A stretch of DNA of 63,815 nt, the filler included, from Neolecta irregularis DAH-3 (lineage: Eukaryota), in assembly GCA_001929475.1 (NCBI GenBank). It is 7 parts of 7 records of this genome, joined end to end, with 100 filler letters (N's around TTAATTAATTAA, not from the genome) between each part and the next. Parts side by side here need not be neighbours in the genome. Positions count along the whole stretch, not along the records: positions 26,877 to 42,858 come from LXFE01000335.1; 6 more parts are not named here. One strand, written 5' to 3'. Positions 1 to 63,815 of this stretch are shown one piece after another; within the stretch, counting starts at the first letter, position 1, and every line of letters begins with the position of its first letter. Below the pieces are notes generated by a model that was not told the DNA's origin, did not search any database, and saw only the letters and a program-made list of their open reading frames with translations. The translations under genes were made by a program, and so were the position numbers.

Positions 1-847
1 AGTAGGGGAGTAAGAGGAAGCAAGCAGAGCCTTTTCCATGTCACTTTGATAAACGCGATAAATCCCAACAATCTAACATCATGGGCCGGGCTTTTTCCAT
101 AGTCCAGTCGATAGACTTTTGATGTACTGGATTAAGTCCATGGTCCATTCACAACACTGTGGAAGGATTAGTATGCCAGCCGCCTGCTGGAAAAATATGA
201 TCATGGGGGTTGGTAGTTTCATTCATGTGATGCTTCTTCAAAGGTCCCCTTTTGACTTTCTTGTATTGAATTTGTTGGCAGACCATTAGTGTTGCCTTTA
301 AATTTTGATCCCGATAGTGTTTGTTTCATTTGAATACGTTGGTTTGTTGTTCAACTGTGAATTGATTTGCAATTTGCTCAAAGTTGTACTCGCAAGATTT
401 GTCACGGATCACGTGATACGGTGACCAGGATGATAAGACATGAATTTTGTATGTGCAGCATACTTCACCAATGAAAGAAATGGCCAGATAGAAATCATTA
501 TATACTAGCAATTTTTGTTATTTAGTGAATATTGTATGACTTGCTTACTTGTTAGCAAGTCTGGTTAGGGTTATAGCATGGTATATTGTTTCAAAACTGG
601 TGGTAAGTATAAGTATATCTGCTTACTACATTTCTATTTCTATTACTCTATTATTATATTCTAATGTACTGCGTTGTTGTTCTTGACCTTAGGTTAACTA
701 ATGGTCTTACCATGAGGAGAATAATAACTGAAGAAAAGGCCAGATATAAATCAATTTATATTGTTTCGATCAAACGAGCGAATTGAATTTCCAGAAAAAA
801 TAACTTGAAAAGAAATAGGGCCGGTGCTCAGGTCAAAGAATAACCTC

Positions 848-1425
848 CTAGAAGTTTGTGAGATACCAATCTTTCTGGAGATACATCCAAATCAAAGTAC
901 ATGCTATCCAGTGTGAGTCTGTTGTCGTGAAATAGACTGCATACGGGCTATCAATATCGGACCGATCAATCCCGTACCTAAATTGGCCGATCGAAAGATT
1001 CGCCATTCTGATACAAAATGAGCAGTCGCTATGACAAAGGTCCACTGTGCCATGGTATAGACTCTAGAAAAATAAAAATAAAAAAAGAGATTGGACTACG
1101 TGGGACAATCGAGATTATATGCTGCAAATAGCCGTACAATCGCAGAGGTTATTGTCCATGTGCCAAACATCCGACTTGTAAGGGGTGTTACTAACTTCTT
1201 TATCCAAATGTCTCAATTGAAAAGAATACCTTGCTGGGGTTGATTCGTGAAGATTTTTTTCGTAAGGTCCTGTGTGAGGAAAGTTTGAACAGTATTCATC
1301 AAGCTGACAGTTCCAACCAATAACAACCATCTTGGCAGCCACCCAGAGGTATTGGGAATAAAATCTAGAAGAAATTCCGGGACGTCTAGCAGTATATCAG
1401 TTTGACCGACGTGTGATGAATACAT
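848..1425 (-). CDS. ERG28: Ergosterol biosynthesis scaffold protein Erg28 (4 exons)
   Basis: Spliced translation gives GWLPRWLLLVGTVSLMNTVQTF...VTPLQVRMFGTWTITSAIVRLFAAYN...AHFVSEWRIF...WMYLQKDWY, typical of Erg28; three short GT-AG introns. Confidence 0.9.
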
Positions 1426-1519
1426 TCAGTCATGATTGGTGAAACACAAATTTTATTTTGGTGGAGTTGACTGGCCAATTTCTCAACCTCAACTAAGCAC
1501 CGCCAATCTCATAGACAGT

Positions 1520-2313
1520 ATGACTAGCAGTATCAGCAATGATGTTTTAATTGAAGCGGACGATGATGATTTGGAATTACTACATGGACCAGAAGCTTTG
1601 ACTTCACCATCACCAAGTCCAGCAACTTTGCTAACGGAAAATCGAGCTACCAACAGGAGGTTTACCGGAGGGGATACATTGGATGAACCAGTTACGACGA
1701 CAATCGTACGTTCCATTTATTATGTAGAACTGAACAAGACCGAGAAAAGAGATGCGTTTGCAGTCGCCCATAAACTTCGTCAAGTCTTGTATCCTCTTCC
1801 ATCATCCACAGAGCAAGCCTTACGCGATTGGGATCTTTGGGGTCCTTTAATATTCTGTCTGTTCCTCTCATTGTGTCTCAGTTTTTCTGCACCGAAAAAT
1901 CAAAGCGTCCTTGTCTTCACAGGCATTTTTTCTTTAGTCTGGTTCGGAGAAGCCATTGTGACAATGAATATCAAGGTGCTCGGCGGGAAAGTGTACGCTA
2001 TCTACTACAGAAATAATTTGAACACTCAGGTCAATGTTCCAGTCGGTGAGCATTCTCGGATATGCGCTTGCTCCCTTAGTCGTAGCGAGTTTGATTGGGA
2101 TCTTTGTGAAAACTTGGGTTGTCATGTTGCCGCTTTCTCTAGGGATGTACGCTTGGTCTATCTATGGTATTCTTTCGCTTAGGCACTTTATCAATATTTT
2201 CAGGTTCGAGGATTGTCGTAACAAGCTCCGGGATGGATCGAAAAATCGGACTAGCGATGTACCCGCTGTTTTTGTTTTACGGTGTATTATCGTATATCAT
2301 CATATTGTCTTAG
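1520..2313 (+). CDS. Yip1-family Golgi membrane protein (Yip4/YIPF6-like), 4 exons
   Basis: DTLDEPV...LRDWDLWGPLIFCL...VTMNIKVLGGKVSMFQSVSILGYALAPL...LAMYPLFLFY motifs after removing three introns. Confidence 0.88.
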
Positions 2314-2491
2314 CGACGAAGCGAATATTTATTTTCTCTTCCAGAAACTCCGCGTCGTGGTACGGGATCATAAATATGGGAAATCAATCCATTCAGAATG
2401 AAAACTAAAAGTCTAATGTTGTTCCTGTGACGATCGCATTGATAGTGTGCCTGAGGAACCGAACTTGAAGAAAACTGAAATCATTGCATGA

Positions 2492-3886
<1,395 letters not shown>

Positions 3887-3978
3887 CTAGCTTTTAACCC
3901 CCATTCCACAGAATATACATAATACTGAAGAATAGAAAATAGAAAATAAACAGAACTTACCCAAGCTGGAGAAATATC

Positions 3979-4397
3979 TGTTAGCCAGGCGACCATACCT
4001 AATCCGAGAGAACCCCTTCGAGACCCGAGACCAATTCGAGGACCTAGTTCCCTCTTCTACGCTTCAGGATTCACCCTTCGGTGACTTGGCTGACTAAAAG
4101 CTAGAGGAGACCTGTGTGAGTGAGGAAAGGGCAGGGCTAACTGTAAAATCTGAGGAAATAAGACCAGGTTGTATTCTAATCCAAGTTATGAGAACTTCAT
4201 ATAGCCATGCCTAGTCTAGGTATTACTGTTTCCTTCTTTTATATATTACTTGTCTTCTAATTGCGGTAATATTATTCCAAGCCACTTACCGTGTCGGTAA
4301 GATCTAGATTCTACATGGGTGTATCTTTACAGATAACCAATAGACACGGCTGAGTAACGATAGGTCCTTCAAGGTTCTATGAGGGTTTGAGATAACA
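3979..4397. mobile_element. Possible solo LTR
   Basis: About 420-bp intergenic block bounded by TGTTA...TAACA; no target-site duplication seen. Confidence 0.3.
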
Positions 4398-4467
4398 TGG
4401 ATGTTAATACCAGTTGATGTTTTTGAGAAGAATATGATTTTCTTCGCGACAGACTCCTTTGATCACT

Positions 4468-5234
4468 ATGTCCCTCAAACTGCCTATCGAGCTACTTCCG
4501 CTCATTCTAGGATACTGCTCTTCAAGAGATCTATCAAGTTTTCTCACAATTAACAGGACATTCTTTTTTATCATTACAAGAATACTAAGAAAGCGGTTAC
4601 AAGACCAGCTATACCGAGGCTATGAGTTAATTGTACGTCTCAGTCTCCAAGATAGGCTAATTATAGTTTGAGGCATATCAACCCTCAGAGAAGAATACTC
4701 TTCCTTATCTGTCTTCACATTTCGACCATGAGATATACCCGTATTGTACGTTTCAAGTTGGCGGCGATGCTGGATATTCCTTTACTATGGAGTATGAGGG
4801 TTTCGTGCAAATCATAGTACAGGTAAACGTCATCCGTCAAGTCCAACGGGGTGATACGAATTATCTGTCGGCCGTGATCCCTGTGCTTGAAGGCATTCAC
4901 TCATTCAAAGGATATCGCTGAAGTGTTAGAAATAATCCGACTCTATCGAAATTCGTTAGACGAGAAAAAGCATGACAACGAAATCGTCAATAGGCTCGGA
5001 AGTATAGCAATGCTGAAAAGCTCTTTTATGGCGAGGACAGAGAGAGGTGTTCTACTTGCTCATCACTCTGAAATCCCGGTGGAATATGAAATTCGCTATC
5101 AACAAATATTTTTGAACACGGGGTGCGGTTTCTACTTCCATTCACTGCTGATATCCAGCTTTCTACTGGCGAAAATCGAAGAAGCTGAAATCGTGCAATT
5201 AACAGCATCTGCACCACTAGTCGTCGCAGTATAG
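4468..5234 (+). CDS. F-box domain protein (multi-exon)
   Basis: N-terminal LKLPIELLPLILGYCSSRDLSSFLTINRTF is an F-box; downstream exons reach the stop at 5234. Internal exon boundaries uncertain. Confidence 0.65.
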
Positions 5235-5259
5235 CAACGCCTAGTATGGTATTTACATT

Positions 5260-5778
5260 CTAAGAATGTTTAAGCCTTTCAACAATCGACCGTTTGCTGA
5301 CAACCCCCATCTTTAACTCCTCTTTCAAGACTTCAAAAGCATTTTTGATATCCGTAATTCCTTGAAGTTTGGCATTCAAGTCATCTGCACTGATTGGTTT
5401 CGGGCAATAGCTCTTCAGTATTTCCGCCTCTTCCTCTTCATTCTGAGCTAAATCCTGCCTTCCATGTAGTCGAAATTCGTTGGCTGAATCTAGATGTTTC
5501 TTCATGGAAGATTGTAACAGGTGGATTATCTCGGCTGTCGTAGTAATTGGTTTAGGCGAGTGGGTGGAATATGTTATATCTGATATCACAGTCTATTACT
5601 TTAATCGAATAAGACTAAAGAATAGAGATACTTTTAACACATTGAGTTTCTGTTTATCTTTTTGTTTCATCGAGGTTTTTATATCTTGGCGGATTTGAAG
5701 GAGAACCGTGGGAGTCTGAGATACTGATGTTGAATTGAACCGTAGGCATTTATGAAATATTAACCTCTTTCGAAACAT
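5260..5778 (-). CDS. AIM41: YqeY/GatB-like mitochondrial protein (Aim41-like)
   Basis: Mitochondrial-type leader, then LLQIRQDIKTSMKQKDKQKLNVLK / ...DSANEFRLHGRQDLAQNEEEEAEILKSYCP; one intron. Confidence 0.8.
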
Positions 5779-6522
5779 TCTTGATAATGAGTGATATTCG
5801 GGGAGGTTGGCGCGACGAAGAAAAATTTGGTGTTACAAAAAACCCATGGGCTTCGGCCAATCCACATGTTCACAACATTGGGCAGCTGGTCTCACTCTCA
5901 ATATTTAGTTCACAATTGCCTATCGTCACACACATCTAGTGTCCGGATACGTCAACAATATCCGTTTACAAGTATCCCCATATAGCCTTGTAAGTATATA
6001 AAGGGCTACAAACGAAATGGTAAATTGAAAATACATGTTTACCACTGGAATGCAACTAACTCTGGCAAGGGTTAGCAAGGAATGTTATGGACTTGTTTGT
6101 GTATTGACAATATCAGCCGGCCGTCACGTACCCGACCGACGACACCTACCCACCGAAGTGGGTGGATATCAGAACCACCGGGTGGCAACCACCAACAATG
6201 ATTTTATTATTCATATTTCAAGTATTTGTCGCATATTCAGTTATTCTAATACAACTTCATTGATAAACTCCGTTTTGTAGACCGATATGAAGATATATAT
6301 TGTTAACAGTACATATCTCTGGTGGGTGGATTACTAATCCACCCGGTGGCCCATCGGGTGGTTTGGCCACACTGGGTACAGTTTGGTTTTGCTTATCGTC
6401 GTCACCTCTACCTAATTTCTGGATTCCTCAATAGCACCCCCTTACATAAACGTTTCCTAATCAAAATTTACCTTTTCTCTCCTTGAAATAGTTTTGCTTA
6501 CATATGGCCTTCATGTTTGAAC

Positions 6523-6661
6523 TAAGCTCAGCGCCGATTTAACCGACACCCCCCTAAACCCGACACAATATCCTAAACCCGATACAATATAATTATATAA
6601 TAAGAATTCCATATGTTGTGTCGGGTTTAGCGGGGTGTCGGTTAAATCGGCGCTGAGCTTA
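6523..6661. mobile_element. MITE-like inverted-repeat element with TA ends
   Basis: TAAGCTCAGCGCCGATTTAACCGACACCCC...GGGGTGTCGGTTAAATCGGCGCTGAGCTTA: about 46-bp near-perfect terminal inverted repeats around a short AT-rich spacer. Confidence 0.75.
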
Positions 6662-7249
6662 TGTCAGGAATGTTTGCGTAAGTGAACTACCAAATCATTG
6701 ACTGGCTGTATTTCACTAAACTGTCAAGCTCTATTTAATTCAATTCCTGTACAATAAATAGGTTCTTCTGAGTGGGTTAGGGATAAGGCAACAGATGATT
6801 TAGTCCCTATGCCTAGCAAATATTATTATTAGAGACATTGCTAAAAATATAGATGGAAGCATTCCACAACTAGGCTAAGGTGATGACTGATGAGAACGAG
6901 AGCTGCAATAGATTTGAGGACAAAAACCATGGTAAGATAAACTCTGAATATATCCTCCTTTGTAGTATGGCGCGAGCGGATTTTTGATTCTGAATGTAGA
7001 GATTTGTTCATTGGCACCTCCTGGCATATGTGCCACCTTTCTAAATCATCTCGGCATGAAGATCCCGAAGTCCCATCACAACCCATATCGCTCGAATTGC
7101 CACTGAAATGTCTCTTTTCTTGTTCATGACTCCTGTAAGTTCACAGCAGCTGGCGAAACGGCTGAGCAGAAATTACACGCTTTGTGAGTGTTGAGCAGTA
7201 CGCGATTTAGGCTAAAGCTTGAAGCAAATCCAGGTCCCTCCTCCATCGC

Positions 7250-7565
7250 TATGGCAGTTGCACTTCCACTAATCATTGTTTTTGGAGGATTGTTGGGCAT
7301 GATAATTATAATGATAACAACACGAACGCACCGGAAAATTGATTTCTCGAAGTCGGACAAGGGGTTTGTCGTAGAGTTAAATGTAACTCTGATCGGCAGG
7401 ATGCTTCCCAAACGAAAGACTCGGGGTGAACGAATCAGGACCATTAACAGCGATGAGATCAAACTCAAAGATTGGAGCTCATCTGAAAATGTTTATTTAT
7501 CGAACCCGGCGCTGATCAATGTTGTTCATGCGAACCTGGCATTAAGAGAGCTTGAGAGCGACTAA
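7250..7565 (+). CDS. Hypothetical small single-pass membrane protein
   Basis: MAVALPLIIVFGGLLGMIIIMITTRTHRK: hydrophobic segment followed by basic residues; no family recognised. Confidence 0.3.
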
Positions 7566-7800
7566 ATTTTACTGTACAAGGTGTTTTGACCAGATTACAC
7601 CGATCCCGAAGAATGTTATAATTCTGGGACCATCTCCTGTTTGTTTGAATATTATGGATAGATAGGTGTAATGGTGAGCAAATATCAATTATAATTAGAT
7701 GGAAGCCCAAGATGCTATAGCCTAACTTATGCTGTTTCTCAACTGAGGATTTGTTTATCTTAACATTTCTAGATTGCTAAAGAAGCCATAAATCATTCCT

Positions 7801-9521
7801 TTATCGACGAATCGCCTGGGTTCCCGCCCAGAAGATCAAGGGAACCATTATGTTGTCATTTTGTTCGGAGATACCTTCGTATATTCCTAAGGATGAGTAA
7901 ATGGGCAAAGACGAGGAGATACCTGTTAAAACTACAACCATAACATATTTCCAGAAAGCTGATCCCAAAGTTGTCCACTGCATAGCAACAACAAGCCAAC
8001 TCCCTAGAAGAACAAAGAGGATAAAAGCAAAAGTACCTTCAGCGGTTTTCTTCGTTAGAAACCACTTTCTCCTTCCAAATAATTTGCCGAAAATACTGGC
8101 CATTGAATCACCTAAACCCAAACTAAGTATCCCGACATAACCATCGATCTCAAAATCCTGTTTCGAGTACATTGATAGAAATATTGGTAAAGAGCACCCT
8201 AGGAGGAGATATATATGTGAAATTATTAGAGGTCCGCGATGGTCCCTTTCGTCTGTGAAGTGTTGAAGAAAAATATTTAGTCGCTCAGAGAACGGTAGGA
8301 GATGAGTAATCCGTAACAGTTCTGTGAATACGAACACAAAGAGCGCTAGTGAAAGGGCGAGGAATGTGAATGGTTTCTTGCATGTTAGAAGTATGTGAGG
8401 AGGAGATTAGTACATCCACAGAGATGGTGGGCAGAAAGAGCACAGTGACGAGCAGATGGAATGATTTCCTACGAAGATTGAGAATGGACGAGGTACAGCT
8501 AGATTCTGGGAGAAAGAATTTATCAACCATGAAGACCGTTCCTAAAATTAGGGCAGTCCAATATGCGAGGATCGAGAGTCGCGTATTGCATCCTGGATCT
8601 TTGAACATGTAGAAAATCATCCATAATATGGGGTCGCTATTGAGATGATTTGCGATCCAGGGGCGAAGAAAAACGAGAATGTTGAAAGCGAAAATCCCAT
8701 AAACTAGTATTGCGCACTTCCACCGTTCATACAGATGCTCGCTCTTCGCATTTTTTGACTTCCGAAGGAAAGGGGTTGAAGGAAAAATACAAAACAATGC
8801 GCCAAATGTAAAAGCAACAAGAAATAGTTCTTGAGGAGATGAAATATTATGTCGTAAGAGGAAAACGGAAGCTATAGTCGCGAGAAATTCCTCCTCCAGA
8901 GTGAGAGATGCTCCAGTCAGAGAATCAACAATATCAAGGACGCAAACGAAAAGGTTTGCAGGTTCCCATGATATCCAATATAGGAGATTTGCTGGAGAAC
9001 TCGGTAGATGGGTCAAGCGTTCGAGTACGAGCAAAAAGAATATAACGAGATCGCAGGTACGATATTCGGGTTGTGAGAATGCGGCGACAATAAGTTCTGG
9101 AAATAGGGCAATATAGAGTATGATGGTGCCGTAGCGCCTGTGACTACTATCAGGTTTAAATGGTAAATAGAGAGCCTAATATACGGGATGAATAACTGGT
9201 ATAAAGATCCCAGCGTCCAAATAGTGATACCAGATATATCTATGATCTATTCAGATCATATGATTGAGAATCCAGCCTGATACCTCTTGGAAATTGAAAT
9301 CCAAGGACAGACCTCAGAACGAACAAGGTCAATGCCTCGGTAAAGCTTCTTAAAGTATGATTATTCCATGATAAAATTTTCCTAGAATCTGTCGTTTCAG
9401 AATCATTAACTCTCTTTGACCAAGATATTCCGAACTCGAGGTGGCATCTGGTGATGGGAGACTCGTTTGAAGGTATTGTTGGTACGATCAAATGGGACGA
9501 ACTGGGTGGAGGTTTGGACAT
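7801..9521 (-). CDS. SEC59: Dolichol kinase (multi-exon)
   Basis: LNLRRKSFHLLV, FTDERDHRGPLIISHIYLLLGC, LGLGDSMASIFGKLFGRRKW..TKKTAEGT, QNDNIMVP. 5' exon boundaries approximate. Confidence 0.92.
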
Positions 9522-10093
9522 CAATACTATATAAGTATCAGCAGGCTAGCATTTTAATTTTGATCGAATTTTCCCGAAATATTGCTAAAACCTCTTCTTC
9601 ATATGATCAATAATCTTTTCACCCTCAAATGATTTCCTTTCTTCCGAGCTGAGATAAGACTGCAGGTCCCTTGCCTGATTTTTACTGGGAAAGGTATGAA
9701 TATTAGAGCGATAAAAAGATGTTCTCAAATGTCAGACCAAAGCCTTTTATCCGATTAAATTAACAGAGTTCTAAATTCCAGACATTTTTGTCGAGGTTAC
9801 ACGGTATCTAAAAGAATCTGATCCACTGACGATACACAACCTTATTTTTAAACTTTTCTCATATGTACAATGGCTTCCCCTTATGGATCAGGATGTTGCG
9901 AATGAACTTCTTCCGTATTCCCTGCACCATGTTCGAGCTGTTAGTCGAGATTTTAAATGTATGCAATTTTCAAAGACCTTTATCTAGAATAGTTGTAGAA
10001 GAAAAAATGGGTTGAGGATATTGTGATTCATTGTACTGTCCACATGATAAGGCTCGCTAGCGCCGGCTTGGCGTATTCTTCATTCAAACTCTT

Positions 10094-11529
10094 ATGGTTA
10101 CCTCGCCATTACCACCAAAGCAACTTTTCTTCGGACGCATTGCTTATACACTATCTTCCAGAGAGCTTTTCATCCACAAGAGGGCTGCTATTGGTGTTGA
10201 CGGGTTTGGAATTATCGCCTTTTTGGACGATACTGTTTCATCAGCTGAAGAGGCCGCTGAAAAATACCAATTCCAAGATGCCGACGTAGATTTATCGTCC
10301 ATAGCCCATCTAATAGATAGGTAACGCTCCTATCCACCTCGCAATTTCTTTTTCCAGGGCTTATTGATACCCATATACATGCATCTCAATATCCCAATTG
10401 TGGTATAGGAATGGATCTTCCTCTCCTCGACTGGCTATATAAATATACTTTTCCTCTTGAATCATCTTTCTCGAATCTTGAATTCGCGAGAGATGTCTAT
10501 ACTACTGTTGTTAAAACGACCTTGAAGCATGGGACAACGACCGCTGCGTATTTCGCCACGTTGCATCTGGAGGCCACAAATCTACTAAGCGAAATTTGCT
10601 GGAAATTAGGACAAAGGGCGTTCATTGGCAAGGTACATTGGTTGTCCAATGCGAAAGCTGATGATCAAAAGGTTTGTATGACTACACTAGCGCCGAATTA
10701 TTATCTCGAAAAATCGGAAGAGGAATCACTTTCTTCGACAAGACAAAGCATCGAATATATACGCAAAATCGATCCTCAATTCTCGCGCATATCACCAATA
10801 ATAACACCCCGGTTTGCACCAAGTTGTACGGCAAGCCTTCTTCTTGAACTAGGCAATCTCGCGGAAAAAGAATGTCTTCCTATTCAAACACATCTTGCAG
10901 AGAACAAAAGAGAGACCGAATTGGTGAAATCTCTGTATCCAGAAAGTTCGAGCTATACAGATGTTTACGACAAGGCTAATATATTAACAAAAAGAACAAT
11001 CTTAGCTCATGCTATTCACCTGGATATTGAAGAACGAGATCTAATCGCCAAGAGGGGAAGTGGGGTCTCTCATTGTCCTGCTAGTAATTGTGCTATATCA
11101 AGTGGTATTGCACGAGTAAAATGGCTGTTAGAGGTACCTTTGCTCAAGCCAAGCAGCTGTTGACTTTCAAAGGGTGGAGTTAAAGTTGGTCTCGGAACAG
11201 ATTGTAGCGGTGGCTACTCCCCATCTGTTCTTGACGCGGCAAGACAAGCAAGCCAAGTCTCAAGGCTTCTACCAGATCCTTCAAAGTCCAGGCTTTCGCT
11301 GGCAGAACTTTTGTTTCTTGCCACGCTCGGTGGGGCTCAAGTCTGTGGCATTGCAGACAGAGCTGGAAGCTTTGAACCTGGGAAATGCTGGGATGCGATC
11401 TTGGTTGATATCGGGGAAATGGACTACTGGGACGATTCTTCTATTTTGCAAAAGTGGGTTTTTGGCGGTGATGATAGACATATCAAAAAGGTATGGGTTG
11501 ATGGCAAGTTAGTGCACGAGAATTTATAA
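10094..11529 (+). CDS. GUD1: Guanine deaminase (4 exons)
   Basis: PGLIDTHIHASQYPN, LLDWLYKYTFPLE, ITPRFAPSC, QTHLAEN, HCPASN, VGLGTDCSGG, GDDRHIKKVWVDG. Confidence 0.95.
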
Positions 11530-11637
11530 GCGTCGAATATAGATAGACTTTGGCTGCAGAATAGACTTCAGGGTAATGAATCTGTATTCTCAGTCCTGTG
11601 TGGAGAACACTGGTTGGTGAACCTTGATGTTTACTTT

Positions 11638-12321
11638 ATGCCATACTCAGTTGAAATCCCCTCCACCGATTCAGTTGTTCTCCAAGCACGCATATATTCA
11701 CCGGGACCAGCCTCAAATCGCCTAGCAATCATTGCGCATCCATGGTCGAAGTTGGGAGGCTCTCAGGACGACCATGTCGTGGTTTTCCTGGCCCGTTGTT
11801 CCTATGATAAATGCGGCTTCAGTTAACTGTCAGGTACATTAGAAGAATTCGGAATTGCGGCGTGTACCTTCAACTTTCGTGGTGTAGGCAAGAGTTCGGG
11901 AAAATCAACATTTAATGCAAGAGGGGAACAAGAAGATTATCAGGCAGTTATACGACACTTTGAGCAACGTTTCAGAAAGATAGCTATTTGCGCACGTTTG
12001 CTTCACACTCACATCTGATAGATCTAGGGATATTCTTACGGAGCATTGATAGCCTCATCAATTCCCGGCAATTGTCATGTTCTCATGTCAAAACCACATT
12101 GGTTGACAGCAAAGTCCTTGGTGTTTGGACAAACATTAAGGGATGTTGTTGACGATGAGCGATCCTTGAGGATCTATGGAGGAAGCGACTGGATTTGCGA
12201 GAAAAAGGGGTGTCAAATCCAAGGCGGCGATCATTTCTGGAGTACAGGACTGGAAGAAGTAAGAGAAATCTTGAAGGCGTGGACTATCAAGCTGTTTAAC
12301 AATAATGAATCTTCGACTTGA
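11638..12321 (+). CDS. Alpha/beta-hydrolase family protein (3 exons)
   Basis: IIAHPWSKLGGSQDDHVV, FNFRGVGKSSG, nucleophile elbow GYSYG, GGDHFW. Confidence 0.85.
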
Positions 12322-12446
12322 GATTTCCTGTACATTATTTAATATGACGTCATATTAGGGGTATGCAATCAAAGCAAGCATGATTTCTCAGTCGACCAAT
12401 CACCATTTGTCAATCCCGCATATCTTGTCCTACTTATCCTCTCTTT

Positions 12447-12704
12447 ATGTCTCCAAAACTCCCTGAAACCATCAAAAACAGCCTCATTGCCCAACGAGAT
12501 AAAATCCTCGGCGTAGCGCTGGAACCAGAAGAACGTAAGAAGCTCTCGTTACAAGAAAAGTTGGATCTAGCCATTCGCAGGATTCTCTCGGGAGTTGTTC
12601 CTATGGATGAATTAGTTCCAGAATCGGGGGATGCTCAGAAACAGGCTGTTGTAGAGATGTTGAAAAACTGGAAAAGTTTGGCTGTTGATGAGGAGTTGGA
12701 ATGA
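12447..12704 (+). CDS. Hypothetical 85-aa protein
   Basis: Clean ATG-to-stop ORF with protein-like composition; no family recognised. Confidence 0.45.
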   Translation: MSPKLPETIKNSLIAQRDKILGVALEPEERKKLSLQEKLDLAIRRILSGVVPMDELVPESGDAQKQAVVEMLKNWKSLAVDEELE

Positions 12705-13070
12705 TCGATTCAAATATTCGATATTCGGGCCTGGGTATTTGCATGCGTTAGACGGGACATGCGGGGTTTTTTTCGAGGTGTTCTCTCATGCTTTTGTCGT
12801 ACTGGTCGCATCGTTAGATACATTTGTTCAATTGCTGAACGAATATGCTTTCAAATAGACAACGGAACGACTATTGTGTCCATAGACGTTAAGACCCCAG
12901 ATCGGCAATTGTCCTCTGGCCGCATAAGCCAACCATATGGATTAAAATATTTCTTTCATGGCACTACCGTTGAGAGCGAATCTGTCCAGAAGAGGAATAT
13001 AAGAATTCTGATGTGAAGCTTGAATTTTAGTCAAATGTCTGGAAGTATAAGTGAAACGGATCATTCCTGC

Positions 13071-13387
13071 TGATAACAAGGGCCTTTAGACCAGCGAGAA
13101 TAACTGCTGATCAGGTAAGGATATATACCCTTTGGGTATATCGTACCAATACGGCAAGGTGGCTTGACGGGGAGTATATAGATATTCCTAGCCAAGTACG
13201 AATACTTAGGCTAGGCATGTCCCTTTGTAAGAAGTACGAATACATTAGGCTAGTTGTTATAACACTTGGTCTTATCGTACTTCTAAGCGCATAGCTTACA
13301 GATCACTACCGAAACATCCAGCCTTAACATCTTGCCTCGTAATTTTCAGCTACGCTAAACGAATCGGCCTGTCTAGGCCTTTTATCA
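13071..13387. mobile_element. Solo-LTR-like repeat
   Basis: 317 bp with TGATAA...TTATCA inverted termini; 13216-13337 recurs almost identically at 26655-26776. Confidence 0.65.
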
Positions 13388-13537
13388 CCGTGTTTCCATT
13401 TTGAATATTCTAGTCGGGTCACAACACCAACAATGGCTTAAGACATGTGAAAAAATCAATTGGATCAGATATTCTGCATTGATTTTCCTGGTCATTTCTG
13501 TGGCAAAGAGTAAATCTTTCCATTGGCTCATAGTAAT

Positions 13538-14560
13538 ATGCCAGCAAGACGTTTTCGCAATGATGGAAAAGTGCCGAATAATTCGTTCAAACAGCCTAGG
13601 CCCATCTATCGTTTCCCACTTGCAGAGCTTAGTGCAAATTTCTATTCGCTTAGTCAAGAGCTACATGATTTCTTGAGTATATCTATAAAACTTCCGTTCC
13701 TCGCATGCAAGCCAGTACCCGCATTATGTCGTCTTCTCGAGTCGAACAATTAAGATCGAAATACCAAGAAATGAACGAATGCATTCGACCTATGACAAAG
13801 ACTCTAGCTATTATCTCGTTTTTGTTCGTTGATGTAGACAAGCTTGCGCTGGAAGAGTGTTTCGAGGTGTTAATCAAGTCTGTCGGACTGGGTTATGTTA
13901 CGCCCCGCGAACTCGTACACGCCCAGATGAGTCAAAGAGAAATTTTGAACTTTCTGGGCAGGGGATTACGGGCTGTTACATTGATTAGAGAAGAACTGGA
14001 ACTACTGGGAGAGTTGGTGGTATCTTTCGTTCTTAGCTGTGACAATTACTAATTTGAAATAGTGATATCCTTTTCTCTTTCACTTTTTGTTGACTTGATC
14101 TACTTCGCAAATCTCATCTGGGGGGGTATTATCGTGTCTTGTATATTCTCGATAGACTCGGGAAAATTTCGTCATTTTCAAATATCCGAGGTTCTATATC
14201 CTGATAGTCTCTTTTGGGCTAGAGAGATAGATTTACTAAAAAGGTGATTGATTTACATAATTGCACTACGCTACACCGAATTACCAACTGGTTTCTTTAC
14301 CAACTGGTTTCTTTGATGGTGGAGCGAGCTTTCGGTTTACCGATAGTATCCTTCAGCCTAACCTGTTTCGTGTGAAGACTTCGATAGAATGGTTCTTATA
14401 CTCGCTGGTTTCTACGAAGTCGAGAATACTGAGTTTCATTTAGTCGCAATCCCAACGGATTGCTAAGGACAGCATCAATTGATCCGACCATCTTGCCTGT
14501 TACTAATCTCTCTATCATAACATTCTTTCTACCACACCAGCATGCGATCAAGATGTCTTG
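13538..14560 (+). CDS. Hypothetical multi-exon protein
   Basis: Successive protein-like frames (13523-13753, 13705-14052, 14261-14443) can be joined by short introns; no family recognised; ends approximate. Confidence 0.3.
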
Positions 14561-15106
14561 ACGACTTCACTACCATACTCAACCCCGCCATGTTAAATTC
14601 CAGGAAAGGAGTTTTCCGAATCAAAAAGAGGGACTTCCCAGAAAGATAAGACTTATTAAAATACCAAGAAAGGAGATATATGATCATTACGCTATAGCCT
14701 TCCATGATTTATTGTGAACATATTATGTTATGCGGGTTGAACTGAGTACTTGGAAGGTAAATATTGCGAGGCTTTTCAATGAAGCATTAATAAGAGTACC
14801 GGGATACTTCAGGATTCTAGGAGAAAGTAACAGTTAAAGTTCTTCCTGGTTTTCAGTCCAGCTTATATAATATACAAATAGCTATGTCAAAGCTAGGATT
14901 GTCGCATATCTTCACTCGCAGAACAAAGTCTGTATTGAGCAGCGCAATAATCAGACTGGTTGATGTGTGATCCTGTAATATCTGTGGGACTGGCCATAAG
15001 GAAGACGTAATGATTATGATGTATTAAAACAAATGCATACATAATCTTTTCAATAGTCACCACAAATTCGGCATCGAAATACATTTCTGTCAGACCACAG
15101 AGCTTC

Positions 15107-15874
15107 CTAGGCAATGCCACGTTTGGGGGAATGGGATTTACTTCGTCTGGGACTAGGACTTCTTCTTCGACCGACACTTGGACGACTTACACTTGGAGAT
15201 CTGCTCCGTGAACAACTTCTTCCCCGAGAAATGCTTCGACTTGACCTACGTCATCAACCCAGCCAAGAAGAAACTTACCGGCTATCATAACTCGAATAAC
15301 TGGCGCTTCTGCGCCGTCTTCTATATGGACTACGGGATCGACTTCGGGGTCGATAGCTATCACCACCACCTCGTCCACTGCGTCCTCTAAACCCGCCTCT
15401 CCCTCGTCTCGCAGCAGGGGGTCTTCGGATAACGATCGAGACGCTGATTTCCGATCCATCAAGCTGTCCCTCATGCATATGGGCGATAGCTTTCTTCGCC
15501 TCGAAAGAAGAAGAATAAATCACGTAAGCGACTCCCCGATTAGCGTTTATTACAGAGTTGATAGGCATGTCGATTGATGTAATTTCTCCATAGAGAGAAA
15601 ATATTTCTTTTATATGAGCCTCCTGAACGTTTTTCGTCAGTTTTTCAATAACAATCTAAAAGTCAGTCTTGATCGCCTCATATTCAAACTTTGGAGCTTT
15701 CAAGCTTCGCTGGCGAACGGGAGCGGCTTCGAGATGGGAGATCGAGGCGACTTCTGGATCGCGAGCGTGAGATGCCTTTCGAGGGCAAACGACCGCGGCT
15801 CCTAGAACGAGCTCTTCTGGGTGAAGGAGAACGTGGCCTGGAGATTAGTGGTGGTCTGTCGAAGAGGCTTGCAT
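15107..15874 (-). CDS. RNPS1/SR45-like RRM and RS-domain splicing factor (4 exons)
   Basis: RS-rich termini flank the RRM IVIEKLTKNVQEAHIKEIFSLYGEI..IDMP..NRGVAYVIY..AKKAIAHMHEGQLDG. Confidence 0.88.
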
Positions 15875-16440
15875 TTTTTTGGTCGAAGGTGTTTGGTTGG
15901 TGCTTGTATTTCCAGTATGTAGTTGAAGGTGCAGATGAATAAGCGATCAGTTGGCTTAAATATACAACAAGCCTTTTACATATATTGAAATCCTTCCCAA
16001 GCACTCTTTCGATATTAAGGAAGAATTCTATTGTGGAATGGAATAATATCCTGATATAATCTCACTCTTCCAATATGCTCGCAAAGCATTCATAGCAAAG
16101 TGTTGGCTGTAACGAAGGAAAAGATAGTAATTCTGAAGAGGAGATAGAAATTGTGGATATATGGGAAAAAGTGTCCTTTGAAATCTCTTGAGAATCTTTT
16201 GCTAAGCCTTGAAAGGTACACAAGATCTTGATGCAACTGAATCATTATCGCTTGGTGTCATCGTATCTTCGTACTACTACCTCTTCAAAGGAATAACAAT
16301 AGAAGCGCCTAGAATTTTGTTGTCTTTCTATAATATATATTAGACCTCTCGATTTTCAATCTTGTTTGATAAATCTCATGATGAAGTCATCTTATAACTC
16401 CCATTTAGTGCTCATGAGAACAGAAAGTACAAAAATTGTC

Positions 16441-16542
16441 CAGTATGTCCAACCGCCCACCAGCCCGCCGGAGAAATAATGACCCGCCAGCCCGTTGGAG
16501 GGTCTTTGACGGTGGCGGGCGGGCGGGCGGTTAGACACACTG
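16441..16542. mobile_element. Short TIR element of the CAGTGTGTCCAACCGCCC family
   Basis: CAGTATGTCCAACCGCCC...GGGCGGTTAGACACACTG inverted termini, the same as the element at 25970-26398. Confidence 0.65.
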
Positions 16543-16662
16543 GGTTGGACCCAAAATGTCAGTAAAAAGGCGTTTAAGTCAGACACGTGAGAAAAATCAT
16601 CCGTTAATCGCAAAAACTTACAAACCTCCTTTGAAAAAGAACAATCCAACATCCAAAAACAA

Positions 16663-18341
16663 ATGATACTTCGGTCAGGATCGAAGTCTCTTTATACCTG
16701 CTGGAGATGCCAGACACGGGGAATAGGTTCGAAGTTTCCCTCTGCACATTCGCTGTTGTCGATGGAAAAGAATGCAGAGTCGATGGAAAAGATTACAGAG
16801 AAACGAAAGAAGCATGAATCGCCAAGGGAGCCTCTGAGGTTGGATTCAATGGAAGCAGCTTCATTTCTTGTATAGTCCGCCATGGGATTCGCCTTCTCAT
16901 TCTCCAGGATGTACACATAAAGCCTCAGTTGGTCGCTACGTTACAAACCGCTTTCCCCGAGGTTAAAAAACCCACAGAACCCCAAAAACAGCTTCTCTTG
17001 GCCCTACATCACAAATACAACCTCATCCTCCGATCCCATGCCGGGACCGGGAAAAGTCTGGCGTTACTTCTCTATCTCCTTTCAACTCAACGCGTTTCTC
17101 ATAAAGACCCTGCGACATCTTTGTCCTTTCTTTCTATATCATGCTTGCTGCTTGTACCGAGCGGCGATCTGGCCATTCAGTGTAAATCCTGGGCTTATAA
17201 GCTTCTCGGAAACCTGCCTGAAAAAGAGAGGGTCGTACAAATTCTTTTTCGAGGATCTAAAGAAGAGGAGTCAGAGCAGGATCAATATCATTCAATCCAT
17301 CCTCGTCCACATCTCTTAATCGCGACACCTACTAGGCTACTTGATCTTATTTCAAATAACATTAGATTTGATTTTCGAGATTTACGGATATTAGCATTAG
17401 ACGAAGCAGATTTACTGATAGAACCGCTCAAAAAGTATGCTTTAGAGAAGGAAATTCAAAAGCGCAAACATCACGTTCCACCGGCTGAAATTCTTATCAA
17501 CTATGTTCTACAGCAACAGGAAATGTGGGCAACATATGCGAAGCTACCGAATATTCACTTTGTTGCAATCAGTGCAACTGCAAATCAGCGATTAGCTGCT
17601 CAAATATACAAAAATAAATGGGTTAGGGCTATCAGCACAATTGGGATGGACCCACCAGGGGGTGTATGGGGATGGGATCTACGTATCCCTAAGAGCATTC
17701 AACATTCAGTATTGTTGTCCTCCACTTCACTGGATGCGACATTACCAACGACCACTCATTTTAATAAAACGATTGAAGATAACATCCAGAGAAAAGAGCT
17801 TCTAGATCAAGCTTGGAGAGAAGGAAAAGATATTGAGCCGAAGCCAAAATTTGATGAGCGGTGGATTAGTGCCATCGTCAAGATTTTAAAGCACGAGAAC
17901 ACAAGAAACGCAATTATATTCCTCCACCACCAACTCTCACTGAATAAATTACGTCAAGGGCTAAATGATGAGGGTATCGAAACGAAATTGGACATGAAAA
18001 CACACAAAGATAAAGTTATGATTGCTCATCCGAGGGCTGTTCGTGGTTTGGATCTCGACATTTCCCTTGCAATATGTCTTGGATTACCACAAGGTGGGAC
18101 TGAGTATATTCATATTTCTGGACGCGTTGGAAGAACGGGTCGCCCAGGCAAAGTTATTACAATTATTTCTGAAGGTGAAGCAAAGGAGATGGCAGAACTG
18201 CTCCTGAAAATTGGCTGTCGCTCCACTACTTACTGGGTACAGCACGATAAATCATCGACACATATTTTGACATCTACCCCCAAAAATCAAGAGGATCTCG
18301 AGAATCAAGGGGAAAGTGATATTAATTTTGTCGGCACTTAA
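16663..18341 (+). CDS. Divergent DEAD-box RNA helicase, probably mitochondrial (2 exons)
   Basis: Mitochondrial-type leader; motifs GTGKS, TPTRLLD, DEAD, SAT, RGLD, HISGRVGRTGR. Confidence 0.85.
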
Positions 18342-18680
18342 TCACTGTCCACTATGTGATTGTTTTTGCGCCGAATTGTTAATTTAAAGATTCCTGCTTG
18401 GATACCGCAAATAGCACTTATTTTTAGTCTTGTCAGTCGTATGCGAAGTGATTTAAGGCAAGTAGAAGAGCCGACGGAATTTTTTAATTTGTAAGGATAG
18501 TCGGATTTAACGTATTGGGGTACGATCACGATGTCTTAGAATGACATTCAATAGGGTGTGAGCTTTATGTGTCCGGATTGTTGGCTCGAGTAGACTTTGG
18601 CTGGATAATTTGATATACGATGGGTGCCTTTGAGAAGTAACTACATATATTATTATGCGCTTAATGCCTAATGCCTGGTC

Positions 18681-18945
18681 TGCTAATCAGACCAGGTGGT
18701 GTCTATATAACAATTTTACACCCCCTGATTCTGCCTCCATGATTTGTTAGGACTTATAGTCCATTATATTTACCAATACGGTCAGTGGCGCAGGCTATAA
18801 CGGTATATAGGTATATAAGGAGGCAGGATCGCCACCCCTAACTTAGGTTCTCGCAACTCAAGCTAGAACAATATAACCTAGTCTTAGTTGTACTCGAGGG
18901 CCTAGGCTTACAGGTTTCATCTTCGCCGGAATTGGCTTGTTAGCA
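18681..18945. mobile_element. Possible solo LTR
   Basis: 265 bp bounded by TGCTAA...TTAGCA with an internal TATA-like GTATATAAG; no TSD seen. Confidence 0.35.
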
Positions 18946-19860
18946 CACAGGTTCCAATCGGAGTCTTACCCAGCATCAAAACCAAGTTCGCGTGCTGACA
19001 CATGGCAATACGCACTTAGTTTTTCCAGTTACAGCGCCAAGCCTCATCTCCTCCATACTCTACCACTGTTCCTATCTACCCCAGTAGTTACCTTATCCCG
19101 CTCCTTCAGAACTCCTATCGTTATCCCATATCTTTACATCATTTACCTCAGATACCTTGCATGGCATTATCAAATTATCCAGCCTAAGTCTACTCGAGCC
19201 AACAGTCCGGACACATAAAGCTCACCCTATTGAAAGTCATTCTAAGACATCGTGATCGTACCCAAGTACATTAAATCTGACTATCTTTAGTGTTGCCTTG
19301 TGCCAGAACGCGAACTTGATTTTGATGCTTCCTGCAGTCTTCCGCAATGTTTCTTGTCTCCCGACGCCAGTGCTTCCAACTTGGCTGGTTGCGCGCGATC
19401 GCCGATGGTTGTTGTGGGGGATTCTTGAGTCCCCACAAAAGGGGCTGATAGGATTCCAAGGAACCACGCAACATTAGTGTTACACTGGCCAGATTTTTAA
19501 GTTTTCAAAAGTAGTCGGAAGAATAATATTTGGCCTTGAAAGTGTTTAATTACTTCGTATCCGAGTTCTCGACCGATGCGATAGGTAAAAAAAACTTGCT
19601 TTTGGAACTATGACGGGAACATTTTTTGTTGAAGTTCAAAATTTCAAAGTTGTTCCTCTCCGTATTCAGTGTACTTACTAGCATACGATTGGTAATATAT
19701 GGTTACAAGTTTTTTAAAATATGAAAAAGATGAAAGATGAGTTGTGGGGAGATAGGCACTAGCAAAAGTGCTCGCCGCATCGGTCGAATAGTCTCCTCTT
19801 TCGTCTTCATCTCCCTTTTAACTCTTTCTCCCCTGAAAATATTCAGACCAACTCTCTGTT

Positions 19861-22800
19861 ATGACACCAGAACTTGAGCAGGAATTGGCTCATACCCTGC
19901 TTAGTATTCTCGGATCAGGGTTAAATCAGATTTGACTTTTTAGTCGAGCTACTTGCATATCAATTTTCGAGCTCAGTCAGATGGGTCGAAACACAGGATG
20001 TGCTCCTTGGAAGTAATGTTGAACGGCTCGTCGAGATTGGACCTTCTCCCATACTCACTGGAATGGCACAACGAACATTGAAGTTAAAGTATGAAAGTTA
20101 CGATGCTGCTCTTAGTCTACAACGACAAGTGCTTTGCTATTCGAAAGATATAAAGGAAATCTACTACGAGAAGGACCTCACGCCAGAGCCAGAGCCATTG
20201 GTTTCGATTTCAGTTCTGTCTGCTGCTCCGGTCGTAGATGCATCTGCTACAGGTGTTGCTCCTCCCCCAGCTGCCTATGCATCATCACAACCTGTTGAAC
20301 AAATAGCCGACGAACCCATAAAAGCTATTGACATTTTACATACGCTCATTGCACAAAAACTCAAGAAGACCGTATCCGATATTCCTGTATCGAAAGCCCT
20401 CAAAGATCTTGTTGGGGGAAAATCTACTCTTCAGGTATGCCTTCGTTTCATTCGCTCATTTTAAAAAGATAGAATGAAATTCTAGGGGATCTACAAAAAG
20501 AGTTTGGCTCAACACCTGAACGCCCTGAAGAAACACCTCTCAATGAACTAGGGGCCGTAATTCAATCCACGTTCAATGGTGCACTTGGAAAACACTCGGC
20601 AACCCTAATTGGAAAATTGATTTCCGGAAAGATGCCTGGAGGATTCAATCTTACCGCTGCTAAAGGTTACTTGAGCTCGAAATGGGGTCTCGGTCCTCAA
20701 AGGACTGACGGAGCTTTACTGTTGGCCCTTACAATGGAGCCTTCATCTCGCCTCAGTTCTGAAGCCGACGCCAAATCTTTTCTCGATTCTGTTGCTAAAG
20801 AATATGCCTCAAAGCAAGGGATCTCTCTTGCACTGCCATCTAGTAATGCTTCTGGCGGTGGTGGTGGGGCGGTGATCGATAGCGCTGCATTTGATGCATT
20901 TACCAAAGGTCAGAAACAACTTGCTGCCCAGCAACTTGAATTATATGCACGTTATCTTGAGAGAGATCTTCGGGCGGGTGATAAGGCTTATATCAACGAA
21001 ACAGTTATTTCTACAAAACTTCGACAACAGCTCGATCTATGGGCTACCGAACATGGTGACTTCTATGCAACCGGAATCGAACCAGTGTTTTCGAGCCTGA
21101 AAGCCAGGACATACGACTCCAGCTGGAACTGGGTTCGTCAAGATGCTCTCAGCATGTATTATGATATCATCTTTGGTCGACTGAAGCTCGTTGATAGAGA
21201 AATCGTTGCTCGCTGCATTGGCATTATGAATCGCGCTAATCCTACTTTGCTCGAGTACATGCAATGGGTTGTCGATCATTGTCCCCAAGATCGTGGAGAG
21301 AACTATCAGCTTGCTAAAGAACTTGCTACCCGGCTTATTGACAATTGCCGAGCAGTTCAGGATTCTGACCCCCATTACAAAGATGGTTATTTTCTTGGCG
21401 TCTAAAGTTTCACTAACCGTCTAGTTATGAGACCCACCGGGCCTCAAACTAAAATTGATGAGAAAGGCAATCTCACCTATGTCGAAGCCCCTCGACCCGC
21501 TGTTCGAAAACTGGAGCAATATGTTACGGAAATGGCAGCAGGAGGCAAGATTACCGAATACGCCAACAAGTTTAAAATCCAAATTGATCTTGGACGTATC
21601 TATCGAATTATCAAACAGCAGCATAAAATGTCAAAGAGCTCCAAACTCCAAGTTAAAAGCCTTTATGGCGAAGTTCTGCGAAGTATGTCAATGAACCAAT
21701 CCATTCTTAACCAGAAACCGCGCAGAAAACGGGGTCTTGATAAAGGCAAGAAAGAAAAAATTCCTTTTCTTCACATCAAGAAGAAAGAAGGTCAAGATTG
21801 GGAATTTAATAATAAGTTGACTGGTGTTTACCTTGACGTTCTCGAAGACGCCGCTCGTAATGGAATATCCTTTGCTGGAAAGAACGTGCTTATGACTGGA
21901 TGTGGCGCTGGAAGCATCGGCGCTGAGGTTATGCAAGGCCTATTGGCTGGTGGTGCCAATGTCGTTGTCACAACTTCACGTTATTCAAAAGAAGTTACAG
22001 AGTTCTATCAGGCGACTTACACTCGATATGGCTCGAAAGGTTCAAGCCTAATTGTTGTTCCTTTCAACCAAGGTGCACTTCATGTTTAAGCTTAATACTG
22101 ACATGTTAGGGAGCAAACAAGATGTTGATGCGCTAGTGAAGTATGTTTATGACGAAAAGACAGGACTTGGATGGGACCTCGACTATATCGTTCCATTTGC
22201 AGCCATTCCCGAAAATGGTCGAGAGATGGATATGATCGACTCTCGTTCTGAACTCGCCCATCGAATAATGCTCACGAATCTCCTCAGATTGCTCGGAAAC
22301 GTAAAGATTGAAAAAACAGCTCGAGGTTTCGATACTCGGCCAGCTCAAGTTGTATTACCTCTCTCTCCTAATCACGGAAACTTCGGTAGTGATGGTCTCT
22401 ATTCCGAGAGCAAATTGGCACTAGAGACTCTTTTCAACCGCTGGTATTCGGAGAGCTGGGCAAGCTACCTCACCATCGTTGGTGCTGTCATTGGATGGAC
22501 TCGAGGAACAGGCCTGATGTCAGCTAACAATGTTATTGCTGAGGGTGTCGAAACGCTTGGAGTCAGAACCTTTAGTCAACAAGAGATGGCCTTCAACATT
22601 CTTGGTCTCATGTCCCCGAAGATCGTCGACCTTTGTCAAATTGAACCTGTCCATGCTGATCTCAATGGTGGGTTCCAGTTCATTCCTAATCTTAAAGATG
22701 TCTGCTCTCAACTGCGGGAAGAACTTATGGAAACTTCGGCAATTAGGCAGTCAGTAAACAGAGAGACTGCCAGAGAGCACAGCATTGTTAGTGGTGCCAA

Positions 22801-25785
22801 AGCCGAGAAACTCTACAAACAACAAATCATCCAACCTCGTGCAAATCTGAAATTTTCATTTCCTAAAATTTCGCGCCCTTTGGATCATCTAGTGGGAATG
22901 ATCGATCTAGAGAAAGTTGTTGTTGTTGTTGGTTTCTCTGAAGTCGGTCCCTGGGGAAACTCGCGAACTCGATGGGAAATGGAAGCTTATGGAGAGTTTT
23001 CTCTTGAAGGAGCTATTGAAATGGCCTGGATCATGGGATTAATCAAAAATCACGACGGCAGATTGAAGAACGGGCAAATCTACTCGGGGTGGGTTGATAC
23101 GAAAACGGGCGAACCAGTCCAAGATGCAGAAATCAAGTCTCGGTATGAGAAACATATCCTAGAACATTCCGGTATACGTTTAATTGGTAATATTTATATT
23201 ACTATCTTGTTCTGACCATTTTAGAAGCCGAACTTTTCGGTGGCTATGATCCAAAGCGAAAAGGTCTCCTCCAGGAAGTCGTCATCAATCATGACCTTGA
23301 ACCATTTGAAACGTCATCGGATGCTGCAGCAGAATTCAGGCTCAAACATGGTGATAAAGTTGAGATATTTGAGATCAAAGAAACCGGCGAATGGACTGTC
23401 CAGTTCAAGAAAGGTGCATCTTTGCTCGTTCCAAAAGCTGTTCGGTTCGATCGCTTTGTTGCTGGACAGATCCCAACCGGTTGGGATGCTCGCCGATATG
23501 GTGTCCCTGAGGACATCATCTCTCAAGTAGATCCGGTCACTTTATACGTGTTGGTGGCGACCGTTGAAGCCCTAGTTTCTTCAGGGATCACAGACCCATA
23601 CGAACTCTACCAATACGTCGGTATTTCAGAAGTTGGGAATACCATAGGTTCTGGAGTGGGAGGAATGAATGCTCTCCGAGGAATGTACAAATACCGATGG
23701 GCGGACAAATCTATTCAAAAGGATATCCTTCAAGAGTCATTCGTCAATACAATGTGCGCTCTTCCTTTTCCCCATAACTGAATATATAGTGCTGCTTGGG
23801 TTAACATGCTCCTCCTTTCATCGGCAGGGCCCATCAAGACGCCAGTAGGTGCTTGCGCCACAGCTGTCGAATCCATTGATATTGGTGTTGAGACCATCCA
23901 AAGTGGAAAGGCCAGGGTTGTTATTGCAGGCGGTGTTGATGATTTCCAAGAGGAAGGTTCGTACGAATTTGCCAATATGAAAGCTACCAGCAATTCCCAA
24001 GAGGAATTCTCTCAAGGCCGCTCTCCGAGGGAAATGTCTCGACCAACCACGACCACCCGAAACGGCTTTGTGGAAGCTCATGGCTCTGGGATTCACGTTC
24101 TCATGCAAGCAAAACTCGCTCTCCAAATGGGAGTGCCTATTTACGCCGTCATCGCCATGTCTTCCACTGCTACAGACAAGGCTGGACGATCCGTTCCGGG
24201 TATCTCTTTGAGCAAGAAAAATGCTAATGTGCCAGCTCCTGGTCAAGGTATCTTGACCACCGCTCGAGAACAATCAAGCAAATTCCCATCGCCTCTTCTT
24301 GACATCAATTATCGAAGACGACAACTCGATCTCAGGAAGAAGCAGATTAAGGCTTGGACAGAGTCCGAGCTTATGTATATGAATTCTGAGGTGGCTGCCA
24401 TCAAGTCCTCTGGTCCGAATTTTGACCGCGAGGAATTTCTCCTTGAGCGAGCACAGCATGTCGAAGATGAAGCAAACAGGCAAACCCGAGATGCCCTCAA
24501 TATTTGGGGGAATGAATTCTGGGTCAAAGATTCTCGTATAGCTCCTCTTCGGGGCTCTTTGGCTGTTTGGGGACTTACCATTGACGATATTAACGTTGCT
24601 TCCTGTCATGGAACCTCAACTGTTGCAAACGACAAGAACGAACCTCAGACGATCGCAAAAATGCTCCGCCACCTCGGTCGCGGTAAGGGAAACGCATTGT
24701 TGGGAGTGTTCCAAAAATATCTAACTGCTCACCCTAAAGCACCTGCCGCTGCTTGGATGATGAATGGTGCTATACAAATTCTAAACTCGGGGATAGTTCC
24801 TGGAAACAGAAACGCTGATAGTATTCCGAGCTTTTTGACTAGATTATCTGACTCAATTAGACATTGATCGAGCTCTAGAACAATATCCTGAATTTGTCTT
24901 TCCTAGTCGCAGTATTCAAACAGATGGAATCAAAGTAGAGATCCCCCAGTCTTTGTTCATCTAATTTTCCAGGCGGTTTCTATTACATCATTCGGATTTG
25001 GTCAGGTCGGCGGTCAAATAATCGTGATCAATAAAGACTATCTCTTCGCTGCTATTGACGAACATGATTTCAAGGTGTACAAGACAAAGATGGAAGATCG
25101 TTACAAGAAAGCTTATAGATATTACCATACTTCGCTCGCTGAAAACAACATGTTCGTTGCAAAGGAGGGGCCTCCACATACAATTGAACAAGAAAGCGAA
25201 GTCTATCTTAATCCCCGGGCTCGAGTGAATTTAAACAAGAACACTGGTTCATACCGCTACCCTTCCGACTTTCAGAAGCGTTCCGAACCAAGCGCTAAAA
25301 AAACTACAGAGATGCTTTCTGCACTAGTCGACTCATCTGGCCAGAATGTCGGTATTGATGTTGAATCAATTTCCACGTTCAATATCGACAACGAAACTTT
25401 CATAAAGCGTAACTTTACCGATATCGAGCAACACTATTGTAAAAGCGCAGCGTCTCCTCAGTCCAGCTTTTGCGGAACGTGGAGTGCCAAAGAAGGCACC
25501 AGATTCGTAATATTTCGTTTGCTGACATTATAGCGGTGTTTAAAAGCCTCGGAGTCAAGAGTCAAGGTGGCGGCGCTAGCCTCAAAGATATCGAGATTAT
25601 ACGGGATAGCAATGGAGTTCCAGTTGTTCGATTGCATAGAGGTGTTGCACAGAAAGCTACTGCTGCTGGTATTACAAATGTTGAAGTGAGCATTTCACAC
25701 GATGAGTTCCAAAGCGTAGCAGTTGGTGAGTATATTATGTTATGAGATTCGCTAATTGTAAGCCTTTGCTCAAAAACGAAATTGA
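19861..25785 (+). CDS. FAS2: Fatty acid synthase subunit alpha (ACP-KR-KS-PPT), 12 exons
   Basis: ELAHTLL, GGKSTLQNE (ACP serine), TGCGAGSIG (KR), TPVGACATA and SCHGTST (KS), VGIDVE...WSAKEAVFKSLG (PPT). Confidence 0.98.
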
Positions 25786-25969
25786 TCACATGGTATTTGA
25801 TTCCGATATATACTTGAAAAGCTTCTCTTTTTTGCCACGTTGTCATTGTCATATCTTTTCATCATTCATAATGTTAGAGGGGTGGCGGATTGTTAATTTT
25901 TCATTTTCCAGAAAGATCTTGTGCTTGATAAAAAGGATGCAAATATGACAAACCATGTCATGACCACTT

Positions 25970-26398
25970 CAGTGTGTCCAACTGCCCGCCCGGCGGCCCC
26001 GACAGATTTCTAAGCCACCTGCTCCCCAAGAGATCTGAATCACCCACATTTGTTGGTAGACCTTTAGTTTTGCCTTTAAATTCTGGTCCCAATAGTGATC
26101 GTTTCGTTTGAATCAGTTGGTTGGTTGTATAGCTGTGGATTGATTGCCGTTTGCTCTAAATTCTGCGAGCAGAATTTGTCGTGGATCAGGTGACACAGTG
26201 ATCCCATGATTCGCCGTGAACTTTGTGTATGCAACATACTGACACCAACTAAAAAAATGGCCAGATAGAGATTATTTTATATTAGAATTTTTGGTTTTGA
26301 GTGAATTTGAGATTGCACAGTTGTAAATTGATAAAACGCTTTTCCCCGCCCGTCCGCCCGCCGGAGGGTCTCCGACGGGCGGGTGGGTAGACACACCG
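25970..26398. mobile_element. Non-autonomous hAT-like element
   Basis: Imperfect TIRs CAGTGTGTCCAACTGCCCGCCC / GGGCGGGTGGGTAGACACACCG, flanked by an 8-bp near-duplication GACCACTT / GACCTCTT. Confidence 0.75.
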
Positions 26399-26654
26399 GA
26401 CCTCTTCGCTATGTTCTCTGTTTGCTGAATAATTAGATCGGAGATATCTTCCTTGATAAAACGACAAAAATGACACTGACTAGAAAACAAAGCAATTCAT
26501 ATCTCTGGGAACACAGGAGCGAAAATTCAAATAAATTATTTTTCGGGTGTCGGTAAGTTTCAAACAGATTTGTTCTGTCCCACCTGTGGAATCGTCCCAC
26601 CTGTGGAATCGCCCAGCCTCACCACCAAATCCANNNNNNNNNNCTTTGTAAGAA

Positions 26655-26776
26655 CATGTCCCTTTGTAAGAAGTACGAATACATTAGGCTAGTTGTTATA
26701 ACACTTGGTTTTATCGTACTTCTAAGCGCATAGCTTACAGATCACTACCGAAACATCCAGCCTTAACATCTTGCCT
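26655..26776. repeat. Partial second copy of the LTR-like repeat at 13071-13387
   Basis: 122 bp nearly identical to 13216-13337, lying between N runs. Confidence 0.85.
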
Positions 26777-26895
26777 NNNNNNNNNNNNNNNNNNNNNNNN
26801 NNNNNNNNNNNNNNNNNNNNTTAATTAATTAANNNNNNNNNNNNNNNNNNNNNNNNNNNNNNNNNNNNNNNNNNNNCTCATTGATAACTGTCAAG

Positions 26896-28300
26896 ATGCC
26901 AAAAGTTCTGATAATCGGTGGTCTTTCTTCATGCGCTCGTCACATCGCATTGCAAATTCATAAACTGGGGATTGCTGATCGCCTGTGTATCGTTGACAAA
27001 GGCGTGCCAGAAATGCAGTTCATGGATAAAGCATGCGAAGAGGCAATTCTTCCACATTTTATCCAAGGCGATATGTCAGTACAAGGTGAACGTTTTGTAT
27101 AAACAATTGAGCTGATCTCCAGCAACTGTCAACAAGATCTTTGATATGGATTGTTGGGACTGGGTTTTCAACTTGCAAAGCGAGGTTCCGTATAATCAAG
27201 ACGATCGTGTAAACAGGTCTTCAGTGATCAGATTATTAACGTAGGAAGGTTTATGAACAATCAATTTGGAGGTTATCCCTCCTACCGGCCAGGAAAGCGG
27301 CGGAGAGGGGAATCAAATGCTGGATCCAACTCAGCAGCTTTGAGGTGACAACGTTCAGCACAGCTTACTGTTGACGCTGGTCAGGTTTACGAGGCGAGTC
27401 ATAAACGAAAGACCGAAAATTGTCCAACTAAGCCTTGCTCGACTCGGGGAAAATGGAGGCTTAAGACAGAGGAATCCCTTCAAAATATCCCTGGGTTCTC
27501 AAACTGAAAACATATCACATCATTAATCTCTTCTAGTCTCAACCTCGTTGTAGCAAGAAAAGCATTAGTCTACGGTGCATATAATAATGCGGAGATTGCT
27601 ATATAAGTCTATTATCACAACACTGTCGCTGACGCAAGGCACATGGCTTACACTCGGAACAATATTCAAATATCAAAACCAAGAGTTACCACTGCTTGGA
27701 AAGGCAACAGACAGGTAAAATTCTGTCTGAAGTTATCGTGACACAAATAGGCAGAATACTGTCAACACGGTTGATCTAGCTCGTGCTTTTATCCATCTGG
27801 CAGAATGGTACACGTCTCGGTATCAAACGCCTCCTACAAAGCCGTTGATATTCAATCTCTCTGATCCGTGTGATCTCCGTAATTGCCCCTGTGCATGATT
27901 AGAGACTAACCAGGAAGGTCAAAGCGGAATGGTAGCGCTATATAACGAAGCCTTTAATGTCAAAACCAGGTTCATCATGATTCCTAACCTTTTCGCCAAA
28001 TACATGATCAAATCAATTGCGGACGAATTCAACGAAACAATGATTAAAGACTGGTCTGAAATGCTTCGAAAAGCCGGAATTGCACATAGTCCTTTCAATC
28101 CTTACATGGACTCTGAACTTCTCGCTATTCGAGAGATTGCAATGGACGGGTCTAAAATTGAAAAGGAGACGGGTTTTAAATATCTTTACCCGGCTATGAC
28201 GGTGGAAACCGGAAGTTCCCCCATACAAGATTATATTAGTCGAAAGTTATGGCCGCTAGTCACTGGCAAAGAACAAGTGGCGCATATCAGCTCTTACTAG
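26896..28300 (+). CDS. Atypical NAD-dependent epimerase/dehydratase (extended SDR) family protein, paralog 1 (8 exons)
   Basis: KVLIIGG...IVDK Rossmann start, LNLVVARKALVYG, NTVNTVDLARA, IFNLSD, PFNPYMDSELL..MDGSKIEKETGFKYLYP. Confidence 0.8.
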
Positions 28301-28479
28301 CTATCTCAGACCATAGATTATTAAGTATTAGACAGGTTTCTTTCATTTGGTTCTCCAGTATTCTGTATCATTGTGCTTTCTATAGCTATCATGAACATAA
28401 GGTGACCCAAAGTCACTTAGAGATCAATGATAGAGATTGTATCATGGGTCCTGTCAACTATGGCGTGTATTAACACAAG

Positions 28480-29740
28480 TTCTATCAAAGTAAGTCTGAG
28501 GGAATTCATTGCTGCGCAAAATGTTCTAGAAGGTATACTTACACGGTCTTGGTAACCATCTCCGAGTTTCGTTCTTGTTTCTTCATAAGCTGTAAATCTA
28601 TCTGATGTGTTCTGAACTTCTGATCCACCAATAAAATTGCAAGTTTTATAAAACCCACCAACCTCACCGCCTGCAGTTGGCTACCTGTAGAGCAGCTTAT
28701 TTTACTGTATTGAATGAATGAGGGTCAAGTCTCAGTTTGACGGAGATTGCAGATCTGCTAGTGATAAAGAGTGCTGTCTTGTACAGATTCTAGATATCAA
28801 AGAATCATGCAATAGGAACCAATGCTGGACAACCCTTTTATTAAAAAGGGTTCTATATACCTGAAAATCAAGTAATTCTGTCCTCGCAAGTTTAGCAAGC
28901 CTGTTAAGCTCGACGATCTCTCCAGTAAATGGGACATTCGTTCCTTCAAAGTCGGGTTGTAACTACAATTCGTCAAAGAGAAAGTATCGCACCAAATATC
29001 TTAAAGCGTTCTCGAGGTTTTTGTTTCGTTTGAAATGTCCAGTGATATCACTGGCTTTGAGGTCTGAGGCACCTAGCTTGCCATCATCGAGGAGAGTTTG
29101 AAGGTTTTCAATATGAGCGCGTGTGAATTTGTAGTGGCCTTTGTTGTCGCATGGGTTGACCGTGAACGTTTAACTGTCATGTCATGCCTTGAACGCAAGC
29201 GCATGGGTGGCCACGATGGAATCCTGCGGGTCTTTGACTCATCAGAACTCGATTCTTTGTCGAACTCAATGTTGCAATCGTCACTTTGAGATTCTTCTTC
29301 AGCAGACGTAAGTGTGTTTGAGACCTAGGGGAACAGATTTGGCCGATACTGATTAGGCTGACGTAATCCCCCTTTGAATGTCCCTAGTTTTTCTCATTCA
29401 CTGACACTGCAAGCAGCACATGTGTTAGGATCACTGTGTGAAACAGCAAGGCACTTTTGTCAGCTGGCAAAAATTGAAATAAACGCAAAAATTTCTAAGA
29501 TTCATCTCGACAGTCAAAAAGATCGCCAAGAGCAAGTTCATAAAATCAATAGATTATTGTGCAGTTGTCAATAGAATAAGTGAATTTATGTCGAGTGCTT
29601 TTGGCAGATATAGTCTCACGGGATCGTTGAGACCGGATACAGATAGCTATAAAAGGGCGATCTAGCCTTCCTTTAAAGACTGTTCTAGCAGAGCTCACAT
29701 GTGAAACAGCCAGAGCAAAAAGAAAAGTTAGTTGAGACAA
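28480..29740 (-). CDS. Possible hypothetical multi-exon gene
   Basis: Protein-like open stretches on the minus strand separated by GT..AG segments of intron size; structure and ends not resolved. Confidence 0.25.
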
Positions 29741-29977
29741 GAGGAGACATACGTCTACTGCGACAAGAGGAAAGTCATTAGCTTCTTAAATATCAAGAGG
29801 AGAGACCGGCATGGGTTAAGTCCATTGACAAAAGAGGAGAGCCCGGAACAAGCAAAAATGTCAGGAACAGTCAATATGTTGTCGCAATCCCCAATCTAGG
29901 CTAAGCTAGCAGCAGCAGCAATCGCAACAATCGCAGCCGCTGTCACAGTCACAGTTGTGCCAGTGTAATCATTCCCG

Positions 29978-31208
29978 ATGCTCTCTCACTCCCAGGCACA
30001 CGACTACTTCGACTACCCCCTAGACTCCGAACCCTACCTTTTTCCAACGCTCTCCATGCCCGCCATACGAGGGGCAACAACATAACACAGGACGCCAATA
30101 ATCATCGTGATAGAAACCCAGGAGCCCATGACTCTATGCAAGACATAACCTGGGCTTACGAGATACTTTCAGATACAGAAAAGAGACTAAGGGATCAAAA
30201 GTTAGATATCGTAACCGACCTGTATAAGCACTTTTTTCAAAACTGCTTTAGACATCGTGATGAAGAGCCCACAGCACAAATGGATAGTCTGTTCACTGAA
30301 GTGTTCAATGCTAGAAGACGATACCGAGCTCTTGGAGATCCAACGAATTTATTTGATATGGTAATTTCTTTCTGTCAACAGAGACTAACGTTCCCAGTTC
30401 TTCAGCAATTTTTCTACGCCACGAAGACAACCCATACCAAGAAGAGATGCATTCCCACAAAATCCTGATTTCAACATCTTTTCTGCATCTGTACGTCGTC
30501 TTATCTCTAGTTTTTTTTGATTAGCCAGCCTTTCCATCCCGTCCATACCTCTCGATACAGCAGCCCTAATTTATATTTCACTGCTTCTGTAAAGTTCAAT
30601 CACCCTAGTTACACTAAACTTGACAGGTCTCAACGTGGGCCTCATGGTCAACACGCAACTCATACTTTCACGCGTTCCTTTTTCCAGATTATGCAAGATC
30701 CTACGAAGTTTGCGTCTTCCTTTAGAGAGAACCTAACCCATTTAGGATTCGATGGCCATGTTTGGTAACGGTGATATTAGATTCGGATGAGCCCTTCAAT
30801 GCACAATGTGACCAATCGACCAAAGTGATTGATCCTGCAAAGACTGTGCATGTCGGGTATGTCCATATGTTGAATTGTGAGTGCAAGTGTTGGAGCTCGA
30901 GTACAATAAGATCAGGTTATATTACCTTAATGAGCAAAGCTCTACAATTGCAGCCTGCGTGTTACACACGCAAGGAAGATCGGCAATTCGATGAAATGGG
31001 GCAACCTGTATTGACATCTATAGAAACTTCATGCGCTAACTTAGTTCATTGATGATCAAAAATATTTGCCGCCCCTTTTGAATATCGTCGCGGATTGCCG
31101 TGACTAGCGTATAGGATAACACCCCTGATTTCGTGCTGGAATCTTGTAAGGACACACCTCGCTTTGTCCGTGGAAACTCTACCCCTAAGACTAGCATCGA
31201 AGAATGAG
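29978..31208 (+). CDS. J-domain-like protein with HRD in place of HPD (multi-exon)
   Basis: NNHRDRNPGAHDSMQDITWAYEILSDTEKR matches the J-domain loop and helix III; gene ends uncertain. Confidence 0.55.
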
Positions 31209-31909
31209 AGGAGATCAGTCAAGTGTTTATAGGAACTATAAAAGTTTACCAGCGCATGACGATATGATGAAAACTCAGAACCTTGGCTTTAAAAGGGAAA
31301 CATGACAATATTTGATGTGAACCACAAAAATGATTAACCAATTCAAATGAAGTTAAAATTAAATGCTTAGAGCAAGTTTCCTTTTAGAAACATGAAATTT
31401 TATTTCGACACTAGGGGTTGAGCGAAGTGTTGAAATGGAAATGTGTGAGGTGATGAGTCGCGCACAGAGTTAGGTTAAATCATAATTTCACATGTATGAC
31501 GTGATATCCTTTGTCTAACGAGCCTCTTGTAACTCGTAAGAAGCCCATAGCGTAGTTTCATTCCCCAATCTTGTGAATGCGTGCAAGAGCCGAGAATAGA
31601 CTGATTGTGATCGACGGTTACGTTGAAAAATTAATGGGTAAGCGTAGGGTCTCGTCAAGAGCAAATCACCTGTTTAAAGGATAGATACTTTGTGGTTTCT
31701 TCATTAAGCCCAGTATTATTCTCTCACAAGCAAAAGATCATTGTATTTGTCAATCGTAAGATTCACTCATTGGTTTTGTAAAGTGAAACTTATGCAACGC
31801 TAATCGAAGCATCAGGGCCCCAGCAATATCTCCTGTAGAGACATAAAGTTCATAACCCAACCTTCAGAGGTCTCTCTATTTCTGCATTCTAATATTTCGC
31901 CTACCCAAT

Positions 31910-33273
31910 ATGTCCAAAATTCTGGTTCTGGGAGGTCTCAGCTTTCGAGGGAGAACTTTGAGTCTCCATATAATCAAGAATAATCTCGCTTCCAAACTAT
32001 TGATTGTGGATAAATTAGTTCCCCAAGCAGCCTTTCTTACGAAGGAAATGACAGAACTTTTTGAACCACATCTACTTCAAGCTGATATTGCTCGCCCAGG
32101 TATTTCGTTGGAGTGTCGGTTCATTGACGAAAAAAGAGTCCAGCCAAAAAGTATTCGAAAAAGAAAACTGGGAGTATGTTTATAACATGATAGCAGATAT
32201 TCCATGCAACCAAGACAATTCAGTGCTTCTTTCCTTTGAGAACTTTGGCTGACAAGTAAGGTTTACCGACATGGGATCTTGAATCAATCTGTTGTTCCTG
32301 CGTCGATAGCAATGAAGAAGGGATATTTGAAATGTTGGGTTCAAATAAGTAGTTATGAGGTAATTCAAATTATCCTCCATCAGAGTGAATACTAACCTTA
32401 GGTTTATAAATCTTCTCACGAGCCTAAAACCGAAGATTCTCCGATCAAGCCGTGTTCTAACCGAGGAAAATGGTTTGCAAAAACGGAAGCAGAACTGCAA
32501 AAAATCAAAGGGTAATAAATTATAATTTCTTCACTTGTATTGACCCACAAAATCAGCTTGCCTTTGGTAATCCTTCGAACAGCTTCGACATGGGGACCTT
32601 ACTGTGTTACGGAGTCTTTGATATGGGCTGTCATGGGAGATGTATATAAATATCTTGGGGAACCAATTCCAATGATTGGAAGGCCTGATACCAGGTATGC
32701 ATTACTTCTCCCACGTGAAGTTAACTGAGTAGACAGAATGGCGTTCATGTGAACGATGTCGTTAAAGCGTTCATCTACTTATCTATGAACTGGTATAGGC
32801 CCGGAATCATGGGCAAGAAAACTCCAATATTTAACCTTTCGGATAAACACGACATGAGCAAGTCTTGGTTTTTATGACATGACTGACAAGGAGACCAAGG
32901 CCATGTCGAAGAGCTCTACAATGGAATGTTCCAGATCCAGGCAACATACTTCCATGCACCTCGACTATTATTCAGAATTAGGCTTGAACAACTCTGTGAC
33001 GAAGTCAATGACCATATTATGGAAACATGGAATCGAATGTTGAGGCAAGCGAACATTAAATCAACTCCTATATGCCCGTACATGGATTCAGATCTTTTTG
33101 GAATTCGAGAGGTTTCAATTGATGGGACACGGATTGAAAGGGTTACCGGGTTTGAATATGACATACCGCATCCGACTCTTGAATTAGCCTTGGAGTTTAT
33201 TGATAGCTTTATCTCGAGGAAATTGTGGCCGAAAGTCACAGGACCGGGGTCCATCGAGCCATTTACTGATTAA
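31910..33273 (+). CDS. Atypical NAD-dependent epimerase/dehydratase family protein, paralog 2 (7 exons)
   Basis: Colinear similarity to 26896-28300, with six shared intron positions. Confidence 0.8.
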
Positions 33274-33538
33274 CTATAATATTTTGTTTTGTTAAACGAT
33301 ATCTGTAGTAATGGGTTTTTTTGCGAGAGTAATCCATGTAATCGCTGGCGCAATCCGAGTGGGTTCCTAGAGAGAATTGAATATTGATTTATTGTTTAAA
33401 GGTACATGCTAGAACGGAGATTGAAAAAAGCAAGCTAAAAAAGAGAAACCAAATAATAAAAGGCGGGGGGAGATAGATGCAATTCGAACGAGGATGTTTG
33501 ACGGGGATTATATGCAGATGGACATCTACCCAGGTACT

Positions 33539-34013
33539 CTACTTGGACCGACGGAAAAGTAAGATCCAGGGTTCCGGTACTTGAAATCAGGTAAATTCAT
33601 GCAAGAAGGAGAAAAATTACCGTGGGTCTCATAATGCTCCCAGCCCAGGCTCTATCGCGGGTCAGTAGAGGACTGCGGGATGGCGAAATACCTGAGTAAT
33701 GCCTAGTCCCCTCCATTCTTCTTCGTACAAGATCTTGAGAGTGCCTGTGTCGCCATCAAAATATTCCTTCGGAATAACCTTCAACATCTGTTTTGGAAGC
33801 ATGACGTGTCTATACTCGTGGGAGTCGTCTGAGTATCTGTCTATGAGTGTTTGCTCCTGACGAGAGCGCGTACCGCGGGGAATAGTGGATTAATTCTGCG
33901 AATTCCTCCAAACGAGCCCGTTCGGCGTCAGTCAGACTGCGGACAGAACGCGCATTTTTGCGCGACGGGGGCGACGAAACGAGGGCGGCGGTGTTTTTTG
34001 CGGTTGTGGCCAT
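33539..34013 (-). CDS. CKS1: Cyclin-dependent kinase regulatory subunit Cks1/Suc1 (4 exons)
   Basis: [21 protein letters not shown]...[32 protein letters not shown]. Confidence 0.96.
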
Positions 34014-34565
34014 TGCGCGACACAGTGGGTGATTGATTGATGGTGGTGAGCGGGACAGAAATGCACGCGGCGCCAACGTGTTGTGTTTTTGTTCTGACCG
34101 CCAGAAAGTGCAAATCCAATATCCACAGCTGTCGTTCAAACGGGATATGCACCAGCTGCAGAACGTTTAAATATACGTACGTACATAGGACAGTAGCATC
34201 AATAAAAAGAGCATTGAACACTCCGAGTTCGCGCTGTTTGTTTAACCAGGGAGCGAGTCGCAGCTTGTCTTGCTTCATTCACGACTACTCTAATGTATGG
34301 CAGAATGGATAAAACAGTTCTACACCAGGGCTCGGTGAAGCTACACCAGTCTTCTCATCCTTAGCATCTTATCTAAGCAAAACCCGTTGTATTAGTGCAA
34401 GAGCAAAAAGTTTCATTTCTTCACGCCCGTACATAAACATAGTGCCAATCGGATATGTTCGGCACGGTCCGATTTTCTCCGAGTCAACCAACCACCATCC
34501 TCCATACCCGACCTCCAGCAAGACTTCGCGCTCAACTTATAACGCGTCACCAAGCTCCCAACGCT

Positions 34566-36378
34566 ATGGATAAAAGAAAAGCAACATTTGAAGACGACTC
34601 GCGAAGAAGTAAAAGGTCAAAGTCAACCCCAAATTCAAACGTACTTTTGCCGTTTGTCACATACTCACTGTTTTTAGAAACCGCGAAATGATATCGCTAA
34701 GTTGTTTCGACGCGATTGTGAGAGATTACTCGAACTGTTGTCAAAGTCGCAAAATGAACAGTAGGCGACGTGGTTCACAGTGCAAAACTGACGAATAAAG
34801 CAAACAAGCATTGACAACTCATTTCGCCAAACTTCCCTCAAAAGCAAACGCCCCTGACCCATTAATAGCTGACGGTCGTAGAAACAATATGCGGATTATT
34901 ACAAGCGTATTCAAAAGCCAATCAGCCTGACCGAAATTAAGGTATCATAGATCAAAAAAGGGGAAGAAATCATACTTATTGAAAGGAAGCGTTCAGTCGG
35001 GGGACTTATACCTCGCTCGCTGCTCTCCGTGCAGATATCAAGCTCATGATTGCAAATGCCAAGAGATATAACGAAGAAGGCTCGCCTGTTTTCAACGATG
35101 CAGTAGAAATTGAGGAACCTTTTTTCTCTATGAAATCTAACAAACGTAGAAAATCATCAGCTCTTTTATACGCGAAAAAAACAAGTCGAAAACGTGGTAT
35201 GATATCGCTTTGGAGATATTAGATGATGTAGTCTATGATCAAGACGAGCACGGTCGTTATTACTCAGAGTTGTTTATGGAATTACCATCAAAAAAAGACT
35301 ATCCTGATTATTATAAAATAGTCAAAAAGCCGGTTTGCTTTGCTCAAATTGAGGTATATCTTGTTCTGCAGACGTGATGGAGACTGAGAGAAGAACTATT
35401 TGAAAAAAGGACTGTATTCGAGTTTGGAAGAGGCCGAGGCAGATCTCAAATTGATCGTCTTCAATGCAGAGACATATAATGAAGCTGGGAGTTTTGTGGT
35501 CCAGGATGCCCATGCTTTATGGGTCAATATTCCCTCTGTCAGATTACTGATCTGTAGAATTCATACCTTGTCAGCAAGGAGAAATCACCACTAGGTGGTG
35601 GACCTTCAAAAACTGTATTTCTCATAACCTCAACGCATCTTCTCTGACGATAGAACCTCAAAGTGAAACTAAACCTCTTTCAATCACCAGCAGCGTCGTC
35701 ACAAACGCCCGCCCCAAAACTCAAGATAACATTACGAAACAAACCATCTACGCCTCAAGTTCCTGTTAAATCTCAGACTCCAGAGCCATCTCCGATTGTT
35801 AATGAACTACCAACGCCCCAATTCAAATCGCCTCCAAAGGCAATGATTATACCCACTCGTCTTGCAACTCCAGCCAAGGACGAAGAGGAGGAAGTTGTGG
35901 TGCCTCCCCCAAGTCCTTCAAAGGCAGTCATTCGAGAACTTCTCGAACCAAATTGGAAGTGGAATCTTGATCGAGGTATACTGCAACATTCGATTGATAT
36001 ACTAACCGACCAGAAAATCCTCTGATAACTCTGTGCTCCCTCAACTCTCCCAAAAACCTTGGAATCGAACCTCCCTTTTTGTTGCATATTCCTGCATCCC
36101 AGACACCGTCGCCATCGATATCTCATACGCTTCCTTCCCATCACCACATGCTCTCAATAACACCATCCCTTATGCTTAACCTGCGTAATTACATTCTCAC
36201 AGTGACCGGGAATGGGAAAAAGCTGGCGCCGATGGCAAGAGGATCAAAGAGCACATTTGAGATGAAGCTCGGGTTTGGAGTGAATTTCCTGGAGGTGGGT
36301 GTTACAGCAAAAGATGTCGAGAATGAGGATTGTGTAAAGGAGAGGTTTAGGGTGTTTGTTGTGAGAAGATTTGGGTAA
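34566..36378 (+). CDS. Tandem bromodomain protein, RSC subunit Rsc4-like
   Basis: Two bromodomains (LPSKKQYADYY..IQKPISL..NAKRYNEEGS; FMELPSKKDYPDYY..NAETYNEAGS) and a C-terminal beta-rich domain (LGFGVNFLEV). Confidence 0.85.
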
Positions 36379-36458
36379 TTGTGGTTATATTGTACATGAC
36401 TCGATGTTATACATATTCCCAAGACACGCTTTTGCTTAATGCTGAAAGAGCGGGACTT

Positions 36459-36904
36459 CTATTCTTCCTCTTCAGTAATAAGCAGATTGGCAACACCTTC
36501 TTTTATCTCATATACCCTTTCGCAATTCCGACACGTCATCTTACCGCTCTTTACGTGAGTCTAGAGGATCAGTAAGGTATCCTAACATCTGATACCTGAA
36601 CAAGAATTTCGTGTAAGTCTCTTATTAGTTCATCCGATAGTTCTCCCTCTGGCTTGCTTTCCGGTAAGTTTGTAAAGCCAAGCTTTTATCAGCAAAAGGC
36701 GTAAAAAAGAGGCACTACCTCACGTGTGGTTGTAACAAGTGCAGTCCATTCTATCCGGGGTAGAACTCCGAGGATAAATTTTGGGTTGACTTTGTTGTCT
36801 AACTGTTCTATTTCTGCGTCAGAGAAACGGAGTGGAAATGCAGCTGGCTCAGACGAGCATTTCTTGATGGGGCAGGTGAGGAAATTGGCGGTTAAGAGCT
36901 TCAT
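36459..36904 (-). CDS. TRM112: Methyltransferase activator subunit Trm112 (3 exons)
   Basis: MKLLTANFLTC..AFPL..LPRIEWTAL..GKMTCRNCERVYEIKEGVANLL. Confidence 0.95.
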
Positions 36905-36963
36905 ACGTTACGCTTTTAATGCGGATGTGGACGAAAGAAAGGGTTTTGCAGTAAAGACGCCGT

Positions 36964-37440
36964 GACCCTGTCTGCATAGTCAAATAAATACATAAACTAT
37001 TTTTGAGGCTCATGATCTCCAGTCTCTTCAGTTTCTCATTATGCATTTGCTTTTCTTTAGAACTGTCATCATGGTCTTTTAAAGGTGGAGGTCCATGCAT
37101 TAAATCGATGTGCAATTTGCGTTTCAACTCTTCGACTTTCATCTGTAGCTCTTCGATATCATCGCGGACTTTATCCCTTCGATTTCTATTACTTCGCCGA
37201 GCCATACAGCTCTCCACAAAGATCAAATCACCGGTAATTGAACTTCACCTCAGTGTTTTTGCGCCAGCTTCAAGATCTTACAACAGAAAGACCACAGACA
37301 GAAACGATGCTCACATCTCCACAGCGTTAGCGTCATTGAGAGGCCGTATTCTAATCTTTTCAGACTCGTCACCGGCTAATTTCAGGCGCGGCCTAATTTC
37401 GGATTTGTGCATCCGTTGTGCAAGACGTGTGCATGTTCTC
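36964..37440 (-). CDS. Possible hypothetical coiled-coil protein
   Basis: Open frame with heptad-like RDDIEELQMKVEELKRKL; boundaries uncertain. Confidence 0.3.
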
Positions 37441-38144
37441 CGGAATTTGGGGTGTTGCTGGGCCTGAACACATCAGCAGAATAAATGGCGATCAAAGTGC
37501 CTGCTGTTTGAGAATTGTGGCGATGAGTTTGCTGTGCGAATCAAAAAGGAGGTGAGTTTTAGGGCAATAGAGGTCATCTACACGTTCAATTTACACTGGT
37601 TAAACGGTCTGTTCACAAGATCAAGCAAGGTAAAATAACATGGTGAATCATATGAGCCAGGGTGATAGTGATTTGGAAAGTAAACGAGATTTCTTCTCGG
37701 TCATTCGAATTTATTCTTACAAAACACCTCAATTGGTCGAAACATGAGCTACGTTTCCTCTTCCAAAGACCCTTGGGACGACTTTCCTGTTGATGTAATC
37801 TTCCACAATCTTGCAAAGAATTTCTTGAGAAGGGACAGGGAATTTGCCCATTCGCCTCCCTGTTACGTACTAGGTGAGTCAGTTTAAGTGAGTAGGTCTT
37901 CCGGCAAGTTTCATGTATTGGAAAACCCGGTCTTTTATAATGGAAAAATGTGGGTTCCTAAAATTTGTGACCGCGTCAATACTTCCGGAAGGAAGAACAA
38001 AATTACTATACTAGTGTCATAAACTCCGGTAGAGTCTACTGAGAGTGATACGTCATCCTCCTGAAAATCCCCACGTGCGAGTCAGAAGCTACGATTTGAA
38101 TGACTGTGTTGAAAAATATAACTTCCCTTTGACCGTGTTTCCTA

Positions 38145-39212
38145 ATGAGTTCATTTGATAGCAACCCGTATCAGGAATCAGAAGATGAGCGACCTGAATC
38201 ATCGGGCAGTTCCACGCCTATGGATACCCTTGTTTTTAATGTCAGCAAAATTGAAGATGTTCCGGCTCAAGCTGAAAGACATATGATCGAAATCAACGGG
38301 GAAATTATCTGGTCAGACATCAACATAGCGAAAGAGCGGAGCAAATACATCAGAAGAGAACTCCAGAACAAAGGAACCCTCGAAGATGCTGCCTTTACTT
38401 CTACTCCAGTCCTACGACTTCGACTTCCTTGCGAAGAGGCCGTTGTATGTATCTGTGAATACCTCAAAAATGGAGACATAGCCCAAATAACACCCTTCGA
38501 TACAGACAAAACTCTGGAGTTGAAAGCTCTGTTAGTCAACGGTCGATTCCTCGATTTCACCAACCAATATTGGGAAAAGTTTTATCGGCCACTTTTGAAA
38601 CGCAAAATTGCTGTTGCGTGGAACGGGATGTGGTGGTCGTATCCTACGATTTCAGAAACCTTCCTAGTTCGTGTGTTGCCAACAATATACGGCGTAGCAA
38701 GACTGACGGCCAGTATCGTATGGTATAACCATACCATCACCCTGAATATGAGCCTGGAAGGTATTATGAAGAAATTTATGTCGGACAATATCCGAAATCT
38801 TTGCGCAGATCAGATATCTAAAATACCACCCGATAAAGTGAAGGGTTTGAAAGAGCGACATGCAAAAGCAATGCAGTTGCTGTTGACAGACTCTGGAAAC
38901 AAAAACGTAAAACCACCGCCGGTTACTGTATCGACAGCTCAGTCAACGTTGAAAAGGTTGGAAATCGAGAACCAGACCCAGAAAGCAGAATTATCTCGGC
39001 TGAATTTGAAAATACAACATTTCCGATGTCCGCGATGTCATAAGTCTATTCCGCGAGCTGCTAAAGATACTCAAACATGCATTCATCAATGGCATATCAA
39101 GCCTACGATAACCGGAAAAGATGGTGTTATCAAATGGATTTGTTGCGGTAAGATCTTTGAGGAAGGAAAGGTAAGCGGCTGTAGATTTGAAATAAGTAAC
39201 CATATTGAATAA
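38145..39212 (+). CDS. Intronless hypothetical protein with coiled coil and C-terminal Cys/His cluster
   Basis: 355-aa ORF ending CPRC..CIHQWH..WICCG..GC..H. Confidence 0.75.
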   Translation: MSSFDSNPYQESEDERPESSGSSTPMDTLVFNVSKIEDVPAQAERHMIEINGEIIWSDINIAKERSKYIRRELQNKGTLEDAAFTSTPVLRLRLPCEEAVVCICEYLKNGDIAQITPFDTDKTLELKALLVNGRFLDFTNQYWEKFYRPLLKRKIAVAWNGMWWSYPTISETFLVRVLPTIYGVARLTASIVWYNHTITLNMSLEGIMKKFMSDNIRNLCADQISKIPPDKVKGLKERHAKAMQLLLTDSGNKNVKPPPVTVSTAQSTLKRLEIENQTQKAELSRLNLKIQHFRCPRCHKSIPRAAKDTQTCIHQWHIKPTITGKDGVIKWICCGKIFEEGKVSGCRFEISNHIE

Positions 39213-39594
39213 GAATCTGCTGTTGTCGACGGCATTGCTACATAATCATTATCTAGTAGTGATACCATTAGGCACACGAAACGTCGTCAAGCTGTTCCCA
39301 CCAGCGACCTAATGTAATGTGTATCAACGACAAATCTTGCGAAGGCAATGAGGAGTGGTTGTAGTCATAGAGATGGTCTAAATACTAAGTAACGCAAACT
39401 GTTGAAGTAAAATTCAAGTAGAGAAAGAATAGTGACATAGCAAAATTGTCAATAAACTTGTAATAAGTTCCCCAGATAATAATAAAGATTGGGATAGAGC
39501 TATTTTCTCGTTATTAATGCAACATTTCGTTCCGAACTTCGCCTACAGCAATTTCCGAAGCCTATAAAACACGAAGAACGAGCGCTATTTCCGA

Positions 39595-41082
39595 TTATTC
39601 ACGCGGAAAGACGGGCCGTGGATAACCATCAGGATTCCTGTACAAATCATTCTTACGAGCAACCCATCCTGAAGTATCGATTGGAGCCTGCCTAGGACAA
39701 CGTTCAAATTCAAACATGAAGACCTAGTTCTTGTGAATAAATATGAAAGGACGAGGTACTTTGAATCCTGAATCGCCAATTTTTTCCCAAGGTTCTCGAA
39801 TGATTTTATATAGGCCATCATAGCTATACGATTAGTTAAGGAAAACCAGTAATATGCCGTGCCGGAGCCCATTTTTAGGTTTCCCAGACCAAATCCCGTC
39901 TTTCCCTCTTATCACACGAATAGGCATTCCACGCTGCCACGAAATTCTTAGAGCTCTATTTCGACCACTCATCTCTTGATGTCGGACATGTCGTTTGTTC
40001 GTAGCGTTCCTGCCACCGGAGCCTGTATATAAAAAGACGTTGCCTATTAGATAAGCTCGTGAAAAACAAAGCGAGAAAGAACCACCATTATCACGGTCTT
40101 CTGTGTATCCACCGTTCAACAATATCGATGTAGCACCACCGTCGTCTATTGAACCCGCAATTCCGCCCTGAATAGACCGATGTACGGCATCGCGATGTAA
40201 CGTGAACCGTGAACACCACCACCAACCCTAGTGTTTTCAGCAAATGGCCCTAGAAGGCAGAAGAAAAGTACCACCGGAAATCCAGGGATCTCTCCAAATT
40301 GAGGTGCATCGCTAAGGTAATCCGAGTCTATCATTCGAGAGTTGGACCATCGTCTTGTATCAGGATTCTGGCACTTGAAGAAAATGATTCCAGGATATTC
40401 CCAGACTGCATTCCTAGGAACTGGTTTGCCCCGAAAGTGATGATAAAGGAAGGAGTGTTCTTCCGCTCTCTTCAGATCCGAAGACACAGAATGAGGTCTT
40501 CGATCTAGTGAATTTGGATATTGTGATGAAGATTGTTGCACGATAACTTTTTCGTTCTTGTCCTCTTCATCGAATAATGAATCAAAATCAGAATCGTAGT
40601 CTTGCTCATCGGATATCTTTTCCTCTTCCCTTTCAATGGAGAAAGGGTTTGGATTCAACGCTGGCGCTCGTGTCAAAGAAGATGTCGAAACGTTCATCCC
40701 GCTCCTATCCTTGACTTTTGAAAGCATTTCAGCACTATCTTCATCTTCCACTTTTACATTGCTCTTCCTATCTCCAAATCTGACAGTAATATCTTCCATT
40801 TTGAATTTGACATCATCGTACTCCATTTTGACTTTGACATCATCGTCCTCCATTTTGACTTCGACATCGTTCGCCTCCTTCTTGATCACTGCATCCATTT
40901 CGATTCCTCGAAGACGCTCCAAATCTTGCTTACTTTCTACTATCGTCAATATTTGTTTCTCGAAAGACTAAACCAGAGATTATGCTTGCTGAGTATCCGC
41001 CTTTTAGGCCCTGCGAAACAATGACTTCTAAACATTCTATTTGAAGCCGACGCAACTCTTCGCTAGTTATTTTCGATGGCAT
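39595..41082 (-). CDS. SRA/YDG-domain protein
   Basis: Spliced translation gives FGEIPGFPVGWWW..VHRSIQGGIAG..ATSILLNGGYTEDRDNGNVFLYTGSGG..NRALRIS..PIRVIRG..GLRYDGLY. Confidence 0.88.
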
Positions 41083-41613
41083 ATTGGTGAGTTGCTTGTT
41101 CAAAGGAGGACTAACAGGATTTTATATTGTGCCTAGCCCTTTTAGGCTTCGGCATATTATACGCTATCCTCGCTTATCGCACATTAATCACGAGGTTACC
41201 AAAAACATCTGTTATTGTAAGTTGTAGGCCTGAGGTACAAACAAAACTAGGTTTTATATCCTGGTCTGAGGGGTGAACTTCATGGAGGCATACCTAGCCT
41301 AAGCGGTGTGAACTTAGACTAGGTGTGTTTGTATCTACTCTAATTATTGGTAAGGATATACTCGAGGATATATTTTTATAGCCAGTGTGTCCAACCGCCA
41401 AGGTGGATTCATTTACAAGATTACTTGTCACATTGATATTTGGCAAAGAGGAAGCGTGTCCAGAATAATATATGTTGACGGAAGAGATGCACACTGAATA
41501 CTAAGTAAAAAAGCGTAATGGCTGATATCGGCTTTCAACATAACCACATATCGAGGCAGAAGATCACTACCACGCATATATTTTTTATCGACAAAAATTT
41601 AAGATGGAATAGT

Positions 41614-42376
<763 letters not shown>

Positions 42377-42958
42377 GATGTATTTGGTGAAAGATGTGAT
42401 CGGGATGGGAAGTTGGCTGTCGGAAACGCAGTCCACAAGATTTTCAACGAAGCTAATTTAAGTTAATTAGCGGTCTTTCCTACCACTCTCAATGTCTCAA
42501 TCCTGACGCAAAGATTCCCCAGATGGAGAGTTTGAGAATTTCCAGATCTCCAAAATGCCCCCTGATATATATTCGCTATCTACGTGATACGTATACATAT
42601 GAGGAGTTCTCTCGAGAAACTTGCACCAAAGCCAAGAAAGAAATGCACGGCGAAAGTAAATAAGCACGAAATATAAATTGCGGATATTTTAAAAATAAAG
42701 CGACTTGATCTGCGACACTTTTAAACATGAGATATCGTTTTTAGCCCAACGGCATTATCATACCAAACCTATCGATGTTTTCTACAGTCATGACCAGACT
42801 TGCTAAGTAAACAAGTCCAACTCTCCCCGCTGGATACTCTCCGGTGGGCGGGTGGGCGNNNNNNNNNNNNNNNNNNNNNNNNNNNNNNNNNNNNNNNNNN
42901 NNTTAATTAATTAANNNNNNNNNNNNNNNNNNNNNNNNNNNNNNNNNNNNNNNNNNNN

Positions 42959-45863
42959 AAAAGCAAGTGTAGGGAGTTCAGCCAGCTCGGGTTCTGGCGA
43001 ACCGGAACGGACTCGCTTTGACTCAGGCAATTGCAATTCATGACAGGTGGATGTACTCCTTCTTCTCCTTCTTGCGGAGTATGAATCAGCATTATCAGCA
43101 TCAAGACCAGTTTGTTCTCCGTCGCATGTTGACATTTTATCTGTGGCGAGTGATTTCGAGATAGACTTTATCTTATGTTTCACTCGTTCTTTGCGTCTGG
43201 AAACTAATTTGTCCATATATGTGCGAGAGAAGATTTTAATCCTCTTCTTCTTCTCTTCGGAAATCTCTTTTAGTGACTTGATTTGGTGATCAGGACGCAT
43301 CTCTTTCTGCACGAGAATCCCAACGATCTACATTATTAGGTGGTCTAATCAAGATTTATCGTATCTCTTTGGCCCTCTTTTTGAGATCTTCTTTCTCGAA
43401 TTGCTCGCTATATTTTGCAATAACGTTCGGCACAAATTTGGCAAACTACCGGTGAATGATGAAACCTATGGAAAAAGGAGCTACCAGTTTGGTCAATTGC
43501 TTCTCCAGGATCTCAGGATCCTTGTTCTTTCTTTTCGACTTCTCAGCCTCTGTGTTGTCAGACTTCTTTTCCTTCTTTTCTTTGTCTTTCTTCGACTTTT
43601 GCTCCTTTCGAGGTTTCTGCTTCTCCATAGCCTCCTCCTCGACCTTTGCTAGAGCTGCCTTCGCAGCCAACTGCTTGTTCGCTGCATCAATAATCTTTTG
43701 GAGATCCATCTTCTCCGTCTTGTGCGCTTCTTCTTGGCTTTTAAACTGGATTCGAGGAACGTAAAATGTAGGCTGGTTTTGTAGGGGCCCAGCCCATCGT
43801 TGACGATTAATAAATGTAATTTTAGATGTCGAAGAAAGTTTTGCCTCGTCTTGAGCATCAACTGATTCGGCAGTGTCCGTACTTTCTTGCGTATCCACGA
43901 TTTCACGCTTCTATATGAGAAGATAGCTTACCATCAACATACCCGTTTCTTTGGAATTCGATATGCCATTTCTAGACTACTCCATTCTTGCAGCAGAGTT
44001 TGAGCCATTGTCTTGACATTTTCGTTCTCTCTTTCTGTCAATTCTCTGACAATATCTTCAATCTTGGAGCTCGAAATTTTGTTCCTCGTCAGTCGAGGCC
44101 ATTTTAAAAGGACTTCCAAAATCTAAAAATGAGATCTTCTTGGCATATACGTGTTACCGTTGCAGGTATCACGTCATCTTCTTTCCAATCACCAAGGACA
44201 GTTCCTAGGATTTGATACCCATGCATCTTCATAACACGTCTATGTACACCTTGGTCATTACTCATATAAATAGAATCAGCTCAGACTGAAGGTCAAAGAC
44301 ATACTTGAAGGCGAAGGAGCAGTTTATTGATCATCCATTGCTCTTTACATTGCATCAGTGTACTCATAATCTTTGTAACTCCTTTCTCGTCGGCTTCCCG
44401 GGGTTGAATATTAATGTATTCATCATCTTCGCCAGATCTCTTGGACTTTCGTCTTTTCTTAACTGTGGTGGTCTCCCAATCCCATTCATCGTCTTCCTCG
44501 AGTCCGAGGGCTAGTTGTTAGAGTAGAGATGCAAACCTTAACATACCTGCTCGAACATTATCTGGCATTTTAGATTTGGCCTCCGTTTGGGTTTTCCCCC
44601 CAATAAAACCAATACAATCTGGTTCGCCGCAATAACAAGGTTGCGCCTGGGCGCTGAGATGTAAGTTTATACTAGTTCACATGTCCATACCCATATCGAT
44701 CAACATTGTAATCAAAGGTCAGTTCCTCTCCAGCCTGAATATTGCGTTTTGCAAAAATTCCCATGCGCAGTTTTGTTCCCACAACCCATTTATCAACATA
44801 GCAGTTTGGCGAACAAGAATGATTGATGAAACGCCCTAGGCCACCACGCCGAGTAGCATCTATAAATTCGCCTTTTTGTAACATCATGAAATAGAAATGT
44901 TTGATTCCTTCCTCGTCGTACCGAATCATCCTCCGTCGAAATTCCTTGTCGTGAATGACATCGCCGACATACTCATAAATGAATAGCCCCTTGGGAAGAT
45001 CCGAGTTCGTTCTGAGGCCATGGCCTTTCAGTTGGGTTTTAATAACGTCTACATCAGCGTACTCGCCCTTTTGAAAACGCTGGTTTTGACATCCTTCGCC
45101 ACAGTTGCAGTCATCTTCAGTACATTCCATCGATGTCATACGATTGATACAATCTGAGTCTTCACCGCAAGAGAGATTACGTTCACCATCTGAATCGTCA
45201 GAATGATTGTTAAAAACATTTTACCCCATTCTGGGAGGCAATCACAACCCATACTTTCGTGCTGATTTGTCTCGCCCATCGATTTGTTGATGTAATTGCA
45301 TTTTGTGATCTCCATGAAAGTTTGCGAAGCTTCGACTTTAGCTGAAGGCAGATCCTTGAAAAGTTGGGAAGGAGCTTGGATAAGATTCTTTTTTGAATAT
45401 TGGGGTTCCTAAGTCATGTTTAGTGAAGTCTCCTGATAGTGTCTGAAACCTTGTCGCTTTCTGAATTTTCGCAAGTCGGTGAAGTCGAGCCTGGACTATC
45501 GGGAACAGATTCACGGCCAGAGAGAGTAGTCGGCAGCTGTTCTTCAATGGCTAGGGGTTCCAACTTTACATCCGCACTTGAAGGAATCGTACATTCCAGA
45601 AGCCCGAAATCCATCGCCTCCATTTTTTGACAATTGCCGCGAATGTCATTACTCTCAGATACAACAGAACAGTGATCAGAAGGCTTTTGCAGATTCAAGG
45701 GATCTAGATTGCCCTTTTCCAGCCCGAAAGCGGCTTCTTGCTTGATATTCTTCATATTTTCAAATGCTATTCCATTCTCTGGTGGGCGATTTATGGGATC
45801 ATCCAGGTGGTCTGGGGCGTTGTTTGTGATTTTACCAGTATCGAGAGTATCCTGTTTGGACAT
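42959..45863 (-). CDS. SET2: Histone H3K36 methyltransferase Set2; 3' end runs into a gap
   Basis: AWS, SET ([23 protein letters not shown]), post-SET, the [15 protein letters not shown] region and an SRI domain. Confidence 0.95.
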
Positions 45864-46338
45864 CTGGATTACTGACAGGAACTATGTTGGCCTGTGTATA
45901 CGGAGCTTTGGTGGAGAGATGTCGAATTATAGTTGGTCGGGTGCAGACTCGCAGTGGAGCTCGGAACTTCAAACGCAAAAGTATCTTTCTAGAAAGGAGA
46001 TGTAGATATTTTTCAAAGGAACATTCGAATATGTACTTATGTGGGTTCTGCTCGAGATTTGATACGATATTGAAGACAACAAACGGTTTTTTGCAGTCTT
46101 TCCCGCCCTGATCTAACATCAGCGAAATTCAAAGCAAAAATGCTGAATGTTACCATGAACAGTGTGCACAATATTCTTCTGAAATACAAAATAAAAGAAG
46201 AATACCGCGGAAAGTAATATCCGAGAATATTGCTATCGCTAGCTTGTGGTGGATGAATGAACGTCAACTTTCGATTTTCGATTCCACAAACTACATCCAG
46301 ATCAAATTTCGCCCTCTCGCATATTCCAAAAATTTAAA

Positions 46339-47404
46339 ATGGGACATTCGCATAGTCATGAACACAGCCATCGTCATTCGCATAAAGCACATACAACTTC
46401 TGCAGAGGGCTTGAGGTGCAACCTCTCCTTCAATTATACAAATTGCTCATTTCAGGGTCACCACTATTGGACTTGTTTTGAATATTCTGTTGACATTGAT
46501 CAAGGGAATTGGAGGATATATTCTTTCTTCAGCGTCCTTGATTGCAGATGCCGGTCATTCGTTGTCAGGTACGCAGTTGACCCAATCTAATTCGCTGAGC
46601 TTGAGACCTTCTGGGGGATTCAATCACTATTTTCACTCTCTCCTTTTCTAGTCGTTCGCCGTCGAATAACTTCCCTAACGGCTTTGGTAGAATCGAAACC
46701 ATTGGTTCTTTAGGTGTTAGTCTTATGCTTAGTATTTACCTCAAATCTTCATATGCAGTGACTGACTCAGACTAGCTCTTGGTGGTGTGACAATATCCTG
46801 GTCAGCACTTTTCCCTCATTCAAATAGACATGGTCATCATGATCATCACGATCCTGATTTTTCATCACCTTTTGCTGCTTCTCTAGCATTGCTCGGTGTT
46901 TTATCAAAAGTTTATCTCTATGTGATCACAACGAAAGTTGCAAAAGCATCGAAATCACCAGTTCTTCTCGCGAACGCTTATCATCATTTAAGTGACGCAA
47001 TGAGCAGTGTCGTTGCATCTCTGGCGATTGTACTCGGATGGGTGTTGGGTGTAGAATGGGGAGATTCTGTTGGCGGTGCTATAGTTGGCGTCATGATCAT
47101 TAAAAGCGGCCTCGAGATCGGATGGCCAGCCTTACTTGAACTCTGTGGAAAGGGTGTTGACGAAGAAACATTAAATGAGATAAAAGATGCCATTAAGGTC
47201 AAAAATGCAAGCATTCGGAAAATCAGCGCTGAACGGAGTGGATCCAGTATGATTGTCAATGTGGATCTGAGAGTCGATGGAGAAACCGCAATATCCCAAG
47301 TTGGCGAGATTCGGGAGACTATTCGGAAACAGATTTCAGATCAGGTTGAAAATTTGCTGATTTGTCGTATTGAAACCTATGAAGATGTGAAGAAGGACAT
47401 TTAA
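46339..47404 (+). CDS. Cation diffusion facilitator (Mmt1/Mmt2-like metal transporter), 4 exons
   Basis: His-rich start MGHSHSH, LIADAGHSLSDL, FPNGFGRIET, LLANAYHHLSD. Confidence 0.88.
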
Positions 47405-48489
47405 ATTTTCAAGGTTTGTTTTTTGGACAGAGTTTAAGCAGATTTATCTGTCTGCATTGGAGATTATTAGCGCTGGAGTTTCCAAATTCATCAAGATCTG
47501 ATTAATGCGTTTCAAAAATTTATACCTGATCTCCGTCTCTGTTTTAGGCTCTGCGGGACTCCACAATTTAAGAGGTAGAAGGACTATTGATACACAATTG
47601 TTTTCCAATACGTAGTAAGAGATAGCCGGCTAGAAGAATCACAGTGATAGTGTCAATGAGTTATGTGGCTTGATAATATTTATTGAGGATGATAATCAAA
47701 CAATCAAGAAGTCTTCTTAGTCTCTGCTGAATTAAGACGTATAACATGCCAGTTAAGCGGATTCCTGTTCAAATAGGGCCACGGTAGAGTTGTAAGCTAT
47801 AACGATTAATATCGGGGGTTAAGGCGAATTTCATGCCAATAACGAAAGAAATGTACCGCCAAGAAAGATATACGTAGTCACCCAGACATCCCGAAGAGCA
47901 AAACCAACAAGAAAGCCAATGATCTGGTAATTAAGTAGTTCAAACATGAGAAAGGTGGATACAGCAGAGCCGATTAGACCGACGTGTATGATGATCCAAG
48001 CAAGTTTCTGACCTCTGAAGTCCTGTCATATTAGATGGTTTTCTGGATGCAACAGATATACGATAGATCCTTCGCAAATATTTCGAATAGCATCCATGAT
48101 GATGTCTCACGGTGATGATGAAATCCGGCGGTTGGTGACCAAGATGGAAACTTTGACTAATCCCTACAAGGAAGAACATCGCAAATAATTATTTCATTAT
48201 ACAAAAAAGACTCAAGAATATTGTAAGACATTTTTTCTCCCAGTTGTATGTACATAGGTGTTTTTTTCATGTAAATGATCTGTAGTGAAGCAAGAACTAG
48301 TTCAAAAACTGTAATAGAAATATGGAAGATATATAAGTTGTATAAGATGCATATGCTCTGAGACTTTCAACCGACAAAGCTCGATGGAATAGAGGGATTT
48401 TAAAGAAAATAAAAAGGGAAGAACATACAGGGATCATGGAAGTATCTTGGATTCGCTTTATTCCGGGTTTATTGGCAATCTGCTTAAAC

Positions 48490-51400
48490 TCATACGTTAT
48501 ACATCACATGTAGTTTCTGACAAATTTCAGGAGAAAGTGTGCCCATAAAGTTATCCCAATTGTCGAGCATGCCTTTATATCCAACAAGGATCTTTTTAAA
48601 TCAACCAAAAAAGAAGCGGGAGGGAACACCATACCCCTTTAAACATGTCATTCAATTCCGTACTGGGCGAGTCCCATGTTACCACTGCCATCACAAAGTC
48701 GTGAAGATTCCGTGAAAGTCCACCAGGGTTTTGACCAATGACAGTACAAATCCCTCTAAAGGCCGAGTCTTTTTCTTCATCATCTCGTACGGCTTGTAGA
48801 GTCTTGAACCAGGCGCCTACAAACGATTCTAACTGAGGAGCAACAGCAGATGGGCAAGCTAGACCGAGACGGCCAATCGTTACAGCTGCGTTCTCAAGAA
48901 GAGTTGGCGGTTTTGTATCAGCTTGCAATAACGTAACGAGCCTTTGAAGAAGAGGGCCAATGTACGGCTCCATATCGCCCTGCATTTGAAGGGCAATTTC
49001 TCCGGCCGCCCAAATCGCGTTATTGCATACACTGACCGAGTCTGGCCGCGGTGAAATGTGAGGAATTGTATTTGTCATGATTTGTGGGAGATAGGGTTTG
49101 ACATATTTGAAATGCGAAATTGCAAGATCCCCAACTAGGGCAAATGCCGACTGCTTCACATCGTGGACTGGATCCTGGAACATCAATATTGTAGCCACAA
49201 ATGAGGGACATACGACTAGACATAGTGAGAGAAGATCCATCAGGGGCGGTTGCGTCGACGAAATCAAGTGATCGATATGTTCACCTAATCCCTGGACAAG
49301 ACCGCTTACAAGATCCAAAGCGGTAGTAAGGAAATCCTTGTCTGGTTCATCAAGCGAAGGATTCGACTGACATGCATGCGATTGTTCGAGAGTGCGATGA
49401 ATGATTTGTATGCACCGACTATACACTGGCAGAGCAAACGGGGCAAATCCTTCGCCCAGGGCAACAGTAATAGATGACAAACACTAGAAGAATCAGTGGC
49501 AAGGTTGAACTATTTTTGATACCTCGAGCAACGGGAACAATCCACGATCATCATCTGGCATGCTTGCCCATTTTTGATTTAAAGGCGGCATTAGAACCTC
49601 GATATACTCTGGGCGATTCAAAGCAGGACCAACCATGTCGGCGAGAGTTTGAATAGTATCATAAAGAATAAAGAGATTCTTACTCTGATATTTCTGAAAC
49701 GCCTCGACAAGTTTGGTGAGAATCGGGTGGAGATACGGGATGAGCGTTGTTGAAGCTTGTTCTTCGAGATTAGCGAATGCACTACATCCTGCATCTTGAA
49801 CGCGTTTGTTGTTATCAAGACACATTCTAAGAAGCTGGGTATGTTAAACAAGGGAACGATAAGAGGAATATACTCCTTCCATAAGTGGAAGAAAGAACTT
49901 GTTCTTTTCATCCTCGGTTTGCAGATATGCGGCCCAACGTGAATATCGACCCAACGTCCAGCAGGTAATTTGACGAACAAGAGGCTAGATAATCAGGTTT
50001 TATATGTCAACAAGATGCTACCTTTGGATCTTTTAGTAGACTAAGAAGGTATGGATAAAGTTCGGGCAAATGAGGCGTGATTCCTTCCATGCAACCCTCT
50101 GCAATTGCTCCTAGTGCAAGGACCCCAGCTTCTCTGACTTTCCAATCCGAACTAAAGAGATTCTCCCGGAGATAAGGCAAGCTGATCTCTAAAAGTTGCT
50201 GACTGAATACTGTGGCCAATACATCTAGGGCAGCAGCAGAGCATTTTCGTAAATTCCATTCTGCAAAGACATCGTCATCGTCATCGTCGTAATCGTCGTA
50301 ATCGTCATCACCATCTTCATCAGTTGCATCAATGCTTTGTTGAGAGTCTCCGTTGCTGTTGGCATGATCTGCTCCCCGGGGTTTGAGAGAAACATGGTGT
50401 GGTTTGATATCTTTCTCGTCATCTTCGAGGTGGGCATCATCTTCGTCTCCGCCGAGTGTCAGGATATCCATTTCGTTATAGATCATGCCCTTTAGGAGCA
50501 TCGGGACGACTTTTGGTAAAAATGGCTCAAGAGAGGGTCTTAGTTCCGTTTGTTCGGCTATTGACAACCAAAACTCGCACGCTTCCAGGGCGACATCTTC
50601 ATCGGCGTCTTGAGTAGAATAAAGCATGTATTCGACTATGCTGTTCATCGATGGAGCAATCTTGTCCGGCCGAGCATCTAATAGCATAACGAGTGCGTGA
50701 CAGACATTTTTGCGAACCTCGGTATCAGAATCAGTTGCGAGTTTGAATATAGCGGCCATAAAACTATCGATATTGACCATGAGGGACTGGGATTTTCGTG
50801 GAATAAACTGATTGATGCAGGATAAAGCGTGAGCTCGCATCCGTGGGTTTGGCGATTCGCAAAGAGTGATAAACTTGGAGATCATAAAATTTAAAGGTCG
50901 TTGGCCATTGTATTCTGTATCGAGCTCTTTAGTTGAATCTTCGCAGATTTTACTCAAAGCGCTAAAAGCACCCTATTTAAAGTCAAAAAAAAATTTGCGG
51001 ATACATACTTCACCAGCGCTTGGAGTAGGACTATCGAGCATCACCATAAGTCTAGGTAAACATTCTGGCCACCCAAGCAATCCGACTTTGAGCATAAGAG
51101 TAGTAACCACGCTGCCAGAGATGGCTCTAACGAGGTTTTGCTCATCTTGAAGACCAACAAGGATAGCGTTTTTCACGTATGCGAGACTCGATGGATTGTC
51201 TCCGACTGTAGGTCCATTTATGCGAAAATTATTCTTCAAGTAGATACCAGCATTTGATCGAACAGTGACTTCTGCATCTTTTGCATAGGTGAGGATATAC
51301 GCGAGGTAGTTATTAAACTCGGGCCAAATTTTTGCTTCCTCCAAGTGCTATCAAATCTTTGTCAGTTGATATAATAAAAAATCTGGATCAGGGGATCGAC

Positions 51401-51506
51401 ATACACCAATGGCCACTCTAGACAGCTGATGGTTTTCAGACAGCGAAGTTTGCAGAAGCTGTGAAAGCTGCGAAAGAGGTTGCGGCTGAGGAGACCACGC
51501 AGACAT
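48490..51506 (-). CDS. KAP104: Transportin / karyopherin beta-2 (8 exons)
   Basis: ALEACEFW, acidic H8 loop, [53 protein letters not shown]. Confidence 0.96.
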
Positions 51507-51913
51507 AATGTTGATTTGAGATATATTTTAGAGGGTACCGACGATCTGGGCGGCCGATAAAATTCGAATGGAGATTACAGGTAACGGCGCTGCCGGTATC
51601 GAAAGAGCAGGCGTAATTGGAGTACTAGTCGATTTAATGGAGGGTTGAATTACTCGCACAGGGAACGAAGTGACTGGTGGTGACAGACTGGATCATGGTT
51701 TTCAACAAAACATTTCATTAATGATGCGCATCAAACACTGTTTGAAAGGAGTATTCTTAGGTAAAGTGCGGCAAATTCATGTAATATCGTATACAAGCAG
51801 CAAAAGCGGGTAAACAACTCCATGCGAACTCCAGCCCCAGCACAAGAAGATGAATCAGGAAAATAGATAAACGCAGGAAATAACAGGAAAAAAAGGAAAG
51901 AGGGACGAAAGAC

Positions 51914-52483
51914 TCAGTCTTGCATGACGATTTCTCGTGGTTGTAACCAGCTAACCCACGTCAGCAGTGCCATTTTTAGCGCAAAAGCGTCATACACCGG
52001 CTCTTCCCATTCGTCCGCAGATGGATCCACATATCTGCTTGATCCAGCAAGACGCTCTTCTTCGCCATCGTCAGTATCATCGCGGGATCGTTTAGTTCCA
52101 TTGTTAGACTGGGCCGCGGTGGCTATTGGAGCAGGTCTGGCATGTAGAGCACAATTCATTGCTGGAAGTGAAGGATAGATCGACTGGTTCTTGGTCTTGT
52201 AGCCTTCTTTGACCGCTATTTACTGTGTGTTAATACTTTCTATACCTCAGGATAGGCGGCAGAAACCTTTACGGCTGTATGAATTAGAAACTATTCCATA
52301 GAAAAATAGCAGCACGTACACTCTCATGCCTAGATCGAATAGAGTTGCCTGTATCTGGGGCTCTATTTTGGGTCGTGTTATGTGACTTGTGTCTTGTTTA
52401 CGCACAACTGCGCCAGCAGTTCGCTTTGCAGTCGTATTTGATTTGACGATTTTGTTTCCCTTGTCCATGATAGAGGATGTCAT
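51914..52483 (-). CDS. Ribonucleotide reductase inhibitor family protein (Spd1/Dif1-like)
   Basis: Spliced IQATLFDLGMRVRKAVKEGYKTK matches the family motif VGMRVRKSV.xGYK; needs an 8-nt microexon. Confidence 0.75.
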
Positions 52484-52809
52484 AGTAATCCGAGTTTATA
52501 GTCGATAAAAAGGGAAAAGGCAACTTAGAATTGTAATCCCTCCCCAGCTTTTGCCATCATCCAATGGGTACAGACACATATATATTCAATTTAGTTCTAT
52601 TTCTGCTCTATAAACTCGTTTGAGTAGATATATATATTGACCCAGAAGCCTTTTCAGATGCGACGATATCCTGATAATTCTGTATTTCCTCCTAGGCAAC
52701 ACGTAAGCTNNNNNNNNNNNNNNNNNNNNNNNNNNNNNNNNNNNNNNNNNNNNTTAATTAATTAANNNNNNNNNNNNNNNNNNNNNNNNNNNNNNNNNNN
52801 NNNNNNNNN

Positions 52810-53986
52810 AACCCTCCGCCTGCCGCGCGCGCGCTCACGGCAGCTCCCGCAGAGACCTCGCCGCACACGCGCTGCTCGACGAGCGGCTGGTGCCCGTGCG
52901 CCTCGAGCTCGACAGCGACAAGCACAAGCTGCGCGACACCTTCACGTGGAACTCGGAGGAGAAGCTGATCAAGCCCGAGTACTTTGCCCACGTCTACTGC
53001 GCCGACCACGCCATCCCCGCCGCCGTCTTCGCCGCCCAGATCGCAAAGTCGCTCGCCGAGCAGCTCGCAGACTTCCACCCGCACCACTACGACCCGCGCA
53101 CCGTCGCCCCGCAGCCCGCCGCCCGCCCCTGGTCCGTCTACAAGGACGACGATCTGCGCATCACCATAAAGGTGCGCCGCCTGCCGTCGCCGCTAATGCC
53201 CAGCTCGACATCACCATCGGCAACTACAACCTGCTCGACGCCTTCGAGTGGGACATCAACTGCCCCGCAAACATCCCAGAGCTCTTCGCCGCTCAGCTCG
53301 CCGCGGACCTCTGCCTCTGCGGCGAGTTCGTCACCGCCATCGCCCACCAGATCCGCGAACAGTGCCAGCAGTACACAAAGACCCTCGTCCTGCTCGACCA
53401 CAAGCCCGGCGACCCCATCCAGGACGACGAGGTCCGCCAGAATATCGTCCCCACCCTCACCTCCACCCTGCGCACAGACACCTGGAACTACACCCCCACA
53501 GTCTCAAAACTCTCCCCCGAGGAAATAGAAAAACAGGACCAGGTCCGCGACCGCGAAACTCGCCGCAAGAGAAGGCAGCTGCGCGCGGGCAGGCGCGGCG
53601 TCGCCTTGCCAGACTTTAACGAAATCTTCAAAACCCATCGCACCCCCTGCCACCACTCGGTCCTGCCCCCCGGCGAAATCCCCCTCCTCAAACACACCAC
53701 CGAAGACGACGACGACGAAGACGAAGACATCGAAGACGTCTCCGACGACGACGACGACGACATCCTCCCCAGACAGCACATCCCCGGCGTCTCCCCCGTC
53801 TTCACCCACTCGCGACTCTCAAAAATAGTAAAGCTGAAGCTGCCAAAGCCAAAGGTGCCCTCTTTTCATCCAATGCTGCAACGCCAGCAGCAACAATACC
53901 GTCCCTATCAATTCCCGCAAAATTACCCTTTTCGTCCACACCACAATGTAGAGCCGTATTACCCTCCTTATAGACCCCCCTATTAG
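52810..53986 (+). CDS. SNF5: SWI/SNF subunit Snf5; 5' end lost in a gap
   Basis: LVPVRLELD..LRDTFTWN and IKLDITIG..DAFEWDIN..PELFA..LCGEFVTAIAHQIREQ repeats. Confidence 0.88.
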
Positions 53987-54170
53987 CCTTCCATCGTCTC
54001 ATAGTATCCTGTATTAGTCATGTTGCATATTTATTCATTCCCATCAATGTCCATCTGAACCTATGATATCGTAACGACTGGTGACTGATATGCATAACGA
54101 CTGATATGCGTAGTGACTTGTATGCACAACATTGTTAAATTTGGTTATTACATTTATATTTATATAGTTT

Positions 54171-54425
54171 TTCATTCAATTATCTGTTCTTCATTCGATT
54201 ATCTTCATTCAATTATCTGTTCTTCGATTATCTGTTCTTCATTCAATTATCTGTTCTTCATTCGATTATCTGTTAATTAACTGTTCTTCATTCGATTATT
54301 GTTCTTCATTCGATTATCTGTTCTTCAATTATCTGTTCTTCATTCAATTATCTGTTCTTCAATTATCTGTTCTTCATTCCATTATCTGTTCTTCATTCAA
54401 TTATTGTTCTTCATTCAATTCTTCA
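54171..54425. repeat. Minisatellite, unit about TTCATTCAATTATCTGTTC
   Basis: More than ten degenerate tandem copies are visible. Confidence 0.95.
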
Positions 54426-54428
54426 ATC

Positions 54429-63815: not shown

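Follow-up and report, generated by a model that had tools for sequence, protein, structure and literature searches.

A gene for an epimerase-like extended SDR, here called P1 (NEOLI_003195), and its paralog P2 lie in tandem in a 63,815-nt stretch of DNA from Neolecta irregularis DAH-3 (the window), which consists of seven parts of the genome joined end to end. The last exon of P1 is identical (100%) to NEOLI_003195 of that organism. In the model of P1 that we propose (Table 1), exons 5 and 6 are separated by a 40-nt sequence that begins with AT, ends with AC and is probably an intron. Blocks composed of 44 N's, 12 bases and 44 N's are found at 26777–26876, 42859–42958, 52710–52809, 60413–60512, 61538–61637 and 62639–62738, and three runs of 10 N's are also present in the window. 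The first of these blocks is located directly upstream of the start codon of P1, so the promoter region of this gene cannot be read.

Table 1. Features of the P1/P2 locus (positions count along the window)
Feature	Position	Strand	Remarks
P1 (NEOLI_003195), epimerase-like extended SDR, revised 8-exon model	26896..28300	+	376 codons, internal stops 0, 341.3 bits
P1 exons	26896-27085, 27123-27208, 27249-27344, 27385-27494, 27537-27602, 27643-27714, 27751-27878, 27918-28300	+	
P1 exon 5	27537..27602	+	66 nt; encodes R...V-Y-G; last 2 bases are the first two of an Ile codon
Putative U2-type AT-AC intron	27603..27642	+	40 nt, phase 2
Putative 5' splice site, ATAAGT	27603..27608	+	matches the U2-type AT-AC consensus /ATAAGT given in PMC5029451
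Putative branch-site motif, GCTGAC	27628..27633	+	branch A is A27632, 10 nt from the intron's last base
AG	27637..27638	+	6 nt past the branch A; would be skipped if the AT-AC reading holds; acceptor of the rival 64-nt GT-AG intron
Putative 3' splice site, AC	27641..27642	+	first AC after the branch site, apart from the AC of the branch A itself (27632-27633)
P1 exon 6	27643..27714	+	72 nt
Rival GT-AG intron of the GenBank annotation	27568..27607	+	GTCTAC...ATAAG, 40 nt
Paralog P2, 7 exons	31910..33273	+	4 kb downstream of P1
GC-AG intron of P2	32858..32890	+	GCAAGT donor, 33 nt; GenBank annotation reads through

P1 and P2 encode proteins of 376 residues each that are 43% identical (158/369) and align without gaps at the site of the proposed intron. 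With 40 nt removed from P1, its exon lengths are 190/86/96/110/66+72/128/383 nt, compared with 190/86/99/110/138/125/383 nt in P2; exon 5 of P2 (32557–32694, 138 nt) is thus as long as exons 5 and 6 of P1 together, and the remaining six intron positions coincide. The unspliced frame of P1, GAG ATT GCT ATA, immediately meets a TAA at 27604–27606, as the initial annotation of this sequence had stated. Joining 27602 to 27643 brings back the Ile codon in ATA TGG and reproduces the residues given there, E-I-A-I-W-L-T-L-G. The homologous ATA TGG of P2 is uninterrupted at 32621–32626, which bears out the claimed gapless match to a paralog with the same codons and no intron. Because P2 is devoid of the intron, a gain in one copy or a loss from the other did take place, again as had been claimed, with either direction compatible with the data.

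Family profile and conserved motif

A HMMER search with the GenBank protein of P1 (P0001) yielded 384 matches with E ≤ 0.001; the listing comprised 150 of them. Among the 149 listed matches other than the query, 87 proteins of 300–470 residues were aligned and the remaining 62 were left out; the family profile was built from the 85 non-Neolecta sequences of this alignment. The frame of P1 exon 5 corresponds to profile positions 168–186, and the most conserved stretch of this region is R-x-x-x-V-Y-G, with R in 84, V in 53, Y in 79 and G in all 85 of these listed homologs. Those that lack Tyr in the V-Y-G column have Trp (five) or Phe (one) instead. The V-Y-G motif is kept by the model with the AT-AC intron and is replaced in the model with the annotated GT-AG intron.

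Around the intron site, we scored 1730 in-frame, stop-free donor/acceptor pairs against the family profile, 40 of which have GT-AG, GC-AG or AT-AC ends. The AT-AC pair 27603–27642 ranks first among the 40 pairs with recognised ends and seventh in the whole set of 1730, where the best pair scores 1.9 bits more. The corresponding model scores 341.3 bits, compared with 335.4 for a model with a 31-nt GC-AG intron, 326.2 for one with a 64-nt GT-AG intron, 318.8 for one with the annotated junction, 274.3 for the deposited P0001 and 333.6 for P2. The top 25 pairs fall within about 4 bits, and the profile does not place the junction inside the variable nine residues that follow V-Y-G; the choice of a junction within these nine residues is based on the paralogs and on the splice signals. 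After V-Y-G, the AT-AC reading agrees with P2 in Y, E, I and W and with P0002, a Neolecta paralog encoded outside the window, in Y and E. Over a 26-residue segment, its gapless identity to P2 is 10 residues, as opposed to 6–8 for other models with a 40-nt intron and 6 for the annotated junction.

The four Neolecta paralogs form a single clade (support 100/100), for which the tree gives no inner order. The terminal branch of P1 measures 0.61, less than those of the other three (0.84–1.10). Matches to PF01370 were obtained for the three other Neolecta paralogs and for a Mucorales homolog, while the deposited P1 model matches no Pfam family. The column of the SDR catalytic Tyr is occupied by Trp in all four Neolecta paralogs; among the 85 listed homologs, it contains Tyr in 25, Ala in 21 and Trp in 13, and judging by its residues the family resembles an atypical, possibly non-catalytic, extended SDR. 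An open frame of 46 codons at 37729–37869 on the minus strand is similar to the 36 C-terminal residues of P1 (39% identity, E 5e-4) and may be what is left of one more paralog; the family profile fails to detect it. A metagenome scan with P0001 found no relative.

GenBank models of P1 and P2

The GenBank protein of P1 (P0001, 375 aa) uses a GT-AG intron at 27568–27607, whereby 12 residues from V-Y-G onward become an unrelated stretch. In the same deposited model, exon 2 (27123–27208) is out of the family frame; introns at 27086–27122 and 27209–27248 restore its match to the family (profile E 1.3e-5). The GenBank protein of P2 (P0004, 255 aa) stops inside the GC-AG intron and lacks the last exon (32891–33273). 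Since the P2 model ends within a GC-AG intron and the P1 model has a misframed second exon and no Pfam match, the choice of a GT-AG intron at the P1 site is probably not independent evidence for that junction.

The proteins of two paralogs encoded outside the window, P0002 and P0003, leave the family right after V-Y-G-P, with a 16-residue gap in the former and a 12-residue insert in the latter, and Pfam matches that reach no further than profile position 176/177. The paralogs located elsewhere in the genome are NEOLI_004191 (OLL26503.1) and OLL22063.1. Mis-annotation of this region may affect these two genes as well, which we treat as a lead and not as evidence. With a phase-2 ATAAGT donor, read-through would lead at once to a TAA, which is absent from the insert of P0003, so the same intron is unlikely to be present in that gene.

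Splice signals of the proposed intron

We compared the 40-nt sequence with two reference sets of Neolecta introns. Set A comprises 15 unambiguous GT-AG introns that join long open frames and passed a strict filter; since a branch motif was one of the selection criteria, this set is not independent evidence on branch sites. Set B comprises 12 introns of P1 and P2 defined by homology alone. Neolecta introns are tiny and their donors have almost no consensus beyond GT: positions +3 to +6 are near random, and GTAAGT occurs in none of the 15 introns of set A. All 12 introns of set B have TRAY 6–13 nt from their end and are 33–45 nt long. An attempt at an EM-style de novo intron model was abandoned because the model drifted to accept 216 of 238 candidate groups and was too noisy.

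The proposed intron reads ATAAGTCT...GCTGAC GCAAGGCAC and ends with GGCAC; its terminal dinucleotides are AT at 27603–27604 and AC at 27641–27642. With a length of 40 nt and CTGAC at 10 nt, it has its branch motif within the 6–13 nt range of the 12 reference introns. Neither the U12 donor ATATCCTT nor the U12 branch motif TCCTTRAY occurs in it. Its ends, its donor, its branch-site distance and the frame and homology recovered upon its removal are those of the U2-type AT-AC class. Among the other AT-AC pairs listed, those with different donors have no TRAY, and the two that share the ATAAGT donor have CTGAC at 1 or 19 nt. Apart from the AT-AC pair, a usable branch site is found only in the 64-nt GT-AG pair, which has the same CTGAC, 6 nt before its AG. 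AAGT at positions +3 to +6 is found in none of the 26 GT-AG introns (15 of set A and 11 of set B), yet it is present in both introns that do not start with GT, the AT-AC intron of P1 and the GC-AG intron of P2. This distribution fits compensation for a non-canonical end; GC-AG introns with a compensating donor are described in PMC1557818.

In three introns, at 27243–27248, 27912–27917 and 32253–32260, the first AG, 4–5 nt past the branch A, is skipped, and the next AG, 8–9 nt away, preserves the frame. Such skipping of close AGs suggests that there is a minimum distance from branch site to acceptor in Neolecta.

The two strands of the window contain 28 ATAAGT hexamers. The pattern of ATAAGT, YTRAY at 6–13 nt from the end and a terminal AC, within a length of 30–55 nt, is found at six sites (both strands), of which only 27603–27642 is supported by gene structure; it sits exactly where removal of 3n+1 nt is needed. 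A site with the pattern would not be expected by chance to fall on one of the few positions at which removal of 3n+1 nt leads to a gapless match to the paralog. The five other ATAAGT...AC sites were rejected as introns, being located in a long open frame, antisense to a bromodomain gene or between short flanking frames; the antisense site was rejected on the basis of bromodomain-like sequence in open frames at 34900–35600 (+). Eleven nt at 39040 match the start of the intron; they are part of a frame of 359 codons, and the match was attributed to chance. No further copies of the intron sequence were detected in the window, and a mobile intron element is not suggested. A nested intron from GT at 27607 to AG at 27638 was discarded as well, as 8 nt and a TAA in frame would remain after its removal.

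Considering these features together, we find it likely that 27603–27642 is a spliceosomal intron of NEOLI_003195 with AT-AC ends and a substrate of the major (U2-dependent) spliceosome. Both the use of the junction 27602/27643 in vivo and the identity of the spliceosome that acts on it are what we infer from sequence comparison. No short transcript-derived proteins over residues 150–300 of P0001 turned up in a protein search; another, for longer proteins with the last exon of P1, gave P0001 alone.

Competing junctions and the state of the gene

The initial annotation held that there is no GT-AG or GC-AG pair in the right phase. This proved incorrect, as three in-phase, stop-free pairs exist: the annotated GT-AG pair 27568–27607, a second GT-AG pair at 27575–27638 (64 nt) and a GC-AG pair at 27577–27607 (31 nt). 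Its preference for the AT-AC junction over canonical ones nevertheless appears to be justified by the profile score, retention of V-Y-G, placement of the branch site and the match in exon lengths.

The GT at 27575 and the AG at 27638 could be used, either alone or in an alternative isoform, to yield a protein that is eight residues shorter. With its canonical ends, this pair preserves both the frame and V-Y-G; CTGAC lies 6 nt before its AG, a branch distance that also occurs in one intron of the paralogs. Its family-profile score is 15 bits below that of the AT-AC model, however, and it deletes eight residues that are present in all 85 non-Neolecta homologs among the matches listed; in addition, its 64 nt exceed the 33–45 nt measured for the 12 introns defined by homology. 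The 28 nt that it would turn into intron sequence keep the frame, agree with the paralogs in Y, E and I, and run into a stop exactly at ATAAGT. We regard the use of this pair as unlikely.

It is similarly improbable that P1 is non-functional or becoming so, with a former GT-AG intron that lost both of its terminal Gs and a transcript that is no longer productively spliced. Such a reading would account for the non-canonical ends and for the replacement by Ala of the third Gly of the NAD-binding motif in P1. Against it, the frame of 376 codons is intact and includes six other well-formed introns, the terminal branch of P1 is the shortest among the four paralogs, and its profile score is above that of P2 (341.3 vs 333.6 bits), all of which would be signs of a living gene. 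Random decay, moreover, is unlikely to yield both a compensating A...C pair and a perfect AAGT at +3 to +6.

The annotated junction itself, by which V-Y-G and the residues that follow would be replaced by a different 12-residue stretch, seems quite unlikely to be the real one. The intron it implies has canonical ends, is in frame, has a length of 40 nt like its neighbours and is part of the GenBank model; GTCTAC or GTGCAT are possible donors in a genome where positions +3 to +6 are nearly uninformative. Furthermore, the Neolecta genome paper (PMC5309816), for which RNA of fruiting bodies was sequenced, claims RNA-seq support for 99.4% of the gene models. The annotated junction destroys, however, the V, Y and G found in 53, 79 and 85 of the 85 listed homologs, respectively, scores 22.5 bits below the AT-AC model and reduces the 26-residue gapless identity to P2 from 10 to 6. 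No TRAY lies within 19 nt of its AG, the nearest being TAAT at 20 and 23 nt, as opposed to 6–13 nt in all 12 reference introns. The model that contains this junction also has exon 2 out of frame and no Pfam match, and the failure of the P2 model at a GC-AG intron points to a pipeline restricted to GT-AG.

The spliceosome involved

The donor of the AT-AC intron is U2-like and does not have the U12 motif, a description in the initial annotation that a direct read of the sequence upholds. Since the donor is unlike that of U12-type introns and, according to the literature, Ascomycota have no minor splicing, 27603–27642 would belong to the U2-type ('type II') AT-AC introns. AT-AC ends are mostly those of U12-type introns in animals and plants (PMC7072748), but it is extremely improbable that the intron is of the U12 type and removed by the minor spliceosome: its donor is ATAAGTCT and not ATATCCTT; the branch region around GCTGAC reads GTCGCTGACGC, with no U12 TCCTTRAY at 10–15 nt from the 3' end; RTATCCTT occurs nine times in the window compared with 5.3 expected, a number reached in 5 of 100 shuffles and no significant enrichment, and none of the nine is followed by CCTTRAY within 120 nt; and a survey of more than 3000 genomes, as reported in PMC10639083, gives no convincing minor introns in Ascomycota and describes them as absent from Dikarya. 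An Rfam search of the window returned no matches.

In the mechanism that we envisage, U1 and then U6 would bind /AUAAGU, which equals the canonical donor at +2 to +6, U2 would pair with the GCUGAC branch site, and A27632 would attack the bond 27602|27603. During exon ligation, the first intron base, A, would pair non-canonically with the terminal C instead of G. The AG at 27637–27638 would be passed over and the AC at 27641–27642, 10 nt from the branch A, would be taken, because A at +1 together with a last C can replace the G-G contact. Pairing of A and C as first and last bases is tolerated by the major spliceosome, according to the P-complex structure from yeast (bioRxiv 10.1101/212811) and a review (PMC11585973). 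The resulting mRNA would join 27602 to 27643, with the Ile codon restored, and encode the 376-residue epimerase-like protein.

A further possibility, which we consider very unlikely, is that the intron is a relict of a U12-type AT-AC intron in an ancestor; it would have kept its ends while its recognition was converted to the major spliceosome. With no greater probability, this conversion, to an ATAAGT donor and a CTGAC branch site, would have occurred when the lineage toward Ascomycota lost minor splicing. The nearest non-Neolecta homologs among the matches listed are from Mucoromycota, KAI9258415.1 and OZJ05954.1 being examples of homologs from this group; Mucoromycota are reported to retain minor introns (PMC10639083), and under such a scenario an intron at the same site may persist in those other Neolecta paralogs that depart from the family after V-Y-G.

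Comparison with known AT-AC introns

As a U2-type AT-AC intron, the sequence in P1 would add to a rare known type, as this class has already been described in animals, in an engineered yeast intron and in a minor yeast isoform. U2-type AT-AC introns number 15 in human, 6 in mouse and 3 in fly, a total of 24 among approximately 610,000 introns of five model species (PMC1557818), and /ATAAGT is given as their strong consensus (PMC5029451). The animal U2-type introns, such as those of SCN4A and SCN5A, resemble the proposed Neolecta intron in their AT-AC ends, the /ATAAGT donor, the lack of U12 motifs and the attribution to the major spliceosome. In contrast to these, the proposed intron is 40 nt long, has a fungal CTGAC 10 nt from its end and belongs to an ascomycete.

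In Saccharomyces cerevisiae, the RPL30 intron holds a nested AT-AC intron that is removed in about 1–2% of transcripts and has a donor unlike /ATAAGT (PMC5029451). It is likewise a case of AT-AC ends in an ascomycete without the minor spliceosome, but it lies inside another intron, whereas in Neolecta the donor follows the consensus and removal of the intron is needed for the frame. In an engineered yeast AT-AC intron, the combination of A at +1 and a last C restores ligation (Parker and Siliciano 1993, as cited in PMC5029451 and PMC11585973); compared with that man-made intron, the one in Neolecta would be a natural, fixed case. In the fungal literature covered by a limited search, U2-type AT-AC introns are only hypothesised, for xylanase genes, or appear as the by-product isoform of yeast at 1–2%. 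The 'AT-AC' of PMC3091305 denotes polyketide synthase domains, not introns.

U12-type AT-AC introns share the terminal dinucleotides with the intron of P1, but their donor and branch motifs are absent from it, and its host lineage is reported to have no minor splicing. GC-AG introns, including the one at 32858–32890 in P2, resemble it in that a perfect AAGT at +3 to +6 makes up for a non-canonical donor; unlike the AT-AC intron, they deviate from the canonical donor at +2 only and retain AG at the 3' end.

Implications

Annotation restricted to GT-AG introns appears to have mis-modelled both of the tandem paralogs: P1 lost its motif and its Pfam match, and P2 was truncated at the GC-AG intron. 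The P1/P2 pair also offers a dated difference in intron presence and absence. If the proposed junction is used, Neolecta, whose ordinary donors are near random beyond GT, would have a frame-essential AT-AC intron with a perfect /ATAAGT donor. Such an intron would be a natural test of the compensation provided by U1/U6 pairing and of A-C pairing between the intron's first base and its last.

Follow-up and report, generated by a model that had tools for sequence, protein, structure and literature searches.

The SET2 gene (H3K36 methyltransferase) of Neolecta irregularis DAH-3 carries, within the region coding for the SRI (Set2-Rpb1-interacting) domain, a 37-nt intron with the terminal dinucleotides AT-AG (43328..43364, minus strand). 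We consider it highly probable that this is a genuine U2-type intron in which the first base is A instead of G, that it is cut out exactly at the ancestral bonds, and that it likely originated by a G-to-A change. The A is present in genomic DNA, exactly 37 nt are removed in a cDNA-like contig, and the domain continues over the junction. The window, meaning the whole stretch of DNA that was analysed, consists of 63,815 nt (seven joined parts of assembly GCA_001929475.1, filler included), and all positions refer to it; SET2 lies at the start of the part taken from LXFE01003212.1 (42,959 to 52,709). An AT-AG intron in the SRI domain had been proposed in an earlier sequence-only reading, and this proposal is borne out by a 37-letter skip in the cDNA-like contig X2 and by the A at +1 in both the window and the genomic contig X1.

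SET2 starts with an ATG at 45863 on the minus strand and comprises ten exons and nine introns of 35-41 nt (42959..45863), seven of them GT-AG, its 3' end being absent at the contig break. The exon preceding the AT-AG intron has 27 codons (43365..43445, minus strand), is bounded by X2 joints, and codes for profile positions 4-33 of the SRI domain (Pfam PF08236), its initial portion. The last visible exon (42959..43327, minus strand) contributes profile positions 35-78 and a C-terminal tail, is ended by the contig end (a run of N and the TTAATTAATTAA linker), and is 75% identical to P0001, a related transcript-derived protein. The gene agrees with the composition of a Set2 with SRI domain (AWS, SET and post-SET region together with a C-terminal SRI), the SRI being located on the exons that flank the intron; as in Set2/SETD2, these two exons together give a full SRI match (PF08236). 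The SET exon is 100% identical to a named N. irregularis protein, the public Set2 model P0122. This model is 732 aa long and ends in ...KRAKEIR, inside the 37-nt intron, and a Pfam search of it gave matches to AWS, SET and Med26 but none to SRI. Because the public gene model missed the intron, the deposited Set2 wrongly lacks the RNA polymerase II-binding domain. The Set2 protein itself is ordinary, the oddity being the interruption of the gene and the truncation of the public model.

On the minus strand the junction reads ...GCC AAA GAG / ATACGATAAATCTTGATTAGACCACCTAATAATGTAG / ATC GTT GGG..., with the AT donor at 43363..43364 (A at 43364 is intron +1, without difference in X1; hexamer ATACGA). 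The branch point and acceptor had been judged clear, and indeed the putative branch site CTAAT (43335..43339, minus strand; branch A at 43336, 8 nt from the intron 3' end) and the acceptor TAG (43328..43330, minus strand) resemble those of the local introns. The other 19 tabulated introns of the window are 35-41 nt long once the FAS2 donor is corrected, and in 12 of these 19 the A of a [CT]T[AG]A[CT] motif lies 7-10 nt from the 3' end. Of the introns audited outside SET2, 16 were GT-AG and one, in FAS2, is probably GC-AG. The length, the CTAAT motif and the TAG acceptor of SET2 intron 9 fit this local pattern beyond what chance would give, and only +1 deviates. When compared with U2-type introns in general, it is exactly absent from mature RNA with in-frame ligation of the exons (X2; SRI and homologue collinearity) and has, at the sequence level, a YAG acceptor and, a short way before it, a CTRAY-like branch motif; T at +2 and A at +3 also fit, but the 5' end is neither GT nor GC. 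It is not a U2-type AT-AC intron either, as its 3' end is AG. That no GT donor lies nearby was likewise confirmed: there is none between 43424 and the intron, and the nearest in-frame GT donors, at 43424 and 43433, would create introns of 97 and 106 nt with a loss of 20 to 23 residues. Retention leads to an in-frame TAA (43356..43358, minus strand), as had been predicted, and the resulting AKE-I-R-stop is how P0122 ends; the expected truncation of the SRI domain is illustrated by the same intron-retaining model, which has no SRI match.

The genomic evidence consists of an unbranched X1 contig of 815 nt (43066..43880, depth 412), which has A at 43364 on the minus strand like the window. It differs from the window only at 43076 and 43268, and is therefore not merely the same consensus. 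Where sites vary, near 43881 and 43911, X1 forms bubbles (records 3 to 6); there is none at 43364. The depths of the two bubble arms, about 550 nt from 43364, were 223 and 227.5, and since X1 is unbranched at 43364 despite this nearby bubble, both X1 haplotypes appear to carry A. X2 is represented on the stretch by one record, a 4,650-nt contig with a depth of 145, from which all nine SET2 introns (9/9) are missing. This material is recorded as 'DNA?', and its cDNA nature is deduced from the absence of these nine introns. At intron 9, 37 letters are skipped, placed at 43326..43362 with 4 letters of freedom, which includes 43328..43364. Because a 4-nt AGAT repeat is present at both intron ends, the joint between exons 9 and 10 has five possible placements (AC-AT, TA-GA, AT-AG, GA-TA and AG-GT). 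None of these five is GT-AG, and AT-AG is the sole one with an AG acceptor, so this placement was picked by parsimony and is not itself displayed by the reads. X2 shares the X1 alleles at 43076 and 43268 and differs from X1 at 44861 (T>G), while 43025 falls outside the X1 coverage. All four exonic differences among the window, X1 and X2 (4/4) are synonymous and in the third position, as expected for a gene under purifying selection. Of note, intron letters are invisible in X2, which therefore bears only indirectly on the +1 genotype of its source material. The spliced form exists and is the assembled path, and because the ligated exons are the assembled form, both splicing steps evidently occur. 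Only assembled contigs were used, and contigs drop rare variants, so the lack of an intron-retaining record in X2 is no evidence for efficient splicing.

Removal of the intron joins SRI profile positions 4-33 (exon 9) to 35-78 (exon 10) without a gap, and the spliced product, KRAKE|IVGIL, is the same as in P0001. The latter, which has 253 aa, comes from a contig of 1,015 nt and shows 75% identity, is uninterrupted through the junction and matches the SRI profile from 2 to 78 (E = 9.8e-17). In an alignment of 14 rows (the model and 13 others), 12 of the 13 rows have no gap at E|I, and the thirteenth is P0122, which stops there. AKE is kept in P0001 and K-E in most homologues. Thus, the AT donor restores the protein as anticipated, with a gapless SRI profile and AKE kept as in P0001 and homologues. 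A junction audit based on homology only arrived at the same 37-nt solution, with zero GT-AG candidates. This audit also yields false junctions at indels and poorly conserved stretches (43946/43712; 21-nt 'introns'), and the count is limited to those whose flanks are conserved. When a metagenome was scanned with the SRI alignment, 113 pattern stretches matched and 0 were confirmed; a relative's genomic orthologue of the intron was not obtained.

SET2 contains another odd intron, of 39 nt and with GT-AT ends (44266..44304, minus strand). X2 skips exactly 39 letters here with zero letters of freedom, so that its placement is unambiguous, and an X1 contig that spans it (43912-44764) shows 0 differences from the window. 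The product LQ|MSNDQG is collinear with homologues, whereas in the public model VC replaces MSNDQG and there is a 5-residue gap. The distance from the putative branch A is 10 nt to the AT in use and 15 nt to the next AG, which would fit a ruler-like choice of the 3' site. The FAS2 model seemingly contains a similar forced GT donor, which cuts out part of a conserved motif. In view of these errors in the SET2 and FAS2 models, non-GT-AG introns are probably under-called genome-wide. A scan of ORF pairs for junctions without a canonical solution gave 150 of 239 pairs without GT-AG, mostly spurious frames, and a stricter version gave some GT-AG solution for 45 of 45 pairs, including the known GT-AT junction; the latter is insensitive, and both were dropped as a census. 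The available part of the supplementary file of the genome paper (PMC5309816) has no intron, splicing or Set2 content, and that of PMC7072748 has no Neolecta entry.

Could the A at 43364 be an assembly error or a polymorphism, with a canonical GT allele as the source of the spliced RNA? X2 departs from X1 (44861 T>G) and may represent another haplotype or individual whose intron letters are invisible, and the window and X1 differ at two sites in 815 nt. Yet both have A, X1 is unbranched at this position, X2 shares the X1 alleles at 43076 and 43268, and the explanation must hold independently for the GT-AT intron, where X1 has 0 differences. We therefore regard it as unlikely, and the suggestion that the base is really G fails on the A in the window and in an X1 contig that has two synonymous differences. 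Editing of the +1 A to inosine, by which AU becomes IU and is read as GU, would make the intron canonical at the RNA level. In some filamentous ascomycetes, mRNAs are known to undergo A-to-I editing during the sexual stage. The RNA of the genome paper came from fruiting bodies (PMC5309816), and there is a human precedent of three AT-AG sites with consistent A>G mismatches (PMC4176328). Nevertheless, the region is no more structured than shuffled controls (z = 0.30; an equally good fold in 124 of 200 shuffles), and the GT-AT companion would be left unexplained as its odd base is U. The base before the +1 A is G, which is disfavoured for fungal editing, and we know of no A-to-I editing in Taphrinomycotina, making this a very unlikely explanation. 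Excision of the IRE1 or tRNA-endonuclease type was rejected: there is no predicted structure, a normal branch motif and acceptor are present, and the cut sites are unlike CNG|CNG loops.

The AGAT repeat on both sides of the skipped segment, with its 4 letters of placement freedom, raises the question whether the joint is an artefact of reverse-transcriptase template switching or of mis-assembly across this direct repeat, short direct repeats with non-canonical ends being typical of reverse-transcriptase artefacts. This is highly improbable, as the spliced path is the sole X2 record at a depth of 145, a retained intron brings a stop after two codons whereas its removal makes a conserved domain whole with no indel, the related organism's protein P0001 has the same junction, the branch motif and acceptor are typical, and there is no repeat at the GT-AT joint of this contig. 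The GC dinucleotide 9 nt upstream of the AT donor (43372..43373, minus strand) was another proposed alternative. Its use would produce a 46-nt GC-AG intron and delete AKE with the frame kept; GC-AG is the commonest non-canonical class, and a probable example is found in FAS2 in the window. However, 37 letters are skipped and not 46, which refutes it as the major form, AKE is present in P0001 and K-E in most homologues, and GCCAAA is a poor donor; the site is unused, and we give this option next to no credence. The same very low probability applies to a minor-spliceosome (U12-type) intron. U12-type introns have the consensus motifs RTATCCTT and TCCTTAAC, the latter 10-20 nt from the 3' end. Compared by eye with these motifs, the 5' end ATACGATAA and the pre-acceptor sequence ...GACCACCTAATAATGTAG match only the first three bases of the U12 5' motif, so that neither the extended 5' splice site nor the branch consensus is present, and 37 nt is typical of Neolecta's ordinary introns. 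Among 66 non-canonical introns of the U12 type from five model species, 20 are AT-AG and 7 are GT-AT (PMC1557818), but a survey of more than 3,000 genomes reports no convincing minor introns in Ascomycota (bioRxiv 10.1101/2022.09.24.509304).

The preferred reading, a U2-type intron with A at +1, most likely starts from an ordinary GT-AG intron in which a G-to-A transition at +1 generated AT-AG. Removal at the ancestral bonds would still join the end of exon 9 (...AAA GAG) to the start of exon 10 (ATC GTT...) and give one continuous SRI domain. Neolecta introns appear to be ultrashort (35-41 nt), with 5' splice sites that seem weakly conserved beyond GT and CTRAY about 7-10 nt from the 3' end. 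From this combination it would follow that introns are probably defined by their length, branch site and acceptor, so that losing G+1 may leave the splice position unchanged. With A(+1)/G(-1) as the terminal pair, exon ligation should be slower; a regulatory role of inefficient splicing had been put forward as speculation in the earlier reading. Where the intron is kept, the stop two codons in would result in a protein without SRI profile positions 35-78.

Several known systems can be compared. In Ganoderma lingzhi, 21 AT-AG (0.0228%) and 18 GT-AT (0.0195%) introns are tabulated beside 89,855 GT-AG introns (PMC11590231); introns that are neither GT-AG nor GC-AG amount to about 0.6% by this table. 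These have the same terminal dinucleotides, also in a fungus, and were found only when transcripts overrode GT-AG-only prediction, but this basidiomycete has longer introns, whereas in Neolecta (Taphrinomycotina), with introns of 35-41 nt, two such introns occur in one nine-intron gene. The AU-introns of Aspergillus telomerase RNA and the G1A mutants of S. pombe, yeast and human share with intron 9 the A at +1 of a U2-type intron; there, however, either the second or the first step is blocked by the A, which serves to end the reaction after 5' cleavage, with spliced product barely detectable (PMC4299874). With an A at +1, the S. pombe TER1 intron was blocked at the first step and a tif212 intron was inhibited in its splicing; when placed in S. 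pombe, the Aspergillus niger AUAAGU intron went no further than the first step (PMC4299874). Since A at +1 blocks or inhibits splicing in these other fungi, productive splicing of SET2 is unexpected and may be inefficient. Animal and plant U12-type AT-AG and GT-AT introns tolerate the same end pairs, where a 5' A can go with every 3' base and a 5' G with either G or T at the 3' end (PMC4176328; PMC1557818), but have a long U12 consensus and use the minor spliceosome, whereas the SET2 intron lacks the motifs and its lineage is reported to lack the machinery. In the edited human AT-AG sites, too, an AG acceptor is paired with a genomic AT donor (PMC4176328). Those sites require double-stranded RNA for ADAR-type editing, whereas the SET2 region has no predicted structure.

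A rare U2-type AT-AG class is already known, and the SET2 case is a modest addition to it unless the genome-wide rate is high. More tentatively, and with a rather low probability, the major spliceosome of Neolecta may, given introns of just 35-41 nt, define them mainly by the spacing between branch site and 3' end, with a relaxed requirement for G(+1)/G(-1), and SET2 may be dosage-tuned by slow ligation. If this were true, productive splicing would extend to A(+1)/G and G(+1)/U introns, on which the spliceosomes of S. pombe, budding yeast and human stall, and SET2, having one of each, could be dosage-tuned through slow exon ligation, with unspliced SET2 RNA giving a Set2 without the RNA polymerase II-binding SRI domain. 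The SET2 introns are also of mechanistic interest: in the related S. pombe, each context examined had its splicing blocked or inhibited by an A at +1. A natural AT-AG intron that is ligated, with a GT-AT neighbour in the same conserved gene, is a ready substrate for work on how strict the matching of the first and last nucleotides has to be in a spliceosome that deals with ultrashort introns. With the truncated public model, comparisons of early-diverging ascomycete chromatin machinery would wrongly deny Neolecta the docking of Set2 on RNA polymerase II.

The AT-AG intron of SET2 (43364..43328, minus strand), which lies inside the SRI-coding region, was read directly and is 37 nt long. The minus-strand text is exactly as the sequence-only reading had it, with GCC AAA GAG followed by ATACGATAA...CCTAATAATGTAG and then ATC GTT, and read-through gives I-R-TAA, the stop on retention that had been claimed. 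No GT donor is close by, the nearest in-frame upstream ones being at 43424 and 43433, and a GC donor at 43373 would give a 46-nt intron and delete AKE. A branch-like CTAAT motif, whose A is placed 8 nt before the 3' end, is followed by TAG, and among 20 tabulated introns, itself included, the AT-AG intron deviates from the local pattern at +1 only. These 20 comprise nine SET2 introns, taken from joints in the sequencing run X2, and eleven of FAS2, obtained by exact mapping of its public model P0002. Their lengths are 35-41 nt, except for one 50-nt FAS2 intron, their 5' splice sites are weak past GT (e.g. GTTTCA, GTAGCT, GTGCAC), and most have CTRAY branch-like motifs 7-10 nt from the 3' end.

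X2, one of two runs from one study that are available as contigs, is recorded as 'DNA?' and contains for 42960-46000 a single record, a 4,650-nt contig with a depth of 145. This contig skips nine SET2 segments of 35-41 letters, and because all nine SET2 introns are missing we call X2 cDNA-like. When shifted within their stated placement freedom, seven of the nine joints are GT-AG. At the AT-AG site 37 letters are skipped with 4 letters of freedom, and among the five possible placements (AC-AT, TA-GA, AT-AG, GA-TA and AG-GT) none is GT-AG and AT-AG alone keeps an AG acceptor. With 37 rather than 46 letters skipped, the GC-donor intron from 43373 is ruled out as the assembled form, and so falls the use of this upstream donor, which had been put forward as a possible refutation. 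The companion GT-AT intron (44304..44266, minus strand, 39 nt) has zero placement freedom in X2; counting from the A in a CTGAT motif, the AT used is 10 nt away, and the AG that comes 5 nt later is passed over. Intron 7 (43908-43942, minus strand) ends ...CATATAGAAG, a NAGNAG-type tandem acceptor at 43908-43914, of which X2 uses the distal AG (43908) and not the TAG 3 nt upstream; judging from its sequence, this acceptor could add one lysine. The X2 contig runs 259 letters past 42960 and reaches 1,684 letters upstream of 46000, well past a plausible SET2 5' UTR. In this upstream part it is probably merged with transcripts from the adjacent plus-strand gene, a cation-efflux-like ORF at 46766-47404.

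The contigs of a second run, X1, run through the SET2 introns on 42960-46000, and X1 therefore behaves as genomic DNA. An 815-nt X1 contig (43066-43880, depth 412) matches the window at every position but 43076 and 43268, and thus has the same A at 43364. The other suggested refutation, that this base is really G, does not hold, since both the window and the genomic contig have A. X1 forks into short alternative records at variable sites and is unbranched at 43364. Going by the ends of its alternative 60-nt records, there is a rare variant near 43881 (depth 10.9 against 414) and, near 43911, one that splits about 50/50 (223 and 227.5); this second site coincides with the proximal AG in intron 7's tandem acceptor, TAGAAG. 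The exonic differences of the window with X1 and X2, at 43025, 43076, 43268 and 44861 (two between X1 and the window, two further in X2), are all four synonymous third-position changes, so that the window and X1 look like distinct natural haplotypes sharing the A. The differences thus look like natural variation and not assembly error, and their pattern suggests purifying selection on SET2.

The SET-domain exon is 100% identical to P0122, the public Set2 model of 732 aa (histone-lysine N-methyltransferase, H3 lysine-36 specific). P0122 ends in ...KRAKEIR, i.e. it is translated into the AT-AG intron, and its Pfam matches are AWS, SET and Med26 without any SRI match, in agreement with the prediction that retention costs this domain. 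In the spliced model, the 27-codon exon 43365-43445 carries Pfam SRI profile positions 4-33 and the next exon, which starts at 43327, continues with 35-78, so the join is exact to the residue, and the AT donor indeed restores a continuous protein. With the last SET2 exon as query, one longer relative was found, P0001 (253 aa, from a 1,015-nt contig, 75% identical), which is uninterrupted across the position matching the E|I junction. We aligned the spliced model, P0001 and P0122 with 12 Set2 homologues, chosen among 120 listed matches because their sequences contain an SRI or are closely related (the other 107 were left out). The E|I junction is gap-free in 12 of 13 rows, the exception being P0122, which stops there. 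When junctions were searched by homology only, the same 37-nt solution came up and no candidate at this junction was GT-AG. At the GT-AT junction, to which P0001 does not extend, VC and a gap of five residues stand in P0122 in place of MSNDQG, and the 12 homologue rows align collinearly with LQ|MSNDQG, the only departure being an insertion of a single residue. Both odd introns are mis-modelled in the public annotation. The 3' end of SET2 is removed by a break at 42741-42958, which like that at ~52758-52810 consists of N runs around the six-frame stop linker TTAATTAATTAA, the window being concatenated contigs.

Outside SET2, the FAS2 exon is 100% identical to P0002 (fatty acid synthase subunit alpha), which at the public 50-nt GT-AG intron (25484-25533, plus strand) has a four-residue gap compared to 6/6 homologues. 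A 38-nt GC-AG intron at 25496-25533 (plus strand) brings back the conserved stretch WSAKEAVFK; on this homology evidence the 50-nt model is probably wrong and the 38-nt intron the true one. In a transportin/importin-beta-like gene identified by homology (47500-52760, minus strand), audited between its ends using full-length homologues (7 of 150 listed), all five intron-requiring junctions have GT-AG solutions, of 57, 36, 37, 39 and 39 nt; for the first of these, two alternatives with one mismatch each come almost as close. In the uS7 (RPS5) gene, a 39-nt GT-AG solution (41907..41869) joins the last exon, whose start corresponds to residue 129 in the chain of a solved uS7, to the exon before it.

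The U12 consensus motifs are absent from the AT-AG intron. The sequence points to handling by the major spliceosome, and a pan-eukaryotic survey describes Ascomycota as without convincing minor introns (bioRxiv 10.1101/2022.09.24.509304). Spliceosomes tolerate the first/last pairs A...G and G...T, as shown for U12-type introns (PMC1557818, Table 2; PMC4176328), but for U2-type introns the expectation for A at +1 is the opposite. As reported in one study, G1A in yeast and human stops splicing at its second step, +1A in S. pombe blocks the first step in the TER1 intron and inhibits splicing of the tif212 intron, and an A. niger AUAAGU intron in S. pombe yields almost only cleaved first-step product (PMC4299874). 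Against this background it is mildly surprising that Neolecta ligates the SET2 exons. A-to-I editing of the +1 A would make the intron canonical in RNA, and such editing at AT-AG sites is documented in human (PMC4176328), yet predicted RNA structure is absent at this intron (z = 0.30) and the companion GT-AT intron would be left unexplained, which makes editing highly improbable. Either the context of the AT-AG intron tolerates A at +1, or its splicing is inefficient, two options that contigs cannot separate.

The SET2 introns comprise seven GT-AG, one GT-AT and one AT-AG (n = 9), versus 16 GT-AG and one probable GC-AG in the window sample outside SET2 (n = 17). This sample is too small to tell a special SET2 from a permissive genome (2/9 versus 0/17, Fisher test, p ~0.11). 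Introns outside the GT-AG and GC-AG classes make up ~0.59% of a fungal annotation curated with transcripts (PMC11590231, from Table 1), and by our arithmetic two such introns among nine would at this rate have a probability of ~1.3e-3. The pair stands out, although one such pair is not impossible where a genome has introns in the many thousands. For N. irregularis, 4,202 introns were reported in 1,211 orthologues (PMC7940399). The genome paper describes sequencing of fruiting-body DNA and RNA and an assembly of 14.5 Mb (N50 16 kb, 5,546 genes), and its main text nowhere mentions introns, splicing, RNA-seq or transcriptome (PMC5309816). In the literature covered, the matches listed for Neolecta introns and splicing include no account of non-canonical Neolecta introns or of this AT-AG intron.

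The AT-AG intron of SET2 is confirmed as real and rare, probably of U2 type, and paired with a GT-AT intron, and the sequence-only interpretation is supported; SET2 is correctly expressed and the public model is wrong. Where the intron is not removed, Set2 would lack SRI profile positions 35-78, a loss that might serve regulation, as the sequence-only reading speculated. The intron adds to an already known rare kind, and if the transcriptome shows such termini to be widely tolerated in Neolecta, the finding would be of greater interest.
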